A stretch of DNA of 63,585 nucleotides, the filler included, from Sluysia triapertura (taxonomy: Eukaryota), in assembly GCA_046118255.1 (NCBI GenBank). It is 5 parts of 5 records of this genome, joined end to end, with 100 filler letters (N's around TTAATTAATTAA, not from the genome) between each part and the next. Parts side by side here need not be neighbours in the genome. Positions count along the whole stretch, not along the records: positions 40,029 to 51,375 come from JBJNIA010185712.1; 4 more parts are not named here. One strand, given 5' to 3'. A program made the translations under genes and the position numbers. The notes beneath the pieces were generated by a model. That model was not told the origin of the DNA. It did no database searches and saw nothing but the letters and a program-made list of their open reading frames with translations. Within the stretch, counting starts at the first letter, position 1. Each line of letters opens with the position of its first letter. Positions 1-63,585 of the stretch are shown here, piece after piece.

Positions 1-377
1 TCATAAATATAAAAATGTACAATGATTTTAATGGAAATTAACAAAGAAAACATCATAAAATTCCGTGTTTAATTTTCTTTAAATTTGAAATATTTAGAAA
101 TTACACCTAAATAGATGATTGCTTGAAATAAGTTTCTATTCAATTCATTCCTTGAAATCTATGCTCATTTTTCTCTTAAGTTGTTGCTGTCGGAACCTTG
201 AGTATATCTATTAAATTACTTTTATTTGTCTTTCGATTGATTTTAATATTCTTTTGTACTATTTTTGCAGTTTTAATTACATGTAATAACTTCTGTCTAT
301 TATCATTTCTTCTCCACTTCTACTGACTTTTTGTTATGCTTTCTTTTATCTTCTATCATTAATTATTATTATTAGTT

Positions 378-733
378 AAATTATTAGACTAAAACAGGAA
401 AAATACGTTTTTCTTTCGTGGTCATTTAGGAAAATGTTGCGGAAATATGGAAACATCAGTGAGAAATGATGGAGACGACCCAGATAAAAGCCTAAGTAAA
501 AGGTTGGCATGGGCTAACTAACACCAACATTCAACAGAGGATGACTGGAGTCAAGTGACGAGACGTCCTTTCAAGTATTAGATGACAAGATCATCTTTGT
601 AAGAAGGAGACCTAATTAGGAGTTTCACTCTGATTGTGTCAGAAGCTGTGAATCATCCACTTCTGATTAATATCTTGAAAATGTCGAATTTTATCAGAAA
701 AAGTGGTATTTAGTCTAATAATTCGACACCACT
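378..733. mobile_element. Non-autonomous Tc1-like DNA transposon (MITE), decayed
   Basis: Inverted termini AAATTATTAGACTA (378) and TAGTCTAATAATTcGaCACCAC (711-733). The internal sequence matches the reverse complement of 55825-56186, whose terminus reads TA-CAGTGGTGGCCAAATTATTAGACT, a CAGTG-type Tc1 end. Confidence 0.65.
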
Positions 734-1489
734 CTATTTTGTATCTTTTTATTTGTTATATCGTGCTTGAATTAATCGCTGCCAGATATCGGCTCTTTTG
801 ATCTATTTTCGAACGATATATCATCCTTGTCAAAGTGCTATTATCGCGAAATTGTTGTTTTAATACTTTATAAACATCTAATATCACATATACATACTTA
901 TAATACTGGATGACTTCGAAATTAAAGTAGCACTAATTAATTTTTATCGAATAATATCGACAATAATATCATACTTTCACATATTTCGCTTCACCTAAAT
1001 ATAAATAAGATTTAATAATCAATTAATGCAAGAAAAGTACACAAAGTGACTGTTTGACACACACAATTATTCCGCTTCCGGGTACGATTGAGATATTATT
1101 ATTATTATCATAATAATTATTGTTATTCATATTTCGAAGGTGATAAGATATCGTTATAGTTATAACAATAAGTAATTAAAACGTCAAAATAGAACTAATT
1201 CATCGTGGAATTATTTTTACACGACTACAGAAAAACGACCATCATAACTTTAGCACTTGATCCATGGTTACCATTGTATATATACAATTGTGTGTGTGTG
1301 TGGTGTTAGTGTTAATTGTTAGAATTGAAAAGAAAAATTGTGTATATCATTATTCGAAAGTTTATCGAAATACACATTTAAATTTTGATAAAAATTATCT
1401 ATTAGCTATTGTTTCAAAAATCAGCAAATTAAGTTAAATAAAAATATAAAATGTGTAATTAAAATCTGAGATTATTTCTCCTTCTACTA

Positions 1490-1580
1490 TTATAAATAAT
1501 GTTACTATTACCATTGTCATCATAATCATAATCATCATCATCGTCATCATTATTATTATTATTATCATCATTGTCATTAC
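1490..1580. repeat. ATC/ATT trinucleotide microsatellite
   Basis: Runs of catcat/attatt. These explain the low-complexity ORFs 1434-1706 and 1459-1857. Confidence 0.7.
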
Positions 1581-3635
1581 AAACTCTGACTTTATTATTA
1601 TACACACTGTACATCTCTGAATTATGATTACTAAGGGAATTATTGTGGGAAGAATGATCACCATCGCTATCGTCATTGACGACACTGTTCCCGTTATTAT
1701 CGACATCCTGTTTTATTAGTAGATGATCGCCAAAGGTTTCGTAATGGTTCACATAGGTAACTGAGGAAGCTTCGTATTGTGATTGCTTCATGCGACTGAC
1801 CGGGACACTCGCAGCAGACACGACACATCTGAAATCGAGTATAAGTATAATGATCAAACTAATTGGAAGTATGTTTCAGATGAGAATACATTAACAATTT
1901 GCTGGGCTTATAAGAGTTAAATGGAACATAGTGAAACTCAAAGAGCACAATCTAAGTTTCTATTGGATGCCATCTAAGTGGTTGCCATTAAATCCGTGTT
2001 TAATGAAGCTCTTCTCACATCACAGTTCCCCTGATAGAGGAAAATGAATAAATTTCTGGGAAACATTTTGAAAAATAGAAATGAAACTAATTTGCAAGCG
2101 TATCAATACTTGTCAAATATCTGCATAATAAAGATATCATTCTTGTGGTTCTGGGTCAATGTATCAATAAGATGGTACAGTATATCATGTTCTTTTGTTT
2201 GGTAAGTGATGGTAAAAAATAAATTCTAAAAGGTTGTCCTTTCTTTTCTTTATACTTGTGTGACATTTATCTTTGTTATATGTAGATTCCAGAAATATAT
2301 TTACCTTTTGGAATTAATGTTTCGTTCAAATCATTCGGACTTTCACTTCATCAAGCTTTGTCACACAATGCTTCAAGATAAACACAAAGTACGACAAAAC
2401 AGCCCTCATCAAATGTGAAATGATTTGCTAAAATCAATAGTCACCTTGACTGTTTTAACAATGCCAGATAAATTTATTATTTAAATATTCTAATGCGCGA
2501 CAAACAAATTCTTCAGTAGTATTTAGAATAAATTATTATTATTATTATTACAAAATTATCATAATCATTGTCATTATTATTATTATTAACATTAAAATAA
2601 ATTATTTATTTGTAAATAAAGTGATAATAAATTTGTTTCAGTTTCCGACATTTTTATTAGATTTACTATTTATTTCTTATAATAATAGTAGTGATAAAAA
2701 CATGTTTGTTCAATAAGTTATGATGATGAAGTTGATGGAAATGCTGGTGATATTATTATTGTCTGTTGTTGACGCGTGGTCCATTAACCTTAATGAATTA
2801 TAATTGTTACTGATATGGGTGGTGTTTCTGATGTAAGCGACTAGCCCTCATTAAGTTATTAACAGTATTGTTTCGGAAAAGAACTTTATTTTAATAGTTT
2901 GTACGATCGTCAGTTGCACTTTCGATCATCATTTTGATGTATCTATCCAGTCTAATAGGTAACCTTCAAAGGCATCAATGTTAACAAATGTACAGGTTGT
3001 GATAAACGTATTAAGTTGATAAAAATTCATCAAGAATACCGAATTCGTTTTTCTTTTCGTCAAAGTTTGATTTTGTGTGTTTCGAAGTCGGTTTATCAAA
3101 CCTCGTCAGCCTTAAAAATGTACTCTGTTTGTTCTTGATGTAAGAACACATAACCCTTTTTCGATTCTGCAGTAGCGACTTGATACAATCTTATTGTTGA
3201 TACTCAAAATATACTGCTACAACCATAAGGAGTTTGTGATCTTATTTTAGAAAATAATGATTCATTAGACCTAAAACATTGTGTTATCTTGTCCAATAAG
3301 TCGGACTTGCTTATTTTGTCCCTACGACTTGCCTGACTGATCAACAAATAGGAACAAACTTGTAATTACTTAGGCGTCAATGTAAAAATTTCGTTCTCTA
3401 TTTTTCTATCAACAATGTGAAAATAGGATGAGTTATCAACTAGTGTCTCTCTATCTAATGATCCCATCACAAATAGAGTCATTTTTCGAGAAATGTCATA
3501 ATAATTTGACGAAGCTCAATGTGTAAGTTGCACTCTCAAGTCAGATTGTTAATTTTCAATATCTGATGGAAAGATGAATCACTGCTCGGACAACTTACTT
3601 TTCCAGGTCAACATAATGCTAAAACATTATTAAAA

Positions 3636-4089
3636 TTATAGCAAAGTTACGAACTTTTTAATGCGACGAGTTCTTCCATCTGACCACTGGTGCTGCTGTA
3701 CTTCTAGATTGACTGAGTCCGCATATTCTCTGGGCATCATCTGATGACGTGCGTCGATAATTTGTATCTTGATTGGACCGCTTCTTGTTCCATTGATGGT
3801 AGTGCGAGAATGTTGCTGATGAGATGACACTGTATTGACTGACGATGTCAGAGTTGACGAGACACGCGAAGACATCAAGCAAGGAGAATTAGATGACGGT
3901 CTGTGATGCTGATGCTGATGTGTGTACAATGTATTTCTAGCTGGAGAAATGTAATCGGAAGATGGAGATGACGAAGAAGTTTGGGTTTGCAGAATACCGG
4001 TATCGGATGAGTAAACACCGCCACACATAGTTGTCATAGGAGCAGCCATTTGGTTGGGAGTGGCATCGGTATCAAGTGAATGCGAGGAT
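3636..4089 (-). CDS. Terminal coding exon of an unidentified gene (Ser/Thr/His-rich tail ending ...RRIKKFVTLL*)
   Basis: Acceptor ttcaatgtttcAG at 4090-4091. The frame is open from 4088 to the stop at 3636 and GC is elevated. The C-terminal T-L-L fits a class I PDZ-binding motif. Confidence 0.65.
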
Positions 4090-4675
4090 CTGAAACATTG
4101 AAGAAAATCAGTGCAATTTAGAAATCGATTACAACAAGAATCAATAATAACAGTACCAAAATATATTTAGATTGTGTATATATTTGCGTATATCTTCATT
4201 TTTGAATTTTAAATGGAAGTTCGTTTGAAGCTTGTTGCGATGAATACAGAAGCGTTAAGTTTTGTATATGTAAAGGATGAATGCAGAAGAAATAAATAAT
4301 TCCATAAGAGTTTATTCGACTTTCAATGCATAACACATAATTTTGCTATTTCCATACCACAATTTGACAGTAAAAAGTTATCCAACAATTCGTCATTCTG
4401 TGACGCAACAATCTGCAACAATCGTTATATTTCAATTGAAATGTTTATTATTTATACAGATCACAATCCCGCTAAAAGTGACCAGTATTCATCAATAATT
4501 AAATTTATAAACTAAGGAAACTCACTATTCGGTTAACCGAAATTCGAAACTAATTTACATAATAATGAAATTATTAAGTGAAAAGTCATGCAACAATCGT
4601 TTTTAAATTTACAACTAAATATTACGAAAGTTGAAAATAGATTCTCGAAATTCTGTCGAAATTCTGTCACTGAAC

Positions 4676-5110
4676 TATTAGGCTGGTCCACAAATTCGTG
4701 CGCTTCTTGTTTTAGCTAATTTAAGTTATATTCATTCAGCTGAATTATCTATTTAAATCATTCTAGACTAACTTTCAGTTCCATTAACATCATTAAAATG
4801 GAGTGTCAGGTATATAAAAATGACCATTCCTTTTCTATTTCCGCTCCATGTCGAACCATCTTTCTGGTCTCACATTTGTAAACAAAGAAACAATAACAAC
4901 GTGGATTGATCAAAAACTGCCAGAACGCTGAAAGAAATGATCGATTGTGGCGAGAATATCTCAACGATTGAGACTAAGATATTTGTTTTTTTCTAATGAT
5001 TTAATAAATTCATTTTGTCATCTGGAATTTTTTGCACGGTTTTTATTCTTGATCAGTATGTATTTTTCATGATTGTAAAAAACCGCACGAACTTCTGCAC
5101 CAACCTAATA
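4676..5110. mobile_element. Mariner-family non-autonomous element (~435 bp)
   Basis: TIRs TATTAGGcTGGTcCAcAAaTTCGTGCG and CGCACGAACTTCTGCACCAACCTAATA with TA at both ends. They resemble the TATTAGGTTGGTGCA mariner terminus. Confidence 0.85.
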
Positions 5111-5775
5111 CCAAAATATTTTCATTACCGTTTACTTCATAGTTCACAATGAATCGAACAAAATAACACCATCCAATCTAGAAAAATAAAGTCGGATGTG
5201 TGATTTGTTTTAAGGAACTTTAGAAATATTGGAATAAACATTTCTAATAGAAATACATAATATCGTAGAGTCTGGAATGGAACACTTTTAATTAAATTAA
5301 CATTTCATGACCCTGGTTTTTTATTGCCTAGATCTAAAGGTGGTAGTGAGATTCCAGGATTATTCATAGTTGTGCCATTATTATAATTATTATTATGTAA
5401 TCTTAATTGTGGATTATTATCCCCATTAGTATGACAATAATGATTGGATCAGGAATGTGTTTACACATGACAAATGTGATTTTATTGTTTTAAATGTCAC
5501 TGATTGTTATAAAAGTATATATTCTTTGTTTTTACAATAACCTTTTTCTATTAGATAATAACTGCTAGTTCTTCCCATTTTAATTCCTGGAGCACAAACC
5601 ACGCTACATCATATAGTAATCAATGATAAAGTCATCAATCTTGTTTAACTCCACATTTTTAGTGAACAAATATTTGTCAATTCGCAATGAAACGTACTTA
5701 CTAATTCTGTCTTATAAAGTTGTGCTCAAAACATCCGTTAGTTCTAATAGCTGTCTGATACTTACTCAGCATATT

Positions 5776-5885
5776 GTTGGGGAATAGACTATAATTGACT
5801 ATAATAAAATAAAACTGTTAGCATGGCAGCTCGAGGACCCAGGTTCGATTCTTGGTCAGTCCATTTCATGAAGTATAAAATAAAG
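5776..5885 (+). mobile_element. Internally deleted copy of tRNA-derived repeat
   Basis: B-box GGTTCGATTC followed by GGTCAGTCCATTTCATGAAG. The upstream AATTGACTATAATAAAATAAAA is shared with the 23684-23838 copy. Confidence 0.7.
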
Positions 5886-7631
5886 CAGATAAAAAGCCCC
5901 TTTTGGATCTATTTTCTTAATTATATTCCGAGAAATTATATTATAAAAAGCAGTCTCCAGTAAGTGTACCTGGACCACAAGGTAAGTATGGAATCAGAAT
6001 GTATTTGTTCATTTCTTAATCAAATGAACAGTTGGATCTCTTAAAATATTTATATCCTCGATAGACTCACTTTAGAAAATCAAGTGGTAAAAGTTTATAA
6101 AAGCTTCATTAAAATTTAATTATCTTTGGATGAGACAAATGATAGAAAAGTGTTATTTGTGTGGCTCGGCTTTGTTCTCTAATCGGATTATGTTATTCGA
6201 AGTGTAATATGATATTGAAAATGATTCGCGATAAGTTGATTCTTCCTGTAGCGATTAAGAGGCAACTTGTGAATTTATTATGGTGAATGTACTCAGATTT
6301 AAAATGAGGGCAAAATGACACTTAAGACGATTACAAAATGAAAATGTCGATTTAAGGTTTTTGCTACAATTGATATCCATACTTTACAAACTTAAGCAGC
6401 TACTCTTTAGTAGATTGAACACATCCATTACATTCGCTCATAGTTAAAACATTAAAATACTGGAAAATGTGTTAATCGAAATCGAAGAAACAATTAATTG
6501 GTAATTTCGCTAAAATATTTTCTTGAAACTGCAATTGTGGTGGTCAACCCTTAACATTATTAAAATTTGATAAATATAATCCTTAACATTCTAATATTCA
6601 CACATTATATTATTCACAATCTTATAACTCACACTTCAAATTTACATTCAATACCACCAATTTACACCAACAAATCCACCAAAAACACGTTACTCGATAT
6701 TCACAATAATCAAACAACTACATTCGAAATTATCTACTCGATATCTTCGAGTCAATCAAAACACCTTAAATCCATCATTTTTCATTACACAACCACTAAC
6801 AACACAAAAGACAATAACACTTAAAACAACAAGAAAACAAATCACACATAACTTTACACAATAACCTTTCAAATATAGTAAGAGCTCTACTATAATTCAT
6901 CTTGTCGCACTTACTAAGCCACACTCTTCTCAATGTATTTTTTGTTCGCAATCTCTCAATGTTTAAATGCCGCTTTCAGTCAAAAAACATTAGTTATCAT
7001 CTAGAAATTCACTCTAACATTCTACATCGTACTGCATAACAAAGAACGGTTACCATACCATAAAATGTCAAGTATATACTTAAAACCCATTCAAAATAAC
7101 TTTTACGTAAAGATTTTTAGTTTAAGTATATTTAGATTTATTAGAATATATTTAAAATATGTCTAGAAATTGAAGAAAAAGAATACGAGAAATTTATGAA
7201 TTTTTTAAATTATTTTGAAATAAAATAACATTAATAATAATAACAACATTATTGTATTATTAATGTTACAAAATTTTATAATATAATCCAATTTATCAAA
7301 ACTAGTATCTACCATCACCAATATTGACACTACTCATTACAGTAAATACATTTGTGTCAGTATTGATGATGACTATTCACTCAGCATGGCTGCACAATCA
7401 ATCACCCATTAAATTTCTACTCATATTACTGGCCATCCAACCAGAATTAAAATTCATTATTCTACAGACATACAATTCTGGTTGGATGACCAATCACCGG
7501 TTATCTAACACTAAAAATTAATTATAAAAATCACAATTTTGCTAGTGATTAAAAACAATAACAAAAATAAAAATTGAATTTCGAAAACTCCAAAATCAAG
7601 AACTATTGATATATCTAATTCGCGACTAACG

Positions 7632-9500
7632 ATGCTTCTAACAACTGTTAGAAATTTTGACTTCAAATGTGATAAGACAATTACAATTAGTATATTTAAT
7701 TTTTCTAATCCATTGGAAATTGGCCAGTATTCTGGTGATATTTTATTTATCGAATCTTATAATGAAACATTCTGGTTTAATGGTTTAAGACTATGTACTG
7801 ATGCTAAGATTTATTTAGTAGATCAATGTTTGAAAGATTATAAATCAATATTAATGTCGAATTATTTTAGGAAATTTTAAGGTAATTCAGAAGTTGATAT
7901 ATAAGTTCAGCGTTGAACCGATTAAATTGATTACATTGACTAGTCCTATTTCAATTCAATTATGTCCATTATTCTTACCAGAATCTTACTATTTTATAAA
8001 TACAATAGAACATCTAATAAAATCTAGTTACAATAATCGTTCTAGCACTGCGAACTTACAATTATGCCTATTGAGTTTTTCTGTGAAACAAATAGATGAA
8101 TTAATTAAAAAGGCCTAATAATAATAAGTACATCTTACTTAAAGATGAAAAAGATATTCTATTTGTTTAGTCAATTTCGAATCTTTATAAATCAATTGTA
8201 CATATTGAAATTGATTTAATCTATACAAAAAGTTCCAACATCAGAACCAAAATTTGAAATTAGCAAACTAATTCAATGTAACGATGATTTTAGAGGTAAT
8301 TCACTTCCTAATTTCGGTGAAGAATATTTAAAAATGCGTCGTTCTGATCGTATCGAAATAATTTTATTAACCAGATCGTTTTATGAAGAATGTGTAATAC
8401 CAGGACCTGTACTTATCGTGCCATTTTACAGATATGTGAAGTTATTCACGACTTTGTGCAATACTAAACAATTGGAGAAACTTACTTCTACATGTTCAAT
8501 AAACAGCGATTTCGTGACTTTATTAGAACTGTCATGCGTACGTTCAGAATTATCATTATGGGTGTTAAAACGACGCGGGCATCTGTGAAATGATACCAAG
8601 ATGGAATACAGGACTAGTGTTAAAGCGACACGTGAATCTCTGAAATCTATAAATGTACACCAGAGTATATAATTGAGAAAGTAACCAAAGTCACCGTCAT
8701 CAACCAAAAATCGAAAGATGTAAAATTTTGTTTTATTAAAAAATATTATAATTTATGTGATTATTTTAATTTAGATGATCGTTTTGAAGCCAGGGAACGT
8801 GATATGAATCATGATACAGCGATGAATGTCTTGACTGATAACTTTAGATTAAATAAAAATTTTTTAGTTATTGTTCAATGCATTAGCTATTTTTGTAAAT
8901 CATTTAATAATAAATTATTTAATAATCTCGAACCTTTTATATTTAATGAATATAATATTAATAATCGTATGAAAGAACATATATATTTAAATTGGACTTC
9001 ATCAAAATAAATATAATTTTACTTAATTTGAATCAATGCAAAATAATTCCTTTAAAGTTTAAACCAAAACTTAACATATCTAAAGCAATAATTGATTCCA
9101 CATGTCTTAGGATCATTCTGCCAATACTTCTTACATTTTCTAACTATCAAAGCAATTATTTGTCGATCTTCACAAGATTTTCGATTCTTCTAATTTGAAT
9201 ATTACAAAATGTTTTAAAATTCTTTTCTACTATCGATGATAATAAATTATCTTTCTCAGAAATGGATAGCAAAATTTATTCGTTATTTTTTTCTGTTACG
9301 TTCTCCAAATTCCTGCTTAAGTCATTTTTATTTTTTGGATAGAAATATTTCGTATATTTTGACTTTTACCGATCTACGCTTATTAATCCCGCTAGTTTGA
9401 AGGTTACTTCTATTGTGAACTTTATTGGTGAACAGTATTATTAATTTCGTCAGCGTAAAATCTATACAAATTTAACCTTTAATGTAGGTCATTAAAAAAT
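7632..9500 (+). pseudogene. Decayed long ORF of unknown family (repeat-borne), with probable intron ~8720-8774
   Basis: Chain of ORF fragments (7632, 7894, 8334, 8804, 8992) in successive frames, with a GT...TTTAG intron and a downstream AATAAA region. It is similar in layout to 36790-37900. Confidence 0.5.
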
Positions 9501-10020
9501 TTCTTTCGCCTACTGACACTGGTTTTTCTATTTAACCTTTTAATTTTTAATAATGATTGTTGAGTTAAATCATTATAGATATTACAGCCTAACTTTAATG
9601 TTAAATATTATTAAAATAAATTAATTAATATTATTTAAATGTTAATTTTTGTAAATGTTAATATTTTAATAAAGGAAATGTAAAAAAGTTATATCAATAT
9701 CATTAATAAATAGAGTAAATTAAATCCTAATAAATATTTTTAATTTGTTCCATAAATCTTAATAAATATTGTAAATAAAATTATTTGTTTTTAATTTGTT
9801 TTAATAAATTATTTTTAAAAACAATCACTATGGTTGCCCAAATTTCATTGTAAATAGAGTTAAATTTGGAAGCCATTTGTTGAACAGAACAAAATAAAAA
9901 TACAAGAGAAATTTGTTACGTTCGATTTGGAAAAAAGGATTAGGTAGTTTCCATGTAGAAGAATATTTTAATATCCCCACCTTATGTAGGAGAATTTAAA
10001 ATCTCCTTGAATTCATTACC

Positions 10021-11596
10021 ATTGTACCTAGACCTTAAAGGCTAGGTTAATTTTTTATTTAAAATCTTAAGTGAAAATTAAAATTATTATTGCAATTATA
10101 GTTTAGTTTACTGTTTTATTAGTTGTTTCAATTTTATCTTCTTTAGTAGTAATAATGTAGATGATGTATTTTCCACGCATTACTATTATTATTTTACTTT
10201 GAAAATCAGTCAAGTTCAATTTTCGAAATATTAAAATAATCATACTGATACCATTTCTGCTGAAAGTGAAAGTTTAGTATACAATAAAGACAAAATTACG
10301 AAACAAAACGTTATTACGTAAATCCAAATTTCGAGTCAAATTATGGAGCTTAATTAATATATAAAACTTTATTTTAAAAAACTAATGGTCCAAGACGATT
10401 AGAAAACAATTTATTCAACAAATTACTAAAATATCAAACATTTTATTTTAACAAAAATTCATTGAGAATCAATAAAGAAGGTTCTGAAAGTGTTTTCTTT
10501 CGCTTTCAATAATACCTTCATATGACTTGATGGTTCTTTCAATAATACCTTCATATGACTTGATTGTTCTTTCAATAATACCTTCATATGACTTGATTGT
10601 TCTTTCAATAATACCTTCATATGACTTGATGGTTCTTTCAGAATGTTTCGCTGGATTTCCTTGCTTTTCTGCTAAATCCATAACTTCAACTCGTTCTTGA
10701 TGAATCCCCATAAGTCACATGGATTTATGTCTGGCGACTATATGGCCAATTTCTCCGCATCCAACTCAATAACTCGATTGTCAAAGTATTCATTCCATCC
10801 TCATGAATTTTCGTCATTTGAGATGAGAGAAATGACTTGGTCACATAGAAACTTCAAATTTACTTCTCAGTTGACGTATGCATTAATAAATATGGAACTA
10901 ATAAGGCAGACCAGCCAGTTACTCTTTTTGGATGCAAACGCGTTATTATTATTGAATGATGTGGGTTATCCGTTCCACAAATCCTTTTAGTTGGAAATGC
11001 GCCTCATCGCTAAACCAGATCTTTGTAAAATCAATTTCTCTGCTCTGCTTCATCGTTGTCATTCGGCTGGCGAATTTCAAACACTTGTTCGGTGTTTGTT
11101 GACTAATTGATTGGTTCAACTATATCTCGTAAGACCTTTCTTGCCGAGGTTGATGGTTTGTGACGACGATTTCACTGACTTTCCTGATATTTTCTTCAGT
11201 CCTGGCAGTCTTTTCCGCTTCCTTCATTCCCTCAATATCACATAAGACACTTCCTGTTTCACAAAACTTGTTGTAGGTTCTAAATTAAATTAAGAGGTGA
11301 CGAATAATTAATTTACCTACCATTTAACATTTTAAGAATTCAATGTAAGTGCTTTTCCAAATTTTTCCTGAACAATTTCAGTGTTTTAACCAAATATTTT
11401 GTTTCATGATACGTCGTTGAAACCACGAAAATGCGATGATGAGCACTCTATTCTTTCATTATAACATTATTTAAAAGAAAAACTGATAGAAATAGGAGTT
11501 TTAAAAAATAAAATTTTAAAAAAGGTTTGTTACATAATATTTATATGAAATTTTTCAATAATGTAACACCCTTTAAAACAAGAGTCTAGGTACAAT
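10021..11596 (-). mobile_element. Decayed Tc1/mariner transposon (maT/rosa-like transposase pseudogene ~10469-11460)
   Basis: Minus-strand translation gives KFCETGSVLCD..KTARTEENIRKV and IWFSDEAHF (first catalytic Asp), with stops and frameshifts. The inverted 13-mer ATTGTACCTAGAC lies at 10021 and 11584-11596. Confidence 0.85.
10504..10639. repeat. 33-bp tandem repeat, ~4 copies
   Basis: Unit CTTTCAATAATACCTTCATATGACTTGAT(G/T)GTT, which encodes ERTIKSYEGII on the minus strand. Confidence 0.95.
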
Positions 11597-12767
11597 CCAA
11601 TGTTGCATTCACTGCATTGAAACTTTGTACCTTTTCTTCTTTTTCTCTTCTGTACGTGCGAATGCATAAATGCATTGAAGCTCTGATGAAAAATGTGGAT
11701 ATAAAGTGTATTTTGTTTAGAAATATATGATGAAAAATGAAATTGAGAGTGTTAAATTGATTAAAAACAACATTTTATTGATAAAATAATTCATTTTTTA
11801 AAAATAACTGCTAAGGTTTAAAAAAATTTCTTTCGTATTTTGCCTTTCTTATATTCTAAACTTTCACTTTGCAGAAATTATCGATTGCATATCCGTTAGG
11901 CCATCCTCTATATGAAAGAAAGCTATTAATATATCTATACTTATAATGTTTTGTTTTAGCATGAAGTTGAATATAGTTCAGTGATAAAGTTTCTGTAGTA
12001 TAAGGAAATAAAGGAAAATAAATATTCAAATAATTGAGCAATGAATATAAAAATGAATGCTTATCGTATTAAACAAAGAAATTTAAAAAGCACATATCAC
12101 AAATGATGCCACTATAAACTAATTTATTTGAGAAATAACAGCAAACAAATAAATGCTAAATATAATCAAACATTATTGAGAACAATGTGAAAAGTAAACT
12201 AAAAATATAAGGCACTCTTTTCTTCATGACAATGTCCCAATACACAATAAACGCGAAAAAATAATCAAAGAATTAGATCTAATTAAATTAAAACATTCTC
12301 TAAAGAATCCTAACTTAGCTCAGTGTTGTTCGAAGTTCTTGAGAGAAGAAATTTGAGACTTCTAGAAGCATGGAAGACCTTGTAATAATAAAACAAACGT
12401 AACTTTTATAAATGTTAATGCTTGCCAAATAATTTAGATTAAAACAAAAAATAATAAATTTAGATGTTACACAGAGATTTTAATTACCATGTTTTACACT
12501 AACTTGTCAAGCAATAAAGCCTGTGAATTTTAGCACGAATTATGCTGAATATGTTAAAATTTGACCATCGTTCTGTAATCCTTTTGACTAGGCCTTCAGC
12601 CGACTCTTTTTAATTAAAGCTTAATATTAGCTTCTAGTGAAGTTTATTAATTGTACATTTCACTGTTATAATAATCATAATATGCACAATAATTGTCCGC
12701 ATGTGCGAAAATGTGACAATTTTAAAATCTAATTTCGACAAAAAATTAACTTGAATATGAATAAATA

Positions 12768-14036
<1,269 letters not shown>

Positions 14037-14564
14037 TAGCTCTTAAACGTATGATAATATAGACTTTTTCAACTTAAATGTATATTAAATATATTTTAAT
14101 ATAAGTCAAATTATATCGTTTGAATTAATTTTTTTATTAAAATTAATTTCTTTAAAATTACATCAGTTACAAAATTTGAAAAAATAATTATTATTTTAAT
14201 AATAAAAAATTCTAAAATTTATTTTTAAATTATTTACAAATAAATTTAAATATTAGAATTTTAAAACGACAAAAATGAATCAAATTGTAATATTAAATAA
14301 GTATTAATTTATAATAGATAGGTATTAAAAAAATATATTTCTCATGATAAATTAGATACATTTTTAGTTATTATTGATTTATGTACATTAACCTTTTGTA
14401 TACGAATTTATAAAAACTGCAAAGTGTGCTGGAACTGATTTTTTTAACTCAGTGATTCCTAAATAAACTATTTTTATGAACAATCTTACTCGTCATATTA
14501 CGTTTTTATATATAATATTTGTCTTTTGAATTAAATTTTATAAATCTTAGGTATGCATAAGACT

Positions 14565-14700
14565 GTTTGGATTCATAAGTGTGTTAGGAAGTTAGGAAGC
14601 AATATATATAGCTATAAAATGAAGAGAGAACTGGTATGAACTGATGGATTGAACATTATAAACATTGTCGAAAAAAGAATCAAAAATTAAGACATAATAA
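14565..14700 (+). repeat. Truncated copy of dispersed repeat family A
   Basis: Matches 16579-16700 (TGATGGATTGAACA.TATAAACATTGTCGAAAAAGAATC). Confidence 0.75.
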
Positions 14701-14933
14701 TGTTTTTATCCTAGCTCTCTATTAACCACGTAAACTTGTCTTTATTTTAGTATTATTACCGAAGAAAAAGATCCAATGAGTGTTATCCACAACTCAATTG
14801 AATCCAGCGTCCTTACAGCAAGAAGTTGTTTCATTAGTTCTGATCTTTGGCTTTTGACTATTTTGTCGCTGTTAGTTACTGTTAGCGTTTTCTTTTTTTG
14901 TGTTGTGTTTCAAAAAGTTAGCTCTTTATATAG

Positions 14934-15091
14934 TATCCAGATAATTTCCAGATAGTCGGGAATTCAATGTAATTATTTTGCATGCCTACTAAACATGGTT
15001 GGTTTTATGCCGACCAACTAGTAAGATGAAATTTCAATATTAATTTCCAATGAATTTCCGACTTTAGATTATCTGACAATTATCTGGGGAT
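14934..15091. mobile_element. Foldback MITE
   Basis: Arms TATCCAGATAATT..GTCGGGAATTC and GAATTTCCGAC..AATTATCTGGGATA flank a central TGGTTGG/CCGACCA hairpin. Related to 18020-18140 and 33311-33397. Confidence 0.65.
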
Positions 15092-16578
15092 AATGAGTTT
15101 TGTGAAGAACAAACGCATATCTCTTTAAAATACTCGAATCACAATTTAATACCACAATTAGAATTATACAAACAAATATAAAAATGCATCATTCTAATTT
15201 ACCCGTATTTATAATCTAATATAAAATTTCTTTTAATAACAATATATTATATCATACGTCACACGTCAATCTCAATAGCGTATACTGACTTGTTTCTTTA
15301 TAATCTTTAATCTGATATACACTTTATTAATGCTCAGACATTGGAAAGTATTTAATCTTTAATTTTAAATTACAAAATTAATTAAAATAACTAATTTTTA
15401 CTTTATCTACGTTGGCGTGTTTCGCAATACTTCATCACTGGAACCAATAATAAAACTCAACATGAAACACTAAATTTAATATTATTATAATATGAGCAAA
15501 CATTTCCATTGGGTTATTAAATTAAATAAATTTTAATTAAGTTAATTAACAAATGTACTTTAATGCTTTAACAAATCAAACTTTTTACAGGGTTATTTTT
15601 TCGTATCTCTCACTATTCTATTTCGATTCCAAATATTTTCTATGGTTATCTTACTATTGCAGTTCATCATAATGCCTCGTCTTAGTTCTTTAATAATGTG
15701 GAACCTATTCTGTCATTCTTAGTTTTGACCCTTAAATCTACCATTATTCTTCACCAACCCAACAGTTCGAACGTGAAAATTTTCCTCTAGAAATAAATTT
15801 TTTCAGCAAGCTGGGAGTGTTTAGGCAGAGTATGAATGCAGGGCTGGACTAAATCGTTTGAGATGTCTATTTCAGGTTCTTCACGCTCCGTGTCCAGAGA
15901 CTGTCACACGTCTTATTCTGAATTTTTTCAAAGAGATTCTTCCTGAAAACTGTCATTGCGACTAAGAAAAACAATTGCAGCTGTATCTTTCAAAAATTAA
16001 TAAGAGTAATCGGAATTTATCCGATTACAGTCACTTTTATCGGTTTTATTTAAAGTAACCACTAATGAGAGGATATTTAAATTGAAATTTTTAAACAAAT
16101 ATTTAAACTAGATTTTTATACTGTTTTTAATTTTAATTTTTATAATTTTCATATAAAATTTAGTGTAATACACCATGTAGTATTATATGTAGTGATTAAT
16201 TTATTTATTACTTTATTAATTAAATTTTTAACATTTGATATTTTCTTAGCTTTATATTTACGGATTTTAACAATACATTTAATATTTTTTAAGAATTGTT
16301 ACTTTATTCCTAAACTTATAAAGTATTTAAGCTTTTATCGAGGTCAGGAATATGTTAAATATTGCGACGTTACTCGAAAGGTGGTATTTGCATACGTTAA
16401 CTCTTTTTAAATTTATTTGACTAATAATGGTTTTGGTCAAGTTGAGTAAACCAATGTAGGTATATATGAAAGTAATTTTTCTGAAACTGCGGAAATTAAT
16501 ACATTTTTATGCGGCTTGGGTTTTATTGTTTCATTTTTTTAATATCTGGTGTCAGACATTTTCTTCGGGAATGAGATA

Positions 16579-17321
16579 TGTTGGGATTCGCAAGAATGTG
16601 TTAGGAAATTAGGGAGAAACATATTATAGAGCTATAGAATGAAGAGAGGACTGGTATAAATTGATGGATTGAACAATATAAACATTGTCGAAAAAGAATC
16701 ATGAAAATAAAAAGCAGCTAAAGTATACCTTGATATTCCAAAGAACTATATAAGGTATGGAGGCCTTTTGAAGGCTTGAAATGTACCTGAAAAACCTTTG
16801 AAGGTATTCGAACACCTTTGAGCTTGTTAATTTTGAGATCATCTAAGACTCTATTAACTTTTAAGTATTCTGGAAACCTTAATAAGCATCAAAGGTCTTC
16901 GAATAATATTATAAAGTGTATAAAATCTTTAAAATATTTGAGAAATAAAATCTTTGTTCAAAATAATAAAGATAAGTTTAATGTGGTAATAATAAACATG
17001 AAAAATTAGAAAATGAATCAGAATGGTGAAGGTGAAAACATCTAGAGCCTCCTAAATGCCTTATAAACAACTAAATAACTTTAAAACCTCAATAAAACCT
17101 TTAAACATAGAGTAAGATTAAGTCTAAAAATGGATTAATTAATTAAAAATCTTAATTAACTTAATTAAGAAAAAGTACGCTTTTGTGAATAACTTTTGAA
17201 TGCGAAATGCTATGATAAATTTGAAACTGTGTATGTATTTGTTCTGAAAAGACCTTTCGATGAAGGTATGGTTTGACCGAGTTCATGCAAGGAAAGCCTT
17301 AATATTGAGCAAAGTCAAATT
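16579..17321 (+). mobile_element. Dispersed repeat family A (starts TGTTGGGATT), unclassified
   Basis: Colinear similarity with 31366-32230 (+), 47490-47806 (+), 49870-50540 (-) and 45360-45585 (-). Truncated by a gap. Confidence 0.85.
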
Positions 17322-17421
17322 NNNNNNNNNNNNNNNNNNNNNNNNNNNNNNNNNNNNNNNNNNNNTTAATTAATTAANNNNNNNNNNNNNNNNNNNNNNN
17401 NNNNNNNNNNNNNNNNNNNNN
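17322..17421. other. Artificial contig spacer N44-TTAATTAATTAA-N44
   Basis: 100-nt spacer containing a six-frame stop linker. Confidence 0.98.
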
Positions 17422-19464
17422 AAATACAAATCCTCCGAACATATTTAAAATACACGCACCATCTTTCTTGGGATCAAAAATAAATCGAAAAAAAGTCTTC
17501 CTAAAGTTATTTTCACATTTTTTAAAATCCTGTTTAAATGATTGCAAAATCAAAAGTAATTAAACCTCAATAGTACAAGGACAGGGAGCTAACGAGTTTT
17601 ATTAAACTCAAATAAAATCTGAATTTCAATTAAGATATAAGTGAAATTTAATCACTAACACCTTCATAACTTTATCTTTAAAAAATTGTATAATATTCGG
17701 ATCACAGGCAAACTCTAAATTATTATTACAATTATGATTGTAGGATTTCAGTAAGAAACCACATCATAATCAAAGTATATATCAAATTAGTCTTCATTAA
17801 GAAACCAAATCAGACGAATTATTGAAATCTACGCTTAACGTGCGGTCAACGTATCACGTATTATATTAAAAATAGTTGTGGAAAAGAAGTTTTGTATTTA
17901 ATTGATTTTATGTTTAATTTAAGTTAATGTATTATTTAAACAATAAACTTTATTATGATAATCATGTTAAATACGGTAATAAGGTAAAAGAATTGTTCGT
18001 CAAAAATATTAATACCTTTGGGTAATAGTCGGGAGATTATAAATTAGAAATCGACGGAAATTATCGTCAAAATTTAAATATTAAGATTGGTCTGCTTATA
18101 GCCGACTCAAAAAATAAGTTATTACTTCTTTATTCCGATTTTTAATCTACTCTGCTACATAGCGATCGCATTTTTGGTAAATATTCAGTAATAAATGGCA
18201 GAATATAAAATTTCACTTCCCGCAAAAAACTGCTTCAACACGTTTGCGGTAGACATTGCGACTGAAGCTTGGTCTGTAGCAAATGACTAAATTTTGTGCT
18301 GATATTTTTATTATTATTGTCGTTATATTTGTTTTGTTAAATATGGCATTAACATTTTGCGTGTTGCGTCACTCCCGGATTGTGAGTATTGTATTTTGTT
18401 AATTGATTGTGCAAAGTCATTGCTTTATAACTGAGAATTTGTATTTATTCTGTGATTATTAAGAATATATTATGAATAAAGAATAACAAATAATTTGTGT
18501 CTCTTTTGTAATTGTTAAAATATATCTAGATTTCAGACTACTTTAATTTTCTTACCAGGTTATTAATAATAATTTTAAAGAAAATAATAATAATTATTAT
18601 TATTTAATATTTAATCGAGAATTAATTTAATAAAAATATAATCTATAGTATAAAAACTTGATAATCTTAGTAATTATATTAGAAACTTTTTAAACCATTC
18701 AGAAATCAAAATTTAAATGAAAGAAAACTGAAACTAAGAAATGGATTTATCCACTTAATTATCAAGTGGAAAAAGTTACGAATCACAAACAAAATACATT
18801 TGACTTTGTTAAAACAGAAATAAAGAAGCAAAGACCCAATCACAAAGTAAAATAAAACCAATTCGAAAATTAGAAATACATCTGAATATATAAGTGAATT
18901 ATAAAATGGCCAAACCAATATTAGAGTAGATTAATTAATGTATAGATGAAATTGACTTTATTATCACAATTATGCATATGTTAGAATAATTCATTTGGTG
19001 ATGCGATCGAATCTTGCTTGAACATATACTTTTGAGCTGTCAAATTTGTGTGTTTGTGTGTGTAAAAATTTATTTTAATAAGTGATACTCTATAAAATTT
19101 GTGTGGGCTTGAATTAACTTTTAGTCTCTGGTAATAATCTAAACTTCTTTAATAATATTTTAACTTTATATTACTACTTAAATTTATACCAAGGTATAAT
19201 CTTTTATTGATGTAAAATTTAAATCTAAAATGTAATAGTATATTTTTCATTTTTTATATCTTGTTTTATTTTAATTTGGAAGTACTTACGTTTTTCTAAA
19301 ACTTATCTGCTATCAATATGAATTACAAATTCCCATAGTAATATTTACTTATCTATCTAGAAGTGTGAGTTAGGATACTCGTCCGAGTTGTTCGCATGAA
19401 AGTGCTATTATTTAATTAAATTCTTGTTACTAACAGTCGATGCCTTAATCAAATTCTTATAACT

Positions 19465-20750
19465 GTGTGGTGGCCAACACGGTTGCGAAAAATTTTAAAC
19501 ACGCCACAACACATCAATATTTAGATCTACACACATCCAAAATTTACTAAATTTGCGCTTTAAAATCCAAAGTATGTGATGACGTATCTGTATATCTGTA
19601 TTTATGTTTATGATTATTGGACATTGTAATACACTTTTTAATTAATTTATTAATATTATTATTCATTTATTAATTATTAATAACAAGTGATAATATTTTC
19701 GATTCTTGAAAAAATTATTCTATATTTTAATAATTGATAATATTTTTAGGAAATAATTCTTCTTAAAGAAATAAACTAACTTAAGTGCTTATTAATTTAT
19801 AAAAATAATTTTAAATATTAATTAAAATAGTTTTAAATTATTTCATTTTAAATAGTTTTGTTTTAAATTACTTCAAGGACACTACAAAAAAATACATAAA
19901 TACACAAAAAAATTTTTACAACCCACAATAAAATTTCAAAAAAAACTACAATAGCGTTTCGTTGATAAGGAAAACTTCTCTTCAATTGATAACGTAATAG
20001 AATTACAGTCCAAGACACACTTCTTCTCAAGGAACATTCAACTGATCAAAAATTTCTTTTTGTTTAACGATAATTTAAACATTAGTTTATTTTTGTAGAT
20101 TTCGATACTTATAAAATCCACTCAAAATCTATTTTTAAAGATATACATAACCTTTTAAGGGTTCCTACAAAAAATCAGATTAAAATTTATTGTAAAACAA
20201 AATATTGACTTTAGTCGTTAATCACTCAACGTTTTATTTCTTAATTATAATTATTGAATTTTTTGTAAAACTTTTATTATTATACATTCAATGAAAAAGT
20301 CTTATTATTTGAGTAACAAATAATTTACATAGTTTCAAAATCATAAAATCGCTCGTGTATCAAAAGCTTTATCAGAATTTAATTCTGATCACGTAAAATC
20401 AATTATTACAAATCATTTTCATAGGATTTACGAAAACTATCCCTTAAATAATTCAACTCTTATTTTTCAGTTAATATTTGAGTTTACTCCAATTTTCTTT
20501 AAAATACCTTCAGAGCTTAAACATTTAGATAATTAATCTTTAAATTATTATTTGACAGCAAATTATTCGAATAACCTTATTCACAGATTCTTTAGAACCT
20601 TAGGAAGTTATTCCTACCTTTACTTAAACAATCTTTTCTCTATAAATCCAACGGCTAACCCTAACTGGTAAGCCTAGTACGTTGGTGGACTCACGTAAAA
20701 ATTTTATTTTATTCTATAAGGATCTTATTTACTTTTAAAATCCCCACAAA
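19465..20750 (+). mobile_element. Unclassified TGT...ACA repeat with decayed spliced ORF (family B)
   Basis: Begins TGTGTGGTGGCC and has an acceptor ttttgtAG at ~20098. The decayed ORF ends in the conserved block 20646-20697. Similar to 54691-55500 (-). Confidence 0.55.
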
Positions 20751-21087
20751 TGTAACGAAATGAAATTTCTATTAAAGACCTTCAATTTTACTAACTTTCT
20801 TTTAGAACTCTTTTTCTTATTCATTTTCACTTCTCCTTAACCTCCTATCTAATTGTTTTCTAAACTCACGTTTTCTATTATCTCCTTTTAATTCTTTGCT
20901 ACAATATAGTCTCATGTTAATTCAAAAGTAACTACTCCGCTAAATTAATCGGATAGCAAACTGTCAAGTTAAAGTAATTTGAATCTCGATAAAAGGATAG
21001 AAGAAATCAACATAAAATACCGTCGAAAATTAATAACAAGAGTTATGTTCAGAACTAGATCAAGTGTTAGATTCGATTCAAAAATAA

Positions 21088-22787
21088 ATGATTCAAGAAC
21101 GAAATCAGAAAAAGAATTATGAAGAATTCCTAGTTAGTCCCACGAAGATGGAACAGTTTCGAGTAGAACAGGAACGGAGGAATAAAGATTTCAATAGAAA
21201 TAATCAAAATAAAATTAATTCACAACGTTTTGTACATAATAATAATAATGAAAATATTAATATTAATGCTATTCAAAACCAAGCCCCAATTCAGCTGCAA
21301 ATAAGTAATAATAAACTTCCGCTTTGTCGTAATATTTCTCAGTTAAAAACGACTGATGACCAAAACACTATTTTACAACAGCAAAGAATGATGGATCAAC
21401 AGATTAAGCAAAATGTAGCACAGCATGTCTTACAGAAATTGCAAGTATCTACTAAAAATCAAAATGCTCATCAGCAACAAATGATAAATTTTCTTCAACA
21501 ACAACAACAAACGAATACGGTACATTCACAGTCACAACAAAATCTAGTACAATATATTTTACAACAAGATTTACAATCAACATCTAATGATGTATTAACT
21601 TCATCTTCAATGGCGCCTTTAGTTTCAAGTCAACATGAACAACAAAAATCAAGTATCAATGCTTCAATTTTACAAAATCCTAATAGTGTGGCCTATCTGA
21701 AATTACTACAAGCTCTTTTAATTCAGAATAAAGGTTTAAATTTATATTGATTTAAATAATGAAATTAATAAGTCAGTTGATGCTAACTTTGGATGAGTTA
21801 AATCTGTAAAACCTTACTGTTAATTATTTCTTGAATTGAATCATTTCTTTTTTGTTCTGCTTTCTCGTTTCTTTTACTATATTTGCATAATTTTCATTTT
21901 AGAGTAATATCAAAATATATCTTCTAATTTCTATTTGTTGGATGATCGATTATTTCATGTTCATGTATCTTTTCAGAAAATAATTTCCCAAAGAATTCTA
22001 AATAATAACTTTTATTTTATTGTTAATATTTAAACGTTTTCTCATAATTTTTATTCTTACACAATTGTTTAAAATCCTAAAACATAATAGTCAATATACC
22101 GTCAAATAGTATTACTATTGTAATTAAAATATTGACATCAAAAAAATTCAATGTTCAATTCAAAACAGGAAGTGCAATTAAATAATGATTCTGTTCTTGA
22201 TATTAATGATTATTATGAATACGTGTATATCGGGAAGATGAATAAATTTTTAAATGATATTTAATTTAATTCGAAAAACCGATAGAACCAAATAGTATCA
22301 CCATTTTCTGTTAGTCCTGGTGATATTGGTAAGATTCGTTAATATAACAATTTAGAACATAGAGCCATTTTAAAATGTTCTAAATAAGATTGAAAAAATT
22401 AATTTTATTAAATCAATTCATCTTAGTTAGGCTAAATTAAAACATCTTAATCACAATACAGAGCTTTTATTTTGAAAATTACTCATTATTACTTCGATAA
22501 TAATAATTATTATTAATTTAGGTGTTTCTGATGATCAAATATTACAGTTACATCAGTTACTGAATTTGATACAAAACAATCCATTGTTAATTGGAAATAT
22601 TATGCAAATATTTCAAAGCAATAATGGTAATAATGTTGATAATAATGGTAATACTATAAATCTTATGAACTTTTTGTACAAAAGCTTCAATATTCAACAA
22701 CAATTGCGCAATAATGGCAATAACAATAATAATAATAATAGTAATGATGGTAATAATAGTAGTAATATAGAATCTAATAATAATTAA
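21088..22787 (+). CDS. Gln/Asn-rich low-complexity protein; exons 21088-21733 and 22522-22787 (5' end uncertain)
   Basis: The 220-aa ORF has a donor AAAG|GT at 21733. The acceptor tttAG at 22520-22521 joins in frame (G-VSDDQILQLHQLLNLIQNNP) to the 22566 ORF. Confidence 0.65.
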
Positions 22788-23683
22788 AATTTACTACTTT
22801 TTGTTGTTAGTAAGTAATATTTGGAAAAAATTTTGTTCACGATCTCGAATCTATTTTGTAATATTTTGGATGAGTCTGACATTAATATATAAATAATTTG
22901 AGTGGGCGGGTATTAGAGTTGTTTATTTTTATTTTGTATTATTTACTGAGATATCAATTTCATGGTGCTCAATGTGTATTTTTGTACTTTAAAACGAGTT
23001 TTTAAAAATTTTATTGCTGTTTATTAAATATACAAATTGTTTGGTTTATATTTTTGTATGTAATTTGTTAGGAATTATTTTACTTTTTTAAACAAAAATT
23101 ATGAACACATCACAAACATGCTCAAATTTAAAACGTTGAAGCGTAATATTTGTACTCTAGTTTGGAGTAGTTTTCAATCCAACGACAATGACTTCAATAA
23201 ATTAATCACAGTTTAAAATTAATTCATACACACATTATTGATCAAAATGGCTATTAAAACTTTGATCATAAAAGGAATGTGTGCACATTTATATAATTAT
23301 TAAAATAAAAATATTAGTTATGAATTAAAAAAAATAAAACAATTACTATTAAAAAGGAGTTTTAGGTTAATTTTAAATTATAACTAAGTAAACAAATGCA
23401 ACAGAATATATAAACACCTTTTGAATGTAAATTCTGTATTATTACGTCATGAAGTCAAGCTTGTGTAATGGAATTTCTATTATATAATTTATTCTTTAAA
23501 ATATAAAATGAAATAGCTTTCATTCTCAGACTTAGAGTGTAATGATGCCCAAAACTATCGCAATAACAACTAAATCCAATTTCACGAATATAGCATACGA
23601 GGAAGACGTGGAGTGACATTTCAAAATAATTATTCATGTTGATTATGCATATTTTACAATAATAAAGATAATGCCAGGTCTAT

Positions 23684-23838
23684 TAGACTTCATAAAATTG
23701 ACTGACCGGGGATCGAACCCGGGACCATCGCTGCGCAGTTCGATTGCTCTGCCACTAAGCTATCAGCCCCGTTTAACAATTTTTATTTTATTATAGTCAA
23801 TTTTACCAAATGGCACATTAGGCCTTTTTACCCCCAAC
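23684..23838 (-). mobile_element. tRNA-derived repeat (SINE-like; tRNA-like part 23698-23769)
   Basis: GGGCTGATAGCTTAGTGGCAGAGC...GGTCCCGGGTTCGATCCCCGGTCAGTC has A and B boxes and intact D and T arms, but the anticodon stem is out of register. Flanks are shared with other copies. Confidence 0.8.
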
Positions 23839-26126
23839 AAAAGAATAAAACTCAGAATCAATTAGGCCACTTGCCTATAGACTAATTTATATAGGAAGAT
23901 AGTGAAAAGATTAAAGTACTACTATTTGTAAATTTTCATCTGAAACGACTAAGTTTTTATAAACAAGGCTCATAAAGTTTGTAAACCGTTAATTAAGTCC
24001 CTGTTGAACTCAAAACTGCATTTATAATCTTATTATATACAAATAATATATCACTAACATAAAACACCTACAACTTTTCATATTACATCATCAATAACTC
24101 TTTACGGTTTAACACCAATCCTTTTATATCGCAATAAAAATTATCCAAAACCACATTCATCAACCTTTTAGTACGTCTTTCAACTTATTTCACTTTAGTC
24201 CTAATCCTTCGTAATATATGAATCATCAAATCACAATATTTCTTAACGATAAATGTAATAATAATAAATTAAATAATATTAAATAAATGTTTATATATAT
24301 GGTCACTATATATTATATATATTATCATTATTATTTGTAAAAATTATACTTTGTTTAATTTTTTAAAGAATTTATAAAGACATGTAATGTTTTTGTGAGT
24401 AATCAATCAACAAGACCTCATAAAGTCGGTCCACCTACAGTCCTAATCTTACGAGTTACGGCTAGTCCGTAGGATTTTGGTTTTACATTAAATGACGGTC
24501 ACTAATTGGTTTTATGTAATATAACTTTTTTTTACAGTTGAAACTATAAAAATCTTAATCCACGAAATCTGGGTATAATTTTCCTCGTAAATAATCAATT
24601 TAGTAAATAGGATTTTTAAGAATTTTCTTGTATAATAATTTTTTATATAATAATAGATTCTTGTACTAATAATCACATGTATTCTTTGAAGAATCTTGCT
24701 AACGTGTAAATTAAAATACGGTAAAGTTCTAAAAATGATTTTCCTACCGATATAAAATCGATTAAGGACTTTTTTTGATTTTAGTTTATAAATTAAAAAG
24801 ATACTGATCTTAAAAAGATCATTGTAAATTCAACTCTTTAATAATGAACACTTGTAATAATCTCTAAAGTTTAATTAAAATGCGACAAATTAAAAAAAAC
24901 TATATATATAAAATATAAAGGTACTATATAATCGTATTTATATTTTAATGAAAGTATTTCAAGGATCGTATTAAAAACATATTTTACTTGAATTTTGTCA
25001 AATTAATGATCCATGATATCAAACTGAAGTCATGGTAAAATTGTGTTTACAAAAGTACATATGATTTGTGACCTTGAAAGGTCAAATGAATTTATTTAAA
25101 GTTTATGTCAAATTTATCATGAAATTTAAAAATCATTATCATTATTACTATTAATATAATTTACATACTTTAACAGATTTATATAATTTAAATATTTACA
25201 TATAATATAATTATTATTACTATTTATTTTTTGGTTTGCATAAATTATAATATTTGAACATAAATACACAATAAATATAGATTTTAAATTTTGATATTTT
25301 ATTCAAAATTAGATTATTAGATTCAAAATTGGATTTCATATTCGACACAGATGAATGGATGTCCCACGCAGTTTTATTTTGTAATTATTTTAAAAAATAA
25401 TTATGTGCATTGTAGTTAACCCACAAGGTACTGATAAATTAAATTAATGTAAATATTATTGTCTAGAATACCTATTACATAGAATCATAATATGTAAGTA
25501 CGGACGAGATATGCATTCGGTCACCAGCACTCTTGTTATGGCCACGTTTATGTATTCACGCTGAATTGTATAATTATGCCGTATTAAAGTTGCACAGCTT
25601 TAATAATTTGTTAATTAACTTAATTAAAAAAATTAAAATATACAAAATTAAATATTTGTGTATGACTTAAACTTTGTTCATGAATTAAAAATAATTGTTT
25701 TTTAACTCAAATGCAATTATCATCAATTCAGCAACCACATTTAAACGAATAACATAATTAAATAAAAATGTATTACGAATTATTTAAGTTAACATATTTC
25801 ATTAATAAACACATTGTTAAAACAAACTCATACCTAACTTTAATTCAATAAATAAAAATTAAATATAAATTAAAATAGAACAAAGTCATCATAAATATAT
25901 AATAAAATATATTTATTTTAAAATATATGTATATAATAAAATTCATTTTAAAATAATGCTATTTTTATATTTAATGACATTACATTTACCATTTTTGTTT
26001 AAATATGTGATATTACACAATAAAGTATTTTTTAAATATTGTATTAGTATAATTACATCACTGTTTAATATATTCTACTGTTTAATTAAATTCTACATTT
26101 GCAATAACGGAATGTGAAATATTTGT

Positions 26127-26837
26127 TTATACTTTGGAGCCACTACCGACAATTGTTAGAAATTCTTCACGAGTTTTTGGATCATCTCTAAATGTACCAA
26201 GCATTGCACTTGTAACCGTTTTGGCGTTAATTTTCTGTATTCCGCGCATGACCATACACATATGACTTGCTTCAATAATTACTCCGACTCCACTTGGATC
26301 GATTGCTTTTGTCAGTGCTGTAGCAATTTGATTTGTCAATCTTTCTTGAACTTGTAATCTTCGCGAAAATACTTCAACAATTCTGGCTATTTTACTTAAT
26401 CCAATGATTTTTTTCTGCGGCAAGTATCCAATAGATACTTTACCAATAAATGGTACTAAATGATGTTCACACAAAGAAAACATTTCAATATCTCGAACTA
26501 CTACCATATCATCATGATCTTCAATAAAAATAGCATTATTTAAAATATTATCTAAATCATCTTCATAACCCTTAGTAAAATAAAGCATTGCTTTAGCTGC
26601 TCTTTCAGGAGTATTTATCAGACCGCATCGATTAGGATCTTCACCAATATTACGTAAAATGTTTTCATAATTCAATGAAATAGAATCAACTAATTCTTTT
26701 CTGGTATCATCATTAAACTTTGCATCACGTTGATAATCATTTTCTGAAAATTTGCGTCGTAATTTTCGACGATTTTCTAAGAATTTGTCATTATTTGTTG
26801 ATTTAAATATATAATCATGATTAAGATTATTATCCAT
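26127..26837 (-). CDS. GCH1: GTP cyclohydrolase I (intronless)
   Basis: Motifs [62 protein letters not shown] and HMCMVMRG with Zn ligands intact. First ATG at 26837. Confidence 0.97.
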
Positions 26838-28365
26838 CAAAATAATAAAATTATTTTTCAAATCTAAAAACGAATTATAAAATTTATACTGTGAGTTCAC
26901 TTATTACAACCAATCACAATTGATTATATTTTTATTAAAATTTTCAGATTTTATACTGTTGTAACTTTATTGAAATTTTAAAATAATTCAATAATTTTTC
27001 AAGCATTCACATGACATAAATACTAATAATACAATAATATTATAGTACGTGTATTACGAATATTTCTAATAATATATGGTTTCTAAATAATTATAGTAAA
27101 TAAAAAAATTATTATAAAAATGTTACAAATTAGTGTGTTTGTTTTGCAGATAGGACGAAGTATCATTTTCTTCATTTTAGCAAGGTAAATTTTTAACATA
27201 ATTATAACAAGAAGTACCAATGAATTTTTGTTTTAACCATTTGGCCAAGATAAATTCGAAGAATTTACAAGAGAAAATAAGACCAATCGATCAATATTAT
27301 GTAATTATAAATGACAATACTTCCAATCACAGAGTAAGATTTTAACATTTTCCAATCACTATTGAACATGTTTTGGCAAATTAAAGTCTAAGTTAAAATT
27401 AACCTGAAAATAGGAATTTTGATCTTGTCAATGTATCCAAACATTGATAATGCTAAAAAAATAAAATTGTTTCAGAACTATATGCGAAATATTTACTAAA
27501 GAATACAAGCATACTATTACTCCCCTAATGACATTGAAATAATAATAAATTAAAATATTACTAATAATAATTTGTAATAATAAATTAAAAAATAATATAA
27601 TTATGCTAAAATTATAAATTATAATAATATTTTACGGTATACAGTAATATAGTACGATAACAAGCCCACACATATTATTTGTTAAAAATAGCTGACATAG
27701 CATAAATTGAACAAAGTCATAATTTGTTAAGTCGCATATAGTAAAAAAAATTTGTAAAACTGATCGCAATTGCACTGGTTTTAATTGAAAAATTAATTTG
27801 TTTCCTAACTGTACAAATGTGTTACCTCTTAGGGTTCATCTACGATCTACGATTTGTGAATTTAACTCTCAAAGTTTTATATAACGTGTTGACTCAAATC
27901 GTTTATTAATTATCGAATTAATAAATGCTAAACAAAATTTTCGTTAATTGTTTAAAATTTTACACTCCTGAATCATTAAGGTTATGTTTCAAAATCAAGT
28001 TGTTACTATACAACTCTATTTACTCTTCGGATCTTTATCGTATATTACTTTAATTATTTCCACTATGAGCAAATATTTTTACTCAAACTTTTCCTTTTAT
28101 TGCTTCTAAACTATCTTATTTTATTCGTTATTTTGAAGTAATAATTCGGACTCAAAAATTAATAATGTGTACTATATAAAAAAAACTTCTTAGACTAGAA
28201 CTAATACCAAACTTTCTAACTAAACTGAATTAATATGAACAAAATAATAACTCGAACACAACAGTAAATAATGTACATTATACAAACTTTTTAAACTACA
28301 GTCAATACAATCATCTTCATAATCCTTAGTAAAATAAAGGGTTATAAATAATAATAATATATATA

Positions 28366-28555
28366 TGTAAGAACTTTAGAATAAAAGAAAAGTTTAATTT
28401 AAAGCTGTGAGTTCACCAAAGTACTGGACTTACCAGCGAGGGCCAGCCGTTGGATTTTTACGTAAAGATAAAAAATGTTTTAATAAAATCTCAGAACTTC
28501 TTAACTAAAAATCTGGAGTTAACTTAATATTATTTTAATCTATTCTATTAACTTT
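28366..28555 (-). repeat. Family B 3' end
   Basis: Conserved block at 28405-28457 and terminal TGT at 28366. Confidence 0.65.
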
Positions 28556-28655
28556 NNNNNNNNNNNNNNNNNNNNNNNNNNNNNNNNNNNNNNNNNNNNT
28601 TAATTAATTAANNNNNNNNNNNNNNNNNNNNNNNNNNNNNNNNNNNNNNNNNNNN
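28556..28655. other. Artificial contig spacer
   Basis: N44-TTAATTAATTAA-N44. Confidence 0.98.
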
Positions 28656-31365
28656 TGTCTCAGAATAACTTATATTTTGACTGGTTTTCCGGGAAATTTT
28701 GGGCAATTAAAGAATTTACGTTAAAAAGTGAGGTCAATACTTAAAAAATAAATAAAAAAAATTGTAAGTACTCCCAAAAATAAACTGTTATTAGAAATGA
28801 TGGAAATTGATCCAAATTTAATAAACATTTATTCGATTTTGCAACAAATAAATCAAATGTAATTATTCCATTTATAAATTGATTTTTTTAATTACTGTAT
28901 TACTGTAATTATTTTATCTTTTTATTTTAGGTTCTAGAAAATTTTTTATTTTCCATTATTTTTAAACTATGACTTAAATCGTATAGTTTTATATCATCTT
29001 TCACTCGATCTATTATTAGTTTTAAAAACTTAACTTTTATACATTGCATAAATTTTACCATTTGATTTATTATTAGTTTTTACATCGTGAAAAATAGTTA
29101 TTAATTTGTAATTTTTAATAGAAATGGAATTTTAAGTTTCTATGCTCGGGAATAAATTAAAAACTATATTCAATAAAAGGTTAATACGATTGCAACCAAT
29201 AGCGGAATATAAATAGAGACTAAATGTAATTAAATGTAATGTAAATGAATTTATTAAACACTTTAATATAATGGTAAGGTTAGGTATGTTTAAATAATTT
29301 AGTTGCCTATGAGCAATAAGTTTATATTATGCTTCGAATAATCGATTTATCTGCTAATGTGAAATCAATCAAAAAATTTGTTACCAAACAATAATCACAA
29401 ACTGTGATCAATAAAATTGATACTACTTATCAGTACTAAACAAAATCAAAATTAATGGAATAATAAATTATAACTAGTAAGCCTAAGTTTTCTCAGTAAC
29501 TTTTGTATTTCTATGTTCTCTTTTCTACTTTTATAGTAGATTTTATTCTTGTTATTTTATAGCCAATTAATTTTTAATTTCTATTTTATAATAACTATTC
29601 TACATTTTATTTCTAATACATGCATTATTGCAATAATATAACAAATTTGATCTTTATATAATTTCTGTAAATAATTTATATACTTATATACATTCATGTA
29701 GTCATGCGTTGGTTGAATTAGTTTTTCATTTCTAATTTATTAAAATCGTGAATTTTTTGTTCTTTCTGTGCTGCTGTCTGACTTGTAGCCTTATCTCCTT
29801 GCTAATTAAGTATAGATAATTAAATCTATTTCTTGAATTTTTTTGTTAATTTGATTTCACTGTATTATTTTACAAGATATTTTTATAACTAGTTAAGGTG
29901 TTTTTGACTTAAAATTTTATTGTACTTTCAAAAATTAATTCTAACAAATATTGAAAAAATTTAACTTTATTGCAATATCAAAATTTTAAAACAAATTGAC
30001 ATTTTCTCATTTATTTTTAGTTGTCAAGTACAAATGAAGAAAAACGTTTTAAACGAAGATTGGCTTATTTTCAATTGCATTGGAAATGATTTTGTAGTTG
30101 TAATTGAAATTTCTATTAAATTGACTATACAAAATTAACCAAAAATTAAATGATTCGAAATTTTATTTTGTATTTTTATAAAATGGATTCATGAAAATTG
30201 TAATTGAAAATATACTAGATTATTAACTAAACAATGCCTAATTTTTCATAAATCTCAATTTTCTTATAGATCTTGTGGAATACAGTCACCCGGTTTAACA
30301 ATTTGTGTTTTATAATTAACTATTGTGATGATTCGCGCTCTTTTTTCCTTTCAGAGTTTCATGGGTTCGAATTAAAGTTTGAAAATAACGGTTAATTATA
30401 ATTAATCAGACTAATTTGTAATTTTCATACTAAATATTAATTGAATATTTATAAACATTTTAAAGCACTATTTGAGATATAATATGCAATCAATATTGCT
30501 GTTTCTCAGCTTAGTTGTTAGCTTTGTCATAAAAAATCGGCAATTTGTCTTCAAAGCTTTATCTAATTGTATAATTAATACCTTAAAATCTTGTATAAAA
30601 GCCACACTAATGCATAAGACGCATTGACTTCTTTTTGTAAAATTTCTACTTTTTATTTAGATATGATGCATTTCAATTTAATTAAAAAAATTTTATTTTA
30701 ATCTTTGTTTTAATAATAAAGCCAAAAAATGGAAATAATAGAATATGCAGAGATAGAGAAGCAGGTAGACATTATGGGATAAATGAAGCTAATGTGAGAA
30801 GATGGACAATAAATAGGTTCTGAGTATTACGAAGACTACAAAAAGAGCAAGGAGGAAGAAAAATCCTTATTGACCCGAACTTGAGATTAAATTAAAAAAT
30901 TGGGTTTTAAATTAACAGAGTGAAAGTACAAAAGTTCTGTTTTATCTACTAAATTTGATGTTAAAATATTGCAAAAGACTAGAAATAAGTGAATTTAAGG
31001 AAAGTGAAAAGAAATCAATTATCATTAAGAACTGTAACATCAGTAGGGCAAAAGTTACTTGAGGATTGGGAAGATAAATTAATAAATTAAATCTTCCCAA
31101 AATTAATTTTAAATATGATATCGAACAAATAATAAATGTCAAACTAAATAACTTTAATATTATTTAAACTAATAATGTTGCGCCTTTAACAGTCTTAAAA
31201 TCTTTTTCACCTAATACAATTTATTCTATATTAACTTTAAATTCAAAACTTTGTAAATCAGAATAAAATTCGAACTTAATTATATTCAATATAATAAATA
31301 TATTAAAACTACACAATTGAAATAAGAAAATCAATCTAATTTTGCACTTAACAATATATCTTAAT

Positions 31366-32230
31366 TTTGGGATTGCCCAACTCTGGATCAGGATATGAGT
31401 GAGAAACAGAGAATTATGGAATGAAGGAAAAACTAATACAAATGGATGAGTTGAACATTATAAACATTGTTTCAGTAAGGATGATGAAGCTGAAAACATC
31501 CATAGTAATGCTGAGAGTTTAGGAATACTTTTGAGTTCCAAAGCCCTTTATAAGGTGCTGAGACCTTGCGAGGGCTTGAAATGGATTTAGAAAATGTCTA
31601 GAAGCATTAAAATATACTTGTACTTGTTAAATTTGAGATCACTTAAGACCTTATTGACCTACGTAATTTTGAAACCTTGATAAGCATTTAAGACCTTTGA
31701 GTAACCTTACAAAGTAGTTGAAATCTTTAAAATAAAATCATTGTTATTAATACAATTATAGCAATAATTAACGTAAGAAGTAGAAAAAGGAATCTTAGTA
31801 GTAAAGGTGAAAAGATCTAGAATGCTGCATGAAGTATTGAACAACTTCATAAATATTATATATAAAAATGTGTGTAATAGATTAATTAATTAACTTAATT
31901 AAGATAAGTACGGTTTTGTGAACAAAGTTTGAATGTGGAACAGTATGTCATAGTTGAAACTGTGTATGTATTGGTTTTAAAACGACCTTTAAATGAAGTT
32001 GTGGTTTCACCGACCTCATGCAAGAAAAACCAAATTAATTAAGCAAAGTCAAATTTTAATTAGTTATTAATTATGAAATGTTGAATTTTTTTATTTAGTG
32101 AATTGAATACGAGATGATTGCTATGAAAGATAAAAATCAAGAAGTGAGTCTGAAATGTTGATAGAGTGGTTCGTTTGAGAATAGGAGCGTTTTTTATTGG
32201 AACTGAAAATCAATTAAATTCTAAAAATAA
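31366..32230 (+). mobile_element. Dispersed repeat family A copy
   Basis: Colinear with 16579-17321 (for example TTGAAACTGTGTATGTATT and GCAAAGTCAAATT). Confidence 0.8.
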
Positions 32231-32972
32231 AAATTAAATTCATTATTTTTATGTATGCTATTTTATCAAAACATTCTTTCGTAATTAAATCCACAATAAT
32301 AACTTTGTCAGTTACATGGTACGGCTTGACAATCTTTATTACATACAGACAAAGAATTATTTTCCTCTACTCAGCTCGATCTATTTTACTTAAATTACTT
32401 CTCACATTAAAATAACAATCATAAAATAACATACATAAAATAACAAAACACCTTATAAAAGGTCTTTGGAAATACAAAGTATTCCAAAGCTCTCAACATT
32501 GCTACAGATAATTTTATCTTCATCATTTTGTTGAATAATTTCTGTCATAATGACGCAATGATATGATATTATTTATTGTGTGTATTATTTTATTGATTAT
32601 TTATTAATGGTAACTTATTATTGATTATTTATAACAATTGCTATGTTTTATATCTTTAATTTTGGAATTAATTCATTTTGTATTTTTAATTTTTGAAAAA
32701 ATTATTGGAGTTTAATTCTTTTAATAATGTAAGGATTATTAATTTGTAAAAATATTTAATTTACGGAAGCATTTAATTTATAAATTATTTCCCATCTTGC
32801 TTTAAATGCTTTATATAAACACAAAATTTTTTATTTCACACACATTTTTCTTTAATTAGCGCGACAAAATTGGTTTAAAAAATTTTAAATCTTCTCTTCG
32901 TTGAGGATCATAAGCATCAATACCTCGTCTCGGGAACAATTACAAATTGATTCTAATTAACTGAGTCACATT

Positions 32973-33044
32973 GGACTGATAGCTCAATGGTAGAGCATCG
33001 AACTGCGCAGCGAGAGGTCCCGGGTTCGATCCACCATTAGTCCA
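32973..33044 (+). mobile_element. tRNA-derived repeat head (SINE-like / tRNA pseudogene)
   Basis: GGACTGATAGCTCAATGGTAGAGC...GGTCCCGGGTTCGATCC..TTAGTCCA followed by the shared tail TTTCATGAAG. The anticodon stem does not pair. Confidence 0.8.
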
Positions 33045-33310
33045 TTTCATGAAGCCTAACATAAAAATTAGTTGATTTAATTAATTTTTATAATTTAAAA
33101 TTAAAGTTAAATATATCTATAAGTATTAATAAAGTATATACCAGATTGATGCTTATAGAGAGATTAATTTATCATTTCATTAATGTTATCTTTAAATTAA
33201 GTTGTCAAATTATATTATTATAAAAGAAATGTAACTATGATTTTAAATTTTAATTAGATGATATTAAGAAGGCAGGGGGTTGTTTAGATAATTAAAATGA
33301 TAATGAATAT

Positions 33311-33397
33311 AGACGGAAATTGCTGTCGACATTTAATCAGCGAAATTAGTCGGTTTATTGCCGACTAAAAGAAAATCGACAGCTTTAATTTCCGTCT
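33311..33397. repeat. Nested inverted repeat (foldback MITE core)
   Basis: AGACGGAAATT/AATTTCCGTCT, GCTGTCGA/TCGACAGC and TTAGTCGG/CCGACTAA. Confidence 0.8.
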
Positions 33398-33529
33398 CGC
33401 TCGATTTCTGATTTTTACTTTCTCTAATTACCATAAAATTGTTATATAAGCAGTTACATTTCTGCAAGAAAAGCAGAAGTAGAAAGCGATAGAGATACGA
33501 ATTAAGAAAATAAAAGAAGACTTTTTAAC

Positions 33530-34309
33530 TGTAGATACACTGCCTTAATTCACCTATGTGTGAATGTTTTTTTTAAATAACTTAACCTACTTGCAAAATA
33601 TCTGATGAGTCTGTCCGCCTAATATAGGAGGAGACGTACTATTAGGATTTTTATTACTTAAGAACTTTAAAAATTTTTTTACCTATGACTTACGGCTTAT
33701 ATGACAATGATTAATCGCTTATAACTCTGATTAATTTATAATACAACCCTTTACGAGGTGTTGTTTAATTAAAATTACAGATTTTATAATTACGCAACCC
33801 GTTATTAAGGTGTTGCTTTGAAAAATATATATATTAATGTTTAGAAGATTGCGCAATCTGTATTAAGGTGTTGATAACGAAAATGATTTTATAAATTTAT
33901 TGAAATTACACTATCGAATGAGAACAGTCAAACAAAAAAAATTAATTAAAATTCTTACAAAGATTTTTTTATAAATTATGAGTTTATTAACTATCTCAAC
34001 CTTGGTTGGCAGTTTTAAAAATTTTAAAAATAAGCTACGTAACCTGTATTAAGGTGTTGCTTGAAAATAAAAATGAATTTAAGTCTATTTTACTATTCCC
34101 TTCTTAAGGTGAATAAGCAAATTCTAACAATAAAAAATTACTTGGAAAGCATGAAATAAAATCGATATATTCTAAAACTTTTTCTTTTATAAAAATTTTA
34201 TAAAAAAAAACTTTCTACTTTTACCTTTTGTTTGCTTATAGTTTTATTTTAAAATAGGCGTCTCATCCTATTAATAAATAGAGGTAATAAACTGTTACAA
34301 GGCGTTACA
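33530..34309 (+). mobile_element. Unclassified TGT...ACA element containing a hairpin array
   Basis: Starts TGTAGA and ends GTTACA. Internal inverted repeat ATAGGAGGAGACG (33624) / CGTCTCATCCTAT (34259). The GTC.GTCC.CCTA motif recurs at ~24425 and ~39912. Confidence 0.5.
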
Positions 34310-36789
34310 CATTAAAATAAAATATTTTTTAATTAATTTCATTCTTATAAAAATAATTATTTTTATTAATTATCTTTTAAATTAATTGTTTATTTTTATT
34401 AATTATTATTGTTATTATTAGTTATTATTAGGTTTAGCGTGCTTCCTGAATCATTTAATTTAGCCTCTGGTTTCAGAACAGTTTTCTGATGAAAAAGACA
34501 AACTGATTATTATCATTTCTAAATTAAAATGAACATAGGCATTCAAGAAGCCCTCTTCTTAAGCTATTTATCTCGTCAATCTAAATATTGGTCTTGCTTC
34601 TAAGTTTGATCCGAGCTTTCAATCAGCTTATATTATTTGTAAAATGAATAATCTTTGTCGGCAATTTTTTCGTGTAAAATCAGTTTTTGATATTGCATTT
34701 ACTGTGAATCAATCTACAAGTTTACAATCCTTTCAGAAAATATAGAAATCACTTTCTTTGTTGAGAAGTACCAGTTATTAAAAATAAGTAAACCTGATAT
34801 GTTAACAACATTATTTGTTAATATACATTTTATAAAGAATATTTTAAATATATTGGGAATATTACGATTTATGAATGATACGTTTGTTTTAATTTTATCC
34901 CTAAAATTTATTATATATTATTGACTTTCTATAGTTAGTATTTAGTAATTTTAGTTATTTTTACGAATATAAAATTAAAATAATCTTTAAAACTTTATTA
35001 AGTAAATAACTATTGAATAAGATAACACCGTGCATTTTATTTTATTAATCTAAACTTTAGAATGATTTTATTTTCACATTTTAATTCGAATACCATAGCT
35101 AAAACAAAAATTACAATATAGTAAAATGTTTAAAGAAATTAAAATATAATTGATTTATTTTAAACAATGAATGAAAAACAAGTTTTACTTTTTTGACATA
35201 ACAAAGCCATTCTTCACAACATTTCACAACGCTCCATATCATCAAACATGTCAAACAAAATTTCACGTCATTTTAAATACTATTACATCTAAGCCTTTTA
35301 TATTTTATCTCCTTTACTTCCAATAAAACCTTATCACAAATTTCTCAGAATATTTCTATTTCATATTTTATAACAGAAAAATTACATTCACGTTCAAACC
35401 ATTAACGCAAATTAAGTTTTACTTAAAATATTTCAACCCATAATTCAATATATCAAATTACAATTACATTTAAAACCATAAATTTACAATTTAAGGTTTA
35501 TCTAAAACATTTCAATTCACAAGCTTACAATATCTAAGTCATAATATTCGCAAAGCCACCAATGTTTATTTAGACGTTCTTTTAAAATTATCAATTTATA
35601 TCTAAAAACTCTTCTAAAATATGTATAAAGGATTTTATGACATTAAAATCACAATCACATCCTAAATTAACGAACAAATGTCTATCTCCAAATCAATTCA
35701 AACATTTCATATTCATAATCCTCACCATTTAATCCCTAATATTATTGAAAACATTAAATTAACATTTTGAAACCATTTTAGACATTGCAATCGAAACAAC
35801 ATTCCTTAAACATTTTTGTATCGATAATTTTTTTCAAACATTTTCTTATTAATTATTCCATAATTTATCTTTGTAATAACCAACCAATCTCTTTTAAAGG
35901 AAATAAAAAACATAACCAATATTTCAAAAGCATTCGAAGAAAGAAATGAATTACCCATATAATCAACAAAGAAAAGTACTAGAAATAACTTTTATTAGAG
36001 GTATTAAGCTAAAATGATTTTAATTTTAATCATTTTTTAAGAAATTTTAATATGTTAAGAAAATAGTAAATAAATTAAAAGAAAGTTCATGTTTACAATA
36101 AAGAATTGATGTTTTTAATTATTTATCAATTTTATTATTTTATTTTATTCATCATTATAATTATTTTTATTAATATTAGATAAAATTAAAACAACATTAA
36201 TTGTGAAGTAACTACCACTATCAATGACAGTATCAATTCGTATTGATAGTTATTTACCGCGATACATCATTACACTAGCTACGACGTCATTGGTTGTCCA
36301 ACCAGAATTGCAATTTTTATTGTTCCTTTCATTCTGGTTGAGCAACCAATGATAGTTACTGCATATCAAAAATGTTCAATGAATGTAATTAGACACACAT
36401 ATAGTCAACAGTGACTAGATTTAACTATATCGGGTTGATTCCAGTGTGTTGTGTAGATGACTTAATCATAATTGAAATTTTATTGGTTACTAAAATTAGT
36501 ATTTTACTTGAACAGACGTAATAAAGTGCGTGTAGAAAACAATGAAAAATTAGATACAATAACTTAATTAAAAATAAAAATTTATCAGTTTTATTCTATG
36601 GACATTGATAAACAAAATCAATTTTCATTTGAATTCATTTTGTAACACGTCTTATGTTATATTATTTTCATTTAACGATTATCAAAAGTAAATAGTAAAA
36701 CGATTTAGTGCAAAAAACAGACATTAAAGAATTTGAATTTGTTTCAAACCTATTTTTAATTTTAACTACATCAAATTTAATTTTTTTAT

Positions 36790-37900
36790 ATGCAACAACT
36801 GGTTAAGAATCTAAAGGATTCAAATTATATCAAGTATGTTAAAGTTGTTCAGGTTATGTTATTAAACAGTCAATCACTTATTACGGAATAATTCTTATCA
36901 AGACTTATCACAATTTATTGGTTTCGGATTAACTCTAAGTGTTCCTCTGTGTATGCTATGACCTTGAACCAATTAATATCAGATATAAACATATTTCATT
37001 TTGATTCAGAGAGTGAATATTTAACAGTTTACCTTGCAAAAACGAAGTCAAACCTTTCCTTAAAACTATTTTCTTATAAAGTAAACAATATGAAATCTAT
37101 AATACCTAAACGTGTGGTTTTATATGAAATTCCGTTAAAAATTTTAGTAATCAAAATTTCCAATCATTTAGTATCAAAAACTTTAGAATTAATTATAAAA
37201 CCTATCATAAACGGAAAATTCATCGAATTTATTGATAATTGTTCTTCACCTACAAAACAATATGTGGCTTGTAGAAAATTCACCCAATTGTTTCATGAAT
37301 GTCAAGTAAAGTTATTAATCAACAACTATCTCAACGAATCTTATAACATTCTGATAAGAATACATGAACGAATGAAGTTCATCATAGATGTTGACTCTTT
37401 TATAATGAATAATGAGATGATGAAATCGATTCAACATATGACAAAAGTTAAGTTTAAAACAAACAATGATCTTCAAACTAGTAATATCATTCCCGTTATG
37501 TTAAATCCGGCATATCTCTATTTGGTATCACGCAGAACGAACAATGTTCCAGATTCGGCACAAACTGTAATTTTGCACATGATGCATTCGAAATTGAAGA
37601 TGTTTTCGATTTGGATTCACAATTTATCAATCATCATCACAGAATCTGTGATTTAATACTATCTGTGGCATCATATTTAGTCTATACCACTAACGAATAC
37701 AACATTAAAGTAATTTTGATTTACATTTCTTCTGATCCTATTATTACTCGAATTGTGTTTATACTCTTAATTTATTTAGGAGTTTTATAATGCCAACTCC
37801 GAGGTATACACAGGAAACAGTAGTGAAAAATAACATTTGATTTTAAATGTTTTAGAGACTAAAAAAATTAAGTTATTATGTGTTTTATCTTATTTTATTT
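36790..37900 (+). pseudogene. Decayed ORF of unknown family (includes 235-aa open stretch 36949-37656)
   Basis: Open stretch without a clean ATG, frameshifted at both ends, with a probable intron ~37710-37779. It shares an upstream palindrome and 3' end with 7632-9500. Confidence 0.5.
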
Positions 37901-38480
37901 CAAGAATAATAACGTATATGAAAATTTAAGTAAATGTAATAATTTTGTAATTTTCGCATTTTTTATAATGTTAAACACAAATAATTTAATTAAATTAATA
38001 AAGTTATCTAATAGATATCAATTAATTTACATTTATAAAAGAAAATTAATACTTTGTTCTGTAGATATTAAAAAGAATTCATGATCAAATGTAAATATTA
38101 AATATTTGTGTAAAGTTCATATTAAATTTTAATTCTGTAAATAAAATAATTTAGTTTTAGATAAAAAATAATTAATTAATATATTAATAAAAATAATTAA
38201 TAAGTACAAAAAGATAATATTTTAGTTAAAACTTATATTTTTATCTCTTTAATATCTGCCGAACTGGTATATTATTATCATAAAATTATATTTTTATCGT
38301 TTTTTCTTTAAATTAATATCTGCCGAACCAGTATATACTAAAGACGTCGGCAAAGATCACATAATAGAAATAATATAAATAGCTTACGATTTTATTGAAT
38401 TCTCACAATAAAAAAGATTTTTTCAATTTTGCACAACGGAGAGATTTTACGATTTTGAACATATTTGATTCGAGATATCT

Positions 38481-38589
38481 TTGGAATACTCGTCGACTTG
38501 GGATTATTATTGGAATACTCGCTAATTGGGATTGTTATTGGAATATTTGTCAACTTGGGGTCATTATTGGAGAATTTGTTAAATTGGGA
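38481..38589. repeat. Degenerate ~28-bp tandem repeat, 4 copies
   Basis: Unit approximately TTGGAATACTCGTCAACTTGGGATTATTA. Confidence 0.7.
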
Positions 38590-38939
38590 TCAAAGCACAG
38601 CTACTGTGGGCAATTTATCACAAAGAATTGATCTGAGACGGCAATTATCGGAAGCAGCATTAATATTTTTTAAAACCGTAAGCTATTTATTTTAAGTAGT
38701 TCACAGCAATTGTCTGTGTCAAAATCCACGTAAAATAACATTATTGTTCCACACCCAAGTATTCACCTTGGTTAAAATCACATTAAAATCTTGTTTAATA
38801 ATTTATTAGGAGAAATCCTAAAGTATATATATCTATATTATTATTATCATTTATATTCGATTAATAAAATCAAGTTTTCTTTTTAGTTTGTTCTTATAGA
38901 ATAAATAATTCATAATTAGTGATTAGTAATAAAGAAATT

Positions 38940-39760
38940 AATTGAAGGAAAGGTATAGACAAAAGACCCTCCATTAATAGACAGCATTAAGACTAAGGAC
39001 TCTTTCGTAGCATTGACATTAAATCATATAACTAAGTCTTCCGTGAGATTATAGGCGAACCCATTAAAGTATTTATATTGTCCAGTTAAAGTTTTAATAA
39101 AATCTGAACAGAAGTAAAAAATGGTTTTACATCCGGATCATCAACTCGTTTATTATTTGCTGACGTGTACAAGTGTTTACAAATATTAATCAAATTTTTA
39201 TCTCCTAATATGATTTCATTATCGAAAATACTAAATCCAAAAATTTTTCCATACAATGAACCCTATTTAACAAAATTAGGATCTTCGAATTTTTCTGATT
39301 TCATCAATAGTTGTATCACTTCTCCACAAATATAACCATCAACTATTAACGTTTCCAAATATTCCATTGTAAGATCATTTAAATCATTTATATTAGATTC
39401 TAATCCTGACAATTTATAATATTTTACACTTTCTTCATATTGGCTATTTATAGCATAAGCTCGAGCTAGCGATTTTGCAATTAATGCATCATTTAAAATA
39501 AATTTGCTAATTTTTTATATGTATTAGGAAGTTCCGATTTAACTACATCAGTTTTATTAGCACCTTCGTTGACTTTATTAGAATCCTTGAAAAATGTTGA
39601 ATTTTATCACAAAATGGTCTTTAGTCTAATAATTTGGCTATTATTAGAATCCATACATGGTGACGGGAAAAACCTGAGCGAATCCAATGTTCACATTATT
39701 GTTATTATAACTACTAGTTGGAGATGCTGAACCCAAATTATGTTTTATATTTGCATCTAA
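38940..39760 (-). pseudogene. Decayed gene fragment with a TPR-like helix pair
   Basis: Translation ILNDALIAKSLARAYAINSQYEESVKYYKLSGL... runs ~130 codons with a stop and frameshifts. It is interrupted by a Tc1-end fragment. Confidence 0.45.
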
Positions 39761-39928
39761 TTAATGATTGAGTTGTACACTTTTTTAGCAGTTGTTTGAA
39801 TAATACCGATATAAAATCTAATTTGAGTTTGATTATTCGTTTTGAACGTACATCAAGTAATAAAATATAAAAATGCTAGTATTTTCTTATACTTAACAAA
39901 TTATCCGATAGGTCGGTCCGCCTAATAT

Positions 39929-40028
39929 NNNNNNNNNNNNNNNNNNNNNNNNNNNNNNNNNNNNNNNNNNNNTTAATTAATTAANNNNNNNNNNNNNNNN
40001 NNNNNNNNNNNNNNNNNNNNNNNNNNNN
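39929..40028. other. Artificial contig spacer
   Basis: N44-TTAATTAATTAA-N44. Confidence 0.98.
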
Positions 40029-41498
40029 AAATTATCTTCATTGAATTATCTAATAATTCACAAATTTCGCTAATTTTTAATAACAAAGTCTCCTTTTTCA
40101 TTTTTAAATACAATCTGTATTTAATATTTCATATTTTTTATTATATTATCAATGCCATTTTCGAACGTTAAATTCTTCATTTTTCAAACAAAAATAATAT
40201 TCAAAGAACAGAAGAATTACATTGGTTGCCAATAAAAGGAAGAATAGAATTCAAAATCATGACAATAATTTACAAATGCTAACATTATGGAAGTCCCGGA
40301 TATCTTTTAGAAATAATATGAAAATTGGAAATGAAGATGAATATTTCAGTGAGGCATGCTAATATGTAAAGAAAATACAGTAATCACAAGCTAGGTGATA
40401 GGTTGTCTACCGTTAGTCTCAAAAATATACAACCAGTACTACCAGAGAATGTCCAATTATTGGAAGATTATGAAATATTTAAGAAAAAAGCAAAGTTCAT
40501 TCTGTTTCAGAAATAGTATGGTGAATGATTTACCTTAGCACTCTTGAGTACTTACGCAGTAGATAAGAGGGCACTATTAATTAATATATTATTATTAAAA
40601 ACCTATTAAAATAACAAATTTTTAACGTTATCTAAGTCGACATGTTTCTTAACATTTCAACATTAGGAATAATAACAAAATTCAACATTATACACTAATT
40701 CTATTGTTATTTTATCATGCACAATAAATGCACGTTTATATTTTAACAAGAAAAGGGCTCTCTCTTCGTATATTTCTTTCTTACATTGTTTTGCAAAATT
40801 TCTCTTTTTGAGTTCATAAATTTTGTAAATTGAATTAATAACGATCCGTTTAAATCATTTCCCAAAACAAAATTACATAGTTTTAAATTTCGAAAATAAG
40901 TCACCTTTTACGGAAAACCGGTTCTACGATACTTATTCTTTGTAGATCCTTTTTTAATAGGATCAAATACAAAATCAGTGATATCAACCTCGCTTATATA
41001 TATCCCCTTAATATTAAAACAGATCACGTTTAGACATTTAATAACTGTAGAGATATTTAACAAATGATATAATTTAAAAAGGATATTATTACTATTACTA
41101 TCATTACCAATTGACACTTAAGAAAGATATTTAGATTATATCCATACTTTTCTTGAAATCCTACGAACTACCCCTTAAGTGTAGGTGTAATTAAAATCAA
41201 AAAATTAACACTATTCCGTGTTGAATTGTTACAGTTAATGTTATTTTTCTTCAAATCTTTTACGTTTAGTTTCATTTTCATCAATTTCTAGAATAATTTC
41301 AGTTTTTCTAAGACCATTAATAAGCATTATTTGATATTTTTGAAATTTTTTTACTTCATCCAAATTATATTTTCATTTTAGCAATTTTTATTTTCTACTA
41401 TCAATAAATAAAACACATTTTATTGCATAAATTAAATTTTATATAAAGCTGTTTATGTCTGAATATTCAATAATTAAAAAGATCAATATAACGTTAAT

Positions 41499-43478
41499 AT
41501 GAATCTGTTTAATGGATATGATGACACAAAATTTACATATAAACTCCCTATTCCGCCAGAATTTACACTCCGCCAAAATCGACGTCATGTTTTTCATGTG
41601 CCCAACTTTATTCCCTATGACAGTGCGTCTACCAGATGGATATTAACTATGCTTACAAATAAATGCAACATCAACAGATTAATAAAATGTAGCAGATCAA
41701 ATCCGTCGATATTTTCTCGTCTTTATCAAATTCCTGATCGCCCGATGGAGATTCTGGGGCCTGATTATTCTCTGGAAAACTCCGCCTATCATCAGCAATT
41801 CATTCTTTATCTAACACCACTATCCTTAGCGCTCTACTTGAAGCAAAACTTTGCTGTTGAATTATTGTTAACATTGAAAGACGAAAGTGGCCAAAAAATA
41901 GTCCATCCAGCGGAGCCGTGCTTTGTTCAAAAAGTATATCGGAAGAGCAGCACGAGGGAGTCAAGCGAACTGTTCAATTCGTTCCCAATCATAATTGCAA
42001 TTCGCCGAAATTATTACGAAGGTGTGGGCTTGTTGACTCAGTTCGGCTATACACCTCAGAAACAATTTTCGATTATTTATCGTGCTCCGTTTCGTGAAAC
42101 AATTTTACTGTATCGCGACATCATCGATTATATAACGGAATTATTGCGATCGAAGCCGGGATTGAATGTGAAGAAATTTTTAAGAATTCTCAGCGATCCT
42201 TCATTAGGATTGACTATGTTCGATATTTTCGTTTATGATCTGGAACTCAACACATCGGCCACGTGGGACTATGTCAGCATTTTTCGTCGGGTGGCTCGAT
42301 TAGGCCTGGAAAATCGAATATTTCGTGATGAAAGTTTGACTCAATTATTAAACATTCTGGAACAAATTCAATCGATGGGTTACTTTCGTGGAGCCGCCTA
42401 TCTGACTGTGTTTTACAATGGCACTCCACCGTGTTTTCTTGAACGTCCGTTGTCGGAAGAAGAAATTCAAGAATTAGCTGCAGATTCTAGGATATCTATC
42501 ATTATGGATCGTATACCGACCATTTTGAAAGCAACTCGAGACGACATATTCAAATTGCCGACAGAAGAATTCAAGACGTACTTAAATTACGATTATCAAT
42601 GTTGTGTCGGCATTTTATTTGTAATGCTACAAAGAAATTTACTGCAAGAACGTGAATATCACTTCTTAAAGGTAGCAGGTTTGTTGTCGAAAATTATTCT
42701 CGATACGGAACTGGTAACACATTTTTTTCAAACAAGCGATGACGATTTGGCGAAACTGTTCAGCCAATGGACTTTGGAACCATTAAAAACGAGAACTGTT
42801 ACTGAACTGCGAGCCCGCATGCAAGACTACATCACCTTTAATGATGCTACATGTATTACCTTTCTTAATAAGTATGGCAAAGTTCCGTACGATTTAATAA
42901 ATGCCCCCATTTTGTATAAACGTAACCCGGAGAATTCCGCCATTATTCGTAATTTTAATTTAAATAATCACATCGCACAAAGTGACGCACAAGAATTGAA
43001 ATCTGAACTAGTTTTCGACGAGAATGTTAGTAATACTTGTATATTCAATGTTTTAGACGACAAAGATCAGATTATGTTTAAACTGATTCCGTCCAATCAT
43101 AAGCGCTCATTTTCTGAAAACAATCTCACCCAAATCAATGTCAATTCGAGTGTCAAGTACAACTGTAAAAAGCCTCCAAAACCAAACAATCACAAACCGA
43201 AAAGGGTGTCTCAAAAGTCTGTTTCACAATCAGAAACAGTAAAATTGCCTATTAAATCATTAAAAGACGAAGTTTTGGAATGTAATGCAGGTATTGAGTT
43301 AGTAAAAGAGATTCAGAAACGAGAAACAACCAGATTGGACAATTTGAATAATAATTATACTACTACTATAATTATGAATTATATGGATGAATTACAACGA
43401 CAAACTAACAATGGATGCAAATTTATGTCCGTCAACAAAACCACTTCAGATTCAAAAGGTCTTCATAAACCTACTTGA
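41499..43478 (+). CDS. 659-aa intronless protein with degenerate ankyrin-like repeats, function unknown
   Basis: Long ATG-to-TGA ORF with higher GC. LTPLSLALYLKQNFAVELLL and FPIIIAIRRNYYEGVGLLTQFG fit the TPLhxA...V.LL..G ankyrin pattern. Confidence 0.85.
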   Translation: MNLFNGYDDTKFTYKLPIPPEFTLRQNRRHVFHVPNFIPYDSASTRWILTMLTNKCNINRLIKCSRSNPSIFSRLYQIPDRPMEILGPDYSLENSAYHQQFILYLTPLSLALYLKQNFAVELLLTLKDESGQKIVHPAEPCFVQKVYRKSSTRESSELFNSFPIIIAIRRNYYEGVGLLTQFGYTPQKQFSIIYRAPFRETILLYRDIIDYITELLRSKPGLNVKKFLRILSDPSLGLTMFDIFVYDLELNTSATWDYVSIFRRVARLGLENRIFRDESLTQLLNILEQIQSMGYFRGAAYLTVFYNGTPPCFLERPLSEEEIQELAADSRISIIMDRIPTILKATRDDIFKLPTEEFKTYLNYDYQCCVGILFVMLQRNLLQEREYHFLKVAGLLSKIILDTELVTHFFQTSDDDLAKLFSQWTLEPLKTRTVTELRARMQDYITFNDATCITFLNKYGKVPYDLINAPILYKRNPENSAIIRNFNLNNHIAQSDAQELKSELVFDENVSNTCIFNVLDDKDQIMFKLIPSNHKRSFSENNLTQINVNSSVKYNCKKPPKPNNHKPKRVSQKSVSQSETVKLPIKSLKDEVLECNAGIELVKEIQKRETTRLDNLNNNYTTTIIMNYMDELQRQTNNGCKFMSVNKTTSDSKGLHKPT

Positions 43479-45359
43479 TCGATAAATTTAATTAATTTAT
43501 TTTCTTCGTTCAAAATGTAAATTGCAAATAATTTACGTGTTATAAATTTTGCAGTTTAATTGGAACACAAGAGTACACAACTTTTTCAATCTGTCTCAAC
43601 TTTAAATTTCAATTATTTGAAAAAAATACCAAATAAACTTATAAAAATTGTTATATTTTAATTTCAATTTGATTAATTCGTAGTTTTTATTTCACATTTT
43701 GAAGAAAAAGGAAGTTTTTGCCCTTTTTTGGCAAATTTGGCGCCATATTTTATGAATTTATGACAGTTAACAGGACCTTTATTATTTGGTAAATAATATG
43801 GAAAATTTGTTTTTAATGATACTGTACAAATGAAACATTTTCAATAAAACTTGAAATTTGACGAAGATAATAAATATAATATCTATTGTTGTGCTTTTAA
43901 TTAATTTATTAGGCAAACATTTTTGGATTATTGATAATAAATCATAGTAGAATTTAACATTGGAAAGTTTTTAAATGGTTTTTGCTAAAAACACCTCTTG
44001 CAAAAGAAAATTAAATTCGAAATGATAAAAATTTGTCGATTCATTAATTAAGTGTGGAAAATGTATGAAACTGTAGATGTTACATTAACTAAATGGAGAC
44101 AGTTTCTTGATAAATACTAAATAAGGTATCACTGAAATTATAAATAGAAAGTGATTGTGTGAAAATTATTGATTTTTAAAGAATAATTAAGTTTGGTTGC
44201 CAGAAGAGAATGGTGTAAGTAATGTAACTGTAAGATAATATATAATTTTTAAAAAACGTTTACTCATTTTATTCTTTACGAAGAATTTATCAAGTCACAA
44301 AGCGTCTTTTGTTCGACAGAGCGATACACTTTTGTAGAATGAATTTAAGTTTTTATATCCTCGAAGTAAAATAATAATATAAAAGTAAAACACAATCAAT
44401 GTGTCCTGATAAAATAAAAGGTCACATCAAAGAATGAAGGTTAAAGTTAAAATATTTAACTTTAATTTAAATGTTTGATATTCGTCTATTTTAATCAACA
44501 ATTTAATGTTGCGACACTTCAATCAAAATTAATAACAACTCAATAACAATTAATTTTGATTGAAGTATCAATAAATTTAATAATCATAAAATCAAAATAC
44601 AAGTTATTGCAATAACACAAATTAATTTGTTACTTCTTTGGTAATTCCTTATTACAACCCAATTTATTTCAATCTAGTATTAAATTTAAAATTTAAAAAG
44701 ATCACAAAGATTCGAGCTCAATTATAACAATACAATATAGATACATTGTTTCAGTTAAAAAATGATAAAGAAAGGTGACGTAACACAAAAGTTAGATTAT
44801 TTTTTCAAATTAAAAACTTTCCAAAAATGGTTTTAAATTTTATTGTAAACAAAATAAATTTATTGTAAATAAATTATATTGCAAATTTTATAAGTAAATA
44901 AAGAGTGACATTCTTCGGAAATAACTGTAATTTTATTATTAACAAATTTCAATAATTAAATTAGTCTGAAATCTCGATATAGTTATCACAAAATACAAAA
45001 TACTAATTGATCCCTTCTAAAAATTAAAAGCTATTAACTGCAGATCAAGTTTACTCTTCAATTAATTAACAAACAAAATGTTTAAAATAATTGTAAATTT
45101 TTAAAAATAAATCAGGAGGACTCTTCCCCACAATAAAATTAAAATAATCAATAAAAATCAAAATTATACTTGATGAATGGATCTTATATCACTATATCAT
45201 CAGTATTGCAGTTGTGTTACTTGTTACTGTGAAATGTATAAATATTATACTTTCTTATCATCCAATTATTCTTGAATGTTACAATCAAACAAATAATCAC
45301 AAAATTCTTTGAGAATTAGACTGACGTTACATTGTACATTACTCTGCCCGATCTTCTCA

Positions 45360-45585
45360 TAAAAAATGAATTTATTTTTATTTTTTTGAATTCAATTAAT
45401 TTTCGGTTTGTCACATCTAATTTTCATCTGAAAAATGCTTAAGGATCTTACTTTCAAATTCAATTCTAGATTCTCCTCTTTCATAGCAATCATCTCATAT
45501 TCAATTCATTATCTTTTCATCATTCTAAGTATAAAAAGTCAACATTCCTTAATTAAGAATTAATTAAAATTTGGCTTTCCACATT
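45360..45585 (-). repeat. Family A fragment
   Basis: Reverse complement of ~32040-32240 (TTTCATAGCAATCATCTC.TATTCAATTCA). Confidence 0.7.
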
Positions 45586-47811
45586 ATTAAGACTTATTGG
45601 TACACAATAGGTTTACTCTACCATGATGAATGACAGAAGTAATAAAATATACATATTTTTATAATATGGAATGATTAATTAATGTAGTTCATCATATTGC
45701 GTCTAATTTAAAAATAAGTCAATAATCAAATTAATACGAGATCTCAATATATTCTCAGCTACCTCAATAAATTATAACAATATACCTTCAATATATAAAT
45801 TCAACAATTATAAATCACTGTCTTATGTACTAAATCTATAAAATCCAGGGGTGACACAACACGATAAATGTTGACACTCGTATTAATAATAACAAAAAAC
45901 AATAACGTAAGCTACTAACTCTAACAATAAAACAATTAGTTACAAAGTTTATTCAGCCGCAGAAGATGAGTCCTCAAACAGAGATGTCGTCAACTCCACA
46001 TCTACACATCACAATCACAAACACATTTCATCACAGATCTACATTTCATACATAAATAAAATGATAAACAAGTTACTCGACACATTCAAAACAAATAAAG
46101 TCATATTGTATAATTACTATAAATTTATGGTTATTGTTATCACAATACTGTACAATAATTCTTTTTTAATTTTAATTTTATAATTGTTACCATTATGACT
46201 TTTGTTGTCACAATTGTTTTCCTATTTCGTTCTCTTTCCGTTTGTATGAATGTATTTTTATTATTTCTAACTTTTTATCACTATTATACTACAAAAAATG
46301 AAAGTCTTACATTTAATTTCTACAATATAACGTGATCCAGAATGACCATCATAAAACTTCCAAAAGATGCTAATTAATCATGAAATTTAACAGCATTATT
46401 TATACACTGATCAGTTTATATTTATTCAGTAAAATGTCTTATTACTTCTCAACGAGGAATATAGGTGTGTGATTTTTAAGGCAACAAAATTGTGGCTTGT
46501 TCCAATTTCGTTTGGTGATTGCCAGATGAAAAAACTAATCGAATAGTTTGAAGTGTTTGAGAATTTTGCACAACAGAAAGTAGGAATGCATTATAAATAT
46601 TTATTCAAATTCATTCAGATTATGTATAAAATCTTCAACTGAGTTTAGATACAAAGTGTAATAAAGATAGAGTAGCTAAAATATCAAAGAAAAGAAGTTA
46701 TAAAAAATGAGTAATGATTGAACATTTTGTTTCCATACTACTTTTATAAAAACTATTGCATAAATATTTTTAATATCTAAGCAGAATTAAGAGAACATCA
46801 CAAAAATCCAAAAAATTTTAATTGGTTGAAAATTATAAATGATTGAAAATATAATTTTTATCAAAAAATTAATTGCAAATATAGATTATAATAAGAGCCG
46901 TATTTGTTTTTGTAAATACATTTGGAATAAAGCAAACTACTTGAAATTATAAAATAATAAATTAAAATTCAATAATTAATTTTCATGATTACCTAAACAG
47001 ATCGATATTAATCTGTGAAAATGCTTAAAAATTGTAGTACACATTTAATACCGATGATACAATACGGAAATACAATTTATTGAATCGCATACAAATACCA
47101 TATTTAAAACGTAACGTTCTTAGAAATATTGATGATGGTTAGCAAATAATTAATCAGTATCTAAATAAAGTGAATAACCTACCAAAAGATCAAACAAAAC
47201 TGTATTTTATGTTCAACCAAAAAAAAACAAAAAACTGGAAATGTTATCTGATTTGAATTCGATGTTTGTATTATTTTGTTATTTTTTCAATCAATTTTGT
47301 TAATTTGTTTATGGTAATATCTTTTATTTAATCTTAATAATAAAATAAAGTGGTCAAAGTAATCTCCAAAAATAAAATCTTAATTGACTTTAAAATAGTA
47401 TTAAAATAATAATGAAAACAATTAAACAATTTATGATCATATCATGGATCTTTGTAACATATCATCGGGCAAATTGCACTTCTAAAATGTGTTGGGATTA
47501 CCAAACTGTAGATCAGGAGATAAGTAAGAAACATAGAACTATAAAATCAAGGAAGAATTGATACAAAGTGATGGATTGAACATTATAAACATTGTTGAAA
47601 TAATAATCATGAAAAATAAAACATTCATAATCATCTTAAGGTTCCAAAGACCTATCGAAACTTGAGAAGCATTAAGGTTCCTATGAACTTTAGAGCATTT
47701 AAGACCTGAGTAACCTTTAAGTATCTTGGAACATCGATGAGCATTGGAGATCCTGTAGTAATCTTATAAGTGTTTAAAATCTTTAAAATATTTGAGAAAT
47801 AAAATCGTTAT

Positions 47812-48020
47812 GCCTTCTGCATACAATGGGTAATTAACTCAATCTTTCAAATCACCAGCTTCAACACTTTCTACAATCCAATTTGGTGTAACTTTTCTGT
47901 ATAAAGTTATTAAATAATTTTTATTTAAAAGTTCATCATTAGAATAAATTTATTATGATCGTTAAAATACGTTATGAAATATGTAGTGGTATCATCTTTG
48001 TATAAATCAACTTCTCGGAG
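47812..48020 (-). pseudogene. BRCT-domain gene fragment (REV1-like C-terminal signature)
   Basis: TTTYFI...KVTPNWIVESVEAGDLKD*VNYPLY matches the BRCT pattern V.P.WI.ES..AG.L.....Y.LY. A residual acceptor tatacAG precedes KVTP. Confidence 0.65.
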
Positions 48021-48155
48021 TATAAAATCTATTTGTTTATTATCTAAATGCAAATGAGTTATTTTCATTAAATATTGTTCATCAGACTCATCTGGTTTCC
48101 TATTTCCTTTACCACTTGTATTACGTATTGAATTAGGAATTGTTAAGCGTCCCAT
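48021..48155 (-). pseudogene. PPP1R42: N-terminal 45-aa fragment of PPP1R42/LRRC67
   Basis: MGRLT...RNTS..NRKPDESDEQYLMKITHLHLDNKQIDFI resembles the PPP1R42 start (MVRLT..IARN...RKEE...Q.LKKITH....KNIDAI). The LRRs are absent. Confidence 0.75.
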
Positions 48156-48198
48156 TTACGTACGATACACATCAAATAAAATTTAACACATGATAATG

Positions 48199-48345
48199 TG
48201 ATTTAAAAAATTGACTATTAAATATGTCAATCACTTTATCAATAGCATCAATTAAATTCTGATCTGCTGATGGTAATTATAGTTTTTCTCGATAGGTTTC
48301 CAAATGTTCTATGGTTTTTAAGGCCTCATTGCGATCCATTGGTAT
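48199..48345 (-). pseudogene. L27 domain fragment, DLG1/SAP97-like
   Basis: PMDRNEALKTIEHLETYREKL*LPSADQNLIDAIDKVIDIFNSQFFKS versus the DLG1 L27 pattern RALHLLEEYRSKL...[22 protein letters not shown]. One in-frame stop. Confidence 0.75.
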
Positions 48346-48384
48346 TTTTAAAATGATCCAATCTTTAACTTACAAAACCTTCTA

Positions 48385-48825
48385 TTTTTATTAATTTCTT
48401 TTTCGGTTTAATGAGCTTTGTGTTGCCACTCTTGATACATTGTTTTCAATGATTAAGTTGTTCGGTCAACAAACAAGATTAATGATGACAGTCTTCTTTA
48501 AGCTGCTACTTGCATCTTTCATATCATTATTTTTCTTGAAAATCAGCTTATAAGTATGACTGAAGACGTTGTAATTCAGTTTCTCCAGAAGCCAATTGAT
48601 GTTCACGTTGTGTCAGATTTGTCAGTGTTGTATGAAGTGCTTTTTCTAACTCTTCATATTCAGATATCCTCTTCTTCAGAAATTCTTTTTCTTTATCTCT
48701 TTTTTAATATTCCTGAGCTAGATTAATCATAACTTGATTTTCTGAATAATTTTCTTTTTCTTTCAGTTGATTCGGAAGCAATGCTTCTTTAATTTCAATT
48801 CAAAAGCTACAAAGATATTCTTTTG
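48385..48825 (-). pseudogene. CEP120: CEP120 coiled-coil fragment
   Basis: NQLKEKE...MINLAQEY*KRDKEKEFLKKRISEYEELEKALHTTLTNLTQREHQLASGETELQR...KEDCHH aligns by eye with CEP120 NQLKQKE..MQALAEEWKKRDRERE..KKKVAEY..LE..LQKTL.DLEKREQQLAS.ESELQR...KEDCIHQ. Several stops. Confidence 0.8.
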
Positions 48826-49869
48826 CATAATTGGTGGTAGTGGAAAAGAGAAGTAAGAGTGAGAGATAGTGTTATGCAAGTAAATTAAAGGAATCTGAAG
48901 TTGTAGAGTACGAGGAGTGATATAAAGTTATAAGGAAGCGAGAATAACTATGTTTATATTATCACATTTCATTATTTTATGTCACTTTTTCTTATATATA
49001 TTTTAAATTCTCTTACATTTAAACCTATATTTTTATACACTAACTGGACAATCCCAACAGTTAAAATATAAAAAAATATAATATAAAATAAAAAATAAGA
49101 CACTCAGTAATATCATAATAGTAAATAATAAAGTTAATAAAATTAAGATAAAAATAATAACAGTGTTGCGCCTTTGAAAATTATTAAATTATTTAAAATA
49201 AATATCAATTTAATGAGCTTAAAAAGAATCTAAATTATTTAAGTATTCACTAGATCAAATATAAATATTTAATAATTCTCTTATTTAATATCAATAATTA
49301 TTCACCCCAAAATTAAGCTCTTGGAAATCAAATCAATAATAACAACACAACAATTTACTGGTTAAATAAAAAACAATTACCAATTAGTATTATTATAATT
49401 CTCTATTAAGCAGTACTAAAAATGATTAAAATGACGAGATTAACAATAACCTTTATAACAGTCTATCAAAAGAAACCAGAGGGATGCAACACTATGAAAA
49501 AATATTAACTATTATTCACGATTATCAAATATAAATTTTTCAACACATTCACAAGAACAAAAACTATTGGATAAAATCCTCCAAAAAAATAATAATACTT
49601 TTAATTATAAAATAAATTCAAAAGTTACTTAAATCATGGATCTTCTCATTTGCATTACTAATTGTTATTATTGTTGTATTGTTGTGGTTGTTGTTGCTTT
49701 TTTTTTTAAATTTTTAAGTTTTCCTTTTTATATTTTCTCATCATCAAATAATTTCCAATTTTTGATTAAACATTTTCACATACATATCAATGCAATATTC
49801 TTTGAGAATTAATCCGACAATAATAACTTTGACACTTACAGGGTACAGATTGTCAACCTTTATTAGATA

Positions 49870-50540
49870 CAGAACACAGTTTCAAATTCAACAGAGCATT
49901 CCTCATTCAAATGTTATCCAAAAAACGTAATTTTTCTTAATTAAGTTAATTACGAATTTAATTAATTAATCTATTTTTAGACTTAATCTTATTCTTTGTT
50001 TAATGGTTTCATTGAGGTTCTAAAGCTATTTAGTAATTTATAAGGCATTCAAGAGGCTCTACATATTTTCACCTCCACATCTCTGATTTCTTTTTCTACT
50101 TATTCATGTTTATTATTACCTTATTAAACTTATATTTTTATTTTGAACAACGATTTTATTTCTCAAACATTTTCTAGATTTTATACACTTTATAATATTA
50201 CTCGAAGATCTGTGATGCTTATCAAGGTTTCCAGAATACTTAATGGTTGATAGAGTCTTGGATGATCTCAAAATTAACAAGCAAATTGTGTTCTAATACC
50301 TTCGATGGTTTTTCAAGTCCTCTTCAAGCCTGTACAAGGTCTTGACAGCTTATATAGGTCTTTGTAATGTCAAGGTATTCTTTAGATGTCAAAATTACCA
50401 TAAATGCTTTAATTTTTAAGACTCTCATTTCAACGCTGCCTACAACGCTCAATCCTTCACTTGGTATCAGTTCTTTCTTTATTATATAGTTCTGTATGTT
50501 TCTCAGGCATTTTCTGATACACAGTAAGATAATCCCAACA
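49870..50540 (-). mobile_element. Dispersed repeat family A copy
   Basis: Reverse complement of 16579-17240, ending AATCCCAACA at 50540. Confidence 0.85.
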
Positions 50541-51375
50541 ACATACATACTATAAAATAATAGAAAACCATAGTATAAATGAAATAACATCAAAAAAGTA
50601 ATTTTACTATATATTAGAAAATGTCATTATTATGGAAAAGATCGAATATAAATAGAAGCGTTCTTTTAATCATATAAATGCGTTATTTATATTAAGTAAC
50701 AAATTATATCAAGTGTTGATTGTCAGTGTGGTGGCCCTGCCTACACCTACCTAAATATCACATCAATCATAACATTCATCGACATAAACCTCATCACAAA
50801 AAAATTACATTATAATAAGTCTCACCTATATCATTCACAACATTACAACACTCACCTTTATAAAATATCACATGTCTAATAAAAATTCTTTTACTAACAC
50901 CATTTTATCAAAGTAAAGCACAACATATTGTCACTTTTCATCATTATGATACAATATCTTCCTTTCTGTATTTTATAACCTCTTTATCTTATATTTCTCT
51001 ATATTTTACAATTTTTTAATAATTTCCTTTTAACAAAAAAAATCAATGTGCCAAATATTAAAGAAAAGTACAAACTATTGTAAACAGAAAAGATAAATTA
51101 TCAACAAGGATTAACTGAACTTAAAAATGATTACGATAAAGATGTTGTACTTAATGAAGCTCACTCATCAAAGAAAAAAAGTATGAAGAAACACGGTCGT
51201 TAAAATGTTGCGTCTTTAAAAATTACTGGCTATTACGACTCAATATTAACTTGGTTAGCTTAACGGAATCTCTATAATTTAAATAGTCAATATATCAAAT
51301 ATATTTTTTCAATAATCTTCTCGTATAGTATCACTAACTATTATCCCCAAATTTAAGTACCTGACAATAAAAATC

Positions 51376-51475
51376 NNNNNNNNNNNNNNNNNNNNNNNNN
51401 NNNNNNNNNNNNNNNNNNNTTAATTAATTAANNNNNNNNNNNNNNNNNNNNNNNNNNNNNNNNNNNNNNNNNNNN
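51376..51475. other. Artificial contig spacer
   Basis: N44-TTAATTAATTAA-N44. Confidence 0.98.
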
Positions 51476-52020
51476 CTTTTTAACAATACAATTAATATTT
51501 TCTTCCATGTTCATTTTTGAATCCATATAACAACCTATATTTCGTACTTTTTTCTTCTCATCTAGTGTGTGTCTTGCCACCTACAATTAACTTTGTTTCA
51601 TTTATTTTGGTATTGTCGCTATTGTTATTGCTGAAGATTATAATCAGATTTGTCTCCCTTGTTATTCACATTACAAACTAACCCTTGTTTACATCTCATT
51701 CTTCAACAACCTCAACAATAACAACTATCGGATAAATAAATGGCAGTGTAATTTGTTTTAAAACAGTTTCTAGATACAATGATAATTTTCAACTTTCAAT
51801 TAATTTTTTCGTTCCATTCTATAATAACCAATCTTAGATAATTTCATCTCATCATTCATTCCATTGTACAATAAATGCATCTTCTCGACACTGTGCAGTA
51901 TTATAAATATTAGCATTATCTGATAGCTGGTTATATATTTTTGAAACATACCATTTCCAAGAGATATTCCACAGATTTTGAATTCGATCATTTCTGTTAT
52001 TGGTAGCCAGTGCAATTTCT
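51476..52020 (-). mobile_element. Non-LTR retrotransposon (CR1/L2-group) ORF2 fragments
   Basis: HWLPITEMIEFKI (~52015-51975) and KVRNIGCYMDSKMNMEENINCIVKK (~51550-51476) match the post-RT motifs LHWLP...RI.FKI and VRNLG..FDS.L....HI. Confidence 0.75.
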
Positions 52021-52231
52021 GGGTCGAATTGAATACAATGTACCATTACTAGTTATCAATGTCTTGGGACACAGGCCTAAAGTGCCATTTAGTATAATTG
52101 ACTATATTAGAACTAAATTATTAGATGAGGATGACAGCTCAGTAAAGATAACTAAAGATAACTCAGTATTGGATGATAAATAAAGAGTAAAATAAATATC
52201 ATGATAAATTTTACTTATTATTATTAGTATT

Positions 52232-52389
52232 NNNNNNNNNNNNNNNNNNNNNNNNNNNNNNNNNNNNNNNNNNNNNNNNNNNNNNNNNNNNNNNNNNNNN
52301 NNNNNNNNNNNNNNNNNNNNNNNNNNNNNNNNNNNNNNNNNNNNNNNNNNNNNNNNNNNNNNNNNNNNNNNNNNNNNNNNNNNNNNNNN
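52232..52389. other. Scaffold gap (158 N)
   Basis: Run of N without the linker. Confidence 0.98.
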
Positions 52390-52797
52390 ATTATTGAAAT
52401 TGCTCAATTTATTTACCATCGATTTAGTAAACAAAAACTCAAATTCCGTAAATTAAATAATCGAATAAACAAGGATACTGTTTTCACACGTTGTCATTGG
52501 CGACGAACACTAATGAGTTTTATTTTACCTATGAATAATCGCATATTTAATGAATTTGGTTTCCAATGACGACGGTATTATCTTCAAGAAATTAAATTAG
52601 AAAATTAACTTCAAAGACAACTTATTTAATATTATTAGTAGTATAAAATTAATGTAATTATAAGAATAGCGATATTGTCAAATTTAACTTCAACTGTGAT
52701 TGGTTTATAATTTATTCAACTTTATTTCTGATTTTCTTCTGATCGATAATGCATTCTGCACACTGTGACACAAGTTTGAATCTGTAATATAATTTAG

Positions 52798-53351
52798 GTG
52801 GTCAGAGATCCGAGAGAAAGAAATGGATGCATTGCTTTGAAGGAGTTACAGCTATTTTATTTCTGGTAGCTATGAGTGAATACGATTTGAAATTAGTGGA
52901 AGATCAATCAACTAATCGAATGCACGAATCGCTGCGATTATTCGATTCAATATGTAATAGCCAATGGTTTGTAAATACATCTATAATCTTATTTTTGAAC
53001 AAAAAAGATCTGTTCGGAGAAAAGATTCTAAAATCTCCTTTGACGGTTTGTTTTCCGGAATACACTGGAGCAAACATTTACGAAGAGGCTAGTCAGTACA
53101 TACAAGTTCAGTTCGAGGATTTAAACAAAAAGAAGGAAACAAAAACAATATACACACACTTTACGTGTGCCACCGATACAAACAATATACAGGTTAATCA
53201 TTTTATATTGGACAATTTTTAGACCAATAAAATTAAAATTCTATTAATAATGGTAAATAATTATTATTATCACTGTTATTTCTAGGTCGTCTTTGATGCT
53301 GTAATTGATGTCATTATTAAAAATAATTTGAAAGATTGTGGCCTATTTTAA
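52798..53351 (+). CDS. GNAI: Heterotrimeric G protein alpha-i subunit, last two exons (52798-53192, 53286-53351); 5' exons not seen
   Basis: [45 protein letters not shown]|[21 protein letters not shown]. The C-terminus is the Gi-type signature with the pertussis-toxin Cys. Confidence 0.96.
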
Positions 53352-54690
53352 TTGGTTAACTTTTCAACCAATTAAAATTATCAGTCATATCAACTAATCA
53401 ACAACAGGATATTTTTACATACCTTCCACATTAACACTATACACTTAAGTTTTTTATTATTATTATTAATAATATATTATGTTATATTATAATTATTATA
53501 ATTATTATTGTCATGTGTTAATCAAGGCTGTGATATGTTCTGATTCACATTATCAATAAATGGGATTTTATTTTATTCCTTGTTTTAATTGGTGCTGCTT
53601 TTCGATGGATCTTGTCACCGATTCAGTAGAATTTTATAATGCGGGACCTTAGTAAGTTATTTAACTACTAGAATTACTGTGGAAATAGGGTGAAAATGTC
53701 GAAGATCATAGTGAATTAGAACATGATGATTTTCGGGATAAATTGCGACACGGTTTTCTGTAATAACGATCAAGAAATATTTAATATTGACATTACATTT
53801 CTAACTCTTATCCTGCGGCAAAATATCTTTCAGCACGGCCCGGTTACAACAAACGACTTGCAACGTATAGTTGGTGTTTCTGTAACTAATAGTAAATACT
53901 TTATCTTAATCCCGAAATGAAAAACTACAAATTCAAAAATCTCGAAAAATGTACACCATTATTAACTGATGAAGTAAAGATGAAAGATAATTGGTAGAAG
54001 ACGTTGTAATTCAACCTATAACCGCCTTTGATAAGTTATATTACCTGGGTTATACCTTCAACGTATCGAAAAACTTCATTTTCTATTAATAATAAAGTCT
54101 GAATCGATTTATTAATACTAATTTTCTTAAATAAATAAAATTAAAATAACTTACGTTACACACGGAAATCGACATCGAAATTTGCAACGATAGTTTTTCC
54201 AAATTGACCAATTCCTTTAAAATGGCGATGCTTATTAAACTGATGCTAGTTTATGTACTAGTCATCAATCAATGGGAATTTAGAACATTCTACAAGCCTC
54301 TATTCTATTTTTAGAAGCGAATTATCTTTTTTAGAAATTTTATTTTCTTTTTCAGAAAAATAAACATTTTTAAAATGATTTTAAAGACAAATAATTTTAG
54401 AGCAATTTGCAATATGCTAGAGGCTTGTAATGACAACCTAGCAGTGTTTTTAAATGATTAAATTAAACAGCAAAGAAAAATATTCTTTTTCTAAAATAAA
54501 TTAACCTTTTTATGCAGTGATGGCGAAATTATTTGACTAAAGACGACCATTTTGTGATAAAATTCAACATTTTTCAAGGATTCTGTGCAACTTTTAATCA
54601 AAAGTTGGATGATTCAAACTCTCTATGACACAATCAGAGTGAAACTTCTCAGTAGGTATCCTTCTTACAAAGGTGGTCTGGTTATCCAAT

Positions 54691-55500
54691 TGTGACGATT
54701 CTTAAAATAGAATAAAGTAGGATTTTAACGTGAGTTCACCAACGTACTAGGCTTACCACTTAGGGCTAGCTGTTGGATTTATAGATATAATTGAAAGATC
54801 TGTGTGTATATAATTAGTTTTCAAATTTTATAAGAACAATCAAATCTAGATTTGGAGGTATTTTAACAATTTTAATTATAACATAAAATCGTTTATAAAT
54901 GATTTTTCGAAAATCCTATTAAAACGATTTGTGTTGAGATGAATTATTTTACATAGTCAAAATTATACTTTGACTCAAAAACTTTACTCGTAGTGGTAAA
55001 TTTATGTATTGTGAAACTATGAAAGTTAATATTTATTCACAAATAATGAAGATATTCTTTCATATTTATCAAAATATGAAAATAAAAAAAATAATAAATT
55101 TATAAAAGTTTACAATAATTAACTTTTAGTTAATTAAATCCTTAAATAATGTAGTTTAAAAGCGGATTTCTCGAGAAACTGTTAAAAGTTTGAAGTTGTA
55201 TTAAATGTATTTTGCGTGTATTTTACGAGATACTGTATTAGTATCGAACCTTAAAATAAAATAAATTAACGTTGCAAAATTAAATTAAATTATTTGAAAA
55301 GCGAATATTGGTTAAAATCGATCTGAAGGAATATAGGACGGCGTGCAACTGTATTAAAACTTGAGAGATCTCTACAAATTCTGTATTTATCTATCGTAAA
55401 AAATTTGTGAGCTAATGTGAAAATGTGTGACTACTTATACTTGTTTCAGATCGACCTTGGTTTTCTTAAATTTAAACAATTTAAACGAATAAAAATATTA
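54691..55500 (-). mobile_element. Family B copy
   Basis: Conserved block 54727-54780, terminal TGTGAC at 54691, and similarity to 19870-20720. Confidence 0.6.
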
Positions 55501-55824
55501 AATTAAATTTAAATATTAAAATATTATACTAAACGAATAAGAATATTGAATAACACTTACATTTTTTCCTTTTAAAATTTCAAATTAATTCTAATTAATA
55601 ATAAATCAATAATAATAATTTCCAATGTTAAAAATTAAGATAAAATAAAAATAAAATTAATCATTATTTACATAAAATCAATAATAATAATAATCAACAA
55701 ATGTTCAATTTAATAATCAACACATAAAATTTTAAATTGTACATACATAAATGTAATTTTGTTCAATGATGTTCAATCATTGATGTTCAATTTAATATGT
55801 ACTTTGTACAACACTACATAATAC

Positions 55825-56186
55825 TTGAAAGGACGACTCGTCACTAAAACACACTTGACTCCAGTCATCCTCAGTTAAATGTTGGTGTTGCTTAGCTCAT
55901 GACAACCTTTTACTGATCATCCTTGACGTCAACTTAGGCTTTCTTCTGGGTCATCTCGCTCGCAAACCATTGTCTACAAGTCTTCTTCTGACTGTTCTGG
56001 CACTAACCTGAATTCCGCAAGTCTCTAACTGATTTTGCAAAGTCATACTTGTAGTTTCACCAAATATTTATCATTTCTCATTGATATTTTCTTCTTTCTG
56101 CCACATTTTCCAAACGACACTTTTTGATGGACCACCAAAGAAAAACATATTTTCCTGTTTCAGTCTAATAATTTGGCCACCACTGT
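55825..56186 (-). mobile_element. Tc1-like MITE partial copy
   Basis: Terminus AGTCTAATAATTTGGCCACCACTG-TA. Matches 378-575. Confidence 0.75.
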
Positions 56187-56699
56187 AATTGTTTGCTTCT
56201 TGATATTTCCTTTTCCATACTTATTTCAATGTGTTTGTCATTTATCTCTTAGATCTACAAACACATGATATAAGAATATTGTAAAAATAATCATAATAAT
56301 AATTGTAAAAAATGAAATAATGATGATAATAGTGTTAGGTTAAAGGCTAACAGTTTACTAAAATTTAAAGTTCAATTTAAAGTTTTAAAATTTACAACTA
56401 GACTATTATTTGTGTTAATTTTAAATATAAATCAAAAATTGGATTAATTTGTGTTTAATAAATATTTCAATTAATTATATTTTGGAAAATTTTTAAGTGA
56501 GTCTTTTTGAATATTTTTAATAATATTTAATTAATTTTTCAATTCAACATATATTTAATTAATTTTTAATGAACAATTTTTAAGGGAATATAATATTTAT
56601 TATTTTTATTAAAATTATTAAAATCTTTTGTTTAAAAAGTTATTGTGACCTTCTAATGTATATATATATAAACATTAAAATCGAATATTTTATGCCATT

Positions 56700-56756
56700 T
56701 TTTGCGACCATTTCTGTGACTACAATTTTTGCGACTACAAACTTTGCAGCCACAAT
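56700..56756. repeat. Degenerate ~15-bp tandem repeat
   Basis: TTTTTGCGACTACAA-like unit, 4 copies. Confidence 0.6.
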
Positions 56757-58419
56757 ATCGACAGGTATCTTATAGAATCATGAATTGTCTCAAGTCCGAT
56801 TTTCGTCAATAAATAATCCTTCGTCAGTGTATTCTACATCGCCAGTAATCTGATAATTCAATTCGTATTGATTATTGTTAGTTTCTTTAGAATAAGTTTT
56901 TTTTCCGTAATCTATAATATTGCATATTTAAATATATCACTTAAATTCAATTTTCAATTCACGCTACTATTTCGCAATAGCATATTAAAATCTATTATTT
57001 AAATTATTACTGGATTAATTGATTAATCCTTAATAAATTCTTATTTATTATTATACTGATTAAATTTTATTCTATGTAAAGTGTACATTTATATTTATTT
57101 TAATAAAATTACCCTAACTTTGCTTTATTTAATTCTATAATAAATGTCACAGGTTCCATTTCGAATCTTATTAAAATTATTTATTTAAAACTTAATTTAA
57201 ATATTTATCAAAGGTTCAGTTTCAGAACCTCATTAAAATCATTGTAATTTTAGGTTCAATTTAAGAACCTCATCAAAATATATTAACCAAGTTTTTAGTG
57301 CAAGCAATAAAATTATTAGGAATTGCAGCTAGGCAAATTATCATAAAGTTTATATAACCTCCATTTTCTTCAGATATTGATTCTAAAAATCCAACGGCCC
57401 TAAATGGTAAGTTCAGTGCGTTGGTGAACTCACCTTAAGATAAGTTTTATTCTATTTGCTTTTCTATGGGTACTGTAATTTCTCCATTCTTAACTGACCG
57501 AGGTACTTATATTGCTCAGCAATTGTTAAATTGACAACATTAACAATACAAAGCTTCAACAAAGAAGGAAGTATTAGAGTCACTCTTATAACATAAAGTT
57601 TCATTTTAAAAGTGATTTAAAGCTAGCATTAAACTAGTTCAAAAGTTTTTACATGTTTTTACTTCTTCCATTAAAAAATGATAAAAATTATAAAATGAAT
57701 CAATCATAGTGTTAGTGTGGAATGAATTGTATAATAAAGAGGATTGATTGAAGCTGAAATTAACTGTCACTTACAGTTTCCACAAAAAGAATTTTGAATT
57801 CTTAACGAATGAATTTATAATCTTGAAGTGGCTGGGGCGAGACTCAAAATATCTCGCTCCGAACTTATCGCATCTTGTCTGTGTATGTTTTATTGATCAA
57901 AATTAATTTCTATAATAGAATTTAATTCAGTAATTTTTTTATTGCTGTAATGGATTAATTGTTACAATGATAATTAAAGTAAAATAAAATAATTAATTGT
58001 TATTCATGAAGAAAAATTTTATTGTCATTGTTATATCAAGAAAATCAACATCAGCATTTTACATAAATCAACTAAGTTAAAGGTACTATAAATGTTTAAT
58101 TAACACTGGCTTTTATTGGCAATATACAGATTTTTCTTTAACCACTCCGACATTCGGAAAAATTCGAAGTCAAATCATTGTAAAAAATTGATCCATATAA
58201 ACAAAAAACGAAACCGTGTAATAAAGAAATAGTAGAGAAATACATATTTAGTGAGAATCCTAATTTGACTTAATTTCAATCCTAATATCCTACAGGAACG
58301 TCTCCTACTGTAAGTGAACCCACATTGTAAGTATATTAAAATCTTTTTGTAAGTAGTTTTCAAATTAAACATTGAAATATTGTTGGATATTTGGGTTTTT
58401 ACGGAATTGGTGGTGATAG

Positions 58420-58925
58420 TTTGTATTCTATTCGGCAATGTTTGTTCTTGCATTTTCACGAGTTTTGGGATTTTGTAGATCTTCTTGTCTTTGGATTGAT
58501 GTCGAGTGTATCCAGGTATCCACATACCAAGATTCCGAAGTCATAAGTTGGTACGGAAATGATGTCTTTGACGGCAATGTTATTGCTAGCAATAAAAGAG
58601 CCACATTAACTTACTGAAACAGTCTGTGGAGATATATGAGTGTTCTCCGGAATTCGCTAGGATAACGATCTAATATGTATGCTGTTCTTTCAACTGTGTT
58701 GATAACGAAGAGTGTAAAGTGGTTTCGATAGTTTATCAGTATTGCATTCCGTTGGATGTTTGACTTTTTGAAGAGTCCCATTTCAGAACGTTTCAGATAC
58801 ACATGAGGTATCGTGTAATGAGAAACATCTTTCAATTTCATCATCATACATCCGTAATTCTCTGCTGTCAGGACCGCCACTAGATACAGTTAAGCAGAAA
58901 TTTCTGCTTCTTGTTTATTTACCAT
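58420..58925 (-). pseudogene. Decayed CE-clan cysteine protease (adenain/Ulp1-like)
   Basis: ILINYRNHFTLFVINTVERTAYILD gives His ~58721 and Asp ~58670. After a frameshift comes QTVSVS*CGSF (Gln...Cys at ~58605). Confidence 0.6.
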
Positions 58926-59182
58926 TTTCTTTTTTCTGAAAATGATGCTGTTTTAAACAAGAAGTCAATTAAATTAGTAAAACTAATGTAGTACAATTTA
59001 ATTATCCAGTAAATAAATATTCAATATTCAATATTTTAAATATAAAATTATTAATTTAATATTTTTTCTTTTTCGTGGAATTTAGTATTGTGCATTTTTG
59101 TTTCTTCTTTTAAACTAATTGTCTTTACCCACTGAGCTATTACAATCAATTACACTATCATTATTCTATGGAACTTTAGGCC

Positions 59183-59330
59183 TGTAACCCACACATATGT
59201 GAGACTCATTGATTTTCACGAGAATAAAATTAAATTAAATGTGAGCTCACTAGTCTTACCAGTTAGAGCTAGCCATTGGATTTAGAAGCAAGATGAAACT
59301 TAAAGAGATTTAATATTTTTCCTCAATAGA
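59183..59330 (-). repeat. Family B 3' end
   Basis: Conserved block 59239-59283 with an internal deletion, and terminal TGTAAC at 59183. Confidence 0.6.
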
Positions 59331-60257
59331 ATTATGCGATAAGAATTTAGCTAAGATTCTAAAGATATTTTAAGATATAATTCAAGTAATATATTTTTCT
59401 TCGGTTTCTAAATTAAAAGACACCGTTTAAACTTTAGTATATTACTATGGTGCTTAAAATTAACCAGATATTAGTTGAAATGATTTTAATAAAGATTTTT
59501 CTTAGGTTTCGATTTAATCTCAAAACCGGTTAATCTTTTAATTTTATATCGTCTTATTTTAATTGAAAACGATTTTAAACAAAGTTTTATTTATAAATAA
59601 AAACTTTATTTTAAATACAATTCAATAAAAATAAAATTAATACAAATGTGACTAATATAAATCTGGATGAATGATTTTAAATAGATAATAATCTTTCAAT
59701 TATATTTTAAAGGATAGTTTGCTAAAGAGTAGCTGTAAAATGTTATAAAATTGATTTTAAGTATATTTTATGAATGCAGTGTTAAAAATTGCGTTAAAAA
59801 ATTGATATAAATTAAACTAACGAATGAAAAAAATGGAAAAGATATGGATTGTTCGTAATTTCAATTGAATGTAGAATTATGTCTACATTATGTCTACATT
59901 GAATTAAGACGATTCAAAGATTTTTAAAAAATATAAAATTTTCAAATTTTTCTTGTGTACACTGTATGAAATCTCTGTTTTATATATTATGCACATGCCT
60001 AAAATAACAAAATTTAAACAAAATTAAATATTTTAATTTTTGCATTTCTAAGGTAAACTAATTTATTATTCTTTTATGTTATATTTTATAATAATTAAAA
60101 ATATAATTTATTATTTTATTTTGCGGAAATATATTTTAGTAAACATATTTAATGCATTAATAAAGATTTGTTTGTCCTACTATTCTAATAGGAATACCTA
60201 TTATCTTATTTTGCTTCGGCCAAATAAACATCGAATTATTAGACTTCTTATGCTAAT

Positions 60258-63091
60258 TTAATAAATATTTTTCAAAATATTAAGAGTATCATAGAAATAA
60301 AATTCTTCAATGGAAGAAGATGATATCACAATGACAGTCTAAATAATTTAAACATCTATCTCAAAAAATATACTGATAATCTATTTACATAAAGCAGCAC
60401 GTTTATTTGAACAATGATTTTATAAAAATTATTCATAAAAATTAATACTTCATGTGTATGGTTAATTAATGGTTCTGTAACACACAGTTGACATAAATCA
60501 GGAGTAGATGCATTGTTGTTATGGTTACTGTATCTTTCATTCAAATAATTACACGTAGATACGTGATTAGTCATAGTATCAGCACAACCTTCAAAGTCTT
60601 CTGGTATTCTTGTCACATTGTTATTCTATTTAATACAAATTAATTATTTAATTAATTATTTAATTATATAGTAATATAAATATGAGAAAAAATTACAACA
60701 TTTAAATATATCTATTTATCTAATAGAATAATAAAATGTGTAACGTTGAATTTATTTCACACGATAACTTTAGAGGAAAGAATTATATATCTGAAAGAGC
60801 AACACTTTTGTAATATTTTTAAAATTCTCATTGTTCTCGCGGAGCCAATACAATTGAATTTTTATAAATGTTCAATAAGTTCCATCTTGATGGTTGGTTT
60901 ATGAGTAAGAACTGTTTTGGAATAACCAATAAAATAAATGTTTCTCTTATTTGGATCAGCTTTGAATATTCCAACTAATGATCATCAAATGGATTTAGTG
61001 GAGTCAATTTTTTCAATAGCAACCAATAAATACTTACAATCAACTAGAAAAATTTGAATAGAATTATTTTGCAACAGTTAGTGATTCGTAAGATGTTTAT
61101 CGAATGGTTTCGGTGAAACGTGTAAAAAATCAATAAAGATAATATTTTGATGATAGTGTTAGAATACGAAACTATTAAAAAGGGTAAACGAATTAACAGT
61201 GCTCATGTTTATTATTTATTATTTAGTTAATGATAAGGTAATAATGACTTTAAATTAAACTTTAAGTAAAAATAAAAATTACATATTGTTATTGTTTTCT
61301 TATAAAATAAACAATTGTAAACTATTATTTTTTTAAAAATAAACTTTATTGTGTTTTAATTTTCTTTATTTTTTTAAGAGATTGAAAATAGAGTTGTTAA
61401 AGTGATTAGAAGTAGATAAATATAAAGTTAAGTTGAAATTTAAAAAGAAAACGTTTTAAAGGATTCTTATAAAGTATATCGAAGAGTTTAACAAAAGGAA
61501 TCAAACAAATTTAGTTTTTTCGAATAATATTAGAGTACGTACAAGAATTCAAATAAATAAACTTTAAAGTACTAGAACTTTAATATTTGAATATTCGAGA
61601 CCAGAATTCGAATTCACACTATCAGATAAGATAAATATAATATATCTAGTATAGATAGCACTTGTAAAATAAATGAATAGAATGAGTTTATATTGATTAT
61701 AAATCATATCTTCGGATAAAATAGAATTGATATATTGATATAGAGCACAAAAATTAATAAACAATAATTTGACCTTTCGAATCTTGATAGTCTTAAAGCA
61801 TTCACTATTATTTTCTAATCATAAGGTGAAGTTATAATGAAACTACTGTTAGAGATCAAGAGCGTATTAAAGTAAGAGAGCCTTGGTCTTAGAGTGCAGT
61901 TATTTAAAATCGATATATTGAAACAAATAATTACAATTGATATTGTAAAATTAGACGAGGTCAGAAATGAAACTTCAAATTGAAAATGTCAGTGTTATTT
62001 AGATTATTACACAAACTAAAAGAACAACTCAATATTAAAATAGAGAAAATCATAAATTAATGTGTGAATATTGATTGGAATATGAGAAAGGTAAAAATAA
62101 AGTTGAAAAGAATGTTTTTATATTAAATTTTCTAAATTATCGATAATTCAGTTAATTTCGACAATGCTATAGCAACGCACTATACTGTAAAACTCTGGAG
62201 AAATACGCACTTCATCATAAATGTTTGATAGTGAGAAGGAAATGCCAGACGATAGAGATTATTATCAATTATTTTTTATTCTTGGAGAATGTCAGATTCC
62301 ACAGTTAAAAACTTGGGTCCAACATTCGGATCCTTTCCATCGCTTCAATGTTTCAATGGTGGAAGGTGGGCAAATAAGAAGTTGTATATTTTTAAAAAAG
62401 GGGGGTAGGGAATTGGTAGAAGGTGGGCAAATAAGAAGTTGTATATTTTTAAAAAAGGGGGGTAGGGAATTGGTAGAAGGTGGGAAATAAAAAAACTGTT
62501 ACAGTGACACAACGCATAAAGCTTTAATAAAAATTCGAAATCAGTAACCATGGCATGATTGATATTGTTACTAAAAATAGTTGACGTTGTTTGATTGGCT
62601 ACATGTGTTGGAGTACCAGTAATTAATGTGTTAAATCGATCATAATCGTTAGTACTTGCAACTGATGCAATAAAATGGTTTCCAGATGAAAAAAGGTTGT
62701 CGTTGTTATAGCAACTATTACCAATCATCAAATCAGAATTATTTTGATTTAGAGATTGATACATAAGTTGCTGTTGGTGATGATGATTCTGGTTTAGTTG
62801 TTGTTGCTGTTGCTGATGGTGGTGATGACGTCGTCGCAGACAAATAGAAATAAAAAGTAGTGCAATACAAAGAAGACAACTTAGAGAAGAAGTGACAACA
62901 ATCAAAAGAACATTGGTATGGTAACTGGACGTTGTTATGGAATTAGAAGATGAAGGCAATTGGTTGGAAGAAATCGAATCGAATTGCGATGATTTAATGC
63001 GTTGTTTATTGGAATACGAAATTGTGGTGGCTGAAAAAATGTTTACCGTAAGTTGTAGATCATCTGTACACTTCTGACCCGAATCACAAGC
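60258..63091 (-). CDS. 3' part of a single-pass membrane protein, probably protocadherin; exons 63091-62549, 60625-60449, probably 60338-60258
   Basis: The exon starts ACDSGQKCTDDLQLTVNI (cadherin-repeat end A.D.G....V.I), followed by a TM segment VLLIVVTSSLSCLLCIALLFISICL-RRR and an H/Q/N-rich tail. Phase-0 GT-AG junctions are consistent. Confidence 0.65.
62357..62487. repeat. 57-bp tandem duplication (~2.3 copies), G-rich, intronic
   Basis: TGGT(G/A)GAAGGTGGGCAAATAAGAAGTTGTATATTTTTAAAAAAGGGGGGTAGGGAAT repeated. Confidence 0.95.
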
Positions 63092-63585
63092 CTAATTAAA
63101 AATCAATTTTCAAATGATAACATTTATTATTAATGTATTATCATTTCAAATTAAATTTGCGTAAAATTTGTTTACAAAAAAAACCAAAATTTTAAAACTT
63201 TTGTCATTCACGAACAACATGCATGTTCGAATATCCCGCATGATTAAATTTTTTGAGTTATCATTACTTTTACTTACATTGAGAAATATTCTAACATAGT
63301 TATTCATAAATAAATGAATTAATTAAATCTCTCATTTTCTTAAACATGATATTTCCTAACTTAATCCTTTCTACAGTACATCGAACAAACAATTCATATT
63401 TCTATAAAGTTTTCTAATTTTTCTAATCAATTCAATTAGCGTTTATTTCATACATCGTCTTTTATGTACTTTAAACCTTTAAAAAGTATAAGTTCCTTAG
63501 GAATCAATACCCGATCCATTATTGTTTATAATGTATATAATGATGTTTCAAGTGTAATCGAATCATATGGTTTTAAATACCACAT

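What the first reader, a model, noticed from the sequence alone, without database searches (positions are those of the whole stretch)
47490..49059. Candidate gene-capturing (Pack-type) transposon: four unrelated host gene fragments fused head to tail
Seen: within ~1 kb on the minus strand, in order, lie a CEP120-like coiled coil (48825-48385), a DLG1-like L27 domain (48345-48199), the first 45 codons of a PPP1R42-like gene (48155-48021) fused in frame to a BRCT fragment (48020-47812). All have the same orientation, are separated by 0-45 bp and mostly carry stops. The block abuts a family A repeat cut at 47806 and is bracketed by the inverted decamer TGTTGGGATT/AATCCCAACA. Residual splice signals (GTAAGT at 48374-48369, tatacAG ~47898) suggest capture from genomic DNA rather than mRNA. 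Known: Pack-MULEs, Helitrons and Pack-TIR/CACTA elements concatenate co-oriented gene fragments. Inference: a TGT...ACA-ended element family doing this in this animal lineage may be undescribed. It could generate chimeric exons or small RNAs against the parent genes. Two of the donors (CEP120, PPP1R42) are centriole-associated, which may be chance.
Basis: partly seen in the sequence, partly recalled or inferred. Interest (0 to 1): 0.9.

Follow-up and report, generated by a model that had tools for sequence, protein, structure and literature searches.

The report
Repeat ends holding four gene scraps
Decayed pieces of four unrelated host genes lie fused head to tail between the ends of a very abundant jumping-DNA family in an unnamed animal, a real case of gene-scrap capture that looks more like copying from messenger RNA than from chromosomal DNA, though the carrier family and its mobility are not proven.

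Summary
The block is real. Error-free contigs of the one public run that holds it bridge four of its joints. Three pieces have tool support: an exon of a leucine-rich-repeat gene (PPP1R42 by recall; homologues E 6e-8 to 4e-11), L27_1 (Pfam E 0.0016) and a REV1-type BRCT (top four PDB hits, weak E). CEP120 rests on recall only. Both ends are repeated termini of an abundant TGTTG-ended family and form an imperfect ~110-bp inverted repeat. The cargo is low-copy and there is no target-site duplication, so the unit is not shown to have moved as a whole. About 93% of the cargo is coding, and all four pieces are sense. The PPP1R42-like piece stops exactly at a splice donor conserved in three animal relatives, with no GT left. 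The claimed acceptor lies inside BRCT coding sequence. One GTAAGT still points to DNA. Best reading: serial capture, probably from RNA templates, inside an integrase-type (Ginger2- or LTR-like) non-autonomous element. Rivals are DNA gap filling (Pack-TIR) and a Helentron. Multi-gene capture is known in animals; this combination of ends and cargo is a new variant.

The parts
47490..47809 (+). Left arm: terminus and first 320 bp of abundant repeat family A, starting TGTTGGGATT, cut where the cargo begins (47806-47813)
   Evidence: 76-77% inverted match to 50149-50540 starting at the same base; 86-128 contigs with other letters at single sites, and joints from 47805/47806 into the 50131 and 49977-49979 sequence of the other copy
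47812..48020 (-). BRCT fragment, REV1-like in its second half; one frame change and one stop
   Evidence: Top four PDB hits all REV1 BRCT, E 0.45-1.2; first half gave no hit; frames
48021..48155 (-). First coding exon (45 codons) of a leucine-rich-repeat gene, PPP1R42/LRRC67 by recall; ends exactly at a conserved phase-0 splice donor, with no GT
   Evidence: P0002 E 5.9e-8; L003-L005 have GT right after codon 45, then LRR exons
47925..48155 (-). Open 76-codon chimeric frame (LRR-gene exon plus first half of BRCT)
   Evidence: the ORF listing; not on record as a called protein; no evidence of expression
48156..48198 (-). 43-bp spacer (5' UTR of the LRR gene and/or tail of the L27 piece); holds no AG acceptor
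   Evidence: Sequence; in L003 and L004 an acceptor-like AG lies about 22 and about 4 nt before the ATG
48199..48354 (-). L27_1 domain fragment, DLG1-like, from about the start codon; one stop
   Evidence: Pfam L27_1 E 0.0016 on 48175-48276; gene name by recall
48368..48373 (-). GTAAGT, possible leftover splice donor after the CEP120-like piece
   Evidence: expected 0.024 times in the 75 nt of spacers, 0.37 times in the whole cargo
48385..48827 (-). Coiled-coil gene fragment, CEP120-like by recall; several stops and frame changes
   Evidence: Frames; coiled-coil look-alikes only; diverged second copy on 48374-48773 (record 5); name not tool-confirmed
48830..48945 (.). Low-copy, pyrimidine-rich (minus strand) segment of unknown origin between cargo and right arm
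   Evidence: Low depth like the cargo; no match to the left arm; GC 0.35
48946..49059 (-). Right arm: repeated terminus ending AATCCCAACA; imperfect inverted homologue of the first ~107 bp of the left arm
   Evidence: 74 of 117 columns identical, beyond the decamer p about 0.002, composition-aware p 0.0007; 81 contigs with another letter at 48981, joint at exactly 49059
50149..50540 (-). Second copy of the family A arm, without gene cargo; runs on as high-copy sequence towards 49850 and possibly to 49164
   Evidence: 49164-50540 is bounded by TGTTG...CAACA with ACAG/ACAT flanks

Best explanation
The block is a dead, low-copy cargo of four host-gene pieces held between two termini of an abundant non-autonomous repeat family with integrase-type ends (TGTTG...CAACA, as in Ginger2 DNA transposons and Gypsy-type LTRs). 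Shown: the pieces, the repeated ends, the cut in the left arm, the decay. Inferred: the pieces were added by serial template switching during copying of the element, mostly from spliced or exon-only RNA templates, which gives sense-strand, intron-free pieces from the 5' or middle part of genes with no poly(A). The PPP1R42-like exon was probably joined to the BRCT piece at its splice donor in an RNA stage. The two ends may come from different copies of the family, which would explain the missing TSD and why the cargo never amplified. It most likely has no protein function today.
For: About 943 of 1,018 bp between 47810 and 48827 are coding-homologous, with spacers of 0, 30 and 43 bp; all four sense (1 in 8 by chance). 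The LRR-gene piece ends at codon 45, where L003, L004 and L005 have a GT donor and P0002 ends in V-stop; the window has CT there and no AG before the ATG. A random break would fall within ~7 nt of that donor about 4% of the time (rough estimate). Ends fit TGTNR (PMC2836005), are highly repeated and related over ~110 bp. Chimeras of up to four genes by RNA template switching are described in animals (PMC5131818). From recall, untested: vertebrate CEP120 and DLG1 have several introns inside the spans that are intron-free here.
Against: RNA template switching is known for LTR elements, which need two direct LTRs; here the arms are inverted, and no primer-binding site or tRNA was seen. No TSD. GTAAGT after the CEP120-like piece suggests genomic DNA at that joint. 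The host's own parent genes were not available, so its intron positions are inferred from relatives. Only one junction was testable. No transposase, integrase or reverse transcriptase frame in the piece.
Confidence: 0.45

Rival explanations
1. Pack-TIR formed at DNA level: a Ginger2-like miniature element with ~110-bp imperfect inverted ends took up genomic pieces by gap filling or fork switching, in several rounds; the exon-exact joint is chance.
For: Imperfect inverted ends of a length typical of Ginger; GTAAGT after the CEP120-like piece; single-copy Pack-TIRs arise by gap filling and scale with family size (PMC8277862); two pieces are gene 5' ends, a bias known for DNA capture by Helitrons (PMC4224331).
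Against: Gap filling keeps the original TSD, and none is seen; it favours nearby, often non-coding donors, whereas 93% of this cargo is coding from four genes; GT missing at a conserved donor.
Confidence: 0.25
2. Helentron/HINE (DINE-1-like rolling-circle element): the decamers are subterminal inverted repeats, the 5' end lies at about 49063, the 3' end 40-60 bp left of 47490, and the cargo was gathered by rolling-circle capture.
For: No TSD; very high family copy number; T-run then a hairpin nested in the right decamer, 49041-49063, seen in 3% of random 40-mers; short palindromes at 47467-47479 and 47432-47441; these features and gene capture are described for Helentrons (PMC4067079).
Against: The two family A copies share nothing beyond the decamer (82% of random pairs score as well); other contigs break at exactly 49059; palindromes like the 3' ones occur in 17% of random 60-mers; the decamer resembles none of the listed subTIRs; ~110 bp of inverted similarity is not expected.
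Confidence: 0.15
3. The cargo was put together by another carrier (for example an LTR element since lost), and the two arms are separate insertions of related ends that happen to flank it.
For: No TSD; the ends are only 63% alike while the two left-type arms are 76% alike; the region is a nest of related termini, including another right-type end near 50925-51040; 49164-50540 looks like a complete unit with a different far end and a near 4-bp TSD; 48830-48945 belongs to neither arm nor cargo.
Against: The left arm is cut exactly where the cargo starts, with no filler; both ends face outward and start at the same decamer.
Confidence: 0.12
4. Assembly chimera or chance resemblance.
For: Only one run holds the stretch and it may be the source sample; CEP120 not tool-confirmed; one joint not bridged in the listed contigs.
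Against: Error-free contigs at depth 19-24 bridge four joints; three pieces have homology hits predicted in advance; stops and frame changes show old decay, not fresh mis-joins.
Confidence: 0.03

Closest known systems
LTR-mediated chimeric retrocopies (mouse four-gene 'Super' retrocopy, maize Bs1; PMC5131818)
   Same: Partial, internal or 5' pieces of up to four genes fused in one locus, no poly(A), TG...CA ends
   Different: Those lie between two direct LTRs; here the arms are inverted and imperfect, with no primer-binding site seen
Pack-TIR elements of animals (PMC8277862), Pack-MULE and Pack-CACTA of plants (PMC6379663)
   Same: Non-autonomous element of 1-2 kb, inverted ends of an abundant family, host cargo replacing the middle, low copy
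   Different: No TSD; cargo nearly all coding from four genes; TGT ends rather than hAT, Tc1/mariner, Mutator or CACTA, the families named there
Ginger2/TDD DNA transposons (PMC2836005)
   Same: TGTNR termini; inverted ends within the 50-180 bp range
   Different: No 4-bp TSD or RTATAY target; ends only 63% alike; no transposase seen; my searches found no report of multi-gene cargo in Ginger
Helentron/HINE and Helitron gene capture (PMC4067079, PMC4224331)
   Same: No TSD, very abundant, short inverted repeats near both ends, serial capture with a 5'-end bias
   Different: Copies end at the decamer with no shared tail; no TC...CTRR ends
Turmoil-1 of C. elegans (PMC2572040)
   Same: Inverted-repeat element of an invertebrate carrying coding pieces of unrelated host genes
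   Different: There two pieces sit inside the inverted repeats and are amplified; here four pieces sit between the ends and are low-copy

Membership tests
Ginger2/TDD | TGTNR termini | tested here: met
   TGTTG at 47490 and, inverted, at 49059 (definition)
Ginger2/TDD | Terminal inverted repeats of 50-180 bp | tested here: inconclusive
   ~110 bp but only 74 of 117 columns identical, p about 0.002
Ginger2/TDD | 4-5 bp TSD at an RTATAY target | tested here: not met
   AATG versus GTTA, 3 of 4 differ; 5 of 5 differ at 5 bp
Ginger2/TDD | Gypsy-integrase-like transposase in an autonomous partner | not testable with these tools
   None in the piece; host genome cannot be searched
Pack-TIR / Pack-TYPE | Ends belong to a multi-copy family whose other copies lack the cargo | tested here: met
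Pack-TIR / Pack-TYPE | Internal sequence from host genes, with an identifiable parent copy | tested here: inconclusive
   Homology to genes of other species; one 87% copy in the run, identity unknown
Pack-TIR / Pack-TYPE | TSD flanking the whole unit | tested here: not met
   3-7 bp none; best 9-mer 6 of 9, not beyond chance in AT-rich DNA
Pack-TIR / Pack-TYPE | Capture at DNA level (introns kept) | tested here: inconclusive
   GT absent at one conserved donor; one GTAAGT present elsewhere
LTR-mediated retrocopy | Cargo between two direct LTRs | tested here: not met
   No long direct repeat flanks the cargo
LTR-mediated retrocopy | Exon-only, intron-free cargo | tested here: inconclusive
   93% coding, exon-exact end; host parent genes not available
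LTR-mediated retrocopy | Microsimilarity at switch points | not testable with these tools
   Needs parent mRNA sequences
Helentron/HINE | No TSD, T-rich target | tested here: inconclusive
   No TSD; T-run beside the right end; empty site not seen
Helentron/HINE | 5' subterminal repeat with nested short inverted repeat | tested here: inconclusive
   6-bp stem at 49041-49063, 3% background
Helentron/HINE | Conserved 38-60 bp tail with palindrome beyond the 3' subterminal repeat | tested here: not met
   Tails beyond 47490 and 50540 are unrelated
Canonical Helitron | 5' TC and 3' CTRR ends with hairpin | tested here: not met
   Repeat boundaries are TGT/ACA
Penelope/Terminon | Hammerhead ribozyme in the terminal repeat | tested here: not met
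   No Rfam match to E 1 in 46000-51375

The most novel reading that the evidence does not exclude
A very abundant inverted-repeat family with integrase-type TGT...ACA ends (Ginger-like, or derived from two inverted LTR ends) routinely collects exons of host genes through an RNA stage, including splice-exact joins, and so acts as a genome-wide exon-shuffling vehicle in this animal lineage. It would combine DNA-transposon ends with retro-type capture.
Probability: 0.15. Interest if true: 0.8.

Novelty: new variant of a known kind. Interest (0 to 1): 0.5.

Why it matters
How transposons pick up several unlinked gene pieces, and whether the template is DNA or RNA, is still argued. This locus has a junction that can decide it once the parent genes are aligned. 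If the family does this at many loci, it adds a TGT...ACA carrier to the short list of animal exon shufflers and could be a source of chimeric exons or small RNAs against host genes. If it is a single dead locus, it is a neat but minor example.

Tried and rejected
CEP120 naming failed in Pfam, PDB, the homologue search, the Atlas, two locus scans and a paper search. P0003 is a tandem-repeat artefact and was dropped. The last homologue search with the 76-codon frame found no candidate. No Rfam, tRNA or viral match. A possible 74-nt intron in the BRCT piece (47970-47897, phases fit) was considered; removing it would delete the middle of the domain, and its 3' part aligns to REV1, so I rate it unlikely but not excluded. 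A degenerate right-type end at ~49843 was not significant. LINE-type chimeric retrocopy rejected: no poly(A), no gene 3' ends. Selection on the 76-codon frame could not be tested without parents. The host was not identified (names coded; relative's run not in papers). The read depths are sums over contigs and are used only as a contrast, not as copy numbers.
Full report
Scope. I worked only on the piece 40029-51375, which holds no N. It is about 25% G+C. The host is an animal I could not name: the one public run that holds the stretch is coded.

Observation. The inverted decamers lie at 47490 and 49050-49059, with a third at 50531-50540. Between them, on the minus strand, four reading frames follow one another. 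The piece at 48155-48021 matched P0002 (E 5.9e-8, 57% identical, no gaps). A profile of the two found seven metagenome loci (E 4e-11 to 1e-6) whose genes run on into leucine-rich repeats. I call the gene PPP1R42/LRRC67 from memory. The piece at 48276-48175 hit Pfam L27_1 alone, E 0.0016. The piece at 47949-47842 had REV1 BRCT domains as its top four PDB hits, E 0.45-1.2; weak alone, but predicted in advance. The CEP120 label is a strong resemblance in my recall, yet no tool confirmed it. The pieces carry stops and frame changes, seven stops in 123 codons of the main CEP120-like frame, so they are decayed.

Is it an artefact? Contigs of run X1 with no differences cover 47782-48080, 48243-48738 and 48714-49002 at depth 19-24. 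They bridge BRCT|PPP1R42, L27|CEP120, CEP120|upstream segment and upstream segment|right arm. The left arm|BRCT joint has only 28-32 letters on the arm side. PPP1R42|L27 is not bridged in the shortened list. X1 may be the source sample, so this is read-level support, not an independent animal.

The ends. The left arm 47490-47809 has a 76-77% inverted copy at 50149-50540 that starts at the same base and carries no gene cargo. In X1, summed depth is 46,000-324,000 over the left arm, about 10,000 over the right end and 38-139 over the cargo. Single arm sites have 81-128 contigs with other letters. The tool warns that this is no copy number; I use it only as a contrast. Other contigs leave the left arm at 47805-47806 and continue as the cargo-free copy does, and two break at exactly 49059. 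So both are true termini of an abundant family, and the left arm is cut where the cargo starts. The right arm is only 48946-49059. It is an imperfect inverted homologue of the first ~107 bp of the left arm: 74 of 117 columns, p about 0.002 beyond the decamer (span chosen after a local alignment), p 0.0007 against local background. There is no TSD of 3-7 bp; the best 9-mer matches 6 of 9. With low-copy cargo and no TSD, the unit is not shown to have moved as a whole. The neighbouring stretch 49164-50540 is also bounded by TGTTG...CAACA, has flanks ACAG/ACAT and a different far end. It may be the family's usual form, which would look more like a solo LTR than an inverted-repeat element.

DNA or RNA template? 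The acceptor near 47898 lies inside the stretch aligned to REV1 and is probably coding. The donor GTAAGT is at 48373-48368; it is expected 0.024 times in the spacers and 0.37 times in the cargo, so it is modest evidence for DNA. Against this: about 93% of 47810-48827 is coding-homologous, spacers are 0, 30 and 43 bp, and all four pieces are sense. In three animal loci (L003-L005) the LRR gene has a GT donor right after codon 45, and P0002 ends there in V-stop; four unicellular-type loci have no intron. The window's piece ends at codon 45 and continues with CT into the BRCT frame. Two relatives also have an acceptor-like AG a few to 22 nt before the ATG, while the window has no AG in the 43 nt upstream. 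A random break would land within ~7 nt of that donor about 4% of the time (rough estimate; one junction tested). From memory, and untested, vertebrate CEP120 and DLG1 have several introns within spans that are continuous here. The balance leans to RNA but is not settled, because the host's own parent genes were out of reach.

Mechanism. Most likely (0.45), the pieces were added one after another by template switching while an element with integrase-type ends was copied, mainly from exon-only RNA, with one splice-exact join. The two ends may come from different copies. Shown: pieces, ends, cut, decay. Inferred: template type, order, carrier. Rivals: DNA-level Pack-TIR of a Ginger2-like family (0.25); Helentron/HINE (0.15), which would explain the missing TSD and a hairpin nested in the right decamer but fails on the unshared tails and the sharp end at 49059; another carrier with two chance neighbours (0.12); artefact (0.03). 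The first three share the core claim of capture within this repeat family, together about 0.85.

Comparison. Ginger ends follow TGTNR, with 50-180 bp inverted repeats and 4-bp TSDs in Ginger2 (PMC2836005); the TSD test fails, so I do not file it as Ginger. Animal Pack-TIRs are mostly single-copy gap fillings in hAT and Tc1/mariner elements (PMC8277862). RNA template switching gives multi-gene chimeras, including a four-gene mouse case, but between direct LTRs (PMC5131818). Helitrons capture serially with a 5'-end bias (PMC4224331). Turmoil-1 carries two gene pieces (PMC2572040). Neighbouring ends can form hybrids in Pack-CACTA (PMC6379663). It works like these; it is a proven member of none.

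Verdict. Real, decayed four-gene cargo between repeated TGT...ACA ends; new variant of a known kind; interest 0.5. It would reach about 0.8 if the family proves to collect exons through RNA at many loci (probability about 0.15).

Noticed in passing
window 41499-43478 (+): Intronless 659-codon frame, about 40% G+C in 25% surroundings, with no Pfam hit and a single homologue (P0001, 52% identical, E 3e-187, from another sequencing run). A fold from two sequences was uninformative (pLDDT 33). Looks like a conserved lineage-specific or acquired gene.
   Followed up: partly
window 49164-50540: Continuous high-copy stretch bounded by TGTTG...CAACA with flanks ACAG/ACAT (3 of 4); may be one 1.4-kb solo-LTR-like unit and the usual form of family A.
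   Followed up: partly
window 49164-49332 and 51206-51372: Two 73% copies of a second terminus type starting TGTTGCG, unrelated to the family A end beyond TGTTG.
   Followed up: partly
window 50925-51040: Another diverged end resembling the right arm 48946-49059, same strand (p 0.0007); the region is a nest of related termini.
   Followed up: partly
window 48374-48773: A 518-letter contig of run X1, about 87% alike, covers the CEP120-like piece and then departs for 136 letters; it may be the parent gene at an intron or a sister copy. Its sequence was not returned (record 5).
   Followed up: no
window 49082 to 47328: One contig at depth 20 runs from just past the right end back to sequence left of the left end with six letters between; unexplained, possibly an AT-rich mismatch or a tandem arrangement (table 5c).
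   Followed up: no
window 45245-45325 and 49728-49818: Diverged direct copies of a further repeat segment.
   Followed up: no
window 46903-47276: The left flank has moderately raised depth and a diverged contig, so it is itself a low-copy repeat.
   Followed up: no
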